The notes under the pieces were generated by a model. The model saw only the letters and a list, made by a program, of their open reading frames with translations. It did no database searches and was not told the DNA's origin. From positions 62,001-126,000 of the forward strand of contig CBFFRQ010000067.1 in NCBI GenBank assembly GCA_965644315.1: a DNA stretch of 64,000 nucleotides, written 5' to 3'. Made by a program: the position numbers and the translations under genes. This stretch comes from Caecitellus pseudoparvulus (lineage: Eukaryota; Protista; Bigyra: Bicosoecida). Below are positions 1-64,000 of this stretch, in pieces; position 1 is the stretch's first letter, and the number at the start of each line of letters is the position of its first letter.

Positions 1-591
1 ACACCACCACCAGGCACAGGTACGCCGACACCCACAGGATCTGGGGCGTGCGCAGCAGCAGCGTGAACAGGCCGTACAACCACTCGTCTTGCAGACGGGT
101 CAGCGGGATGGCGAACATGGCGCAACGCAGCACGCTGGCGGCCATGACGAAGCCGCTGACGCAGTTTCGCCACGTCAGCCACGGGCAGGCACCCCCCCCA
201 CCACGAGTGGTACCGAGCAGCCCTTGCCGTTCGGATGCAGTGACTGGGCCAGTGCTGGTGCCCCCCACGCCCTGGCGCCCGCTGCGTGTGGAGCACAACC
301 ACAGCTGAGCCACCAGCACTGCAGCTTGCACGGCGACAGACAAGCCCACCATGCCCCAGTACGCACCGCCCACGCGCTGCACGTAGTTCTCGCCACAGTC
401 CGTATCATCAAGCCAGAAGGGGTCGCAATCGCACCGCTGGTGCTCGCATGTGCCTGTGCAGCCAAGGTGCGTGGGCAGTGCAGCGCTGCCAGGGTTGCGG
501 ACTTTGTCGCCTGCGCACCATGGCCGTGGCAATCTTGTGCCGAGTGGCAGTGGGTGACGGCCTCATGAGAAAAGACGCTTGAGGTGTTCAT
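1..591 (-). CDS. EGF-like domain plus multi-pass membrane protein, 3' end truncated by the window edge
   Basis: ATG at 591 and a GTGCGC..CAG intron at 518-454. The spliced product reads MNTSSVFSHEAVTHCHSAQDCHGHGTCEHQRCDCDPFWLDDTDC (EGF-like six-Cys pattern), followed by hydrophobic segments (YWGMVGLSVAVQAAVLVAQLWL; VSGFVMAASVLRCAMFAIP; LYGLFTLLLRTPQILWVSAYLCLWW). The frame stays open to base 1. The spliced form is not in the ORF track. Confidence 0.75.
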
Positions 592-1057
592 GGTGCACTT
601 GGCCCACCCTTTTATCGAACAAGGCGCAGGGCTGGGTGACTCCTCCTGCCCAGCAGCGCGAAGGAAGGGCACTGCTGTCGAGACGAGCAGCGCACGTGCG
701 TTGGCCTCGCTTGGGCCGTCAGCCCTCACCGCCTTCTTGAGCGCAGATACGAGAGGATAATGGTCACACTCAGCGTAATTTCACGGGCCACATCCGCTCC
801 CAGTTGTGTTTTGTGTTTGAATAGGGCCGGAGCAGTGTTTTTGGCGCCGGCTATCCTGCTGCCTTCTCCCCCACATCAGCCTGACATGCGCAGCAAAATA
901 ACTCTGCGCAACATTTCAGTTCCAGCTCTACACGCTTCTCGCACCCTTCGTCTTGCGCTTGTGACCACCGAGGTTGAGCACAAGCGGTCCTGAGTGCGTA
1001 CCGATTTCCGCATCTTCGCGGCTCATGTAGCTTGCCTTCGTAGCCCCGACAGAAAGC

Positions 1058-2930
1058 ATGTGGTCCCAGGCGCGAGCCCACGCCCATGTACACATGCAGT
1101 CCATGGCTTCTGCCTTGTTCCAGCCCTCTCGCTCCCTTGCATCCAAGTCCAAGGCCGCTCCGGTGGACGCACTGGCGTCCATTGTGTCCCTGTGCAAGCG
1201 GCGTGGCTTTGTCTTCCCCACTGCAGACTTGTACGGGGGCAGCGGCATCGGCTACGACTACGGCCCGTTGGGTGCTCAACTGGTGCACAACCTCAGCAGC
1301 CGGTGGTGGCGTGACTTCGTCACTGCTCGCAGGGACGTGTTGCCACTGGACTCCTGCACGCTGGCACCTGCCGCACTATGGCAGGCGTCAGGGCACCTGG
1401 AGCACTTCGTGGACCCCCTGACAGAGTGCGCGTCATGCCATGCCCGATTCCGCGCTGACCACATTGTGGGGGATGTGCCTGGCGGCTTGCACGGCCTTGC
1501 CGAGGCACTGCAGGCTTCGGACAGGCGCTGCCCAGCCTGTGGCGCCAGTGGGCAAGATGGGTTGACTGGTGCGTTTCATACTGCTGAGCGCGTCTTGCTC
1601 CCCGGACGCACCCGCCACATGTGCCGCCCCGCAGACCCGCGACAGTTCAACATGCTCTTCAACACGTCAGTGGGCCCAGTGGCAGGTGATGCTTCCCAGG
1701 CTTACCTGCGCCCAGAAACGGCCCAAGCCGTGTATGCACAGTGGCGCAACATTGTCCAGTGCACGCGAGGCAAGCTGCCTATGGGCATCGCCACGCTGGG
1801 CCGCTCCTACCGCAACGAAATCAGCACTGGGAACTTCATCTTCCGCACACGAGAGTTCACGCAGGCTGAGATTCAGTACTTCTGCCACCCGCAGCAAAGT
1901 GACCAAGTGCACGAGGAGTGGGTGACTGCCGCTTGGCAGTGGCTCCTACAGCTGGGCTTGCCACCCCACAAGCTGCGAAAACGCCAGCACAGCCGAGACC
2001 AGCTAGCGCACTATGCCTTGGCAACCACTGACATCGAGTACTTGTACCCGTTCGGCTGGGGCGAGTTGTGGTGCGTTTCGCCGCGCGCAGTGCCGCGCAT
2101 TGGCCCTGCGAAAGTTCAGTACCTTTCGTTCGCTGTGCCACAGGGGCATTTCAAACCGAGGTGACTACGACCTGTCCCGGCACTCTGAAGCGAGCGGCAG
2201 TGATTTGCAGGCCAAAGACCCGCACGACGGCCGCGTGGTGCGTTTTTTTCGTGCCGGGGCACATACAGCGCCCAGCAAACGCACCCACCCCTTGCCTGGC
2301 GCCGCAGAAGTTCACGCCACACGTTGTAGAGCCAGCACTTGGTGTGAACAGGCTGGTGCTCGCAGTGCTGTGTGCTGCGTTGGAGCACGAACAGCCAAGC
2401 CCTCAGCAGACTGTGGATGCAGAGTCAACGCAGCACACCGCAGTGGTGCACCAGCCCGCCCTGGGGGCTGCGCAGCTGCGGGAAGCTGACGGCACCAGCA
2501 GGCCCCTCACACGCCTCCCAGCCGCTGTGGCGCCTGTGGCCGCCGTGCTGCTGCCGTTGGTCAAGAAGGACGGCCTCCTGCCCAAAGCGGAGGCACTGGC
2601 TGATGCGCTGGCGCAAAAGCACCACATTGCCGTGGAAGTAGATGCAGCGGGGTCCATCGGTGCGTGTGCTAGGTTCGCTCCTCTGTTGGCACGAACGCAC
2701 TTCCCCCTCCCCCTCAATGCTGTGCAGGCCGCCGCTACCGCCGCGCCGATGAAGCGGGGACGCCGGTGTGTCTGACGCTGGACCACCAGTCCCTGGAAGA
2801 CGACACCCTCACTCTTCGGTGGCGGGACACCATGCAGCAGTGGCGAGTGCCTATTGATGCCGTCCTGGCTGCCTCCTGGACGGCAGATTCGTTTGTGCAG
2901 GACTTGGTGGCAGGGCACCCATCCGTGTGA
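1058..2930 (+). CDS. GARS: Glycyl-tRNA synthetase, homodimeric class II type, with probable mitochondrial targeting leader (5 exons)
   Basis: Motifs [73 protein letters not shown] and the anticodon-domain [16 protein letters not shown] are joined by GTGCGT..CAG introns at 1569-1634, 2071-2143, 2238-2307 and 2660-2727. TGA at 2928-2930. The N-terminal extension is Ser/Ala/Arg-rich and lacks acidic residues. Confidence 0.95.
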
Positions 2931-3148
2931 GAGCACTGCCACCCCCCCACTTCGAGAAGGTGCTGGGAGCAGCAAAGAGGCTGCACTTTGCAGCGGAATA
3001 CAAATCCCACACCACGCACAGTCCGCGGAAGGCCTGGATGAAGCACACAAGGGTGCAGGCAGCCCAACTTGGTCTGTGTCGACGCACCAGCCAGCGCTAC
3101 CGCAGCGGGCAGCCGTCCCCCTTCTGCAGGCACAGGAATTGACGAAGC

Positions 3149-3358
3149 ATGTGCCCTCTACGTTGGGTTCTCTTTGTGGTCTCTGCGGCAATCATTTTGT
3201 GGATGTTGCTGGGCCCGAACGAGGCTGAAACGGCGGATGAGCCCGCAGAAGCTGCGGAAGTTGAAAGGCAACGCAGACTCAAGCCGGAGTGCTCCTGGAG
3301 GTTCACTCGAAGCCTATTCACAGGGGAGTTCCTGCGCGATTGGTGGATGTCGGGGTGA
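3149..3358 (+). CDS. Small single-TM protein of the MCPLR-type family
   Basis: 69 aa: MCPLRWVLFVVSAAIILWMLL (TM), an acidic linker, then LFTGEFLRDWW. It resembles the small plant-type proteins that begin MCPLR and end in a ..SGRYLW motif (recognition from memory). Confidence 0.65.
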   Translation: MCPLRWVLFVVSAAIILWMLLGPNEAETADEPAEAAEVERQRRLKPECSWRFTRSLFTGEFLRDWWMSG

Positions 3359-4062
3359 TGCTCCAAAGGTGAACAGCCTGAGGGTCCTCGCACCGTCGCC
3401 GCGCTGAAGATGGATTCCGCCTGGCCTGGCCCGAGTGACGCACCTCAGCGGACAAGCACGCTCCACCTTCAGCACCTGCTCAGGGCCACCGCGCCAGCAA
3501 AAAGTGCATGTCCAGGGAGTGAAGCCTTGTGCTGCAGCTGGACTCAGGCGTGGTGCGAAGCCCCCCAAGCAGCATGGATGAGCGTTCAACGTGCATGCTG
3601 CTGGGCATGGCTGCCTTCGCCAAGCCGTGCCTGAAAGTGCGCTTTGTCTGTGTATCTACTCCTGCACATCTCGTGCGCCAAGGCTGCGCCCTCATTCCTG
3701 CGTGCAAGCCGCGAGAGCTCTCGCCCATGATCCACAATTTGCACCTCGACAAGTGGGACGCCCGCGGCAAAATCGTGACTTGCCTGAACTGCTAGCAAAC
3801 AAGTAGACATTTACCTGTCTGTTTGGCTGGTGCTGAGGCGCATTGTCGGATCGCCCGGGCAAGTGGTTGCTTCCCATCTTTGGCAACGGCAGCATGGTGA
3901 GTACAACGGCGAGCTCGGTTTGAACTCTGCAGTGCAGCCACCTTCCTTCTCCTGACTGTTCTCAGCCGGGACACCCTGCCAGAGGAAAGCTTGATCGACG
4001 TGTGGACAGGCAATATGCCACCACTTTAACCCCTTCTGAGCACACTCTGCTTGCCGCTGTGA

Positions 4063-5538
4063 GTGGCGTTACCCGTGCGGAATTCGCCTCAGCATGCCGG
4101 CACTGCACTGCACTCGCTTCCCGGTCAGGCTGTGTTGTACCACACAAAGGACGAAGAGTACACATGCGGCATGCTCGGGCCTACTGCTGGCTCGCTCGCT
4201 TACACATGCCTGGCGGGCGAGCGCCCCTTCGATCCTGACGGAGCCAACAATCTCTGCCAGCCTGCTGCCATGCTCGATGGGCTGGGCGTTCCTGTCGCTG
4301 GATACGCCAGTGGTGACAAGATCCTGAAGCTTCTCTCAAGTCACGCGCCATCGTTTGTCCTGGACCCAGATAGTATCCCGGAGTTCAATCTTGACAAGCT
4401 GTGTCGGCAAAAGCCGTGCAGGCGGCCGAAATGCCAGGCCCAGGCCACAAGCGCGTTCCACGCTGCCCACTGCACCTACTATCACAAAACGAGACCCAAG
4501 TGGAACGTACTCTATGGTTATGGTGCTTATGAACCAGACTTCTCCCAGCTGTGGGACAAAGCGCTCAGCTCCAAAGTCGCAGGAGGCGCTGGGAGCGCTG
4601 CCTTCCCAACCGTGACCGACATTGCACAAACCATGCTCTCAAGACAGCCAAGCATTTTGCCATTCAGCTTCCATGCCCTCATCGACATGTGGTTGCTTCG
4701 CCGAATCAGCGACCTGCACAACGCGCCGTGGCGGGATCGTCGTCTCCATCTGCACAGGCCAACCGTGCAACCACCCACTCGGCCGCAAATTTGCCTCAAC
4801 CATCACGAGCTCTCAGGAGCGGGTCACCCACCAACTGTGGGGATGACCCTCGGAATGCGGCAGCCTTCCCTAGCAGGTGGTGCACCCGCAGCGCCCGGTG
4901 CATCACACGCACGGCCGCTCGAGCCACAGGCGCAGTGTGGCGCTGCTGCGACACGGCAAGTCCAGGCCCGAAGATGCGACGCACATCGCTCGCCGAGGCA
5001 GGACACAGCGGGGTTGGAGCGTGTGTCAGTGACAGGAACCTCCATTAGGCGTCGGCTGTGCGAGCTGGCGCGAGCATCCGAATCTGAGGGAGAGAGCGTG
5101 CATGACAGCGTGCAGGATGCTGACGTAGCTGCGGAAATAAGACGAGTAGTGGAGACTTTGCGAAATCTTGTGGCTTTGTTTGGTTTAACACTTGGCTTGA
5201 GGGGGTTACTGAACCGTGAGCGGATGGCAAATAGCTCCCTGTCGCGACTTCTGGAGATGAAGCGTGAATTGGTCGCTCGCCTGCAGTCCACTCCTTTGGA
5301 CAGGCCCGCTTCCCGGACTGCTTCTCTTCGGCAGCAACGCACTGATGCAACCCTCCGTGCAGAACCGCGTGGTGCGCGCGGCATCCCGATGAGCGGCAGT
5401 GGACTGGCTCAGACAGCGCCAGCCGGTAGCGTACTGCTCGCCTCCAACACTCTGCAATCGGGAAGGGTGGGGGGCCAGAAGCGACCTCGCCACAGTGCCG
5501 GCGCGGTGCCCGCTGCGCCCGACCAGCCGACCCTGTAG
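4063..5538 (+). CDS. Hypothetical protein, probably with upstream exons from about 3410 and possible internal introns
   Basis: 491-codon open frame with a globular-looking 5' half, a coiled-coil-like stretch (AAEIRRVVETLRNLV..LLEMKRELVARLQ) and a basic KRPR motif. No recognisable domain, and the exon structure is unresolved. Confidence 0.45.
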   Translation: MALPVRNSPQHAGTALHSLPGQAVLYHTKDEEYTCGMLGPTAGSLAYTCLAGERPFDPDGANNLCQPAAMLDGLGVPVAGYASGDKILKLLSSHAPSFVLDPDSIPEFNLDKLCRQKPCRRPKCQAQATSAFHAAHCTYYHKTRPKWNVLYGYGAYEPDFSQLWDKALSSKVAGGAGSAAFPTVTDIAQTMLSRQPSILPFSFHALIDMWLLRRISDLHNAPWRDRRLHLHRPTVQPPTRPQICLNHHELSGAGHPPTVGMTLGMRQPSLAGGAPAAPGASHARPLEPQAQCGAAATRQVQARRCDAHRSPRQDTAGLERVSVTGTSIRRRLCELARASESEGESVHDSVQDADVAAEIRRVVETLRNLVALFGLTLGLRGLLNRERMANSSLSRLLEMKRELVARLQSTPLDRPASRTASLRQQRTDATLRAEPRGARGIPMSGSGLAQTAPAGSVLLASNTLQSGRVGGQKRPRHSAGAVPAAPDQPTL

Positions 5539-5746
5539 GCCATGCAACGTGCACACTTGCTACACGTTTTTGCTCCAATGCATGCCATGCGTCTCCACCC
5601 CATTCTTGCGTGGAAGTTAATCCGTCGAAGCTGCACCCCGTCCGAAATTGCGCTTTGTGGAGCCTTGAGAATGCGCGGGTCGTCGCCACAAAACAGGCGG
5701 GCGTCTGCACATGGAAGCTGGGGAGCTGCATTGCGGGCTGGCACAA

Positions 5747-6887
5747 TCACGTCGCGGACAGGCTGACTTTGTACACGTGGTTCCACAGCTTGCCTGTGAT
5801 GAAGAGGCTGAGGCCGTGCAGCGGCTTGGACGGGTCTGGGCCGGTGGGGAGACCAGGCGCGTCCCACTGGACAGCGATGCCGTTCAGCACGTCGTTCGTG
5901 GGGTTCTGCGGCCGGCCTTCTGCAGCCAACACTGGCGCACAGTCGATGGAGCCCAGGATGCGGCCGGTGGTGGGGTGGATGCGCAGGAGCTGGTTGCGGA
6001 AGCGCGTGTTGTGGAACCAGGTGTTGGCGAGGATCTCGCCGCCCGCGAACTCCAGCTCGTTCAAGTCGGACTGCGGCACACCCTGAGCATCCTTCACGGT
6101 GACCTTGCCCACCTCCTTCAAGGTGTCTGGGTCCCAGAAGTGCAGGTTGGCGCTGCCGTCGCTGACGATGAGGTGGCTGCCGTTGTGCGTGATGCCCCAG
6201 CCTTGCCCCGTGGTGGTGCTGAAGGTGGCGCTGCGCTTGACGGTGAAGGAGGCGCCGTCCAGGACGAACAGCTTGCGGGCCTGCCACGTGAGCACGATGA
6301 TGTCGCCCTTCCACCAGACGCAGCCCTCGCCGAAGAGGCGAGCATTCATGCTCCACCGCTTCTTGACCTTGCCCGTGGGCCAGTCCACTTGTCGGAGGGA
6401 GGACTTGCCGTAGATGCCTGTGCTTTCATACAACATACCCTCGTGGTAGAACAGGCCTTGGCTGTGCAGGGTGTGGCGCGGGGGGGGGCTGCGGCGTGTA
6501 GTGTGTATGTGCGGAAATTGGTACGCACGTGAAAGCGCCACCATCGTGCGGCAGCGTCTGTTGGATTTGCAGCTGCACGTCGTATGGCTTGATGTTTGCC
6601 GATGACTTGGCAGGTGGTGTGGCCGCCGCCTTGGTGGCAGCTGTGGCCTTGCCAGCGGGCGACGGGGTCGCCGTGGCCGAGGCGACTGCCGCAACAGCAG
6701 CTGGCAACGCTGTAGGAGTGCTGCGAGACACCCAGGCCAAGCTGGCTGCCGTTGCCAGCAACATGCCAGCGGCCACGAAGAGCCAGAGGGAGGACCGCCC
6801 GTTTGTGCTGGCAGGCACTGTGTTGGCTGCTCTGGCCATGCCTTGGCTGCCTGCAGCTTGCGTGTCGTGTCGGCGGCGAACTGTCAT
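5747..6887 (-). CDS. QCT: Glutamine cyclotransferase (plant/bacterial beta-propeller type glutaminyl cyclase) with N-terminal membrane anchor
   Basis: LPHDGGAFT|QGL is restored by the intron at 6528-6462. Other motifs: LYESTGIYGKS, FGEG, LTWQ, GQGWGIT, LIVSDGS, LNELE, ILANTW, DVLNGIA, ITGKLW. The start could be 6887 or the next Met. Confidence 0.92.
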
Positions 6888-7004
6888 GCTCTGGGCGGGG
6901 GAGGCTGCGTGGAAGGCGTGGCGCAACAGGGTGCACGCAGTCCGCCGCAGCCCGGACACGTGTGCAGTGCAGATTTTGCACACGGCGCGGTAATGCAGGG
7001 GCGC

Positions 7005-8783
7005 TCAGCGAGGCGGCAGTCCGAACGTTGGTGGAGCAGGCGACAGCACTGGGCTGAACGCGGCGCTGATGCCTGCACTGCCTGAGCTGTCAGCCCTACT
7101 GCGGCCGACAAGCTCAGCGACGGCTGCCGCGTCAGTCGCGGCATGTGCGGCAGCCACCTGGGACAGGGCCCCCTCCTGAGGCGTGCCTCGCAGGTCCATG
7201 CCCGGCTCCACACAGCTGTCGCCCCGAGAGCGAGTGTAGCCTCGAAACCAGCTGGACAGCGCCTTCTCACGGGCAGGCGTTTCCTTGGACGTGGATGGGG
7301 CCGCAGGTTGTGCTGCAGTGGGGGCTGTGGATGGCGTGCTGTCTGCGCCGCCCGTGACAGCCATGGTGGCGTACTCCTGCCGCAAGTTCAACGTGCGAGC
7401 GCTGACGTGTTGCGCAAAGGTGACACGCGGGAACTCAGGGGCCAAGTCGATGTCTTCCTCTGGCAGCAGCCACTCCACGAGCCTCCAAATCAAGAACACC
7501 ATGACGGCGAGCGCGACAGCCAGCAGGCCCACCACCCGCCCAGTGCCGTAAAACCGACGCAAGCGTTCCAGCAGCGGCAGCTGCGGCAGCAACGCCACCC
7601 GATCGTACACAGCAACGGTGCGGGCAGCGACATCCCTCCAGTTGTACAGTGCGGCGAGCTCTGTGTTGTAGGCGTGTGGCTCCACGTGCCTGGCCTGGGG
7701 GATGGCTGTGGCCAGGGCGTCGATGATGGAGGCGGGCGACGCTTCCGCGAACGTGATCATGCGAGGCGGCAGCACTTCCGGCACGCCGCCCACACGCGTG
7801 GACACGACGTACAGACCAGCACAGGCGGCTTCCAGGATGGCGATGCAGAAGGACTCCGTCAAGCTGCAGTTGAGGAAGATGTGCCCCCGCACCAGCGTGT
7901 CACGCACGCGGGAGTGCGGCACGGCGCCCAGCATCTCCACGCGGTCGTGCAGCGCGTGGCGCTCCCGCATCTCCTCCAGCAGCAGGCGCTTGTCGCCGTC
8001 CCCGCCGATGATGAAGTGCACGTTGGGGAAGCGCTTGCAGATCTCGGGGATGACGTGCACGACCAGGTCCACCCCCTTGCGGTACACGAGGCGGCTGACC
8101 ATGACGATGTTCACAGTGTCACTGGGCCAGCGCGCAGAAGGGTCGGGCGTGAACTTGCGCGCGTCGATAGCGTTGGGGATGGCTGATGTGCGGCGGGGGT
8201 CCAGTGCCGCCCGCAGGACGAGGTTCTCGCGGCACGTGTGCGAGACGCAGATGGCGTGGTCCATGCCCGCGCAGGAAAACTTCATCCACTTGTTCAAGTT
8301 GATGCTGGCCATGTCGGCGAAGCCGAACAGGGAGTGGTCCGTGTACACGGCCTTGTACCCCATGCACTTGGCGAAGAAGAGGCACTCGTGCGCCAGGGTG
8401 GACGTTGCCTGGTGCCCGTGCACGATCGTGATGCGTTCACGGATGAGGATGTTGCGCAAGTAAGGCAGGAAGGTCCACAGCGTGGGCATGCTGTCTTGGT
8501 CCACGAAGGGCACGACTGGCGCGTAGTACACTTTGAGGCCATTGGTCATGAACCGCACGCCCGCGCGCTTGCCGTACTGGTTCGTCAACACCACCACCTT
8601 GTGGCCCAGGTGCAGGAGGCACTGGGACAGGGACCAGATGTGCATCTCCACGCCGCCCAGGCGAGGGTAGAAGAAGTCAGACACCATGAGAATGCTGTGC
8701 TTTTGGTTTGCGAATTCACCCTTGGCCGGTGCCTGGATGGCCAGCGATGCTGCAGCAGCAGCAGCAATGCTGGAGGATGCCAT
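7005..8783 (-). CDS. PIGA: Phosphatidylinositol N-acetylglucosaminyltransferase subunit A (GPI biosynthesis)
   Basis: ILMVSDFFYPRLGGVEMHI, TNGLKVYY, YTDHSLFGFAD, ENLVLRA, SRLVYRKG, GHIFLNCSLTESFCIAILEAA, STRVGGVPEVLP, C-terminal TM and IDLAP. Intronless. Confidence 0.97.
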   Translation of the reverse strand: MASSSIAAAAAASLAIQAPAKGEFANQKHSILMVSDFFYPRLGGVEMHIWSLSQCLLHLGHKVVVLTNQYGKRAGVRFMTNGLKVYYAPVVPFVDQDSMPTLWTFLPYLRNILIRERITIVHGHQATSTLAHECLFFAKCMGYKAVYTDHSLFGFADMASINLNKWMKFSCAGMDHAICVSHTCRENLVLRAALDPRRTSAIPNAIDARKFTPDPSARWPSDTVNIVMVSRLVYRKGVDLVVHVIPEICKRFPNVHFIIGGDGDKRLLLEEMRERHALHDRVEMLGAVPHSRVRDTLVRGHIFLNCSLTESFCIAILEAACAGLYVVSTRVGGVPEVLPPRMITFAEASPASIIDALATAIPQARHVEPHAYNTELAALYNWRDVAARTVAVYDRVALLPQLPLLERLRRFYGTGRVVGLLAVALAVMVFLIWRLVEWLLPEEDIDLAPEFPRVTFAQHVSARTLNLRQEYATMAVTGGADSTPSTAPTAAQPAAPSTSKETPAREKALSSWFRGYTRSRGDSCVEPGMDLRGTPQEGALSQVAAAHAATDAAAVAELVGRSRADSSGSAGISAAFSPVLSPAPPTFGLPPR

Positions 8784-9372
8784 GGCGTTTCGGGAACGTT
8801 TCGATTCTCGACAGCCTTGCAGAGCGTGCTTGGAACGCCACGAGGGGGGATTGTAGGGGGTAAGGGAAATCAAAGAGACACTTTCTGATACAGTGGCAAG
8901 CGCTGCTGCACGCCCCACGTGCACTAGCAGGGGAGATGCGTGGTGGCTGGGGCAGTGGATGGGCAGGTCAGGCGTTCCCTTGCGAGGGAGTTGCGACTGT
9001 GCAAGTGAATGTGATGAGGAAGTGAGTCAGGAGAGCATTGGAATTAGTGACTTGAGATGTGCTCCCCGCCTTGCTTGGCGATGTGAATTTATCGTGGGAA
9101 GCCTTACCGTGGCTGCTGCCATCAGAGTGTACTGTCACGTTGAACTGGCGCGGACACGACGCAGGCGAGTCATCCTGACTGGTGCAATTTCAAGATGAAC
9201 ACCAAATTTACCCCTGCAACCGCGTACATGTCTGGCACCCGTCACGCACGAGTCTCGTGCCGCCAAGCGTGCCGGTTGGCGCCGGGTTGCGTTTCATCGC
9301 TGTTTCTGCAAGGAGGCGAGTTTGGCGCCGGGGCCGAGGTTTGCCACGCGGCGCGTTGCTGGACACGACACG

Positions 9373-10620
9373 ATGGCAAGCCGGCGAGATGAGAAAGTGG
9401 AGATGGAGGCGCAGGAGTGGATGGAGGCCATCATGGAAGAGGTGCGTGGTGTCAGAGGGGCGCCCCTCGCGCGACGACGTGAAACGTGGTTGGCGGGTTG
9501 GAAGCCGAGGCGACCGCCCAGCACGCCCAGCCGCGACGCCTGTGCAGGAGTTCCCCGCTGATTTTGAAGAGAGCTTGAAAGATGGCGTGCTGTTGATCAG
9601 GTGAGCCTGCCTGCACGCGCTGCGCCTGCGGGTTGGCGCTTGGACGGTGAAGCAGCACTGGCGTGAGGTGCGCCCCATCGCAGGTTCCTCAACACCATCA
9701 AGCCAGGGTCCGTGAAGAAGTACAACCACCCAGTGCGCCTGCCGATTCACGCGGCGGAGAACGTCACCAAGTACCTCAAGGCAGTGCGCAAGAAGTTCGG
9801 CGTGGACGAGTACCAGATGTTCAGCACGGTGGACCTGAGCGAGGGCAAGAACATCTACCAAGTGGCATCCCACCTGCACGCCCTGGGCCGCACCATCCAG
9901 AAGAAGGTGGAGGACGAAGGCTTCCCCTGGAAGCCCGAGTGGCCCCACCTGGGCATCAAGGAGACCAAGAAGAACGTGCGCACGTTCACAGAGGAGCAGC
10001 TGCGCCGAGCCGCCGCCCAGCCCAGCATCCTGAACATGGGCTCCTCTCGCACGGGGCGCAAGCAGGCAGAAGACGTGCTGACGGGGGAAGCTGGGCGGGA
10101 CCTGCCCCGTGAGAAGGCCACCATCACCAAGGTGGGGGGTGGGGCGGGGAAGGCAGCAGGGGGGAGCAAGGCAAGTGCGGGTGCAGCCGAGGACCCCAAG
10201 GCAGCTGCCAAGGCTGCGTGGAAGGCGAAGATGGCTGCTAAGAAGGCAGGGGCCGCAGCACCTGCTCCAGCTGCTGCAACGTCTAGCGTGCCAGCTGGCT
10301 GGGAGGAGCTGTACACGGACGATGGCACGGTGTACTACTACAACTCCAGCACGGGCGAGACACAGTGGGAGATGCCGAGTGGTGGGGGTGGTGGCGGAGG
10401 GGGTGTGCCAGCTGGCTGGGAGGAGCTGTACACGGACGATGGCACGGTGTACTACTACAACTCAAGCACGGGCGAGACACAGTGGGAGATGCCGAGTGGT
10501 GGTGGGGGTGGTGGTGGGGGTGTGCCAGCTGGCTGGGAGGAGTTATACACGGACGATGGCACGGTGTACTACTACAACTCAAGCACGGGCGAGACACAGT
10601 GGGAGGCGCCTTCAGGCTAG
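9373..10620 (+). CDS. Calponin-homology (calponin/MP20-like) protein with three C-terminal WW domains
   Basis: Introns at 9442-9547 and 9601-9683 give MASRRDEKVEMEAQEWMEAIMEE|EFPADFEESLKDGVLLIR|FLNTIKPGSV..ENVTKYL..MFSTVDLSEGKN (CH domain), then RTFTEEQLR (calponin-like), then three copies of VPAGWEELYTDDGTVYYYNSSTGETQWE. Confidence 0.9.
10288..10620 (+). repeat. Three near-identical 117-bp WW-coding tandem repeats
   Basis: GTGCCAGCTGGCTGGGAGGAG starts at 10288, 10405 and 10522 (period 117), with poly-Gly linkers. Confidence 0.95.
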
Positions 10621-10871
10621 GATGGCGCATGCGCCGAGATTGGCATCGTTGCTGCCTTGCTGCAGCGTGTGGAGTGTGTGCCGCCGATGCTTGTGTGTGT
10701 AGCCCTGCCCTGCAGATGGCGCAGGTGGCCTCGCCTTGGCGCTGGACTGACGAGGCGGGCGCCCCCTGCCGAGCCCTGCACGCAGCCTTCCAATTCAGAT
10801 TGTCCCGTGGGCTGATCATGTGCCAAGGGTCCCTGTGGTCTGCGTGTGCCCCACTCTGCTGCCGGACAGGC

Positions 10872-12100
10872 ATGGCAGGCGCGGATCCAGGAGCTGATGC
10901 AGGCGACACGCAGGCTGAGAGGGATGTTTGTTCAAGCTTGGCGGCCAGCACTGGACATCAGGGCACTGATGGCACGACCGATGCACCCTCATGCAGCTCT
11001 GGCTTTCAATCAGTGCGTGAGCAGTGTTGACGTTAGGGAGGAGGGTGGCTTGCAGAAGTGATTTCCGCACTTCGAGCCCCAACGCACATCGGCAGACAGC
11101 TGTCCCTGGCCTGTGGATATGGAGGAACGCAGTCGGAGCCGAGCGCCTCTCTGCCCTCCTGCACGAGTGCGAGGGCATGCTTGAAGGCGGTGCTTCCCAG
11201 GCGCAGCGGTTTGGGCAGCTTGAAGGCGAGGTGGGTGGCTTCGCCGAGGCACTGGGCAGGGCGGTGCAGGCCTTGGCCGATGGGGAGGGTTTCTCCCAAC
11301 CTGCCGCACAAGGCAAGCCGGTCAAACGACGCAAACCCACTCCGCGGCAGCAATGGAGCAGGTGCCTGTTCAACTGGGCCCACCGCGAACCGGCTTGGGA
11401 CCAGTGCATCGTCAACCGGTATGCAGTGGGGGGAGGCATCACTCCCCACGTGGACCTGCCTCGCTTCCAAGACGGCATTGCTGGAATCACGCTGGTCGGG
11501 CACTGCCGCTTCCGCCTCACACATGTGTCACGGCTGCCAGCAGATCAGGCACCAGCCGTCGCCACTGCCAGTGGACGCAGCGTGTCAGGCTTGCTGCGCT
11601 CAGCTCAGCTGCTGAGCCCCACCCCCAGCACGAGTGTCAGCGAGCCTGACGGGCACAGTGCCGTTGAAGTAGATTCAGCGTGTGTTCAGGGCGCGGCCTT
11701 GTCTGCTTCGTCCAGTGGGAGCGGCAGTGGAGCTGGTGCGTGGCAAGAGGTGCACCCGGGCGAAGCGTGCGTGCCTGGAGAGCTGGAGGTGCGATTGGCG
11801 GCGGGGGATGTGCTCCTCATGTGCGGCCCCGCTAGGTTTGAGTATTGCCACGCCATTCCAGGCACGGAGGTCTCCACTTCCACGGCTGGCGGTGGTGGGG
11901 GAGACACACCGCCTGGCGTTGGGCGTGTTTCGCTCACTCTGCGGCGACTGGCACCCGAGCACTGTGCTGCAGAGCGCCCTGCTTCCCCCAGTGCACGTGT
12001 GCCTCACTACATTTCCTGTTGGGCTGAGGAGCAGGGTGGTACGAAGCGTGCAAAGGCTTTGGCAGGGAGCGACGACGCCACCCCCCCTCGCCACTCTTGA
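10872..12100 (+). CDS. AlkB-family 2OG-Fe(II) dioxygenase
   Basis: VPGLWIW, DQCIVNRY..GGGITPHVD (HxD), GDVLLMCGPARFEYCHAI (distal His) and GRVSLTLR. The probable first exon runs from ATG 10872, with a phase-0 GTGCGT intron from about 11013 to the CAG before TAVPGL. The 5' structure is inferred. Confidence 0.85.
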
Positions 12101-12267
12101 GCGCCCCCCTTGCACTCCATGCCTGCACAGCTAGGAGGAAAATATACTGTTATGCACGAAGTTCACCCGCCTCACGCACATTATGTCGCTCGCACCTCTC
12201 CCACTGCGTGTGAGGTTTACTGCGGCCGTCACGCTTTCACGCGTGGAACTGCAGCCAGTCCGCCCCC

Positions 12268-13237
12268 ATGGCGCACATGGAGGCCACATGGGCAGAGTGC
12301 AAGGTGCAAGCTGAGGAGGCCGAGAGCCTGGTCAAGGCTCGCCTGCAAGCTCTATCTCGCGCAAGCGTTGCCGCTGGAGGGGACGCAGGTGCGCGGCAGG
12401 TGCCGCTTCGTGCCATGCAGTGCAACCTTCAGCCCCTGCCACGTGCGCGCAGAACAAGGCATGTGCGATGGGGAGCCAGGCGAAAGTGCACAGGCAGCCA
12501 AGGACGCTGTGCAGGCTGTGAGTGGCGCGAGGTGAACAGACGCGCCAGCGCTGCGCCACCGTCACGTGGACTGCCACCAACGCAGTACTCTGCCTCCATC
12601 TCCGCCCTGTCGGAGTCACCTGGTGCTGCAGAGAACTCGTTTCATGCAGCCTACGTCCAGCGCTGCCGGGAGGTGCACAGTGACATGGAGAAGCAGCTAG
12701 AGGCTGGCCTGGTAGGTGTCCCGCCGTTTCGTTTGCGTTTCACTTGCTCACCTGCCCCCTCCATCCTGACCCCGTTTTTCAGAGGAGGTTTGAGGAGTCA
12801 AAAGCACGTGCAGCACTGTTTGCCGGAGGTGGAGCAGGCGCATCAGGGGGTGCGCCTGCTCTGGATGCCCTTTCTCGTGAGCGGGAGTCATTGCTGCGCA
12901 GTCACGGCGGCATGGACGAGATGCTGGGGTGCGTCATTGCAGTGCGGGCACATGCTTCCGCATCGTGCAGTGTATTCCACGCCACAAGACCGTCTTGCCT
13001 TGCTCTGTACTGCACAGGCAGGCCTCCAGCACCAGTGAGCGGCTGGCCAGCCAGGGCCGCGCCATCGGCCGTGCAGGAGCTTCCCTCACTCAGTACGTCG
13101 GCATGGTGCCTGGCGTGCAAACGCTCATGAAACGCATCGCAGACCGCAAGACGCGAGATAGCACTGTCCTGGCACTTGTCATCGCGGCGTGCCTCTGCTT
13201 CACCATCTGGTACCTGGCCGCTACACCTTCAGCCTAG
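12268..13237 (+). CDS. GOSR1: Golgi Qb-SNARE Gos1/GS28 (multi-exon)
   Basis: C-terminal RERESLLRSHGGMDEMLG..QASSTSERLASQ..VPGVQTLMKRIADRKTRDSTVLALVIAACLCFTIWYL is the Gos1-type SNARE motif plus tail anchor. The N-terminal helical exon starts at 12268. Confidence 0.85.
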
Positions 13238-13242
13238 CCGCC

Positions 13243-16200
13243 TCAACGGTGTGCCGCCTCCTCCACACCCTCCGCATGCTGCATGCCCTGCCGCGCCAGA
13301 CGGCGCCACCCACCCACAACCAAGGCATTGCGGGCATGCAAGGCCCGGGCCGCGTTGGTGAGGGCGAGTTGGTCTGCCAACGTCGTAGTGCTGGGCACCT
13401 GCCGTACCCACCAGGCGACAAACTCTTCCACTGTCACGGCGCCGCTCGGGTCAGCACAGCCGATGTCTGCGGCCAAGGCGTGCAGGTCCACCACCAGGCC
13501 GTGGTGTGCGGCGTCAGTGTCCCCCTCCTCACCCACCCTGCGCACCCAGTGGGGCAGCTGACGACTGCCGTGGCGATGCCCCACCCCCAGCAACACCAGC
13601 AACGTGCCCAGTTCAGACGCCTCCGCGATGCCGTTGCCGTTGCTGTCCGCGCTCAAAAATGCAAGCGCCAGCGCCACGGGGTCAGTTACGTACCGCAGTG
13701 CCCACGCATACTGCCGTGCGATGTGCCCTTTCATCACACGCAGCAAGTGCTGCCCCGCCGTTCGCCGGGACATGCCGACCACCGCCGCCGGTGCTGCTAC
13801 GGGCACCTCTCGCCGCCCAGCAGGCGTGCCCCGCAGGCCTCCGAACTGCGCTGCCGCCGCACTGTCTGCGCTGGCCTGTGCGAGGCTCCGTGCCACTGAC
13901 GGGCCCCGCCGCTGTGCCAACAGTGCGGCGACGGCGGCGCCACTGCTGCCGGCAGCCTTGGAGCGCTGCAACTGCCCAGAGGCGTCACCCCCCCACATAT
14001 CCCGCAGGGTGACTCGCTCTGGCAGAGGCAGGCGGAGAGTGGCGCCAGGGCCTGGTGAGCGGGGCGGCGTGGACCGCTCGGCGGGCGGTGGCGGCTTGGT
14101 ATGGGCGCCCCTCCGCCGATTCGCCTCCGCCCACACCGCCAGCGCCAACTCCAGCTGGGCAGCGGACGGTGCAGCACTGGAACTGCCTTGCCGAGCAGCT
14201 GATGGGACGAATCGCTGCAGGAATGCCCATGCATGGGCTGGTTGGGCGGGGAGGGGGGGCAGGGAGGCAGCATCCCGGAGGCAGGCGCCCCAATGGAGCA
14301 GCAGCTGCGAGACGGCACAGCGCACGATGACAGATCGCGTGCAGTCTGCCTGGCGCCGCGCCTCCTCCTGGAGCGCCAGCAGCAGCGCCGTCTTGCGCTG
14401 TGGCGGGGCGCCTGCCTCGCCCGTGTCTCCTCGCTGCCCGAAGCCAGTCAAGTGCGCCAGCGCGGTGAGGTGGTCCTCACTGCGCGCAGCATGTACCTGC
14501 CCCAGCAACGCCGCAGCATGGGGCCGCATGCGCAATTTGTGGTGCTGGGCTGGGCGGGGGCCGGGGGCTGGCGCGCCACCTGCCACAGCCGCCCCACTCA
14601 GCGCCTCCTCTGCCAGGTACACCCAGTGCAGGCCTGGAGGCAGCACTGCCAGCTGCAGACGCAGCACAGCCAGGACTGGTGGGGGCGCGACGATGCTGAG
14701 GATGGCTGCTGCCTTGCAGGCTGCGTGGCGATCCTTGTGCCAGGGCAACCACCCGCCCTGGGGAGGTGGTGCCACGGACGCGTTGCCCGTCACGACACGC
14801 AGGCGCTGCTTGGTGCGTGCCAGTTCGCGGCGGAAGACGACTCGGCCCTGCTGCATGCGCAAGGTGTGTTGCTGTGCGCGTGAGGCCTGCCCTTGGTGCT
14901 GGTGCTGTGTGGCCACCCGACCCTGCAGCCACCGTCGTCGAGCTCGCATGGTGCTGTGCACTGCCGCCGTGTGCAGGTCAAGCGTGGCCTTGCCCACCAG
15001 CTTGCTCGCCAGGCAGTGCACTGCGTCCCACTCTGCCTCCGTCACGTGCAGGTCTTGCGCCAGTGCGGCGCGCTTCGCCTCGGAAGGCGTGCTGAGCGGG
15101 AGACCGGGAGTGAGGCCTGGGAGCGCGCCACTGTCGGCGCTGGCCCCACTGCCTGCTCTGCTGAATGGGTCTGCCAGCGCACCAGGATCAGGCGCCCCTG
15201 CTTCCCATGCGGCCAGCCTGGCATGCTCCCGATCCAAGCGGCGCCGCAGCTTGTGTTGCTCCTCCCGCGCCCGCACAGCTCGGATGAGGGAGGTGGCGGT
15301 GTCGGCGGCACGCCTGCGCGACCTTACATCGTGAGAAACCCCCCCACCCTCCTCTTCCTCGCTGAGGGAGTCCAGCCAGGAGGAGTCTGAGTCGGAGCCC
15401 CCCCGAATGACCCGTTGCACGGCAGCAGCGTCGGTCAGCACCAAGCTGTGTGCGCGCAATGCCTGTGTCGATGGCGACTCGCCCAGCCCGGGGGCTGCTG
15501 AGTGCTCCTGCACGGACGAGCTGCCGCGTCCCTGACCACTGCCTGGACGACGCTGGTGCCGCATGACGCTGCGGAACTCAGGGGACTGCAGGAAACCGCC
15601 CATGCGCACTGGCGCAGCTTGCGCGCTCGCCTCCGGACGGGTGTGGGCCACTGCAGCCCGGGCTGCCACCACCGACTCCGCATGGTGCTGCAGCTGCCAC
15701 GCCTTGAACGCCGCCTCGAGCTCTGCACTCCACGTGGCCACCTTGCGGGGGGCCGCCTGGGCGCCACGGTGGCCCTCCACACACCGCGCCGTCATCGCAG
15801 CCGCCTTGGTCCGCAGCTCGGCACGCAGCCCCGCGAGCTGCCGCACGTACTTGTTCCGCTGCAGGGACTCCACGTGCTGCTGCAAGGCGACAAAGTCGTC
15901 CACTGTGTGCTCCAGTGCCCCGCGCTCCTGGGTGCCGGCCGCGTCATGCGACCCGCCGCTGCCCCCGCCTCCCGTCACCGTGCCAGCATCCTGCAACAAG
16001 CCCCCGTCAGCCCACCCATGTGCAACGCAAGACGCATCCACCCTCACCAACTGTACCAGTAGAGCCACCAGCGCCTGGCTACCCTCCAGTAACTGCCGTG
16101 CGAGGTGCGAGGTCGCAGAGGGCACGGAGTCCCGCGCGTTGCTGGCCTTGGGGTGTGGGGCTGGCGTGGAAGGAGCTAAACGTGCAGCATGTGCAGAATA

Positions 16201-16956
16201 CCGTCCATACACTGCAGCTGTAGCGGGCCGTGTGCGAGTTGGCGTGCTCCATGCAGTGCCAGGTGGCAACTGCGAAGCGCTGGCTGGCCTGCTCCGGACA
16301 GGGGGCGACGCAGACGTTGGTGGCGGCTGTGTCTGGGGCACTGCGCGCCTCTGCCGCTGCACAGCCGAGACAGGTCGTGCAGAGGGCCTGTCCCTCGAAG
16401 GGCTCGGTATGGCAGTGCTGTCGTCCCATGCCGGCCGGGTCCTGGCGGCACTGTGGCGCCTGGGCGGAGCTGTTTTCGTGCGGCGCCGTGCAGCTTTTGG
16501 TTGGGCGGAGGTGACGCGCGACTTTCCCCGCTTTGACTTTTGCCGTTTATGTCCTGGTAACAGGTTCACAGTCTGCCGCACTGCAACGTGCTCCTCAGCG
16601 CAGTACGCGGCTCGCATAGCAGCGAGGCGCTTGGCCGAGCCAGGTCGCCTGCGACGCGCTGCGCCACTGACTGTCTGAGCTGAAGGCAGGGCCTTGTGGG
16701 AGGCTGACACGCCCATGGCTCGAAGGGGGGACTTGTGGCCTGTCATGGGACGCTGATGTAGTGAGGGGAGGGATGCTGCGCCTGCCCATGCGCTGTGGGC
16801 ACCAGTTGTGTGGGAGGCTGGCTTGCCGAGCGACGCGATCGGAGACTGGTGCTGTTTCAGCCTCGTCCGTGTGCTGGGCACGACCAAGCCGTGAATTGAC
16901 TGCCCTGACTGGCTCTTGGACATTGTGTGGGATGCGTCTGGGGCAGTAAGGTCCAT
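13243..16956 (-). CDS. Large low-complexity/coiled-coil protein with a C-terminal EF-hand pair
   Basis: Long open frame (13243-17346) with DSNGNGIAEASEL and DPSGAVTVEEFVAWW EF-hand-like loops near the C-terminus. The true start is uncertain (16956 or 16923). Confidence 0.6.
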   Translation of the reverse strand: MDLTAPDASHTMSKSQSGQSIHGLVVPSTRTRLKQHQSPIASLGKPASHTTGAHSAWAGAASLPSLHQRPMTGHKSPLRAMGVSASHKALPSAQTVSGAARRRRPGSAKRLAAMRAAYCAEEHVAVRQTVNLLPGHKRQKSKRGKSRVTSAQPKAARRRTKTAPPRRHSAARTRPAWDDSTAIPSPSRDRPSARPVSAVQRQRRAVPQTQPPPTSASPPVRSRPASASQLPPGTAWSTPTRTRPATAAVYGRYSAHAARLAPSTPAPHPKASNARDSVPSATSHLARQLLEGSQALVALLVQLVRVDASCVAHGWADGGLLQDAGTVTGGGGSGGSHDAAGTQERGALEHTVDDFVALQQHVESLQRNKYVRQLAGLRAELRTKAAAMTARCVEGHRGAQAAPRKVATWSAELEAAFKAWQLQHHAESVVAARAAVAHTRPEASAQAAPVRMGGFLQSPEFRSVMRHQRRPGSGQGRGSSSVQEHSAAPGLGESPSTQALRAHSLVLTDAAAVQRVIRGGSDSDSSWLDSLSEEEEGGGVSHDVRSRRRAADTATSLIRAVRAREEQHKLRRRLDREHARLAAWEAGAPDPGALADPFSRAGSGASADSGALPGLTPGLPLSTPSEAKRAALAQDLHVTEAEWDAVHCLASKLVGKATLDLHTAAVHSTMRARRRWLQGRVATQHQHQGQASRAQQHTLRMQQGRVVFRRELARTKQRLRVVTGNASVAPPPQGGWLPWHKDRHAACKAAAILSIVAPPPVLAVLRLQLAVLPPGLHWVYLAEEALSGAAVAGGAPAPGPRPAQHHKLRMRPHAAALLGQVHAARSEDHLTALAHLTGFGQRGDTGEAGAPPQRKTALLLALQEEARRQADCTRSVIVRCAVSQLLLHWGACLRDAASLPPLPAQPAHAWAFLQRFVPSAARQGSSSAAPSAAQLELALAVWAEANRRRGAHTKPPPPAERSTPPRSPGPGATLRLPLPERVTLRDMWGGDASGQLQRSKAAGSSGAAVAALLAQRRGPSVARSLAQASADSAAAAQFGGLRGTPAGRREVPVAAPAAVVGMSRRTAGQHLLRVMKGHIARQYAWALRYVTDPVALALAFLSADSNGNGIAEASELGTLLVLLGVGHRHGSRQLPHWVRRVGEEGDTDAAHHGLVVDLHALAADIGCADPSGAVTVEEFVAWWVRQVPSTTTLADQLALTNAARALHARNALVVGGWRRLARQGMQHAEGVEEAAHR

Positions 16957-17740
16957 TTCTCTGCCCCCGCACGCACACTGTGTGAGGATCCTTTTTGGGT
17001 TCGAACCCAGCCAGAGCTGGTTGAGTCGCTTTCCTTGCCTGCGGCCCAGTTGAAGGACGCCAAGACAGCAATGGGAGTCGGTGTGGATACGAGGATGTTG
17101 GCTAATGGCCGGGCGTCTCGGCTGGGAGAGTTTTGTGGGGCGCCAAGAGCTCGTCACAGCATGGAAGTGAGTCGTGCCCGCTTGGTCGGCGTGTAGCCAG
17201 CCGATGGGCATGATTATGAGCTTTAAATGACATTGAGAAAGTGGCTGGAGAATGGAAATGAAAGGGATCCGGGATGGACGTCGTCCAGAAGCCAACTGAA
17301 GCTCTTGTGTGGGACAGAGCAGGGAGTGGATTGCTGCCAAATTCACCCCATTGCCTTCAGGAGCACCATGGCCTGTTCAGAGAAATACCCGTGACACAAT
17401 CATGACGAATCCTAATTTTTGATATGCGAATGTTATCAGCCGCCCAAGCATCATCGCAAAACTGCAAGTGCTGCCCGTTCACGAGGTACGTCAAGGCGTG
17501 GTCGGTTGCGGAACTTGCTCCGCAAAAGCTGCACTGCCTCGCACTCACCAGTCCCCTCCTGACACGCCCCACAGGCCTTGCCTCGACCTGCTAGGTACAC
17601 AGCACCACACCTCTGCACACCCATGGTGCGTTGACCGAGTCCACCGACACCGGGGTGTGAGATGCACCACCCTCGCACTATTCGGCAGCGCTTGCGAGAG
17701 GCAAGTGGAAGGGCGAGCGTGTGCTTGACGTGTATGCTGC

Positions 17741-20278
17741 TTGCTGCGCCCTGTGCAGGCGGAGACGAAAGACGCAGGCGCAGCTTCAGGCGCAGGGACT
17801 GCTGAGGCGCCTGCGGGGCCGGACCCTGAGGTGGCGTTGAAGTGCCTGCAGAAGTTGCAGTGTGCTCCAGGGCAGGAGATGAAGCAAGCTCCAGCGCTGC
17901 GTGGCCTGGCAGCACTCGGGGGTGAGAACGTTCCCAAAGTTGATGATGGGGAGAAGACGTCTTTGGAGTTGGCTGACTTGGAGGACTTGCTGAGTGTCGC
18001 AGGTGGTGCTCTTCTGGACCGAGCTGGTGGGCTGAAGGGCCAGCTGCAGCGCCGTGCACTGTGCGATGCGCTGCAGTACCTGTCCTTCCGGTGCTTCAGT
18101 GCTCTGGAGGTGCTGCGGCAAGTGGCGTCAGGGGCGACTGAGGCGAAGGTCCCAGCTGGAGATGCGCTGTGGGGCTCCATTAGGGACGCTTGGGGCAGTG
18201 TGCAGGCGGAGGGGGGGGATCTGGAGGGTGAGAAGCTGGAGGGTGCGTTGGCGGATGTGACGCGTTGGTGGTTGAATTTCAAAGCGGGTCCAGAGCAAAC
18301 GCTAAAAGACCCACCTGAGCTGACCCACGATAAGGCTGGCAAGGAGGCCATGGATGCTGCGATGGAGTCCATGAAGCAGCAGGCCAAGTGGTTGGCTGGA
18401 GAAGGTGCAGGTAAGCTGCGGAGCACAGACGCTGAATCTTCATTACGTGAAGCAGCCTTGGAATCCGAGAAACTACAAGGTCTCCTGAGTTGTGCAAAGG
18501 CGGCTAATCTCAGCAACCTGGATTCTGTGAACGGCATCGATCTCCCACCTAACGTCAAGTGTTTGAACAGCACGGTGGAAGCAAAGGTCTCTGCTCCAGT
18601 GAGCGTCTACTCAACGTTGGGCATCATTGAACCCAATGGACACACAAAGGTGAGCAATGTCGAAGAATGGGCGGGAGATCTGAAAAAGGGTGCGTCCACG
18701 TCCGCGCAAAGCATCGCTGCGGTGAAGAAGGCTGAGCAATCCCGCATTACGCGAGGGCTGCCACAATTGGCGCAAACGGCGCTGCATGTTGCGTTACGAC
18801 ATGGCTGCACCTTTGGTGACTCTGAGGATCCGTTGGGTGCGTCAAGCACAGCTGATTTGCAAGTGCAGTGCGAGCAGTGCTGGCCATTGAGTGCGTTCGT
18901 GAGAAGCGATCCATGGAAAGATGTTGAGCCGGGGCCGAAAGAGCAGTTGTACTTGATGATCCTCGGAGCCTGCGCCGTCGCTGAGGCTTGCAACGTCAGC
19001 CTGCACGGCGTGAGACTGGACAGCTTTGTCATCCAGGGCGTGGCATCTTCCTCCGTCGGAGACCTCGTGGAAACGTTGAGAGGCGGGAAGTGCCACGTGC
19101 TGTTGAGCGCGTGCTCGTCCATTTGGTTGAAACCCAGTGAGGAGGACAGTGAGAGCGGGGCAGCCACTGAAGCCGGTGCGAAGGAGGGCACCAGCGAGGG
19201 CAAGCCTGGTGAACGTTTGATCGCCGTGCTGGACGAAGTGCTGCCAGTGACCCAGCCAATTCCTGCAGTGGCAGACACAAAAGCTAGGCATCGTGGTGGA
19301 CAGGCTGCGGAAGGACAGAAAGATGGTGGTGTCTTCCTGAGCCACGACACTGCAGGGAGCAAAGATTTAGATGATGCACGTGGCTGTTTGACAGGAGATG
19401 GGCGTGCGATCTTCATGGCAGCATATGCCACCGCATTCAAGGAACTTGGCTGTAGTACAAGTCAGATACGGGGGCTAGATGTATCTCTTAAGGAGCTAGC
19501 CGAGAAGAAGGCCGCAGAAGTCGAGCAACAGCGTGCACAAGACACTGCGGCTTTTATCCAAGCCTGCTCCACCGGCGAAGTTGACAAAGTCCAGGAGCTG
19601 CTGGCCTTGAAGGGAGACCGGGCTATCGATGGGCACGCAAACATTGACAAAGCCTTCCAATTGGCTTGTGAAAAAAAGCACAAGGCTGTGGCGGATGTGC
19701 TGTTGAAGCACGTCGGGGACCGCAAGATCCCGAACGGTCAGGCGGCGTATGACAAGGCGTTTGCAGCACCAGCTCCGGCACCAGCTCCAGCCCCAGCACC
19801 GAAGCCAGCTCCAGCTCCAGCTCCAGCTCCAGCCCCAGCTCCGGCACCAGCCCCAGCTCCGGCACCGAAGCCAGCTCCAGCTCCAGCTCCAGCTCCAGCT
19901 CCAGCACCAAAGCCAGCTCCGGCACCAGCTCCAGCCCCAGCACCGAAGCCAGCTCCAGCTCCAGCTCCAGCTCCAGCTCCAGCACCAAAGCCAGCTCCGG
20001 CACCAGCCCCAGCCCCAGCACCGAAGCCAGCTCCAGCCCCAGCTCCAGCTCCAGCTCCAGCACCAAAGCCAGCTCCGGCACCAGCCCCAGCCCCAGCACC
20101 GAAGCCAGCTCCAGCTCCAGCTCCAGCTCCAGCTCCAGCACCAAAGCCAGCTCCGGCACCAGCCCCAGCCCCAGCACCGAAGCCAGCTCCAGCCCCAGCT
20201 CCAGCTCCAGCTCCAGCACCAAAGCCAGCTCCGGCACCAGCCCCAGCACCAGCAGCAGCTGCAGCTGCAGCGAAGTAG
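17741..20278 (+). CDS. Protein with a possible degenerate kinase-like segment, two ankyrin-like repeats and a long (PA)n-K tail; 5' exons unresolved
   Basis: 845-codon frame entered at a TGCAG acceptor near 17759. Ankyrin-like AAFIQACSTGEVDKVQELLALKGDRAIDGH/AFQLACEKKHKAVADVLL, then about 170 aa of Pro-Ala repeats. Confidence 0.7.
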   Translation: MLRPVQAETKDAGAASGAGTAEAPAGPDPEVALKCLQKLQCAPGQEMKQAPALRGLAALGGENVPKVDDGEKTSLELADLEDLLSVAGGALLDRAGGLKGQLQRRALCDALQYLSFRCFSALEVLRQVASGATEAKVPAGDALWGSIRDAWGSVQAEGGDLEGEKLEGALADVTRWWLNFKAGPEQTLKDPPELTHDKAGKEAMDAAMESMKQQAKWLAGEGAGKLRSTDAESSLREAALESEKLQGLLSCAKAANLSNLDSVNGIDLPPNVKCLNSTVEAKVSAPVSVYSTLGIIEPNGHTKVSNVEEWAGDLKKGASTSAQSIAAVKKAEQSRITRGLPQLAQTALHVALRHGCTFGDSEDPLGASSTADLQVQCEQCWPLSAFVRSDPWKDVEPGPKEQLYLMILGACAVAEACNVSLHGVRLDSFVIQGVASSSVGDLVETLRGGKCHVLLSACSSIWLKPSEEDSESGAATEAGAKEGTSEGKPGERLIAVLDEVLPVTQPIPAVADTKARHRGGQAAEGQKDGGVFLSHDTAGSKDLDDARGCLTGDGRAIFMAAYATAFKELGCSTSQIRGLDVSLKELAEKKAAEVEQQRAQDTAAFIQACSTGEVDKVQELLALKGDRAIDGHANIDKAFQLACEKKHKAVADVLLKHVGDRKIPNGQAAYDKAFAAPAPAPAPAPAPKPAPAPAPAPAPAPAPAPAPAPKPAPAPAPAPAPAPKPAPAPAPAPAPKPAPAPAPAPAPAPKPAPAPAPAPAPKPAPAPAPAPAPAPKPAPAPAPAPAPKPAPAPAPAPAPAPKPAPAPAPAPAPKPAPAPAPAPAPAPKPAPAPAPAPAAAAAAAK
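19765..20275 (+). repeat. Coding (CCAGCN)n minisatellite with a 78-bp higher-order unit
   Basis: CCGAAG recurs at 19865, 19943, 20021, 20099 and 20177 (period 78 bp, 26 aa = PK(PA)6PK(PA)5). Confidence 0.9.
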
Positions 20279-20931
20279 CGTTGTGATCGAGGGGGTTCAT
20301 TGAGACCTTCCACTTCAATGCAATGTGGTGTGCGCTGATTCACAATTCGCTGAGGCACACTGCACGTTCTGGCCTGAAACCTGCACCTATCTCTTCAAGC
20401 CTGCGCATTCCCGGAGGCAGAAGATGTCACAAGCGCGACGTGTGCTCCCCTGCACAAAGGCATTAGAACGACATTTGACGTCAGCACGAAGAGCATGGAG
20501 TGTTGGACGAGGCGAAACGGCTTCTAGCCCGGTTCTCGTGCTCATCTGGCCTTGTGGCGCACCACTTACGTAAGCACTGTTGTACCAGCTTACTTCGGTC
20601 TTCACGTGAGCCAGAATACCCGCTGAACTTGGGCATTCTCGCGTGCCCGCATCCTGGTCAGCAAGGGTGGAAACCTGTGTGTAGACAACGCCATCCCCCA
20701 AATTGTCGCAGAAGGCCAGTGTCCACAATCCAGCAGCACACCCAGACACGTGCGATTCGTGCCTTTAGCTTCACGGGCCACATCGCAGAACAAGGCAATC
20801 CCCACTCCTCATTGCACTGCTCCCTTCCTGTTCACCTACTTTTCTGGCCAGGTCACTCACCTGCGCGAAGTTCCTCTGCACACGACAACACCCCGGTGTG
20901 CGAGTTCTGGCCCTTTATCCGAAGTACCCAC

Positions 20932-23900
20932 TCAAAGCGGACCGCGTTTGGCGCCCCCACCATCGACATCTTCTTGCACACCATGACAGGGCACCTGGTC
21001 GGCCATTTGCCCCAGCACGTAGGCGAGGACTGCCCAGGCCTGCCACGTGCCTCGCTCCATGTGCACCCATTTCGCCCACAGCGCCTGCCACAGCCCAGCT
21101 CTGGCTGATGGAGTGTTCGCTGCATACTCCCCACTTGGTGCGGCTTCCGCCAGCAACTCAGTGGCATGCTTGGCTCGGTGTGTAGCTGCCTGGGCGGCAT
21201 GGCGCAGCAACACAGACACTGCCCAGTCCAGATCACCATGTGCCGGCAACCTCCCTGCTGCAGCTCCCTCGTGCTTCACGCACACACCTTGCATATGCAG
21301 TGCTGCAGTCGTAAATGTGCATGCAGCCGGGGTGGCCCAGTGACTGGCTGCAAAGTGACTCCCTGGCGCAAGGAGGTATGCGCGGGACGTCAGAGGCGGC
21401 AGGTCAGGCTCTGAGCACGCCAGCAAGGCAAGCGCGCCAAACGTGACGCACGCCGAGTGCTGGCTCACCCACCTGCGTCGCAGTCCCAGCAGCGAGTGGC
21501 AGACACATGCCAGAGCTTGGTCCCCGCCACACAGACTGCAAGTCAGCGCCACAGGGGGGGTGCGCCACTCTGCAACTGCAGCACGGGCGTCAAACCCCGG
21601 AAGGACAGCAGCAGCCAAGCGACTTGCACAATGAGGGCAATGCTGCTCAGTGGGGGAGCTGGCTTTGACGGTGATGGGAGTGTGCCCGGTGCCGTCGCCA
21701 GCCAGGTGCCGGCCGTGTTCCGCGCAGTGCAGGCAGAACTTGACGTCACGGGCATGGTGGGCGGCACAGCCCACACATTGCACGTGCAGCCCCGTCAATT
21801 CTTCGCGGCACACGACACAGAAGTAGTCGTCCACGGCGCTGGCGTCGAGTTCGCCGGTGCAGTCATGTGCGTCCACCTGCACGCCGCGGCACTGGTTGCG
21901 AAGGCGCTGGATAAGCTCCAGGCGCTGAGTGTGGCTGAAGGCGGCATGCGTGGCGCCTGCCGCAGGAAACACAGGCGGTGAGAGGGATTGCAAGGGATTC
22001 TCTCGCTCAATCTCGGCACTACCCGCCGCCTGCAGTTGGATGGTCGCAAATGCCCCAGCACCAGCAACCCAGCCCAGCGCCGACCGCAGAACACTGTTCC
22101 AGGCCTCCTTCTCGTCGGCTGCAGGGGACTTCTTGCGAATGGTGGGCTCCTCAGAGTCAGAGCAGAAGAACGTGCGGAGGAAGCCCGAGACGAGGGCATC
22201 ATCTGCGTGCTGCTTCGGCTTGACTACCACAGGCGGTGTCAAGGCAGCTCGGAGGGCAGCAGCGCGTGCTTTGCCTAGCCTCTGACAGGGCGGCATCAGG
22301 GGCACTGCAGGGGGGGACACAGCACGGTCGCATTTCACTTTAGTGGGAAGCCTTTTCACTTTTGAAGGCGCAGATTTGGCCTGGGAGGTTGCGTCTGTCA
22401 ACTTGCCGCGCGGTACTTGGCGCGGTGCAGGGGCTGCCTTTCGAACGGTGTGTGTCACAGGGAGCTGGCTCGCGGCGGAGGCATCAGGGTCTAAGATACT
22501 TCGGGATGGGGCACTGCCCCGTTCATCACCGTCTGTGGCATGCTCAGTGACTTTTATGTTGAGTGCTGTCCGCATGATTCGAGAAGCACGTGACGCTGCT
22601 TGGCGCCTGGGCCTTCGGGAACGTGGCGCTGCGCTTTGACGAGTCCCTTGCACGTCCATTGTGGAGCCCTTCACACCCAGCTCCCCAGCTATTGTGGCAG
22701 AGTGCTGGTCGGGGCTAGGAACCAAAGAATCGGCAGTTCGCGGCCGCTTGGGAGGCGGCGCAAGCCTGGCCTGTTGAGGCAGTTGCTCTTCTCGCCCTTG
22801 CCCTGCACAATCAAGGGCACTATTCTCTCCTGACACCTGTGCTACTACAACCTCATCGCTGCCTTTCCTTGACGCCTCGACACCCCCTGGCGCCTCTGCA
22901 GATGGGCGCGGGGAGGGCGCTGCACTCTCCAAACTGCTCCGTGCGCCGGCCACACCTTTCGCTGACCTTGCACTGATAGCTGTTCGCAAGCTGGGCGACA
23001 TGGAGTTCGAACGCGTGGTTGTGGGTCGTCGCTTGCGGTGTGCACGGCTGGCCTTGCAGCGTGCCGCGTCCAAGGCGTGCTGCAGCTCACCCCGAGAGGC
23101 CCCACTGGTGGATGTGACGAGGGTGTGCAGGTGCAGCAAGGCGGGAGCCGCCCATGGCCCCCACGACACGCCACTCGCGCCAAGTCGCACCGCCCCCCGT
23201 GCAGGCCAGTGCACATGAGTGACAATGTCCCGGGCAGATTGAGGGAGCGCGTCAGCCGCATCCGACAGGAGGGTGCTTGACAGTGGAAGCGGGACGTACG
23301 TTCCACTTGCCCCAGAGACCACAGTCATCTGCACATGTGATGGCAGCGTCGGCAGGCTGCCTTGCACGGCAGTGGCCAGTCGCAGAGCACGTCGCCACGC
23401 GACCTCCACGCCGCCCTGCACATCATCCATGCCCCATCCCACTCCGCCTGGCACCGTGGGCGCTGCACACCCGCCACCCTCCCGCGCTGCAATGTCCACA
23501 GCTCGACGCAGCAGGCGGCGTGCTGTTGGGGGGTGCGTCGCCAAAACTGCCGCTATCATGCCCTGCAAGGCGGCCTTGGTGACGCTGATGCAGTTGCGAC
23601 GGTGCAGTGCGTTGCCCTGCACCGCTGACAGGGCCGTGGAGAACTCCTCCACCAGCCCACCGGGAGTGACTCCCGGAAACAACCAGTCCCACGCAACTGA
23701 GCTGCACATGTCCAGGTGTGGCGCCACGTGCGTTCGTGGCACACGCACCCGCCGACAGGTCAGCTCATCCCGCACCGCATCCAGCACAGCTTGGGGCGCA
23801 GTGGATGGTGCACACGGCAGCATGGGGTGAGACCCCGGCACATCCTTCGGCATGACGTGGCAGGGGGGCGCCAGGGCCCCATCGCCCTCCGTCGCGGCTG

Positions 23901-26058
23901 CAAGCCAGTCACCCCATTCGCGCATCGTGGCGCTGTTTGCGGCACTTTCCGGGTGACCCGTCCAGGGTGGCAGGGCCCCCAGCCACTGCGCTGCCTGTGG
24001 CGGTGTGGTGGTGGGCAGGGGCCAGTGCAGTCCACCTCGCAGGCTGGCGTTGAACTGCTCTGTGCCGCCTGCCACGCCGTCGCTCGCGCCCGGCATGCTG
24101 CGCCAAAGGACGTCGGCTGGTCGCAGTGCAAAGGCCAGTGCTGCAGGGTGGTCGCACGGCAGCTTGCGAAAGGCATGCAGTCTGCCCTTGCCCAGGTGCA
24201 CGCTGTCGAAGGGGTAGAGCAGGAAGTGGGATGAGGTGAGACCAGCGGCGTGGAGATCAGCCAGTGCCCTGCGGGTGGGCCATGGCGGCTTGCTGCCGTC
24301 GCTGTGCGCCATGCCTCGGAGGGGGGCAGGGGGCCCCCCTGCCCCCCCTGCCAGTGTGTTCAGCACGGCCTGTTTGGCCACGTCGGGCATGCGGCGGAAC
24401 ACGATGACTTCGTTCAGGCCGCCCAGGCTCAAGTGCCCGCTGTCCACCGTGCCAGAGCCGTCTTGGTGGAACCAGGTGAATGACCCGGCAGGCGTCACGT
24501 ACAGGTTGGGGCCCATGAATGTACGTGCCGCCGGCTGCAGGTGTTGCAGTGCGCACTGCCGACTGGCTGGCAGACACGCCAAGCCGTATGCGGCGCCGAT
24601 GTCAGCGGCAGCCTCGGGAGCCACGGCCTCCAACGAAGCGTCAATCAAGTACACCGTGTCTTGTCGTGCGTTCAGCGGGGTGCGCTGGCCCCCCATGCTG
24701 CCCACTGCCAGGTGCAGTGCGGGGTGTGCAGGAAACGCCAACCCCGCCACCATCTGCACACCCCCCACCTCCACACTGGGAGCTGGCTCCCCCACTGCGG
24801 CAGGTGAAGCTGGGGCATACCACTGCACAGCATCCTCACCAGCAGCGGTGGAGGGGGGTACTGTGGCACACTCCGCCTGCCCTGTCACCGGCGTGGCTGC
24901 CGCCCGGCACGCAGCACACTCCGCCTGCCCCAGAGCGGCCTCCCACGCTGCCAGGGGGATGGGGGCACGCAGACACGAAGGGTCCACCGACGCCAGGACA
25001 AACACCCGCCCTTCACAGCTACGAGCCAGTCCCAGGCTCCACAGCGCTTGCCTTGCCAGAGACGCCGGAGCAGCAGCCCCTTCGCGAGGTCCGCTCAAGC
25101 CGAACACGTCCTCACCGTCGCACAGGCAGTGGTACAGGGTTGCTGCGTGGGTGGGTGCGTCTGCGAACACTGTCTGCAGGGCCGCCCAGTCGTGTTGGGC
25201 CATGGCCAGGAGGTAGGACATGCAGGAGGCCACCAGCTGCGGCTGAGGTGGTCTGGGTGGCGCTCTCGCGTGACGCGGTCGGCGGCTGGTCAAGTGCAGG
25301 TCCTGGGGCAGGTGCAGGAGGGCGGCCTGCGCGGCACACCACGCCTGGCGGGCCCACTGGATGTAGGCTGCATCCCACATGGCGATTCCTGCGGCACGGC
25401 AGTGTGGGTGGTGTGGGCCTGCGGCCATGGGCGTGCGTGTGGCAGCCTCACCTCCGCGCACGGCCATGTAACGTGCGAAGGCAGCGTGCGTCATGCTGAG
25501 CCACCCTGCCTCGTGTGTCGTCCCGTCGTCTTGTGTGACAAAGTGCCGGAACTTGGAGTACATGATGTCGCCGCTCCTGGGGTGGGGGAAGGGGCGTGTG
25601 CCGATACCGGGAGGCCAGATCACGTGAGCGTCAGAGGACCCAGGCTAGCCCCCGGCACACGCACCGCTTGGAGAGAAAGGACCACTGCCACAAGTCCTTG
25701 TTCAGCGCTGCAGTGGTTCCCCGCACCACCAGCGTCGTGTCGTGCACTTCCATCAGCCTGCTCGGTGGGAAAGGGCTCCACGACGTGTTGCGGAAATTGC
25801 TCCCAGCGTCGCAGTTCGAAATGCCTCGCACCGGTACAAGTATGCAGACAGCGCAGACCTCGTGACGGCGTCCAACAGGACAGAGGCGTGGGGCAGCTGC
25901 ACGCGGATGAGCCTGGCTTCCGTGTCCATCAGCACAAACCGCTCCAGGCCTCGCGGCGGCCGCAGCCGTTTCACTGGCGTTGGAGGTGGCAGCGCAGTGC
26001 TGCCTCCCACGCGCACGTCCTCATCGTGCCCACTCCTGGGCAGCCCATCCTCATCCAT
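20932..26058 (-). CDS. JmjC-domain protein (putative histone demethylase/hydroxylase) with C-terminal Cys-rich zinc fingers
   Basis: NLYVTPAGSFTWFHQDGSGTVDSGH..VHLGKGRLHAFRK gives the HxD..H triad, plus CSSVAWDW. C-terminal FCVVCREELTGLHVQCVGC..FCLHC and CPHC..CSLC..CVCH. Two small 5' exons (ATG 26058, MDEDGLP..DAVTR|LMEVHD..FLSKR|SGDIMY) are joined by GT-AG introns. Confidence 0.82.
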
Positions 26059-26242
26059 GGCACATAGGACAGTGCATTGTTCGCTCTCAGCATCCCACCA
26101 AACTCCACAGTCTCCTGTGCGACTCTGCACTGTCGATTTGGCCGCTTCGTCCGCACGCCAGGCACACCACAACCACCCCCCCTGGCACCCCGGCCTGGCC
26201 ACACAGTCGCCCACCTCACCACACACATCTTAACCCTGCAAC

Positions 26243-27320
26243 TCACGCGAACCCAGTGGCGGCAGCGGCCGTCGGCGTGACACTGGCCACAAACGCCGCC
26301 CGTACCCGTTGGACAAATGCCGAGAAGTTGTTTGTGGCGTTCAGCTCTGCCAGGAGGGTCGGCATGCTGGGCAGGGAGGGGCTGCACTCTCTCAGAACGT
26401 ACTCCTCTGACTCAGACACGTGCAGCGTGAAGGTGAAGGGCTGGGCGGGTTGTGCGGGGTCGATGTGCGTGAAGACGAGGCGGACGTTTTCGTCAGCCAT
26501 GGCTTCGAAGGTGAGGCCCAGCCGCGCGTAATACGCGATGCCCTTGCTCATCTCCTTGATGGCGTAGTCCAGCTCCGCCTGGCGCCGTGTCAACTCTGTG
26601 GGGTGGGCGTGTGAGGAGTCAATGGAACGGCACAGCGCGTGGCGTGCAACGCAGCACACGCACGACTCTGCGCCTCGGACAACTCCGCCTGACTGGCCGC
26701 TGCCTCTCCTGCAGCCGCCTGCACCTGTGACGGCAGCTTGGTCTTCTGGCTCTGGTGAGGGGGGAAGGTGGGTGGGGAGACAGTGCGGCACTGTAGACTG
26801 GCCAGGGCACACGCCCCGTCACACCTGCAAGTCCTCCAGCTGCTGTCGTTTCTCCTGAAGCATGCTCTCCTCGCGGCGCAGCTCTGTGGGCGAGCAATAG
26901 GGGATGCCTCGCGTGTGCTGGGCAAAGCGGGCTAACGCCAAGCTGGCCAGGGCAGCGCACGCACGGGCAGTCAACTCCGAAGCACGGCTCTGAGCGCCCG
27001 CTTCCTGTCCCTTGAGGGCCTGAATGGTGCCTGTAACAAACATTCCGCAGAGGTTCGCGTGGTGCAGTGTCGGGGTGTGGCGTGAGCACGGCCCGGGGCT
27101 GGTGCGGGGCAGCGTGAATTGGCGTTGTGAAACGCCAGGCGAAACGCGCACCTTCCAGACCACGCATGACCCGTTCATGCTCATCCACGGCCTGCTGCAG
27201 TGCGACTTCATTGCTTTCCACAAAGGACTCGATGCGGCTCTTGGCTTCCGCAAGCTCGGCCACCAGCTCCTGAGCGGCGCTCTTGGCTGCCGAGGCAGCT
27301 GTGCTGTGCGGGCTCGCCAT
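26243..27320 (-). CDS. SPC25: Kinetochore Ndc80-complex subunit Spc25 (multi-exon)
   Basis: N-terminal coiled-coil exons, then KGIAYYARLGLTFEAMADENVRLVFTHIDPAQPAQPFTFTLHV..YVLRECSPSL..LLAELNATNNFSAFVQRVRAAF, the Spc25 RWD domain pattern. Confidence 0.9.
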
Positions 27321-27737
27321 GCCTCGCTCGTCTGACAAGGACTGGGGCACTCTGACGGAGACGGCACAATGCAACGTAAACTGTGGTGTGAATATTTTCG
27401 TTATGTCACGCCGCCGTGTGCGTGTCTGAGGCACCCTTCCGTTGCCCTTCCACACCAGCAGCAGCTGCGGTCTTGCCAACTCTCCCCCCAACGCCTTCCG
27501 TGCTTGCGTGGCCAGTGAAGCCTGACACGCGCTGCAGTACGTACCAGCGCCTTAAAACGATAAAGTGCATGTACGTGTGCCTTGCTCACTGCGCCACCCC
27601 GCAAGGGCTCGCGTGGGCATGGGCTGGGTGTGAGCTGCCGTTGGACGGCGAAACGCTCGTCGACACCCCGTCGCTCAGGACCGCGCACTCCCCGCCTCCC
27701 ACGCCCCTTCCGCAGAACTAGACTGGATCCTCCGCCC

Positions 27738-30700
27738 ATGGCCGATTCCACTCCCGATGGGGGGCTGAGTGACTCGCGCAGGGTGCGGTTCAGCGGCAAG
27801 AACCAGTTCTCTGCCACGCCAGAGATGCCTGGTGCCAGCACTGGCCCACCCCCCTCAAGTGAAGCTGGGGGGGGGAAGCCAGGCCAGGCTGAGACTGGCA
27901 TGGAGGTGGCCCCTGGCACTCACGTGTGGGTGAGCCCCGCTGGCACCCCGGGTGGCGCGTTCGAGGGCGTGGTTGTTGGCCCCTCTGTGCGTGGGGGATA
28001 TGCAGTGCAGGAGGATGAGTCGGGGCGCCTGCACGAGGGCGTGCTCAACGCAGAGGTGTTCGTAACGGCTGACCCGCTGGACCTGGGTGATGCGTTGTTG
28101 GTGGGGGACCGGGTACAGGTGACGGCGACGGCCCCAGCGCTGGCGCCCCTGCCGCACCTGGCCTCTGCTGCGTTACATGGGTGGCTGGATGGACGAGTCA
28201 CATCAGTGCACCGACAAGGGGCGGGGGGGGTCGTGTACGATGTGGCAGTGCAGGCTGCCCCTGGCACAGTGCTGACCAGTGTCGCATCAAGCGACTTGCG
28301 AGTGCTGGTGCGGCCGGCAGATCTGGCGGTGCATGGGGACCACGAGGGGGGGTCCGGCCCAGAGGAGGGGGGGGGTCGTCTCACCGTCGGCGCCCGGGCT
28401 GAGCGGTGGTCCAAACAGAAGGGGTCCTGGGTACCGGGGACAGTGACGGGGGTGGTGGAGGAAGCTGTTCCGGGTTCGCACCCCGGCGTGTTCCAGTTCA
28501 CCTCTGACGCGGGGAAAGTGCGGAACAATGTCCCGGGCGACCAAATCCGCCTGCCGGACGACTCACCGCCTCCCCCTCAGCCGTCCGCTCTTCCAGCCGG
28601 CCCTGACGGGTACGGTGCGGATGCCGCCGCCAAGTTGACTGAAGGCTCCCGTGTCACAGCCGCGTTCCGAGGTGCAGGTCCGGCAGTACCAGCGACAGTG
28701 AGCCAAGTGGGTAGCAGTGCCGCTGGGGCGGTGTACAGCCTGGCTTACGACGACGGGCGGGAGGAGGAGGGTGTTCCGGAACACGGAGTCAACGGAGTCA
28801 CTGCAGGCGGCGCCAGCGCCGTGCGACAGGGGGACCGCATCCAAATGCCACCCCGGGCCGGGCACGGTGCAGCGTGGGGCACCGTGACTCGATTGCACCC
28901 AGATGGCTCATCCCTGGCTGGGTGCGTGGATGTGCGTTTCGACAGCGGCGTGGCTGGGCGGGGACTGCCCCTGCCCTCGGCAGTGGCGGCGCTGGATGGG
29001 CAGTGGGAGCAGGGGGGTGGAGGGGGGGGGGGTGCCGCACCCCCCCCCTCACACCCCTCCTTCGTTGTCGGGGACCGGGTGGAAGCGCAGTTCCAAGGTG
29101 TGGGGGAGGTGCTGGGGGCCACTGTGGCTGCCGTTGACTCACCCCCCAGTGACCTGCTCACGCTGCACTTTGACTCGGGTGCGACGGAGCGTGATGTTCC
29201 GCCTGAGGACGTTGTTCCGGCTGCGACGGGGTCCGCCGGTGTCGGGTGTCGGGAGGGGGACTACGTGATGGCACCCCCCCGCCCCAAGCGCCCCGATGCA
29301 AAGGCTGCAGCCATCATCACACGGCTGAGGCGGCAGGGCGCAGTGGACCTGCGTTTCGTGCGATCTGGGGTCGTGCGTCCTGCCACCCCTCAAGCTGCCC
29401 TGGCCGCCGTGCGGGCACCGAAGGAGCTGGAGCGCACTGACGCCGCCTGGGGCGCTGTGTTCTTGCCTGGTGCGTTGGTGTTCGTGCCGTACAAGGGCCG
29501 GGAAGCCAAGGCGGAAGTGGTGGCGCCGGCGGGGCCTGAGGGTGTGGAGGTGCTGGTGCGGCGCAAGCGGCGGGTCGTGCCCCTTGCCGACGTGCAGCTG
29601 GACCCCGCCGCCTCCCAGCCGGCGGCCGTGTCCACCGCCCTGGAGATGTTAGAGTGCCCCTTTGCAGACGGCATCCCGCCGCCAGGCTGCGTGTTGCCGG
29701 GTGGCGACGATGTGGCGGGGGGTGACTCGGATGGTGACTCGGATGCCAGTTGGGGCGCAGGCAGCGACGATGACTCGGACGCCAGTTGGGGGGAGGTGTA
29801 CGGGAGGGAAGGCAGCCACCCCGACGCGCCAGCACCCTCCCGAGATGTCTTGTCATCCACCTTCAGCATGCTGTTGGGGACACGGGGTGGAGGGGGGGTC
29901 GCGAGTGGTGGTCAGGGGGGGCTGGGGGACACCATGACCCCCCTCCCGCAAGGCGGCGCCTCCATGCTAGCGCCTTCCGTCTTGGCGCACCTCGCCAACA
30001 CGCGCCTGAGGGGGGACCCTGAGGAGCTCGAAGGCGAAGGTCAGAACAGCGGGGGGGGCAGCGACCCCCCCGTCCCTGACACCCAGGCCTTGGCGCACTA
30101 CGAACCCCCCGCCGACCCGTCCGCACACAGACAAGGCCGCCTCATGCTGGCCGGGCCGTATGCCCCATGGAAACACTCCCCATCAGGCGCGTTGGTGGGG
30201 AGGGGGGTGCGGGGGGGGGGCTGGGGGCGTTCGCGCCGCTTGGGCGGTACGTCGGGCGCCAGCAGCGCACTCGTCTCGCGCGCTACGGCTTCTCTGATGC
30301 GTTGGGGGCAGAGGCAGACGGACCAGGGGATGCGCAGGGGGGTGCCCTGCGAGTTGTTCTGGACGGCGCAGTGACTCCCGGAACAGAGCCCCCCATCGAC
30401 CTGGATGTGGAGCTGTCTGACGCGCTGGACTGCCACGACATTGAGCTGCAGTTCGCGACGGTGCAGCCCATGCCGGCTCCCCCCGGGGAAGCGGCCTGGT
30501 CCCCCCCCCCCTCTGTCTTCTTCACATTTTCCTTCTGGACGGTGGGCGGTATTCGCACTCGCCCCCTGGCGTGTGTGCCGGACGCCGCCACTGCCACGGC
30601 CGGGGCGGGGCCACTGCATGTGCTCATGCCGCCGCAGCTGGCCGCACAGGTGGAACACGGAACACACGTGTCCCGCCGCCCCACTGCGCGGGATCACTCC

Positions 30701-33700
30701 CGTCTTGTTGCAGGGGCAGGGGGTGGCAAGGCTGTGGATGAGGGGCCGTCGGCTGCCGAGTCCAAGGGGGGGATGGGGGGGGGGGACTCCGATTCCAAAT
30801 CGGGCGCCCTACCCCCATCTGGCCTGGCGTCGTGGTCAGGGGATGTGCGCGCATCCCTGGCTGGGCGACGTGTGGGTCAGGGTTCAGCCCAGGGCGCAGA
30901 GGTGCAGGTTGATGCGGCGTTGATGGGCGCCGTGCCCACGCCGCCCGCCGTGCGACTGCGTGTGGACCCGGGCCTGGCGGGGCAGCGGGGTGGGGTGAGG
31001 GCGTTTCTGGAGTACCTTGCGGAGAAATTTCTGCACGTGGAGATGTGGGATGCCGCGTCGCAGCTGCCGCTGGGGCACCTGAGCGTGCCGCTGTCGCCGC
31101 TGCTGCGCCGGCAGCGCCGCTCCCGCACCGTAATACGCAGCTACCCCCTCCTGCCGTACAACAGCCCGACACACTCCAGCGCGCCAGGGGCAGTCGGAAC
31201 ACCCGCCCCAGGCACCCTGGCCGCCACGGCAACGCACATCCGTGTTCCAGAGGTGTCGGGCGGACATGCGAGTCACCTGCCGCGGGGCCAGGGCGGTGGC
31301 GTGACCATGGGCGCATGGGGCATGGGGGGGGACGTCGCCCCCCTCGCAGAGGTGAGCGTCATTTTCAAGAACACTGGTCGCCGGGGGGCTGTTCCGGAGC
31401 AGGTCGCATTCGTCGAGCAGGGCGGGTCGCAGGGCCTGCTCGCGGCACAGCTGCCCCCCCCCTCACGTGAAGTGGGGGGGGGCACAGGGCGCCGCGCCGG
31501 CCGTGTGCGAGTCACTGCCCGCCCCATTGGCGCCGGTGATGCAAGTGTGACTCGCCTGTTGGCGGCCCGGGGTGCGGGGCGCAGCGGGGGCGGCAAGGTG
31601 TCTGTTCGGGCAGCTAGACGAGGGGAGGGCGAGGGAAGGGCCGAGGGTGGACCGACCCCCCCTCAGACAGAGCACGAGGGGGGGTCGGACATGTCCTCCC
31701 CCTCCACCCTGTCTTCCGCCGAGTGTTCCGTGCTGCAGCGCATCTTTTCGTCCGCAGAATGGGCCGATGCGGTGGCGGGGGGCGCTGATGTGCTGCCGAT
31801 GTCCGCGAAGTTCGTCGCAGATGACTTCGTGGCGTGGATCACCGGCCAAGCCACGCCCATGCTGGGCCCACCCTCCGCTGACCCCGACACTGACTCCACC
31901 CTGACGCCTGCCGCGTCAGCCACAGCCGCGCTGGCGACGGGGTCTGGTCCCCCCACCGTGGAGGTGCTGGTCGCACGTGCGATCCTGGGCGAAGCACACC
32001 GCGCCGCCGTCGCCAGCGGCCTGCCTGAGGGTGTGGACGCCCCAGAAGCCGCCCTCACCCCCGCCCGCTCACAGCGCGGCAGTCTCCTGTACACGCCCTT
32101 CCGCGCGGCAGAGGCGTATGTGGCGGGCAAGGTGTCTCACTCCCGGGCGGCGGCGTCGCGCGCGGCGCTGGGCAGTCGGCACCTGCGACGTGCCGACGTG
32201 GAGGGCGACGACGACGCCCTGGCCGACGCGACCGACCCCACCATGGAGGCGCCCGCCTTAACGGCCGGGGAGGGCGAGGTGCCGTTGGAGCCAGGGGAGA
32301 TGATCTTAGGTCGTGTGCGGTGGGTGCTGGCGCGCGACCTGCGCACGCGTCTGACCGACGCGGAGTTCGACCGGCTGGTCGATCGGTGGGAGGCGGGGCA
32401 GCGGCGAGCTGGTCGCGCAGGTCCATCGCGCCGTGCGACGGGCGCTGCTGCCGACAAGCGTGAGTTGCTGGTGGTTCCCTGGCGCGCGTTCGTGGACGAT
32501 GTGCTGGACACAGCGCTGGAAGCAGCCAAGGCGGCGCGGGAGGGGGGCGAGGAGGAGTCACCCTTGCGGGGGGCGGGGGATGGCCCCGCGGGTCACTCGG
32601 GGGTGACTCCTGGTGGCTGGGCCATCGTTGTGGCGCGGGAGTTCGGCGGGCAGCTGCCGCCGGCTGCGGTCGTCGCGCGGGGAAAAATTCTCCGCGCCCT
32701 CTCGTACGTGGGGCGAGGCGGCGGCGTGGGCCCAGCGCACTTTCTCCGCAGCATGCTGTCCACCGTGGACTTCACCCGCGACGGCCGCGTGAGCTGGGAG
32801 GACGCCGCGGCAGCGGCTGCGGAGTTTTTAAATCTCCGCATGTGCCTGCCGGGCGCCCCCGTCACCGCCACCTCGCACGAGCTGGGAGTCACCATCACCG
32901 GCGCATCAGCGGAGGGCGACCTCGTGTCCAGCGAGTACGGCGCTGCCCTCGCAGCTCGGCAGTTGCGACGGGGGCAGGTCGCAGAGGGCGACACACGCGC
33001 CATCGTCGGGCCACGGGGTGTTCTGCGCAGCTCGTTCGGCGGTGTTCCGTCCTCATCCAGGGCGGAACAACTGCAGCTCCTGCAGATGTACCGGGAAGGC
33101 CGCAAACACGCCCTCGTGGGTTCCCTGCTGCAGGCAGCCGTGACGTCAGTGTACCACCTGCACGTGCGATTCGGGGTCGCGAGTCTCCTCCTGCACACGT
33201 TGGAAAACCCCTTCCCCGCCCCCCTCCGCTTGCACGTGGGTGTGGAGGACCCCTTCTCCGAACTGCGCCTGGTGTCCGACGCCGCCGAGCTGGCGTTTCT
33301 GCTGAAGGTGCTACAGCCAGAGGCAGCGGACCAGGGTGCTGCTGCCCTGGCTGCGAGGGGTGTGCAGGGGGGGGGAGGGTGTGCCGCTCGCCCACTGCCG
33401 TTGACGCCCGAGGGAGACCTGGTGGTGGGCCCACGCGAGCGTATTACGGTGCCCCTCCTCTTCCTCTCCTTCGCCGGTGGCGCCACACCCCCCACCCGCG
33501 AAGCCGTCATCCTGGCAGGCAAAGACACCCTCACAGACCCCAGCATCGCGGAGGAGTCTGCTGGGGCGTACGAGGAGGGGGTGGGAGGGGGGGGTGCATC
33601 CGCCACCCCCACCCCCCGCTCCACCACCGCCTACACTGCCCTGGCCCTCACCGCTGGCGAACTGCGACGCATGCGCCTGCTGGAGGAGGGAGCTGGTCGC

Positions 33701-34795
33701 AGCTCCCAGCGCAGTGGTCGCGGGCAGTGGCAGGCGCCCATCCAGCCCCGCACCATCCCCGTGCACATCACCAACGCCGACACAGGTACACAACTGGCCC
33801 TGCTGAAAGTGGTGCTGCGCCCACGCCCTGCCCCCGTGCACCGTGTCCTGCGTTTCTTCGTGCCCGAGGGCGAGTACATGAGCGCCGACCTGCTGCTGCC
33901 GAACTCCCGCTCAGTGGGCCCACTGGTGCGCCCAGGTGGCAGCGCTGCGCCTGTCAGCACTCGCTCCAGCTCTGCGCTGGCTGCGACGGGGGCAGCGGCG
34001 TTGCCGGGACAGTACGTACACTGTGCGGACTCCGAGGCCACCATCGAGTGCCGGGACACGTCGGCAGGTCGCGTGGCGACGGTGCGGTACCGGGCGGGCC
34101 TCTTTCCCTCGGCACATGACTTCCACGTGCTGCTGTACAATGACCCGTACGCGGCGTCCTTGCACGAGGCGTGGCACGTCATCGTGCACCCACTGAGCAA
34201 CCAGCACCTCGTCACGACCTTGGGGCAGACGGCGCGAGTTGAGATCGGCATCCGGGGCGGCCGGCGCCAGCGCGAAGCCACCGTGTTTGTCTCTGACCCC
34301 TCCAAACTGCGCCTCGTGTCTGGCCCCCACGTGCACCTTGTTCCGGGTGCCACCAACGCAGTCAGCATGACGTACCGCGCCACCACACCGGGCACTGAGG
34401 CGCTGCAAGTGCACATCGTGGACCGGCACACCCACGAACTCATCTCCGCGTGGCGCCTCACCGCCACCACCAACATGCCCCGCATCGCGCGGTCCTACAC
34501 CCTCACCGTGCCAGTGGGGCGGCCCGTGCGGCGCAAACTGGAGTACACCAACCGCTGGCCCAACCAGCGGGTGTTCGCGGTGACCTCCAACGCACCACAC
34601 ATCCTCAGCACCCGGGAGCCTGATGCGTTGGCGTTGGAGGGCAGCGCCACGGGTTTCATCGGCCTCACCGTGCACGCCGTGCGCACGCCACGCCTGGAGG
34701 AGGTCCTGCTGTTTGTGAACGATGAGGAGGATGTGAACGTGGAAACGCTGCTGGTGCGCGTCAAGTACGTGCCCAGCGCCTACGTGGGCTTGTGA
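27738..34795 (+). CDS. NPHP4: Nephrocystin-4-like transition-zone protein with N-terminal Tudor-like repeats; frame break near 30160
   Basis: ORF2 has RTRLARYGF, DALDCHDIELQF, SVFFTFSFW, FLEYLAEKFLHVEMWDAASQLPLGHLSVPLSPLLRRQR, LENPF, PVHRVLRF, FHVLLYNDPY and RRKLEYTNRW..FVNDEED, all NPHP4-like. ORF1 (27738-30374) has repeated VGDRVEA..Y/FD.G..E..VP units. The two ORFs overlap in different frames. Confidence 0.8.
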
Positions 34796-34861
34796 GTCAC
34801 GCCTGCCAGCCGCTCCCAATGCATGCATTGCCGCTGCACAAACACACATGTCCACCCCCCC

Positions 34862-37523
34862 TCACTGCACTTGAGTCCAATCAGGAGGCACGTGAAAGGC
34901 GAGGCATGCGGCAGGCAGCCACACGGGCTCCGTGACGTCGTCAAATGCGACCTGCACGGCAGGAGGCACCTTGGACACCGCCACAGGGCCGCTGTCCACC
35001 ACCGTGCCCACTTTCTCCACCAACACGCCCAGACTCTCCTCATCAGGGGCAGCGGCCTCCGCCAACGTGGGCGAGAACGCCAGCGGAATGCTGGGGCCGA
35101 AACCAGACACGGCGCCATGTGCCCCGTAATGCGCTGCGGGGTTCCGCAGGGGGCCATCCGGCGACGCCACAGTCAGCGGAGCGTACTGCCCGTCCACATC
35201 CCCCTGAGGCTGCACGGCGCTGCCTGGCACGCCGGGGGCAGTGGCGTCCACTGTCAGGCGGCCAGAGGGTGTGCCGAACGCACGCAGCAGCGCCGCGGCG
35301 CGTTTCACGTTCGGCATCAGACGCACGCGTGTGCCACGGTTGAAACGCAGCACGGCGACGTCCTGGAACCCCCCCGCGCCAAAACGCAGCAAGGTGTCGC
35401 AGGCGGTCTTGTCACAGTCCCAGTGCACACGGATGTGCCCGATGTTGTCCTCGTGCTGCGTTGCACCAAAGACGTGCGTCACTACGCCGTAGCCACCCAG
35501 ACCCCCGTCAATGTCGCCGTACTCCCAATCTGCACAGCGCCGCACAACCCGGTCGCCAATGCCGATGTTGCCCAGCACCGCAACGCACGGCCGGCACAAG
35601 TGGAAGAAACGCTCCGTGTCCGCGATCTTCTTGAGGGAGCGGAAGTGGTCCACCGAGAAGCCGGAGAAGGCCAGGGAGCAGTGGGCCGTCGCGTCACACT
35701 TCCACGCGACGCGGCTGGCACAGGGGCCCAGTAATTCCGCAGTGTGCTGGGAAGAGTACACTGGGATCTGCAGCTCCTTGGTGCTGGCGCCCAGGGTCGC
35801 GAAGTTGGGGGCCCACACAGACACCCACTGTTCTGTTCCGATCAGCTCCCCGCCCAGCGTCAGCAGCAGTCCGCACAACTCCGCGATGAGTCCCGCGTGC
35901 ACTTCGGCCCACTGCGGGTCAGCGTACTCTGACTCCTCCAGCGCAGCCACACGCGCCGCCACATCCGCCTCACTGCCCTCAACCTCCCCCCCCTCCACTG
36001 CCTCCTTAATTGCCTCACGCAGTGGCGGCCCCCCCGCATGCAGTGCGGCTTGGATGGATAGCGGCAGGCGCGCCTCCGCATCCTGCGGTTCACCGGCCTC
36101 CTCCGTCACCCCCCCCACCGCATCTTGCAGCAGACGCACGTGCACCATCCAAGCCTCGCGCCGGTACAGCTCCCAATCCGGAAACGACACGCCTTCCTTG
36201 AACAGCCTGTGCAGCGAGAGAGAGGGGGAGGGGTGAGGGGAGTGAGCTGCGTGGGGGGGTGCATGACCGCTTCAACGCACTGCACGAGTGACTCCAGGCA
36301 CTTGAGCGCATCATCCAGAGTGCGTGCCTTGTAGGTACTCTTCAGCCACGCTGCTCGGCGGGGTGCGTGCACAGTGGGGGCCCCGCTGGCACTGGCAGGG
36401 GGCGCAGGAGCTCGGAGCGGTGACCCCCGCGACGCCAGGCGAGGTGGGCCTGCATCATTCCGCAGTCCCTGGTCGCTGCCACCGATCTCCGTCTCGCCCA
36501 GCATGACTTCCAACTGCCGCAGCGCTTTCAAGGCCTTCTGCAGCTGGGCGTGGCGGTTTGGGGCGACGAACGGGAAGGGGACGCCGCCTGCGAAAATTGA
36601 GGGGGCCGCCACTATGCAGTGCAGCTCACCAGTCCCTCACGCGGCTTGGCGGGGAGACTCACCCACGAGGTTCAGCAGAGCGTGTCGCCACACAGGGCGG
36701 TCTTCGAAATCCCACTCGAGAACGTAATACGGTGTGGAAAACGCCGCTGGCAGGCCCAGCAACCACGTTGCCAAGCGACGCAGAACAAGGGGCGACCCCG
36801 GCTCTGTTCCGGGTGGCACATCCAGCGGGTCGAAGCGAGCCCACTGCACCCGCAGACATGCCTGCCACATAAGGGTGGTGCTGCCGCGTTCAAAGCCCCC
36901 CTCAAGTGACGTGATGAGCGCTTTGAACACGTCAGGCGACTGTGCAGCCGCAACACTGGCGTGCCAGCGCTTGCGGTGGTACTCGTCATGGTTCTGCGCA
37001 GGGGCAGCTGGTGAGGTGGCGGGGTGGTTTGCGGGTTTGCAGGCGGGTTCGCGGGACGCACCCCCGACCCCACCCACTTGGCATCCTGTGCCCGAGACTT
37101 GAGGGACCGCTCAAAGAGACGCAGACAGGCACGCAGAAGCATGATGTCCCGCTGGACGGTGGGGCGGCTGTGCACGCTGAGCACGTTGGTGGCGTGCCCC
37201 TCCACCCTGGCGGCGTACGTGTGCACGGCGCCATAATCCCACAGCACCACCACCGTGCCGTTCTCTGGGCGCACCATCACGACAGTGCCGCAACCACCCC
37301 CATCCTCGTTATCTGCATGGAACCCCAGCGCGCCAAACAGGCGTCTGTCGTCCCACTTCGGGCCTGCGTGCAGAGACCGCGGCGTGCCGTGTCGCGCTGT
37401 GTGCGGGGCGTGCCAACCACGAAACGCGCCTGGTGAAACGCTGACGCCTTCCTCCAGCTGGACTGCCGCATCGGCAGGGGGAGGAACAGGGGGAGACGCT
37501 GCATCTGGAGACAGTGCAGCCAT
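34862..37523 (-). CDS. MIB/HERC2-domain protein with repeated W-x-R-x-x-W helical (WHIM-like) segments, about 5 exons
   Basis: IGDRVVRRCADWEYGDIDGGLGGYGVV..IRVHWD..RFGAGGFQDV is a Mib_herc2 pattern, and there is a second N-terminal copy (VSPGPKWDD..DGGGCGTV..VVVLWDYG). Four ORF pieces are linked by plausible introns. Confidence 0.65.
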
Positions 37524-38061
37524 CCTGGAGTGTGCTGTGCCCGCTCACGCAACGGCGTCGAAAAGAGGGGCTCCGAGGTTTCGCCCGCGTTTCGCTGCCT
37601 TGTCGCAGACAGCGACGACCCCTGCTCAGAGCTCAAGATGAGGCAGGTAGAGACGCTCAGCTGCGAATCGCGGATTGCAGCCTGCTGCAAAAACGGTGGA
37701 TTGTTTGTATGGCGCAAGTGCATGTGTCAAAGTGATACAAGAGAGGATGGAAAAGCGAGACTGCGAATTCAACGTGACACCTGCTGCCTAGAAAGCGAGC
37801 CACCCTGAGGATGGCCCACTGCCCAGTCCGTCATATGCTTGCACACGCAAGCCACAAAACAAAGCCCACGGAGAGGATCTTGTGCCACTCCGGAAATCTC
37901 TGTTTGTCTGCGTCCAGTCACCATCCAGTGTGCGCTGTGCGCCGCAGAGCTCGCAGTTTCAGGAGCGTTTCGTGCGACAAGGCACATCCGCCGCGCGACC
38001 GCGCCACGCACCGCGGAGCAGAGCAGACGAATCAAGCTCCGGATTGCGGCTGCTGCATCAC

Positions 38062-41000
38062 ATGTAAGTGTCGCTGCCACTGCGCCTGTAATCCCGTCGC
38101 TCCGCCCAGCATCAGCTGTGGCAGGTGCCGAAGCTCCAGGTTCGGCACGGGTTGCACCCCTGAACTGCACAGGGATCCACATGTGCGAGTGGTGGTGCGA
38201 GTGCGACCATGTCTGAAGCACGAGGCCGGTGCACGGGAGTGCGTGTTTGTGGGAGACGACCACAAGACGCTGGAGGTGAGTGTGCCTTGCTGCGGTGCGG
38301 AAACTGCACAGCCGACACGTCCGACGGCCCGGCGCTCCCGCGGCAGGTGGTGCTGCACGACCACGGTAACAAGAACACAGAGCGACACTTCAAGTACGCC
38401 GCATCGTTAGGGCCGACCGTTGACCAGGGTGCGTGGAGGAGCACGGCCCAGTGCGCCTGCCCTTGCTGCGTTTCGCGGCAACCGACGTCGCTGTGCGGCA
38501 GCCAGCAAGGCACGCTGCCGCTCCCCCCCCCCGCGCCGCACAGAGGAGTTCTTTCACAAAAGCGGCGTGCCCCTGCTTCTGGAGTCAGCCATGCGAGGGT
38601 ACAGCTGCACTGTCTTTGCGTACGGCCAGACGGGGAGCGGGAAGACGTACACCCTCAGCGGCACTGCTGAGCAGGCGGAGTCTGCGCCCGCAACTGAGGA
38701 GGGAATCACGAAACGCGCCCTGCGGCAGCTGTTCCGTCTGGCGGAGCAGCACCGCGCCGAAACAGGCGCCAAAGTGGAACTGAAGGCGTCCTACTGCGAG
38801 GTGAGTGGGCGCAGGCGGCGGCGGCGGGTTGCGGAATTCGCACCCACCGCACACCACCTGCACTGCGCAGGTGTACAACGAGCTGGTGTTTGACTTGCTT
38901 GCCGAGGCAGACACCAGTGAAGACATCGGTGCCACCACTTCCAGTCTGTCGGTGAGGGGGGGTGCGAGAGGGTTTTTCGTAGACGGCTGCACAGAAGTGA
39001 CGTGTGACTCCCTGGATACTGCGTTGGCGGTGCTGGACAAGGGCCACACGACCCGCCGCGTGCGGGGCCACGCCCTGAACGAACACTCCTCCCGCAGTCA
39101 CTCGTTGTTCTCAGTGGAAGTCGCGATCTCAGGTGGCACGGCAGGCACCCCCGCCCACTCCACTGCCCGGCGCAAGTCATGGGTGCCGTCCACTGTGCGA
39201 ACAGGCAAGGTGGTGTTCGTGGACCTTGCGGGCTCTGAGCGGTTGAAACGCAGCGGGGCGGCAGGTGCGGGCCGCAAAGAGACCGGCGCCATCAACAAGT
39301 CACTCTTCGCGTTGGCGAAAGTAATTTCCGCAGTGGCGGCACTGCAGCAGGGCAAAGCGGGGGGGGAGGAGGGGGGGGGCGCCGGCTCACGGCACTCGCG
39401 ACGAGTCAGCGATGCCTCCGAGCGTTTCTCCAGCATCCCCGCAGACAAAGTCCGCCGACGCAGCATCGCTGGGCCAGCGGCTGCAGCGGCCAGGGCGGCA
39501 GACAGCTCCCACGGCCCCAGCCGAACACCCGATTCGTCATCGCGCCCTCGCTCGGAACAAGGCAAGGCTTCCAAGCCCTACATCCCCTACCGTGACTCCA
39601 CCCTCACGAAGCTGCTCATGAACTCCCTGGGGGGTGACTCACGCACGATCATGATCGCATGTGTCTCCCCCGCCCACGTGCACTTGGAAGAAAGCCTGAA
39701 CACCCTCGCGTACGCGACGCGTGCCGGCAAAATCCGCAATTCCGCAGTGGTCCACACGAACAAGGGCGCTCGGGCCAACGCCCTCATCACCAGCCTGCAA
39801 GCGGAAATTGACGCGTTGAAGGCGGAAAACGCCTCCCTCCGCACCCTGGGCGCCGCTGGGCGGCAGCTGTCTGTGCACAGTATGGGTGGCGGTGGCCGTA
39901 TGGCCTCCATCCCCTCCCAGGGCAGCTTCGCGTCAGACGTCCGGCGCAGCGGGGAGGGGCTGCCGGTGGTGCCTGACGTGTCTGAGGGGGTCATCTCATC
40001 CTCTGCGCGACAGGGGGGGGGGACACCGCCCCCCCCCGACACTGCTCTGGACCTGTCCACGGCGGAACAGGCTTGGGAGTCAGGGCCACCCGGAACAGGG
40101 TTCCAGCCCCCTTCCCCGGAACAGGGCCAAGGCGGAACACAGCGCGGCGCTAGCGGCCGTTCCGCTCTAGGTCGGGCGGGGGCCGCGGCATTGGGGGGTG
40201 CGGGGGGGGGTATTGGCGTGCGCAAGCCCCCCCCTCGTCGCGGCACCTCCGCTGTGCAAGGGCTGGGCTCCCGCCAGCGACATGGGTTGGGGGGTGACTC
40301 CGGGCGAGGGGCCCCCTCGTCCGCCCCGGGGGGGGGGTCCACCGCGGGGCGGGGTCCAGGCTCCTCCCCCGTCAGTGTGCAGTACAGGGGGTTCGTGGCG
40401 CTGGGGGGGCCAGCTGCGGCAGGTGCGGCGACATCCACCCCCCCTCCTGCGTCATCCAGAGGGGGGGTGCAGCCCCCCTCCACAGTGCTCATTCCACCCG
40501 GTCTGGAAATCGTCAGCGGGGGGGGTCATGCCACCAGCACCCCCCCTGCCCCCACCACCAGCACCACCCCTAAAGCGAGAGGCAGTGCCTCAGCGGCCCT
40601 GAAACGATCGACCTCAGATCGGGGTCGAGGTCGTGGGCGCCGCCGCGGCACCTCCTCCTCCAGCGGCTACGCTGCGAAGGGCGCCGCAGGGGGGGGAGGG
40701 GGGGGCTCCAAGCTCCCGGACCCCACCCCCATGTCCAGCCCAAGTCCATCAGCGGGGCGGGGTCGTGCCTCACCCTCCCCCTCCCCCTCCTCCAGCCAGG
40801 CACGGCCATCCCACGGCCGCCGCAGCGACGCCAGCCGCCTGAGCTCAGCCAGCGCCTTCTCGCCAGATGCACTCTCACCCGCCGCTGGAGGGGGAGGTGC
40901 CAGGCGGCGCAAGGCATCACAAGGCGACAGTGCAGCGGAGGAGGGGGGGCGGTTGCCTTCACCCGACCCCAACCTCACCCCCGCCACGCTTGACTCGCTG

Positions 41001-42671
41001 ATCGAGGAGGAGATGGCGGCGATGGAGTCACTGAGTCGGGAGGCGGCTGCGGAAATTGAAGAGTACAAGGCCGCCATGGCCGAAGCCACCGCTGAACGGG
41101 AGCGCCTGCGCGCGGAAAACGCCAAGCTGCGGCGTGTCGCAGCGCGAGCGCGATCCATCGCACACAGGGCCAAGGGCACCCGGTTGCCCAAGAAACGCCC
41201 AGACAGTTCCCCGCCAGAGGACCCACCAGGAGCGGAGGCATCCCCCCCCTCAGAGTCTGCCCGCACAGCCCCCCCCCTGCGAACCAGCTTCACGCCTGGC
41301 TCAGCCTCAGGCAGTGTGCGGAGTGGGCTGTACGACCACCCCCCCGCGTCCGCTGGGCCCATGCTGGGGGGGGGTCTGGGCCCATCCCCTGCCCCCGACT
41401 TCGTCGCGTTCCACCACCCCGTGGGGGAGGGGCCCTTCCCCCCGTGGATGGGGGGGGGGCTGGGGGGTCACTCTGCCCCCCTCATGGGGCACATGGGTGG
41501 ACCCCCCCTCCCCCACGGCGGCATGCCTCTGTCCCCTGAGCAGCTGGGGGGCATGGGTGGACCCCGCCCCTTCAGCCACGGCATGCCGCATCCACACACC
41601 GCCCCTCTGGGCATGGGCCCACCCTCCGCCGGCATGCCCCTACCACACTCCCCCTTCCTGCCCCCTGCCTCGGGGCATGGGCCCATGTTCTCCGCAGGCA
41701 TGGTGGGTTCGCCCCACCTGACCATGGCGACAGCCCCCCTGCACACCCCTGGAGCCCCCCCCCTGGGCATGCCAGCGCCCCTCCCCTCCGCCAGCCCGCA
41801 CACAGATGGAGCAGTGTTTGATTTCAGAGCCCCCCCCCCTGCACACTTCCACCACCCCCCCCACCAGCAGCAGCAGCAGCATCCCCCTCACGGCATGCAT
41901 GCCGTGTACGGGCACCCCGGAACACCGCAGCAGCCGCCGGTGCCAACAGGAACACCCACGCCTCCCGGGCCTGTTCCGACGCCCCTCCCACGTGAAGTGG
42001 GCATTGTACCGGGGGGGGGGTCCAGCCCCCCCTCCGGCCCCCCTTCCGTCTCCTCAGCTGCCGGGCTGGGGGTGGGCATGGTGCAAGGGGGCGGAGGTGG
42101 CGCCACCACCCCCTCTGGACCCACAGGAGGGGGGGGCACTGCCGAGTGGCCTGCTGGGTCACCTGACAGCCGTGCGAGTGTTCTCGAAGAACACAACGAA
42201 GCGCTGCAGCGGAAATTGGACGCGATGGCCCGGCGTGAAATGCGGCTTCTGGCCCGGGTGGATGCCGTAGAACGCAGCATGGAGGCGGCGGCAGTGGGAG
42301 GCCCCGAACGCAGCGGCAGGGGGGGTGCCCGTGCACTCCCGCCCCGCCCCGAGCCAGACCCTGCCCACGCCATCTCTGACGAAGGGACGCCGGCGGCGAC
42401 ACAGGCGGGGCTCACCTCCCCCACGCGCCTGGTGCATGGACACAGCTTCGCGTCCATGCCGGAGGTGTCCGACATCACGCCCGCATCACGACATGGCCGG
42501 CCCAGCTCCGGGCATGGCTGGGGCAGTCCGCCGGCTGCCGCATCCCCCACCGTGGCAGGGACCGGCGCCGCAGCAGGACAAGACTCGGATGACAGTGAAG
42601 AAGAGCAGAAAACTGTCGCTCTGTCCAGTGGGCGTGACCCGTCGGTGGCCCGTCCGCGGCGACACAAGTAG
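38062..42671 (+). CDS. KIF12: N-terminal-motor kinesin, KIF12/kinesin-16-like, with a long Gly/Pro-rich tail
   Basis: VRVVVRVRP, FAYGQTGSGKTYT, EVYNELVFDLL, HALNEHSSRSHSLF, GKVVFVDLAGSERLK, INKSLFALAKVI, YIPYRDSTLTKLL..SLGG..IACVSP..LAYATRA. Introns lie near 38064-38172, 38276-38346, 38429-38543 and 38801-38870. The subfamily call is less certain than the kinesin call. Confidence 0.85.
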
Positions 42672-42850
42672 TCAACAGTGCCGCTGGCGAGCTGTGCGTC
42701 TCAGAACCGCAGCTGCCCACGCAAACTGCGCGGAGGATTTAAGACAGACGGCTTGAACAAATGCAGTGCTTCTGTAGCAGCTTGCTTGTGTGTGCTGTGC
42801 CCCGGGACTATGGAAAGCTGAGAAAGGCGCGGCGTGACGCTATTGGTTTG

Positions 42851-45800
42851 CGCTCCTGCAGCTCTTGACAGGCGCTGCACTGTCGGGCTCCGAGGCAAAG
42901 GAAGTAGTGGGCTGCAGGTAGACTGCTTTCAGGCACATCAGATATCGCTCATCTACTCGAGTGATGGAGCTGTGCGCAGAGGAGGATGGCACGCAAGCAT
43001 GTCGCCTGCTCGATGCAGGCGAACAGCTCGCGAAACACAGCGTGTGGCGTCTCATGCACATGTTCGCCCCAATCCAGCACTGATGCTCGCTGCATGCATT
43101 TCTGTGGAGATACGACCGAGCTCCATTGTTGCTGTCCGTTGTCTTCCGGCTCTGTAGGTGGCCCAGCCCGAAGTGTGCACAACTCGTGGAGCACACATCA
43201 AGATACAACCTCAACACAGCGGCGCCGTCCCTGCGAGGAATTCCACCAGCCCCCTTCGCACCGAGACACTGCGTGACCAGTTCCAGTCACTTCACTTCAG
43301 CGGATCCAGTAGCTGTGGCATCTTCTTGTCGAGTGACCGCATCTCGGGAGGCAGGAGTCCCGTTCCAAACACGCCAAAGCAGCCGGGAACGTCAACTTGC
43401 TCTGGTTTCAGGCGAAAGTGATGCTTTTCATGACACGAGTAGTGAACGAAGAAGAGCTCAACGTCGCCAACATCAGTGATGAGCTGTGTCAGGGGCAGGT
43501 CCGGTTCCACTCCTTCAGCTGCTCGCTGTGGCCTGAGCAGGCGCCAAGTGTCGGCGTGCACACGAGACCGCTGATCTGGATCCAGCAGTCTTGGTTCCAT
43601 GATGATCCTCTCGAACCTTTCCTCATCGTCGCATTTGACCCTACAGTTGAGGTCGATGGGCACACCGAAGGCCCACAGGATGGCATTCGCAAGTGTGGTT
43701 GTGTCCCTGCCGATGGTCGTCGAGTCCCGAATCGTCACTTCCTTGTCACCAAGCTCTGATGCGTAGTTCAGGGGGCAAGCAAGTGCAGTGATGCTGTGCA
43801 GATTCGTGGGAATGCCCCTGCTCCATGTTTCTGGGCATCCAGGCTCAACGTTGAGGTGTCTGGCGTCCCACGTGGGCTCTGGCGCCCGCTGGCGTGGCGG
43901 TGGTGGGAGGGGCAGCACGAACGCGACCTGCAGCTTCGCGGGGCACGCCTGGCTTTCTTCATCTTCAGGGCGCCTGAACACGAGGAAGTCCAGGCCTGGT
44001 ATGAGGTGCCTTGTGTTCACCCTGCATACCTCCCCAGGGTTCAGGTGCTGCACACCACCCACATAATCAGCTGATAGGCCCTTGCCCTGAAGTGCCTGTG
44101 GGGCGTAGTAACGCAGGGCAGGTTTGAGGCTTGACTTGTCCGAGTAGCTGCACAGGAGTTTGTTCGGCTCCCTGCTTGGCTTGGTTGACATGTGTGTGTA
44201 CTCCGAGCCGAACATGCCCAGCTCGACAAGCGCAGCTACCATGTCAAAGTGATCCGCCGAGTGATAATGAAGTCTAGGGATTTCCTTCAGGAGAAACTCC
44301 CAATTTTGGCGGCATTCCTCGTCAGCGTGATCGCCCGCGGCCTCACCGTGCCGTCTCGCGAGCGCCCTCACAAACGCTTGCGCTGCAATTTCGGACACAT
44401 ACCTATGCTTGCGTCCAACCTCGATTTGGTTGCGATCATCTCGAACGATCATGGAGGCAGCGGACATGCACCGTTGGAACACGTGTGAGGTGTATCCGCC
44501 CACCGGCAACAGTTTGACAGAAATGGAGCTGGAAAGCTCACGGAAGCACCGCTCTTCCATCTCGTCTCGAATGCCTCTCCACACGGACACGGCTCTGTAC
44601 GAGAAGGACACGTCGTCCACGAAGTCTTCATAGTCCATGCGACTGCTGGCTAGCTGTTGTCTGAGCTCCTTGCTCAGTCGGGGAGCTGCACTTCCCACAG
44701 ATTCAACATAGCTGCGGAACGTGTCCATGCTGGGGGACCAGTCCAGCTCTTTCAAAGCGAACGCTGGCAGCTGCAAGTCGCAGTCAACACCTGCTGGCAG
44801 GTCCGCTGCAGTTGCGATCTCCTGAGTGGGAGCTGAGGTATCGTCAGGCCCTTTCAGGCCCAGCATCAGTTTGCGTGCGAGTTTCGGACTGACGCCCTTC
44901 AGCTCAACGAAGGCGTTTTCTTTCTCCAAACCGAGTCGATGGCGCAGCATCTTTTGCACATAATAATTCTTCCGCCGGTCATGTATGGCAACGTGGAAGT
45001 CAGGGGCGTATGCGAAGACCCTGCTTGAGTTGACCCCACACCTGAACAGCCACCGGAGCAGTTTGCACCATTCCTGATGTTGCTTGGGTTCCTCTCGAAG
45101 AAGGGTCTGCACAACATCGGCATCGTCAATGATTAAGCCTGTGGGCAGAACGTCTGGACGGTGGAACCCCAAGTAGCTGACAAAGGAGGCTTGTCCGTCC
45201 ACGAACAAGCGGCTGAGAGCTCTGTGTGCGTCAGCGCCTTCCAGGTCGATGGACGCAATGTCGTGGCACACCTTGGGACTCCGCACGGCAGGCCCACAGG
45301 AGAGCGAGAAACCGCCGTGCATGAGTCTGTGCGGAAGGGCGGCGAAGTCAGGATCGGATGGCACAAGCACACTTGAGCGCGGCAAGTACATGACGTCGCC
45401 GCCAGCTCCGATACCGATGATCATCGCCAGAGTCTGGAGCAGTGCAGACTTGCCCACGCCGCGCGGACCAGTCAACATGGTGCCTTGTTCTTCGCTGAGG
45501 CAAGAACGTGCCACTTTGGTGAGCATGTCGGCCCGGTCTTGTGTGAGCACGAAGGTCATCACTCCCAACTCCTCGTGGTCACTGGGGTCATCCGGCATCG
45601 GGCAGAGACCGTACGTCGTTGGGCGCAGTCCTCGCACCGACAGGTCACCAAAGGGAAGGGAGGTCAGCAGAGGCTTGCCGCGAATGGGTGAAAAGAGGTC
45701 GGTGTTCCACGTGGGCAGCCGGAGCACGACGGCTTGTACCCGACCGTCAACATACACAGGGTAGCACCCTGTGCTCCATGCATGCTCTTGTTTGCCATCT

Positions 45801-47571
45801 GAAGGGCCGCTGCTGGTTGTGTTTTTTGCAGTCCAGCTCTTGAGATCCTCAAGACCGAGCCAGAGCGGGTACATACAGTCCTTCCCAGCTTCCTTGAAGA
45901 ACTCGCCCGCATGGACAAGCCACCCGAAGTTGTCGGCCAGGGTGGTGAGGGTGACCTGGTCGGTGCTGAGAATGTCCTGGATGAAGTCCTCGTCGGTGAC
46001 GCCAGCCTTGCGCAGGTGCGAGTCTGCAGCCTCCCTTCCCTCCATCGCGAGAAGCAGCAAGGCGCGAAGAGGAACTCCCATGTTCACGACACCACAGGAC
46101 TGGATTCTTTGGTTGAACCAGGCAGAGCGAGCGGCATGCTCGAGATCTTCCTTGAAGTACCGCCTGCGGAAGTCACCCACGTCGTCCGGGAGGAGCTTCT
46201 TGCACAAAGGGCCTGAGTCCCTTCTCGCAAGCTTTGCCACTGAAGTGGAGCACAAGTCTGTCACAATCTTCAGCCGGTCCTTGGCGTCGGGTTCCTTCTC
46301 AATGATGTGGAAGACTGTGCGCATGATGCCACTGCCTTCCAAGATTGACCACTCCTCACTTGGCGTGTGTTCCTGTGCATCAGGAGCGTGGCATTCGGAA
46401 GACCTGACAGAACAGCACCCTTCTCCTCATGCAACATAACGAGTCAGTCGTACCTTGCAAATCTTCAGGGCTGAGTCCTCTGTCTCCCGGAAGTGGTGTG
46501 GCTCGCGAAGCACCGCCAGCACCTTCCGCTGAACCTGCAGTGCTCGGGCTTCTTTCTCACGACGTTCGGGGTCGTCAATTTCGTCGAGCTGCTCGTCTTC
46601 CTCCGCAGCTACCATGGCAGACTTGTGCGCTTCATGGAGGTGCTTTGCTAAGTGACTGTCCCACACTTTACAGTCTGGGAGCCTTGCCTCGATGCCCAGG
46701 GTGTGCAGCAACTCGCCATTCTCAGCCAAGGCCAAGGAGTCGTCCAGAGGCAAGGCGGCAAGCGAGGCAATGAGGTTTGTCATCATGTCTGGCGTACAGA
46801 AAGGGTAGCGCAGGTCCCGCTCGACCTGAGCAATGAAGCCACTGAGCACAAAGCCTCGCACTGTCGTAACGTTCGGCGGAGTCTGTGTGGGCGCGGAAAC
46901 AGCGACTCAGCGTCTTGTGCCGTGCACATGGACAAAGTGCAGAGAGGCAAACACACGCTTAGCGTCTTGAGAGCGTTCAGTGCCGTCTGGAGTGAGGGGC
47001 GTTCTGGATCGATCCACTCCAACCCTTCCAGGAGTTTCGCCTGCGCATTCTCGTCCAGTTGAGACCACCAAGGCAGCGTCGGCAGCACGTCACTGGCAGT
47101 GACGGGTGACTCCCGCACAGCGTCAGGCTCGGTGGACGCGAAGCGCGCGGGCTGCGTGGCATGGGCGGCAGGCCACACCACCGCCCCGCTGATGGTGCGC
47201 AGGGCATATTCCGCAGTGACTCCGGGGCAGCCACAGGTGGCCCGCCACACCCGTGCTGGGAGGCGTCGGAGCACGGATGCTGCGGTGTGCATGGTTGGGG
47301 TGTTGTGGCTGGTGTCAGGCGGGCGGTCAGTGCGGGCGTGCGGGGGCAGGGGTGTGGTGGTGCTGGTCAGGTGCCTGGCGGTCAGGGCGGTGCAGTACCG
47401 CCGGGCGAGGGCGTGGCGCGTGTGGATGTGAGGCAGTGCGGCAGGCTGGACCAGCACAGGTGTGCTGTGTATGCGTGAGGGTGTGTGGTGGTAATTGTGA
47501 AGTGCGGGCGTGTGGGAGTGCGAGTGGTGGCGTGGGGTCGGGCCAATGTTTGCGTGCCGCGAATGATGCAG
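42851..47571. repeat. Direct repeat copy 1 (about 4.7 kb) of the tandem segmental duplication
   Basis: Begins CGCTCCTGCAGCTCTTGAC and ends GCCGCGAATGATGCAG. It is colinear with 49719-54471 at an offset of about 6.87-6.90 kb. Confidence 0.95.
43292..47292 (-). CDS. Paralog A: presequence-like leader + helical domain + P-loop NTPase + degenerate REase-like domain (Crinkler/RHS-like), about 1281 aa
   Basis: Exons 47292-46957, 46882-46454 and 46372-43292, with phase-0 GT-AG introns of 74 and 81 nt. Walker A LTGPRGVGKS, Walker B LIIDDAD, RYVSEIA, and PGLDFLVF. Confidence 0.8.
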
Positions 47572-48080
47572 GGTGCACAGGTGCGATGGGGCTTGGTGGG
47601 AGTGTCACGATGCGATGGTGGAGACGTGTGAGGTGTACGGAGAGTGTCATGACTATGGTGTGGGGAGCGGTACGAAGGCTCCTTGGGCCTGTGGCTTTAG
47701 TCCCTGGCTGTCAGGGTGGGTGTGGCCGCGGTGCAGCGTGCCAGGGTCAGGGCCACAGCGGCATGTGCTGCATTGGATGCGAATGTGCGTGGGCAGGGTC
47801 CACGCCAGCGATTGGTATCAGGTTGTGTGCTGACTTGGCACTCCGCCTGGTGTTTGCAGCACACCGGGTCCGCAGAAGTGGAGAGTGGGCCGAGCCGTTG
47901 CTGCTGTGGAAAGTCGGCGACGTGGGGGTTGAGTTGGATTGCGTGTGTACATGCCGGGAGTGGGTTGTGAGTGGGTCCGGCGCCATTCTGGTCCGGTTGG
48001 GAGCCAGGCAAGCGTGACAGAGCGTTCGCCATTGGTGATCGCAGGGAATGATGGAACTTGAGTGGTGGCTTGGGCAGAGG

Positions 48081-49284
48081 CTAAGCAAAATAACGCTCCG
48101 CATCATACTGAACGTTACGAATACCGACATGAAGAGTGTGCGCTACTTTTTCAGGTGTTTTGTCTGGTACAAGCTCTTTGAATAATGCTGTGTAGTTTAT
48201 GGTTGCTAGCTGGTGGACAGTCATTGAGCTGAGTCTCGACACAATCCTAACCCGTTCGTTAGCCGTTGCTTCGCTTTCCAGCATCTTCAGTGAAGTCTCA
48301 ATGATGCCACATTCTCGCATGATCGCCCAGCCCTCCCAGTATGCAGCTTCCTGCAAATGACGAGTACAACCCCGCGCAAGTTCATCAGCTTCAGGCTCTC
48401 ACACAAAACCACCAGCTCACAATTCACTCACCCTGCATGCCTCCAGTGCAGCCTCGTTGGCCTCGGCCTTCTCTGCTGCCAAACGACGCGCTGCTTCCTC
48501 CTGCTGTTGCTGCTCAAGCACTCGAGCGTCACGCTCCAGCTGGTGCTTTAGCAGGACTTTGTTAAGCTCGACTTCTGCCTGTCGATGCATGTCCACATAC
48601 GTGCTCGCTCGGCGTAGGTACTCTGGCAGGTCTTCGGCCCAAGCCTCTGTCACCTGCATCGTCATCTTTGCTGGGAGTTGCTGGAGGAGTTGGCCACGTT
48701 GAGCAAGCCTCATGGACGCTTCGATGGGGGTCGCGAACAGGAATGCAAGCAAATGTGACTTGATCTCATCTCTGCATGGCTCAGCTTGACTGATGCCAGC
48801 ATCAAGGTATCCGACGAAGCCGCTGAGCACCAACCCGTGCACCAAGCTGACGTCTGGAGGAGCCTGTGAAGCCGTGGGGGCAGCAAGGCTTTGGGTGCAC
48901 GGCGGCCCTGCACAGGCTCAGCCCTCTGGCTGGCCGACGCACAGACATGACTTTGAATGCTTCCAGGACACATGTGACGCCATACTCTCCTTCACTCTGC
49001 TCTACCTCCTGCATGACCTGCAGCAGCTTCGCCCGCTTCCGGCTGCCAGCCTTGGACCACCAAGGCAGCGTCGGCAGCACGTCACTGGCAGTGACGGGTG
49101 ACTCCCGCACAGTGTCAGGCTCGGTGGACGCGAAGCGCGCGGGCTGCGTGGCATGGGCGGCAGGCCACACCAACGCCCCGCTGATGGTGCGCAGGGCATA
49201 TTCCGCAGTGACTCCAGGGCAGCCACAGGTGGCCCGCCACACCCGTGCTTGGAGGCGTCGGAGCACAGACGATGCGGTGTGCAT
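48081..49284 (-). CDS. Paralog B: short form with the leader and a diverged helical domain only, about 347 aa, no NTPase
   Basis: Exons 49284-48943, 48863-48432 and 48350-48081, with phase-0 introns of 79 nt (GTGCGT..CAG) and 81 nt (GTGAGT..CAG) at the same positions as in A and C. APPDVSLVHGLVLSGFV aligns to TPPNVTTVRGFVLSGFI, and WAIMRECGII aligns to WSILEGSGIM. Confidence 0.75.
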
Positions 49285-49667
49285 GGTTGGGGTGTTGTGG
49301 CTGGCGTCAGGCGGGCGGTCAGTGCGGGCGTGCGGGGGCAGGCGTGTGGTGGTGCTGCCAAGAGGCCTGGCGGTCAGGGCAGTGCAGTGCAATGCAGTGC
49401 AGTACCGCCGGGCGAGGGCGTGGCGCGTGCGTGCGAGGCAGTGCGGGCCGTGCCGGGGCCGGAGAGGCTTGGTGCTGATTGTGGTGTCAGGTGGTGTGGT
49501 GAATGGTGGTAATTGTGAAGTGCGGGCGTGTGGTGGGGTCAGTGGTGGCGTGGGGTCGGGCCAATGTTTGCGTGCCGCGAATGATGCAGGGTGCACAGGT
49601 GCAATGGGGCTGGGTGGCAGTGTCGCGATGCGATGGTGGAGACGTGTGAGGTGTACGGAGAGTGTCA
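49055..49667. repeat. Third copy of the upstream region plus leader-coding segment
   Basis: Highly similar to 47063-47649 and about 53956-54471. Similarity stops abruptly at the LPWWS codons. Confidence 0.9.
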
Positions 49668-49718
49668 AAGTGACGGTGTTGGGAGTGTCGTGCCGGCATC
49701 ATTGCAGGTGCAGCATCG

Positions 49719-52700
49719 CGCTCCTGCAGCTCTTGACGGGCGCTGCGCTGTCGGGCTTCGAGGCAAAGGGAGGAGTAGACTTTGCATGTACTGCATTCAC
49801 GCACTTCAGACATCGCTCAACTGCTTGGCTGATGGAGCCGTGGGCAGATAAGGAAGGCACACAAGCAGCTTGCCTGCGGGACGCACTCTGACAGCCCGCG
49901 AAACTGAACGTGCGGCGCCTGACGCACAGGTCCACCCCAATCCAGCACTGATGATCGCTGTATGCATTTGGAGAGGCATGACCGAGCTCCATTGTCGCCT
50001 TCCGTTGTCTTCCGGGTCCACAGGAGGCCCAACCTGAAGTGAGCACAACTTGTGGCACTTACTCCGAGGCACAGCCTCGGCAACGCAGCGCCATCCCTGC
50101 GAGGAATGCCACGACCCTCCTTCCCACCGAGGCACAGCATGACCTGTTCCACTTGCTTCAGTCCAGCGGATCCAGTAGCTGTGGCATCTTCTTGTCGAGT
50201 GACCGCATCTCGGGGGGGAAAAGTCCCGTTCCGAACACGCCAAAGCAGCCGGGAACATCAACTTGCTCTGGTTTCAGGCAAAAGTGATGCTTTTCATGAG
50301 GCGAGTAGTGAACGAAGAAGAGCTCAACGTCGCCGACATCGGAGATGAGCTGTGTCAGGGGCAGGTCCGGTTCCACTCCTTCTGCTGCTCGCTGTGGCCT
50401 GAGCAGGCGCCAAGTGTCAGCGTGAACGCGAGACCGCTGATCTGGAGCCAGCAGTCTTGGTTCCATGATGATCTTCTCGAACCCTTCCTCATCGTCGCAC
50501 TTGACCCTGCAGTTGAGGTCGATGGGCACACCGAAGGCCCACAGGATGGCATTCGCAAGTGTGGTTGTGTCCCTGCCGATGGTCGTCGAGTCCCGAATCG
50601 TCACTTCCTTGTCACCAAGCTCTGATGCGTAGTTCAGGGGGCAAGCAAGTGCAGTGATGCTGTGCAGGTTTCTGGGGATGCCCCTGCTCCATGTTTCCGG
50701 GCATCCAGGCTCAACGTTGAGGTGTCTGGCGTCCCACGTGGGCTCTGGCGCCCGCTGGCGTGGCGGTGGTGGGAAGGGCAGCACGAACGCGACCTGCAGC
50801 TTCGCGGGGCACGCCTGGCTTTCTTCATCTTCAGGGCGCCTGAACACGACGAAGTCCAGGCCTGGTATGATGTGCCGTGTGTTCACCCTGTATACCTCCC
50901 CAGGGTTCAGGTGCTGCACACCACCCACATAATCAGCTGATAGGCCCTTGCCCTGGAGTGCCTGTGGGGCATAGTAACGCAGGGCAGGTTTGAGGCTTGA
51001 CTTGTCCGAGTAGCTGCACAGGAGTTTGTTTGGCTTCCTGCTTGGCGTGGTTGACATGTGTGTGTACTCTGATCCAAACATGCCCAGCTCGACAAGGGCA
51101 GCAACTGTGTCTTCATACTCTGCACCGTGGCTATCAAGGTTCAGAACGTCTTCAAGGACGTTGTCCCAACCTTGACGCACTTGCCCATTGACATGCTTGC
51201 CCGCAACCGTACCGTGCAGTCTCGCGAGCGCCCTCACAAATGCATGTGTGGCAGTGTGGGACACAAACCTGTGCTTGCCATCCACCGTGATCCGATGGCG
51301 TTCGTCCCGTGTGATCAGGGAGGAAGCAGACATGCAGCGTGGGAGGATGAAGGCAGCAGATGAGTAGCTTGAGAGTGGCAAGGAGCGCTCCCTGCCCACT
51401 GGTCGCAGGTTTCCATTCAGGGCACTGCATAGCTCACGGAAGCACCGCTGCTCCATCTCGTCTCGAATGCCTCTCCACACGGACACGGCTCTGTACGAGA
51501 AGGACACGTCGTGCACAAAATCTTCGTAGTCCATGCGACTGCTGGCTAGCTGTTGTCTGAGCTCCTTGCTCAGTCGGGGAGCTGCACTTCCCAGAGACGC
51601 AACAAAGCTGCGGAACGTGTCCATGCTGGGGGACCAGTCCAGCCCTTTCAAAGCGAACGCTGGCAGCTGCAAGTCGCAGTCAACACCTGCGGGTAGGTCT
51701 GCTGCAGTTGCGATCTCCTGAGTGGGAGCTGGGGTGTCGCCGAGCTCGGTCTGACCGAGCATCAGCATGTGTGCGAGTTTCGGACTGACGCCCTTCAGCT
51801 CAACGAAGGCGTTTTCTTTCTCCAAACCGTACTGATGGTGTAGCATCATCCTCACATGATCGGCCTTTCTCCGGTCATGTGTGGCAGCGTGGAAGTCAGG
51901 GGCGTAGGCAAAGACCCTGCTCGAGTTGAGACCACAGCGGAAGAACCACCGGAGAGTTTTCCACCATTCCTGATGCTGCTTGGGTTCGTTCCCAAGCAGA
52001 GTATGCAAGACGTCGGCATCGTCGATGAGAACACCATTGGGCAAGTATTCTCCTTGCGCGTCTCCAGCGCGCTTGAGGAAAGCAGATTCACGGTAGATCA
52101 GTCGGTCGAGGGCCTCATGTGCTTCTGCGCCTTCCAGGTCGATGGACGCAATGTCGTGGCATACCTTGGGACTCCGCACGGCAGGCCCACAGGAGAGTGA
52201 CAAGCCGCCGTGCATGAGTCTGGATGGGAGGGTGTCGAAGTCCTGGTCGGTCGGTGCAAGCACTCTGGAGCGTGGTAGGTACATGACGTCGCCGCCTGCT
52301 CCGATGCTGATGATCATCGCCAGAGTTTGGAGCAGTGCAGACTTGCCCACGCCACGTGGGCCAGTCAACAGTGTGCCTTGCTCGTAGCCAAGGCAGGAAT
52401 GTGCCACTTTGGTGAGCATGTCGGCCCGGTCTTGTGTGAGCACGAAGGTTGTCATGCGCAGCTGTCCACGGTAGCAGGAGCCATCCAACTCAGTGCGGAG
52501 ACCGTACGTTGTTGGGCGCAGTCCTCGCACAGACAGGTCACCAAAGGGAAGGGAGGTCAGCAGAGGCTTGCCGCGAATGGGTGAAAAGAGGTCGGTGTTC
52601 CACGTGGGCAGCCGGAGCACGACAGCTTGAACCCGACCGTCAACATGCACAGGGTAGCACCCTGTGCTCCATGCATGTTCTTGTTTGCCATCTGAAGGGC

Positions 52701-54471
52701 CGCTGCTGGCTGTGCTCTTCGCAGTCCAACTCTTGACCTTCTGAAGACCAAGCCAGGACTGGTGCCCGTATCCCTTCCCAGCTTCCTTGAAGAACTCGCC
52801 CGCATTGACAAGCCACCCGAAGTTGTCGGCCAGGGTGGTGAGGGTGTCCTGGTCGGTGCTGAGAATGTCCTGGATGAAGCCCTCGTCGGTGACGCCAGCC
52901 TTGCGCAGGTGCGAGTCTGCAGCCTCCCTTCCCTCCATCGCGAGAAGCAGCAGGGCGCGAAGAGGAACTCCCATGTTCACGACACCATGGGACTGGACTA
53001 GTAGGTTGAATGATGCAGAGCAAGTGGCATGCTCGAGGCCCTTCTTGAAGTACCACTTGTGGAAGTCACCCACGTCGTCCGGGAGGAGCTTCTTGCACAA
53101 AGCGCCAGAGTCGCTTCCCGCAAGCATTCCCACTGAAGTGGAGCACAAGTCTGTCACAATCTTCAGCCGGTCCTTGGCGTCGGGATCCTTCTTGGTGATG
53201 TGGAATACTGTGCGCATGATGCCACTGCCTTCCAAGATTGACCACTCCTCACTTGGCGTGTGTTCCTGTGCATCAGGAGCGTGGCATTCGGAAGACCTAA
53301 CAGAACAGCACCCTCCATCTTACGCAACGTAACGAGTCAGTCGTACCTTGCAAATCTTCAGGGCTGAGTCCTCTGTCTCCCGGAAGTGGTGTGGCTCGCG
53401 AAGCACCGCCAGCACCTTCCGCTGAACCTGCAGTGCTCGGGCTTCTTTCTCACGACGTTCGGGGTCGTCAATTTCGTCGAGCTGCTCGTCTTCCTCTGCA
53501 GCTACCATGGCAGACTTGTGCGCTTCATGGAGGTGCTTTGCTAAGTGACTGTCCCACACTTTACAGTCTGGGAGCCTTGCCTCGATGCCCAGGGTGTGCA
53601 GCAACTCGCCATTCTCAGCCAAGGCTAAGGAGTCGTCCAGAGGCAAGGCGGCAAGCGAGGCAATGAGGTTTGCCATCATGTCTGGTGTATGGAAAGGGTA
53701 GGACAGGTCCCGCTCGACCTGAGCAATGAAGCCACTGAGCACAAAGCCTCGCACTGTCGTAACGTTCGGCGGAGTCTGTGTGAACGCGGAAACAGCGACT
53801 CAACGTCTAATGCCATGTATATGCACAGAGTGCAGAGAGGCAAACACACGCTTAGCGTCTTGAGAGCGTTTAGTGCTGTCTGGAGTGAGGGGCGGTCTGG
53901 ATCAATCCACTCCAACCCTTCCAGGAGTTTCGCCTGCTGATTTTTGTCCAGTTGAGACCACCAAAGCAGCGTCGGCAGCACGTCACTGGCAGTGACGGGT
54001 GACTCCCGCACAGCGTCAGGCTCGGTGGACGCGAAGCGCGCGGGCTGTGTGGCATGGGCGGCAGGCCACACCACCGCCCCGCTGATGGTGCGCAGGGCAT
54101 ATTCCGCAGTGACTCCGGGGCAGCCACAGGTGGCCCGCCACACCCGTGCTGGGAGGCGTCGGAGCACGGATGCTGCGGTGTGCATGGTTGGGGTGTTGTG
54201 GCTGGCGTCAGGCGGGCGGTCAGTGCGGGCGTGCGGGGGCAGGCGTGTGGTGGTGCTGCTCAGGTGCCTGGCGGTGCAGTGCAGTGCAGTGCCGTCGGGC
54301 GAGGGCGAGGGCTTGGCGCGTGTGGATGTGAGGCAGTGCGGCAGGCTGGACCAGCACAGGTGTGCTGTGTATGCGTGAGGGTGTGTGGTGGTGGTTGTGA
54401 AGTGCGGGTGTGTGTTGCTGCGAGTGGTGGCGTGGGGTCGGGCCAATGTTTGCGTGCCGCGAATGATGCAG
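49719..54471. repeat. Direct repeat copy 2 (about 4.75 kb) of the tandem segmental duplication
   Basis: Colinear with 42851-47571. Confidence 0.95.
50158..54185 (-). CDS. Paralog C: presequence-like leader + helical domain + P-loop NTPase + degenerate REase-like domain, about 1290 aa
   Basis: Exons 54185-53850, 53775-53347 and 53265-50158, with introns of 74 and 81 nt. Walker A LTGPRGVGKS, Walker B VLIDDAD, RFVSHTA, GAEYEDTVAAL, and PGLDFVVF. Confidence 0.8.
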
Positions 54472-54780
54472 AGTGATGAGGTGCAGTGGGTCTTCTGGTC
54501 AAGCAGCAAAGTCACAGGTGTGTGCGTTAGTCATAGGAATTGCAGTAAACATGTTGTCTCAACAAACAGCGTCGTTGCTCGCCGCCAGTGATCCTACCAA
54601 CAGTGGCTGGTGTTCGGAACAAGATGCTTCCAGCACACTGTGTCTTCGCGCAAGACAGACGTGAGGGTTCCGTCGGGGGACCAAGAAAAAACTTTCACAG
54701 TTCAGTCGCAAAGAGCTCATTCAGGTTCTCGCCAGAAAGTGCGTGCCTTTGCTACCTCATACGCCCCGCGTGAGGAAGGC

Positions 54781-56142
54781 TCAGCCCAGTGCTGCAGCTC
54801 TGAAGTACATGATTCGAGCACGACCCTGCCGAGTGCTGGTGCCGTTCCAAACCGCATCCTTTGCTGCTCGTGCGGCAGTGTTCCCTGCTTGAAGCCTGGC
54901 TCGTAGAGGGGCAGCCCGAGGCCCCGCCAGGGCAAGCAGCTCCCGCACAATGCCGACGTGTCCGTTCTTCACTGCAGATCGAAGGCCAGCGTCGGGCCCT
55001 TGTCTGTCCGGGGCATGCACGTCCACTTCACGGGAATCGTTCAATGCAAGTAAGTCGCACACGACCTGGAAATGCCCGTTGCGGCAAGCCCACCGGAACG
55101 CAAACTCCGGGCCAGCTCTGTCGCCGGCATGTACATCGACAGCCTGTTCGCTCGTCAACGCAAGAAGCTCTCGCACAACTTCGACGTGGCCGTGACGGCA
55201 GGCTGTCTTGAAGGCAGCCTCGGACCCGGTCACGTCGCCCACGTGGACATTCACTGCATGGCCATGCGCTGACGCAAGGATGAGGCGCAGTACCCCCACG
55301 TGCCCAAACTCACACGCGCCAAGGAATCCAGACTCCAGGACGCCGGCACTGCCTGTGCCGCTCCCCACCTGTCGATTGCCTTCAAGACTTAGCAACGCAG
55401 CCACCACGCCCACGTGCCCTCCTGCACACGCTGCCCGGAAGGCGGATCCATCGTCTGTCCACACGTCAATTGTTCGGTCGCCATCTAGGCTCAGCAGCTC
55501 CCGCACGATCGCCGCATGCCCTTCAACACAGGCCCGCCTGAAGCTGGCCTCAGGCCCAGTCTGATCACCTGCATGCACGTCCACTGCTCGCTCACCCGTC
55601 AGTGCCAGCAGCTCGCGCACGACATGCAAGTGTCCATGGCGGCAGGCTCGACGAAGCGCTGCTTCGGGCCCATCCCAGTCCTCCGCGTGGACGTGAACAG
55701 CACGGCTCCCACTCAGTGCGAGTAGCTCACGTACCACTTCCACGTGGCCGTTCTGGCAGGCCCATCTCAGAGCGGCAGCAGGCCCAACGGCACTGCCCAC
55801 ATTCACGTCGATGGCTCGCTCCCCGGTCAGGTCTAGCAGCTCGCGCACGACTGTCACGTGGCCTGCTTTACATGCTGCCCTGAAACCAGCTTCAGGACCA
55901 ACAGCGTCTGTAACGTGTACATCCACTGCGGCCGCCCCTGTCAGGGCCAGTAGAGCACGCACCAGATCTGTGTGGCCAGAGGCACATGCGACGAGAAAGC
56001 CAGCACTTGTGTCGGCCGACGTCAGGGTGTGCAGGTCACACCCAGACGTCTGCATGATTCCGTTGAGGATATCCATTAGACGTGGTGCATCCTGGGTGCG
56101 GCAGGCGGCTTTCCACTGCCGCGCGTAGGCGCTGGGGTCCAT
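54781..56142 (-). CDS. Ankyrin-repeat protein with about 10 atypical 38-aa repeats
   Basis: Repeats of A(A/G)FR.AC..GH..VVRELLAL.G.RAVDVH.GD..GPE. Likely start MDPSAY at 56142. Confidence 0.9.
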   Translation of the reverse strand: MDPSAYARQWKAACRTQDAPRLMDILNGIMQTSGCDLHTLTSADTSAGFLVACASGHTDLVRALLALTGAAAVDVHVTDAVGPEAGFRAACKAGHVTVVRELLDLTGERAIDVNVGSAVGPAAALRWACQNGHVEVVRELLALSGSRAVHVHAEDWDGPEAALRRACRHGHLHVVRELLALTGERAVDVHAGDQTGPEASFRRACVEGHAAIVRELLSLDGDRTIDVWTDDGSAFRAACAGGHVGVVAALLSLEGNRQVGSGTGSAGVLESGFLGACEFGHVGVLRLILASAHGHAVNVHVGDVTGSEAAFKTACRHGHVEVVRELLALTSEQAVDVHAGDRAGPEFAFRWACRNGHFQVVCDLLALNDSREVDVHAPDRQGPDAGLRSAVKNGHVGIVRELLALAGPRAAPLRARLQAGNTAARAAKDAVWNGTSTRQGRARIMYFRAAALG

Positions 56143-56710
56143 ACTTGTTGCTATGGCGTGGTGAAGGCCAGATTCCGCAGCCCCCCCTCGTAGTGCTGCC
56201 CGATTTGCGGGCAGGCGTTCAACTCCCGACACGCACAGTACCATGAAACTGACCCCTCTATGGCGCGTCATACATCGGTTGTTTCATCGGTTTGGTTTTG
56301 ATCCCTCATTGAAGCCGGGAGCCAAATAAAGTTTGCAAGGTCATTTCACCCCAGAGCCGACCTCTTGCAGCACCCAAGGGAGGCAACCAAGGTACGTACG
56401 CGCACCTCCCTTTATGGAAGAAGGATGCTACACCGTCACACCATGAAAGGCGGGCGGAGGGCCTTGGTTTTTAGGATAGGATACTCGCTTCCGCGCCTGC
56501 TGGATGCTCAGTCTTCATGATCCCCGCCGAAGTCACACTGTATCGATTGAACCAAAACCTAACATTTAACAAAGGATAATACGTTTCTTGAATGCTCTCT
56601 GCAGCACGCTTGTGGCTCATCGTAAGGCAAGTCAGGGTGCAGGGGCAGGCACTGCTTGGCTGGGTGTGCTGCAATTTCCGCGCTATCCGGTGGCTGGGCG
56701 TTGAGCCACC

Positions 56711-59650
56711 ATGCTGGGGCGCATCCGGGGCCTGTTCTCGAAGAAAAGCAGGGAAGATGAGCTGGAAGAGCGACTGGCCCTGCTGGCCGGCCAGTCTGCC
56801 GCATGGCAGGAGAGTCTCGACGCCCACTTGGCTGGCGCGGCAGCGTGTGCCGACAGCATCGCGGAAGCAGTGGGTGCGGCCGAGCTACGCATGCAGATGC
56901 TGCTGCGGTGGGGGGAGGCAGAACACATTCCCGTGTTCTTGGAGTACGCCTCTCTGCGCGTGCAGCGCGTGGCCCGGCGTTGGCGCTTGCACCGCCAACT
57001 CGCCGGCCTCTGCACCGTGCACAAGCGGCAGTGTGAGGAGGAGGCAGAGGAGGTTCGTGGCGTGCTGACGGCGCTGGTATCCTCTGCGCAGGGTCGAGGT
57101 GAAGCTGTGGAGCTGGGCCCACCTCGCTGTGCGATGGGCCCACCTGCGGAGATCTTGAAGGGCGAGGCTTCCGTGCACTCGCTGCGCCTGGCGCTGCGGA
57201 GGTGCGAGGAGTCACTGGAAGCCACAGCGGCCGCAGCACGCGCGGCCACTGACGCCATGGCACGCCTGTCCGCTGCCGACAGGGGGCGGCGCATCGTGAC
57301 AGCGGCTGAGCACGTCGCCATGCGAGCCAGCAGCAGTCGCACCGTGGGGTTTGCCATGACTCCCCCGCCGGACACACCCGCTGACGCCCCCGCACCTCAA
57401 AAGGTCACACTCACTGACGCGGAACGGGACACAGTGCAGGCCGCAGCCCGGTACATCTGCTTGCTGCGTGACCCGGTCGTGCGGGCGGCAGTGACCACCC
57501 GAGCACCGCTGACGGGGCGCCTGTACTTGGCACCCCCCTTCCAAGGGGGGCGCGAGGACGCGCACATCAGCAGCGCATCAACTTGGTTGACTCCATCTCC
57601 CCGCCCCCTCCCCCCTGACGCCACTGAGGCGGACTGCTGCCCTGACTTTGTGGCACTGGTGCAGGGGGGGGCGGCGGCAGAGGCGGCACCGCCGTCGCCG
57701 CTCCCGCTGCCGCTGCGAGCTGCTGCGTTGCAGCCCATTGACTTGCAGCCCACACCTGTGTCCCCCGAGTTGTCGCGTCACGCCGCCAGCTCGGTGGCAT
57801 GGCTGTGGATGCAGCCGCCAGGGTCGGGGCAGCCGCACCACTGCGTGCGTCTACTGCTGTCCCCTGCTCACCAGAACACGTTGACAGAACACTGGCATGC
57901 AGTGGGGCGGCACCACAGTGTGTTCTTGGACACGGTTGGGGACAGTCGCGTGCACCACGGCAAGCTGGTGGCCGCCTGGTGCATGCGGAATTTGGGTTTC
58001 GACCCGCTGAACGCTGTGAGGTGGGCCCATGTGCAGGGCACCCTGCGCCGAGCAGCCACCAGTGTGAAGGCCCCTGCACCCCCCTTGCAGCCGCCCTCAG
58101 TAGCGGCATGCCCTCAAGAACAGGGAGGTGCGGCGGCCGCCCCACCGGCTACTCCAGCAGCCACAGCATCGACTGGGACAGTCGCGAGCCCCCCTGTACC
58201 CCCCACTACCAGTGCCTCCCCACAGGTCACCCCTCCCAGCCTGCGCTCTCGCCCAGCATCACGCAGCGTCAGCGGTGGGTCAGGCTCCAGTCTGCTGCAA
58301 CGCCTGCGCCGCGGCAAGAGCGGCAGCTCCACGAGCGTGACGGAACAAGCACACGCTGACGCGGTGTCGGAGGGGTTGACCCCGCCACAGGTGGGTGACT
58401 CCAATTTCCGCCCTCGGTTCCCTCGCCCACACCTCGTGAACGACTTCGCCAAGTGGTTCGCCCGCGAAATCGCCAAGGAAGTGGAGCCGGCGCTGCTGCA
58501 GCGAGGTCGCACCTTGTCGCAGTCGGCGAGCGTAGCCGCTGACACGGCCTCCCCCAGCACGCCCGATGGGCCCACCCGCCGCAGCTCCAGCCGCGTCGCT
58601 GGCGCGCCCGATACCCTCACCTGGTGGCGCACGCACGCACTGCCCATGGTGCGGCGGTTGCTGTACACGCGGTTGCACGCGTTGACGTTTGGGGTGGGGC
58701 GGGCAGTGTGGGCGCCCCCAGCCGTGGGGGGTGCTGCGCGCATCTTGCGGCAGGACGCACGGTGGCGCCGCAAGGCCCCTGCAGTCGCCCTGCTGCCCCT
58801 GCACGCCCTGAACATTTCCGAGAAAGTTCTGCCTCGGTCTGAGGTATCTGACCCGGCCCTGCTGGCTGTGCCACGGGCTCTGCTTGGCACTCTGGAGACA
58901 CTCATGACGCCGGACAGCATGCTGCACTGCCTGCGCACGGCCGTTGACTTCATGCTGCTGGAGCTGCGCCTGCGACGGGGGGGTGCCAACGTGCAGGTCG
59001 CAGCTGACGACCTCATCCCGCTCCTCATCGGCACACTGGCTCGCTCGTCCATGTCGCAACCCCACGCCGCTCTGGCCTTCATGGCCAACTTCGGCATGGG
59101 TGGGGACGCCGCTGCCGACACAGGTTCTGTCGGCTTTCTCCTCGCCGTCTTTCAAACCGCCCTCATGCAAGTGTGTCAGTGGCGGGTGGCGTCGGCCAGC
59201 TCCACGCCCGGGCCGGCTGGCAGCCCTGAGCCGCCCACACCGACCGTGGACGCGTCCCCCCTCGGCCGACCATCAGATACCAGTGTCGTGCCGGATGACG
59301 CTGCGGTGGTGGGGGATGGCGCTCGGGGGCGGGGCTCGACAGGGGATGCCGTGGAGCTGGACGGCGTGCTGCGGAAATTGGACTCTGGCCGTGCAAGCAG
59401 CACCCCCATCCTGGGGGGTGCAGGGGGAGACACCGCCGCGAGTGGCCCTGTGACGGAGTGGGTGGACTCTGCCGGGGACTCGGAGGGCGAGGAGGGGGGC
59501 GATGGGGGCGACTTGGGGGATACATTCGGCATGGACATGGTGGGGTCAGCCAGCGATGCGCATGCCGCAGACCGCGCTGGGCGCCAGGAGATGACTGAGT
59601 GGATCCTGGACCACAAGGTGGTGCAGGAGACGCTGGCACTGTTCTCGTGA
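56711..59650 (+). CDS. VPS9-domain protein (Rab5-type GEF)
   Basis: LETLMTPDSMLHCL..QVAADDLIPLLIGTLARS..ALAFMANF..GSVGFLLAVFQTALMQV matches the VPS9 pattern. Intronless 979-aa ORF. Confidence 0.85.
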   Translation: MLGRIRGLFSKKSREDELEERLALLAGQSAAWQESLDAHLAGAAACADSIAEAVGAAELRMQMLLRWGEAEHIPVFLEYASLRVQRVARRWRLHRQLAGLCTVHKRQCEEEAEEVRGVLTALVSSAQGRGEAVELGPPRCAMGPPAEILKGEASVHSLRLALRRCEESLEATAAAARAATDAMARLSAADRGRRIVTAAEHVAMRASSSRTVGFAMTPPPDTPADAPAPQKVTLTDAERDTVQAAARYICLLRDPVVRAAVTTRAPLTGRLYLAPPFQGGREDAHISSASTWLTPSPRPLPPDATEADCCPDFVALVQGGAAAEAAPPSPLPLPLRAAALQPIDLQPTPVSPELSRHAASSVAWLWMQPPGSGQPHHCVRLLLSPAHQNTLTEHWHAVGRHHSVFLDTVGDSRVHHGKLVAAWCMRNLGFDPLNAVRWAHVQGTLRRAATSVKAPAPPLQPPSVAACPQEQGGAAAAPPATPAATASTGTVASPPVPPTTSASPQVTPPSLRSRPASRSVSGGSGSSLLQRLRRGKSGSSTSVTEQAHADAVSEGLTPPQVGDSNFRPRFPRPHLVNDFAKWFAREIAKEVEPALLQRGRTLSQSASVAADTASPSTPDGPTRRSSSRVAGAPDTLTWWRTHALPMVRRLLYTRLHALTFGVGRAVWAPPAVGGAARILRQDARWRRKAPAVALLPLHALNISEKVLPRSEVSDPALLAVPRALLGTLETLMTPDSMLHCLRTAVDFMLLELRLRRGGANVQVAADDLIPLLIGTLARSSMSQPHAALAFMANFGMGGDAAADTGSVGFLLAVFQTALMQVCQWRVASASSTPGPAGSPEPPTPTVDASPLGRPSDTSVVPDDAAVVGDGARGRGSTGDAVELDGVLRKLDSGRASSTPILGGAGGDTAASGPVTEWVDSAGDSEGEEGGDGGDLGDTFGMDMVGSASDAHAADRAGRQEMTEWILDHKVVQETLALFS

Positions 59651-59766
59651 ACCAGGCGCGTGGTGGGCAATGCACACACTGCTCGGAGCACCCCACCTCT
59701 TCACCTGGACGCCATCAGAGCGCTGTGACCCACACGGCGGAGTTGCCACACGCCACGCGAGGTGGG

Positions 59767-60969
59767 TCACTGGGCGGTGCACGCCTGCGCACAGATGGAG
59801 GAAGTTGGCGCGTCTCCATCGTCGTCGTCGCCCTCGCCGCCGCCCTGGGCTGCGGCAGCCCACCCGCTGGCTGGCCCGACAGCGGCGTCACCACCCGGCG
59901 ACCCGCCCGCGCTCGCGTACTTGCGCACGAACTGTGACACCGTCTGGAAGAACTGGGGCAGGTACCGCATCAGCGTGTCGTTGTGCCCGGTGCCCTCCCA
60001 GATCTTGAGGGTCTTGTGCTCGGCAGGGGCAGAGCTGGCGTCGAAGTTGGCCTGGCCGTGGTCCACCGGCACGATGCGGTCGCTGTCTCCGTGCAACACG
60101 AGCAGGGGGGTGTGCACTTTGCTCAGGGTGCCTGCGTTGTTGAACGGGTCGGCCAGCATGCCCGACGACAGCAGCGGCTTCACCTGGGGCATGGCTTGCA
60201 CCAGCTGCTGCGCCATGGGCAGGGTGAAGAGCTGCGCGATGCCGGCATCCAGGATGAGGCCTGCGACGGGAGCAGGTCGCGCCGCGACCATGGCGACCGC
60301 CGCCACGCTGCCGATGGAGCGCCCCAGCACGAACAGCGGCGCTTCGGGGTGAATGCCGGCAGACTTCAGCAGTTGCGGCAGGCGCTTGGCCACTGCCGCA
60401 CCGTGCCGTGCGAGGGTACTGATGCCTGGCATGCCGGTTGACCAGCCGTACCCCGCGAAATCCACCACCAGCAAGTTGACGTTCGGGAAGGCCTCGCCGC
60501 GGGCATCCGTCCACAAACCGGCCATGTGGTCATAGTCAGCCGCGATCTCGCCATTGCCGTGCCACAGCAGGACAACGGGGCGGGGAGGGGGGGGCGGCGC
60601 CTCACCTGACGCGTCCACAGCCGGCGACGCAGCCTGGCTCGGGCCTGCTGGTGCCACACCCTCCTCAGCCTCACACGATGCAGCAGCGGATGGCGTAGAG
60701 TCTGCGTCACGTGCACGTGGTGTGGCTGCGCTCTCCTTTGAGCTGGGAGCGCTGGGCGCCGCCTCCGCTGTGGCTGGCTTGCTGGCGACTTTAGCGGGAG
60801 TACTGGCGGCTTTGGCAGGAAAGCAACGCCAGCCCAACTTGACTCCTTCCTCCACAGGCAGGGAGCCGTCGATGGTGCCTGGGATGTGGGAGGAACCCTT
60901 GTACGCAGGTCGGGGGTGGAATGCAACCTGTGTGAACATGGGGTTGTCCAGGAACCCGGAAATGTCCAT
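59767..60969 (-). CDS. Alpha/beta-fold serine hydrolase
   Basis: LLWHGNGEIAADY, VDFAGYGWSTG, nucleophile GRSIG, LVLHGDSDRIVP and GHND. Start MDISGFLDNP at 60969. Confidence 0.92.
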   Translation of the reverse strand: MDISGFLDNPMFTQVAFHPRPAYKGSSHIPGTIDGSLPVEEGVKLGWRCFPAKAASTPAKVASKPATAEAAPSAPSSKESAATPRARDADSTPSAAASCEAEEGVAPAGPSQAASPAVDASGEAPPPPPRPVVLLWHGNGEIAADYDHMAGLWTDARGEAFPNVNLLVVDFAGYGWSTGMPGISTLARHGAAVAKRLPQLLKSAGIHPEAPLFVLGRSIGSVAAVAMVAARPAPVAGLILDAGIAQLFTLPMAQQLVQAMPQVKPLLSSGMLADPFNNAGTLSKVHTPLLVLHGDSDRIVPVDHGQANFDASSAPAEHKTLKIWEGTGHNDTLMRYLPQFFQTVSQFVRKYASAGGSPGGDAAVGPASGWAAAAQGGGEGDDDDGDAPTSSICAQACTAQ

Positions 60970-61268
60970 GGTGTGCCGGGCAGTGGGCTGTGTCCGAGGC
61001 GAAACGTGCGCGAAACGACAGGCGGCAGTACCGACACGCGGCAAAGTCACACTCCCTTTCACAGAAAAACTGAGAGATTGAACAAATTATGATTTCCACT
61101 TTACAGGAATTCTCCTAGTCGCTCTTCCGGGCTGTGGTCATTCAAATTTTGGCCGTCAAGTGCTTCTCCTGTGCCGCCCCGAAGCCACCTCACTCTGCGC
61201 CTTTCGTTCTCCCCTGCACACTCTGCTTCGAGCACGCCTGGGCGTCAGCTTCGCTAGAGTTGGAAAAG

Positions 61269-64000
61269 ATGGATAATGAAGATGCTGATCTGGCCAGGGC
61301 TCTGGCCATGAGTCTGCAGGACGCTGTGGAACAGCCACACCAGCTGCCACCGTCTGGCCCAAGCGTGCCACCCACCATCAGCGGAGCAGGCACGGTGGCG
61401 CCTGTGCAGCCAACTGCAGCGAATGGGCGCATGCCTGAGCCGCTAAGCAACACGCTGCATGCGATGTACGACCCTCAGGTTGTCAATCTCGTGACTCACG
61501 ATGACGACCCTGAGACCGCACCAGCTCGACCTCATGCCGCCAGCAGCGGGGACGCCCAGCCCAAAGCAGACACGCCACCTCCACACCCGTACGCCGATGC
61601 GCACGGGACCCTGGCATGCTACGAGCCCATGTCGTACTCACCGCTTCTTTCGGGTCTCACTCTGAGTGAGCCGCTTCCCAAGCCGCCCCCTTCAAAGCAC
61701 GGCGCCACCCCTGCCAAGCATGCTGGCGATGCTGTGGAGTCGAGCGCCGGAGACGGAGGTCATGCCGTGGAGCCAGACACAGTGCACGACCTTGCAACAC
61801 TCGTGCGTGACTGGACCGCCGAGCTGCATGACATCCTGGACCTCACACCCCTGTCCCTGGAGCAAGCCGCCATGCGAGAGGGCGCCCTCACGCGCATCAG
61901 CTCAGCCTTCGTCGCGGCCTGTGCGCCCATCGCGGAGATCCTCGTAGCCGAGCTGCCTCTGGCCGATGCCCAGAAAAGTCTGCCGCCCATCGACATCGGG
62001 GGTGTGGCAGGGGGCAGCAAGTACATCCTGGGCGGTGTCCTGTTCAAGTTCGCTGTGGATACAGAGGGAATGTACGGGCACAACCACAGCGAGGCTGCCA
62101 AAGCAGCCAAGGCTGAGCTACGAGGCATATCCAGCATCACTGCAGCAGCGGTGCCGGGGCTGCGGTATCCCCTGCACTGTGTGGTGGATGTGCTCGGGTA
62201 CAGGGTGGTGGCCACATCCCTCCTGCCCATCGGCAGCGACACCCTCTGCTACGGCAGTGCCAACGCAATGGTCACAGTGCACGACGACGAGGAGGCCCTG
62301 CGATCTTCCATCGCACAACTGGCGGCGCATCTGAACCTGGCACGACACCCTGTGGGCGACAAGCAGCTGTACTTGGCCGGGGATGTGGAGGGGCACTGCG
62401 GGCGGGATGGGCACATGTTCTTGCTGGACACAGCCAGGCTCATGCCTCCGGAGGCGCCTCCACAGTGGCAGGCAGCTACGTGCATTGTGCCTGTACCAGG
62501 TGCACATAATGGTGTGCGGCTGTTGCGAGTGCCAGTGGATCAACGGGCAGCCTTTGGGCAGCATGTATGGGCAGCGTTGGTGGGTGCCGCGTTGCCTGAC
62601 CGCGTGGTGCCTTGTGAGATGCCTGCGAACCCAGGGACTGTGTTAATCACGAGCGTGTTGCCGTTCGCCAATGTGGTGTGTTGCGCCTTGAATGTGCCTG
62701 CACTGCTGCAGCACTTGAGGAGGTGCGGGCTGGAGGCTTCCGCGGTGGAGCATGCCGAGCGGGTCCTCGCCCAACCAACGCGAGTTGCAGCAGGGCTCGC
62801 TCGTGATGGGCAACCTGCTCAGCGTGGGCCTCTGTTGATGGTGCCCGTGCGCCCCAAGGCAGCGCACCTGACTCAGCTGCTGCGCCTTGAAGCTGTACAG
62901 GCGTCGCCTGTCCCTCTGTCAGCTGATGCCTTCACGGGCTGGGGAAGCACCGACTACCACGTATACAACCCACCTGTTCAGCGTGCCACAGATGCGATGC
63001 TAGAGAGGTCCCTGCCCCAGCTGGCTGCACAGCTCATTCAGCGCGCCACAGGGGGTCGCTTGGCTGTGTGGAAGGCTGGGGACTGTGTGGGCGCCGATGC
63101 TACAGCGGCTGGGCACGTCGTTGACCACGAGAGCTCACCAAGTCGACGTGACGATGCATTCACCTTTCCCGAGTGGACGGTGGAGCGGGGAGAGTTCTCC
63201 ATGAATCGCCTGCTGCGAAAGGAGTTTGGATCAGACAAAGAGGGTGCTGCTGGCCTGGACGCTGAGCCTGGTGATCAAGTCGCTGCTCCCCAGCCGTCAC
63301 TGGAGCATGCCACCGAGGTGCTGGGGGAGTACGCTGCCCAGGGGTATGATACCCGTGCCACTGTAGCGGCACTGCAGGCACACGGACTGGGGGCACTGAA
63401 AGCTGTGCCACTTGCGCGAGGAGCGCCGCCCGTCAGCATCGCTGCCTCCCCACACTTGCCGCTGTTGGTGCCTGCAGTCCCACAAGGGTCCCTGCAAGAT
63501 GACGCGCTAGCACACGCTCTGTCCAGTGTTGACCACGTGTACGTGCGAGAGCTGGACTGGAAGCTGCACTTGCACTCGGCTGGCTGCAACACGCGGCATC
63601 TCGGCCGCCTGGCCCATGTCATTCGAGTGCTGCTGCAGGTGCATGCAGCTGCCGTGAGGTGCCTGCCAGAGTCCGCTGTGGCGGCACTACAGGCCATGCA
63701 GCACAGCATGCTCGCGTACGGCATCGCGCGGTGTTTCTATGCTGAGCTGCGATCGGCGTTGCGGGGCGTGACGGCGCGAGTGGCTGATCGCGGCGAGTCC
63801 AGCGAGTCATCTGAGCAGGTGATGCAGTCCGCTGCACAGTTGGCCCATGACAGCGCCGAGGCGTTGTTCACGTCTCGGCTGCAGTACTCTGGCGTGGGGG
63901 GCAGCAGCTACAGCAGTGATGTGCAGGAGCAGACCCGGCTGCTGGCGTCCTTGCTTGGGAAGTACCCTGGTCTTGTGCCGCCGGAGGAGTGGGCACTGAC
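61269..64000 (+). CDS. Clu-domain (clustered mitochondria family) protein with an N-terminal ubiquitin-interacting motif, truncated by the window edge
   Basis: ATG 61269 gives MDNEDADLARALAMSLQD (UIM). The same frame gives GGVAGGSKYILGGVLFKFAVD..AAKAAKAELRG..YPLHCVVDVLGYRVVATSLLPI..TLCYGS..LNL..H..DVEGHCGRDGHMFLLDTARLMPPE, and later LLRLEAV..PLSADAF and LHSAGCNTRHLGRL. It is absent from the ORF track, presumably because it has no stop in the window. Confidence 0.88.
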   Translation, partial: MDNEDADLARALAMSLQDAVEQPHQLPPSGPSVPPTISGAGTVAPVQPTAANGRMPEPLSNTLHAMYDPQVVNLVTHDDDPETAPARPHAASSGDAQPKADTPPPHPYADAHGTLACYEPMSYSPLLSGLTLSEPLPKPPPSKHGATPAKHAGDAVESSAGDGGHAVEPDTVHDLATLVRDWTAELHDILDLTPLSLEQAAMREGALTRISSAFVAACAPIAEILVAELPLADAQKSLPPIDIGGVAGGSKYILGGVLFKFAVDTEGMYGHNHSEAAKAAKAELRGISSITAAAVPGLRYPLHCVVDVLGYRVVATSLLPIGSDTLCYGSANAMVTVHDDEEALRSSIAQLAAHLNLARHPVGDKQLYLAGDVEGHCGRDGHMFLLDTARLMPPEAPPQWQAATCIVPVPGAHNGVRLLRVPVDQRAAFGQHVWAALVGAALPDRVVPCEMPANPGTVLITSVLPFANVVCCALNVPALLQHLRRCGLEASAVEHAERVLAQPTRVAAGLARDGQPAQRGPLLMVPVRPKAAHLTQLLRLEAVQASPVPLSADAFTGWGSTDYHVYNPPVQRATDAMLERSLPQLAAQLIQRATGGRLAVWKAGDCVGADATAAGHVVDHESSPSRRDDAFTFPEWTVERGEFSMNRLLRKEFGSDKEGAAGLDAEPGDQVAAPQPSLEHATEVLGEYAAQGYDTRATVAALQAHGLGALKAVPLARGAPPVSIAASPHLPLLVPAVPQGSLQDDALAHALSSVDHVYVRELDWKLHLHSAGCNTRHLGRLAHVIRVLLQVHAAAVRCLPESAVAALQAMQHSMLAYGIARCFYAELRSALRGVTARVADRGESSESSEQVMQSAAQLAHDSAEALFTSRLQYSGVGGSSYSSDVQEQTRLLASLLGKYPGLVPPEEWAL

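Follow-up and report, generated by a model that had tools for sequence, protein, structure and literature searches.

Why would a genome keep, between two long paralogous genes, a third and much shorter one that carries only the N-terminal part of its neighbours? The question is raised by a window of 64,000 nucleotides from Caecitellus pseudoparvulus, the whole stretch of DNA that was analysed, in which three paralogous genes are predicted on the minus strand in the order C, B, A. The gene models derive from sequence alone with predicted splicing: C (50158..54185; three exons at 54185-53850, 53775-53347 and 53265-50158) would encode 1290 amino acids, A (43292..47292; exons 47292-46957, 46882-46454 and 46372-43292) 1281, and B (48081..49284; exons 49284-48943, 48863-48432 and 48350-48081) 347. 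All introns are GT..AG and in phase 0; intron 1 measures 74, 79 and 74 nt in C, B and A respectively, and intron 2 is 81 nt in each, so that the rebuilt models confirm the initial annotation of three same-strand genes with introns at the same positions and phases. Both long paralogs consist of a leader, a helical N-domain, a STAND-type NTPase, a helical region and a degenerate REase-like C-terminal domain, and they are members of a small unnamed family; B consists of the leader and the N-domain only. Self-BLAST aligns the gene ends of A and C together with their 3′ flanks at 87% identity over 1634 nt, and the homology between the 3′ flank of A (42850..43291, minus strand) and that of C (49718-50157) marks where the duplicated long-gene unit ends. 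No related locus was found in metagenome, viral or prokaryote genome contigs, nor in phages. One near-identical protein in the databases bears the NCBI label Symbiodinium sp. KB8, and the sequencing runs with this stretch carry six organism labels in addition to marine metagenomes, so that a marine protist occurring alongside is an equally likely source.

The reading that we tentatively prefer, at somewhat less than an even chance, is that of a recombining tandem array in which long CR-like (Crinkler-RHS-type) STAND NTPases are accompanied by short N-domain-only paralogs that regulate them or act as decoys, likely in mitochondria. That B is a maintained paralog of this kind is supported by its reading frame, which is free of stops and frameshifts. 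The clean end at AERYFA* is as first described, but it does not fall at RRRYFK of A (A 324); it aligns about 15 residues later, opposite A 339-344 (AWFNQR), 5–10 residues ahead of the conserved core of the family, which begins at A 349. Profile and tblastn searches of the 3′ flank of B (47650..48080, minus strand) found no remnant of the NTPase core (best E 0.14). Identity to A drops sharply from 95% to 27% at codon 77/78 of B and stays at the latter value over 267 codons (BLASTP E 5e-35). These 270 diverged codons hold no stop, and a neutral simulation at 0.2 substitutions per site leaves the frame open in 0.55% of runs. Variants in exon 2 of the short gene are silent in six of the eight listed there among 40 of the 95 variants (binomial P 0.003–0.025). 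The dN/dS of B against A is about 0.5, with dS near saturation, and part of the divergence could predate the truncation. The open frame, the silent excess and the further short versions described below thus uphold the view that B is maintained, not decayed. No internal repeat was detected in the N-domain, and a weak search among 7996 candidates gave no longer homolog of B exon 2.

The family evidently changes by recombination as well as by substitution. A and C are 85% identical in amino acids in a mosaic pattern (dN/dS 0.43), and share perfectly matching tracts of 209 and 158 nt, where 2000 random placements gave 129 nt at most; this supports conversion tracts and a family evolving as a mosaic array. 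The N-domains of distant paralogs are 21–37% identical, so a variable N-terminal header sits on a conserved core, and expansion is accompanied by conversion tracts and mosaic copies. Two further, differing short versions (B′ and B″) are present in five of the six sequencing runs (X1, X5, X3, X10 and X12); the sixth, X15, gave 0 contigs on B, which is no proof of absence. Both replace part of the stretch 48046..48361 (minus strand): B′ departs from B at 48294-48361 and in intron 2 with the splice acceptor kept, and B″ carries 239 other letters where B has 48046-48279. In a hand reading, the replaced exon-3 stretches are in frame and stop-free where readable. Two short versions are more than 20% different over 234 nt yet have a common 3′ flank, and such divergence with the frame kept where readable implies time spent as short genes. 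None of the five runs with short sequence showed B in the form that the window has, so this form may have arisen by recombination or as a consensus of collapsed copies. Depth ratios suggest that the junction of long-gene end and promoter was doubled together with the short gene. The window may under-count the array, other samples being likely long-short-long-short-long, and the "long-short-long" order may show an array that varies, or was collapsed, in just one of its states. Long and short sequence occur together in each of the five covered runs, the contigs showing presence only, and no contig bridges a whole long and a whole short gene.

These observations also bear on whether B might be selected but independent of A and C, either as an old core-less member with its own mitochondrial job or as a fairly recent truncation in a birth-and-death array. 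We regard this as unlikely. Such a B would have borrowed its leader, or shared it by gene conversion, which agrees with the abrupt switch at codon 77/78 and with the existence of conversion tracts between A and C. Its second helical module is 29% identical to A and C and likewise 29% to the long paralog P0006, so there is no sign of B tracking its neighbours, and a weak search found no short homolog outside this species. Independence or recency fits poorly, however, with in-frame short versions so far apart, with the silent excess in exon 2, and with the joint doubling suggested by the depth ratios.

Production and destination of the three proteins are suggested by their shared beginnings. The leader (A 47062..47292, B 49284-49054, C 54185-53955, minus strand) extends over 77 codons with the 95% amino acid identity between B and A noted above, slightly more than the 75 or so codons first reported. 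Upstream of it, "nearly identical" holds fully for an element of about 47 nt (A 47523..47571, B ~49541-49589, C ~54423-54471, minus strand), identical in all three genes and likely a promoter element; the upstream regions as a whole are ~89–94% identical in DNA with several indels. Gene conversion alone can explain the near-identical leader, and the alike promoter as well. The first 54 residues contain six R+K and one D+E, begin with an amphipathic segment (hydrophobic moment 0.76–0.83) and close with R-F-A-S-T; none of 2363 internal 54-residue windows of A and C is as basic, a test of composition with a weak control; relatives offer no trustworthy N-terminus for comparison. By composition, then, the leader is likely a mitochondrial presequence, and the annotated mitochondrial targeting stands to that extent. 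It is a good deal less probable that the leader is not mitochondrial and that A, B and C are instead CR-type effectors of the ordinary sort, cytosolic, nuclear or delivered, whose header varies. In favour, the headers of CR proteins come in many forms, frequently helical ones (PMC5289972), and for the C-terminal portion of P0004 the Atlas points, as a lead only, to unnamed Mucoromycota and Oomycota clusters at 0.89. Against such effectors stand the basic, acid-poor composition of the leader, in which no hydrophobic signal-peptide core is visible, and the presence of mitochondrial mS29 among the nearest solved folds.

The NTPase itself was correctly recognised: A and C both have Walker A, at residue 557, and Walker B, at 669/670. 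For its predicted fold the best matches (VIA) are mS29 chains (Z 11.1, rmsd 3.9, 286 aligned; then Z 10.9, 10.5 and 10.2), tied with archaeal STAND ATPases (Z 10.7, rmsd 4.7, 304 aligned; Z 10.0). CR-ATPases, S29/Dap3 and RNA12 are grouped within STAND (PMC8195603), and through these matches and this placement the predicted fold supports membership of A and C in the STAND subgroup that includes the CR-ATPases. A Crinkler/RHS-type NTPase, as first proposed, is thus suggested by predicted fold but finds no profile match: Pfam gave only weak AAA/NACHT matches below cut-off and none to Crinkler/RHS, PADLOC and NCBIfam matched at the level of Walker A only, and Rfam did not match. Foldseek searches of PDB and of viral models returned nothing at E<=0.001, and a model of A exon 3 from its single sequence was too poor for use (pLDDT 36). 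The mS29 chains (ranks 1, 2, 4, 5, 11 and 13) align from model residue 147–150, about 80 residues before most ATPases. Together with the mitochondrial-type leader, this invites the proposal that the family descends from mitoribosomal mS29/DAP3, works in mitochondrial gene expression by RNA binding and has added domains, with B as an accessory subunit. We find this distinctly improbable: the archaeal ATPases tie in Z and a few other chains also align from ~150; no DAP3 Pfam match appears at E<=1 in 14 family members, nor any mS29 chain by sequence at E<=10, the structural matches being 10–15% identical; and multi-copy mosaic evolution is unlike that of a ribosomal protein.

The C-terminal domain bears on whether the long proteins could be toxins. 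The motif E...D...E-x-T/S, which we take to be that of a REase, is complete in the distant relatives P0004, P0007 and P0008/13, and not in A, C, P0003 or P0010; of the three acidic positions in the alignment, two are retained in C and one in A. In PMC11342252 the REase motif is given as E...D...ExK. The predicted secondary structure runs helix-strand-strand-strand-helix-strand, and the fold-comparison lists for the long protein were filled by the NTPase. This order and the motif in relatives suggest a REase-like domain; the "REase fold" of the initial annotation is to that extent a putative one, with the motif worn down in A and C. By eye, neither a compensated frameshift nor a hidden intron finds support at the degenerate strand, P0003 having the same residues. 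On motif evidence A and C are thus called CR-like rather than effectors of established activity. This weakens the reading of a selfish toxin-antidote element, in which A and C would harm mitochondrial nucleic acid without B and so bias inheritance. Tight linkage, the common leader and short versions in five of six runs would suit it, as would the intact motif in distant relatives and, according to PMC11342252, the CR-NTPase8 + CR-REase7 of Tribolium Medea1 and the tracing of CifB nucleases to such elements. Yet the putative catalytic positions are degenerate, the five covered runs all have long and short sequence with no carrier/non-carrier polymorphism in view, and under a common promoter region toxin and antidote would not obviously differ in timing. 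The simple pair first suggested is therefore less likely, there are better readings of B than that of an antidote against a nuclease toxin, and we consider such an element very doubtful.

What remains is the preferred array of long NTPases with regulating or decoying short paralogs. With a promoter region and leader in common, long and short proteins are likely produced side by side and likely enter mitochondria, in which the long ones may serve as nucleotide-gated sensors or assembly platforms that presumably switch by oligomerization and bind nucleic acid through the dead nuclease fold. Through the shared helical N-domain the short protein would modulate them or serve as their decoy, acting on A and C or on their ligand; a complex prediction for the exon-2 parts of A and B, run without alignments and covering part of the N-domain, scored 0.00, which speaks neither for nor against binding. 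The restriction of the family to a lineage, its multiple copies and its rapid change make it likely that the organelle is the scene of defence or conflict, with an invader or selfish DNA/RNA as the target. On this reading the array encodes CR-like conflict proteins, probably mitochondrial, together with a header-only partner that is maintained. A bolder version, that a CR-type NTPase-nuclease family was re-routed to mitochondria as repeated long-and-short cassettes with the header-only paralog as dedicated inhibitor or decoy of its long neighbour, strikes us as a long shot; if true, it would amount to a switch for innate immunity or inheritance control that resides in the organelle and links CR effectors with mS29/DAP3.

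How does this array compare with known systems? CR-type proteins have mostly been described as mobile elements and as effectors that are delivered and act in the nucleus, and Zhang et al. in 2016 reportedly described their architecture as header, CR-NTPase, HTH and REase, as related in PMC5289972, PMC11342252 and PMC11064341. A and C resemble them in the variable helical N-domain, the predicted NTPase fold of the same STAND subgroup, the helical linker, the REase-like motif, and expansion with recombination in a eukaryote; they differ in the lack of a profile match, the presequence-like leader, the degenerate nuclease motif, and the interleaving of header-only with long genes. The oomycete header motifs LxLFLAK and HVLVxxP and a ubiquitin-like LFLAK header are absent from A, B and C. 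A literature search that did not include the main CR paper found no mitochondria-targeted CR-type system, which is weak evidence of novelty; if such proteins carry a mitochondrial leader and retain a header-only partner, a protist mitochondrion would seem to house machinery for conflict or defence. With mS29/DAP3, and with the mitochondrial STAND NTPases RNA12/Yme2, the family shares the best structural match of the NTPase region and the probable destination, whereas A and C have three times the length, additional domains at both termini, multiple copies, fast evolution and no match by sequence. The NTPase + REase architecture recalls Tribolium Medea1, and the linked long and short genes recall Wolbachia CifA/CifB; however, CifA is built of HEAT repeats and has no relation to CifB, while B is a paralog of A and C, the His three residues past the Glu of CifB/CR-REase7 is not seen in the present family, and any drive or toxicity of A, B and C would be hypothetical. 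Truncated TIR-only and CC-only NLR paralogs and CARD-only and PYD-only decoys are regulators kept inside arrays of STAND-type receptors. B is likewise an N-domain-only paralog within a STAND array, although in another NTPase clade, with another N-domain, no repeat sensor domain and a likely organellar location. With a mitochondrial leader and a maintained partner, the three genes would offer a simple system for testing the control of STAND switches by truncated paralogs.

In this stretch of eukaryotic DNA, genes A (43292..47292), B (48081..49284) and C (50158..54185) lie head to tail on the minus strand, flanked by genes for an ankyrin-repeat protein and a kinesin. Spliced models built on DNA alone from GT..AG sites give 1281 aa for A, 347 aa for B and 1290 aa for C, with two phase-0 introns per gene at matching positions and an 81-nt intron 2 in all three, which bears out the long-short-long description of the initial annotation, including its intron positions and phases. 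By self-BLAST, A and C are duplicated units with 87–90% identity from promoter through 3' flank, and B has only the 5' part in common with them. The description of B as a short paralog stopping in the N-terminal domain also stands, and only the placement of its stop at RRRYFK (A 324) has to be corrected: the end of B aligns opposite A 339–344, 5–10 residues before the conserved core, which includes the NTPase, begins at A 349. Directly upstream of C is an intron-free ankyrin-repeat ORF of ~500 aa (54781–56283, minus strand). In all four sequencing runs it is covered by contigs from numerous other copies, with many loose ends and a summed depth at its 5' end that is 10 to 30 times that of the flank; it thus belongs to a large repeat-protein family, which could be linked to defence. 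The window also contains a nested 18/42/78-nt tandem array (19764–20271), coding and rich in Pro and Ala, where a long ORF with a weak match to ankyrin ends. At 10288–10605 a 117-nt unit occurs in 2.7 copies (96% identity), and its translation resembles, by eye, a WW domain with a glycine linker.

The short gene class is judged to have been kept by selection over time, in agreement with the earlier view of B as maintained rather than decayed. At 0.2 substitutions per site, neutral simulation leaves the frame of the 270 diverged codons of B open in 0.55% of runs; the divergence of B from A (about 0.8 in dN and 1.6 in dS, the latter near saturation) could however predate the truncation, limiting the force of this result. 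Better evidence comes from other samples. Six of 24 listed sequencing runs were compared, and two different short versions, here B' and B'', cover B in five of them (X1, X5, X3, X10 and X12; five study codes, two possibly of one campaign), while contigs over B were not found in X15. B' departs from B across intron 2 and over 19 codons at the start of exon 3; the differences include two pairs of compensating one-base gaps, and by hand reading B' retains the splice acceptor, frame, W266 and G273–S278. B'' equals B over 48280–48495, then has 239 other letters replacing 234 and returns to the 3' flank of B, so that it also lacks the core; in X12 (depth 2.6) the 30 letters read, which do not reach its stop, are in frame and keep 7 of 11 residues, four of them through silent changes. 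Among the variants listed (40 of 95 rows), six of eight in exon 2 are silent (P 0.003–0.025 for an assumed silent fraction of 0.24–0.35), and an X10 contig over 47988–48160 has four differences from the window, all outside the coding part. Profile and tblastn searches of the 3' flank of B found no core remnant. A further same-length diverged version of mid exon 2 (48641–48816) occurs in X10 and X12, where a third short-gene type may therefore be present.

The B of the window joins the 5' part of B'' to the 3' part of B'; this combination is absent among the contigs listed from other runs, and it therefore either arose by recombination in a strain or is a consensus of collapsed copies. Taking the kinesin-side flank as 1, contig depth, which is not copy number, reaches about 2.1 on B exon 2, 1.9–2.0 where the end of a long gene meets the B-side promoter and, in X3, 2.95 on the 5' exons of the long genes; on this scale the ankyrin-side flank stands at 1.1 in X3 and 1.9–2.0 in X1 and X5. 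None of the contigs compared spans the genes. Within these limits, the simplest reading is long-short-long-short-long, making long plus short the repeated unit; alleles of a diploid with a hemizygous flank could also give this pattern. Differences from A clustered at 45689–45786 and 46388–46780 in X1 and X5 contigs point to a third long-gene version that the window does not contain.

The first 77 codons form a leader with 95% identity between B and A (four silent and four replacement changes), after which identity falls abruptly to 27%. Indels separate the three copies upstream of the ATG and none lies inside the leader; ~47 nt located some 230–280 nt upstream of the ATG are identical in all. 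Gene conversion is active in the array, as A and C are identical over tracts of 209 and 158 nt (maximum 129 in 2000 random placements) and the relative P0003 is a mosaic of A-like and C-like parts; leader identity alone is thus no proof of selection for co-regulation. That B is maintained yet independent of A and C, or a passenger, seems doubtful to us. A basic, acid-poor, amphipathic N-terminus is typical of mitochondrial presequences. Leader residues 1–54 have six Arg/Lys, one acidic residue and an amphipathic start, a composition that none of the 2363 internal windows taken from A and C matches (a weak control); as judged on composition, they fit a presequence.

For the long proteins, a word-indexed search found one near-identical protein, and HMMER, run in full against 1.84 billion representatives, detected nine relatives, all unnamed, the distant ones with 23–35% identity over the core; Pfam gave weak AAA/NACHT matches only. 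A exon 3, modelled from an alignment (mean pLDDT 65, pTM 0.65) and compared with 48,161 chains, fits ribosome chains that we take to be mS29/DAP3 (entry titles say ribosome only; Z 11.1, rmsd 3.9, 286 aligned) and archaeal STAND ATPases (Z 10.7, rmsd 4.7, 304 aligned) about equally well, with DnaA, ORC and MuB just below. In PMC8195603, Crinkler-RHS-type (CR) ATPases, S29/Dap3 and RNA12 are grouped together, apart from classic STANDs. A gene-expression factor derived from mS29 would suit the fold, and neither profile nor sequence searches gave a DAP3 match for the long proteins; we consider this origin quite unlikely. A and C both retain an intact Walker A. In the relatives P0009/P0014 the Walker A lysine and Walker B are eroded and the protein ends before the C-terminal domain; these are possibly inactive NTPase partners, in a family that may repeatedly make pseudo-enzymes.

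The structural matches above fall in the NTPase; the C-terminal domain likely has a restriction-endonuclease fold: its predicted secondary structure matches that core with insertions, and the relatives P0004, P0007 and P0008/13 carry an E...D...E-x-T/S pattern. Atlas leads at 0.89 were unnamed Mucoromycota and Oomycota clusters. The nuclease fold of the initial annotation is suggested by motif and predicted secondary structure, and its putative catalytic set is not complete in the long genes here: C lacks the last acidic residue and A, P0003 and P0010 lack the first and last. That the site is degenerate in A as well as in C weakens the earlier idea of a selfish toxin-antidote element, which has an architectural precedent in Medea1 (PMC11342252) and which we regard as improbable. 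We tentatively prefer, at somewhat under even chances, that the long proteins act as nucleotide-gated STAND switches whose nuclease-derived end probably binds nucleic acid without cutting; they and the header-only B would be brought into mitochondria, where B would dampen their assembly or absorb ligands of their header.

The anatomy of the locus is well established and unusual; placement in the organelle and a partner role for B are predictions from sequence. Our literature search, made largely on listings, found no comparable system, and the organism lists of CR families in the supplements of the primary paper could bear on novelty. The locus would work like the CR class, but we do not file it there because it gave no match to a CR profile and A and C lack part of the catalytic set. 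A non-mitochondrial CR-type effector is an unlikely reading. Header, NTPase, HTH and restriction endonuclease make up the plan of the CR class, as described in PMC5289972 and PMC11064341; the presequence-like leader of A, B and C and the interleaved, maintained short paralogs set this locus apart.
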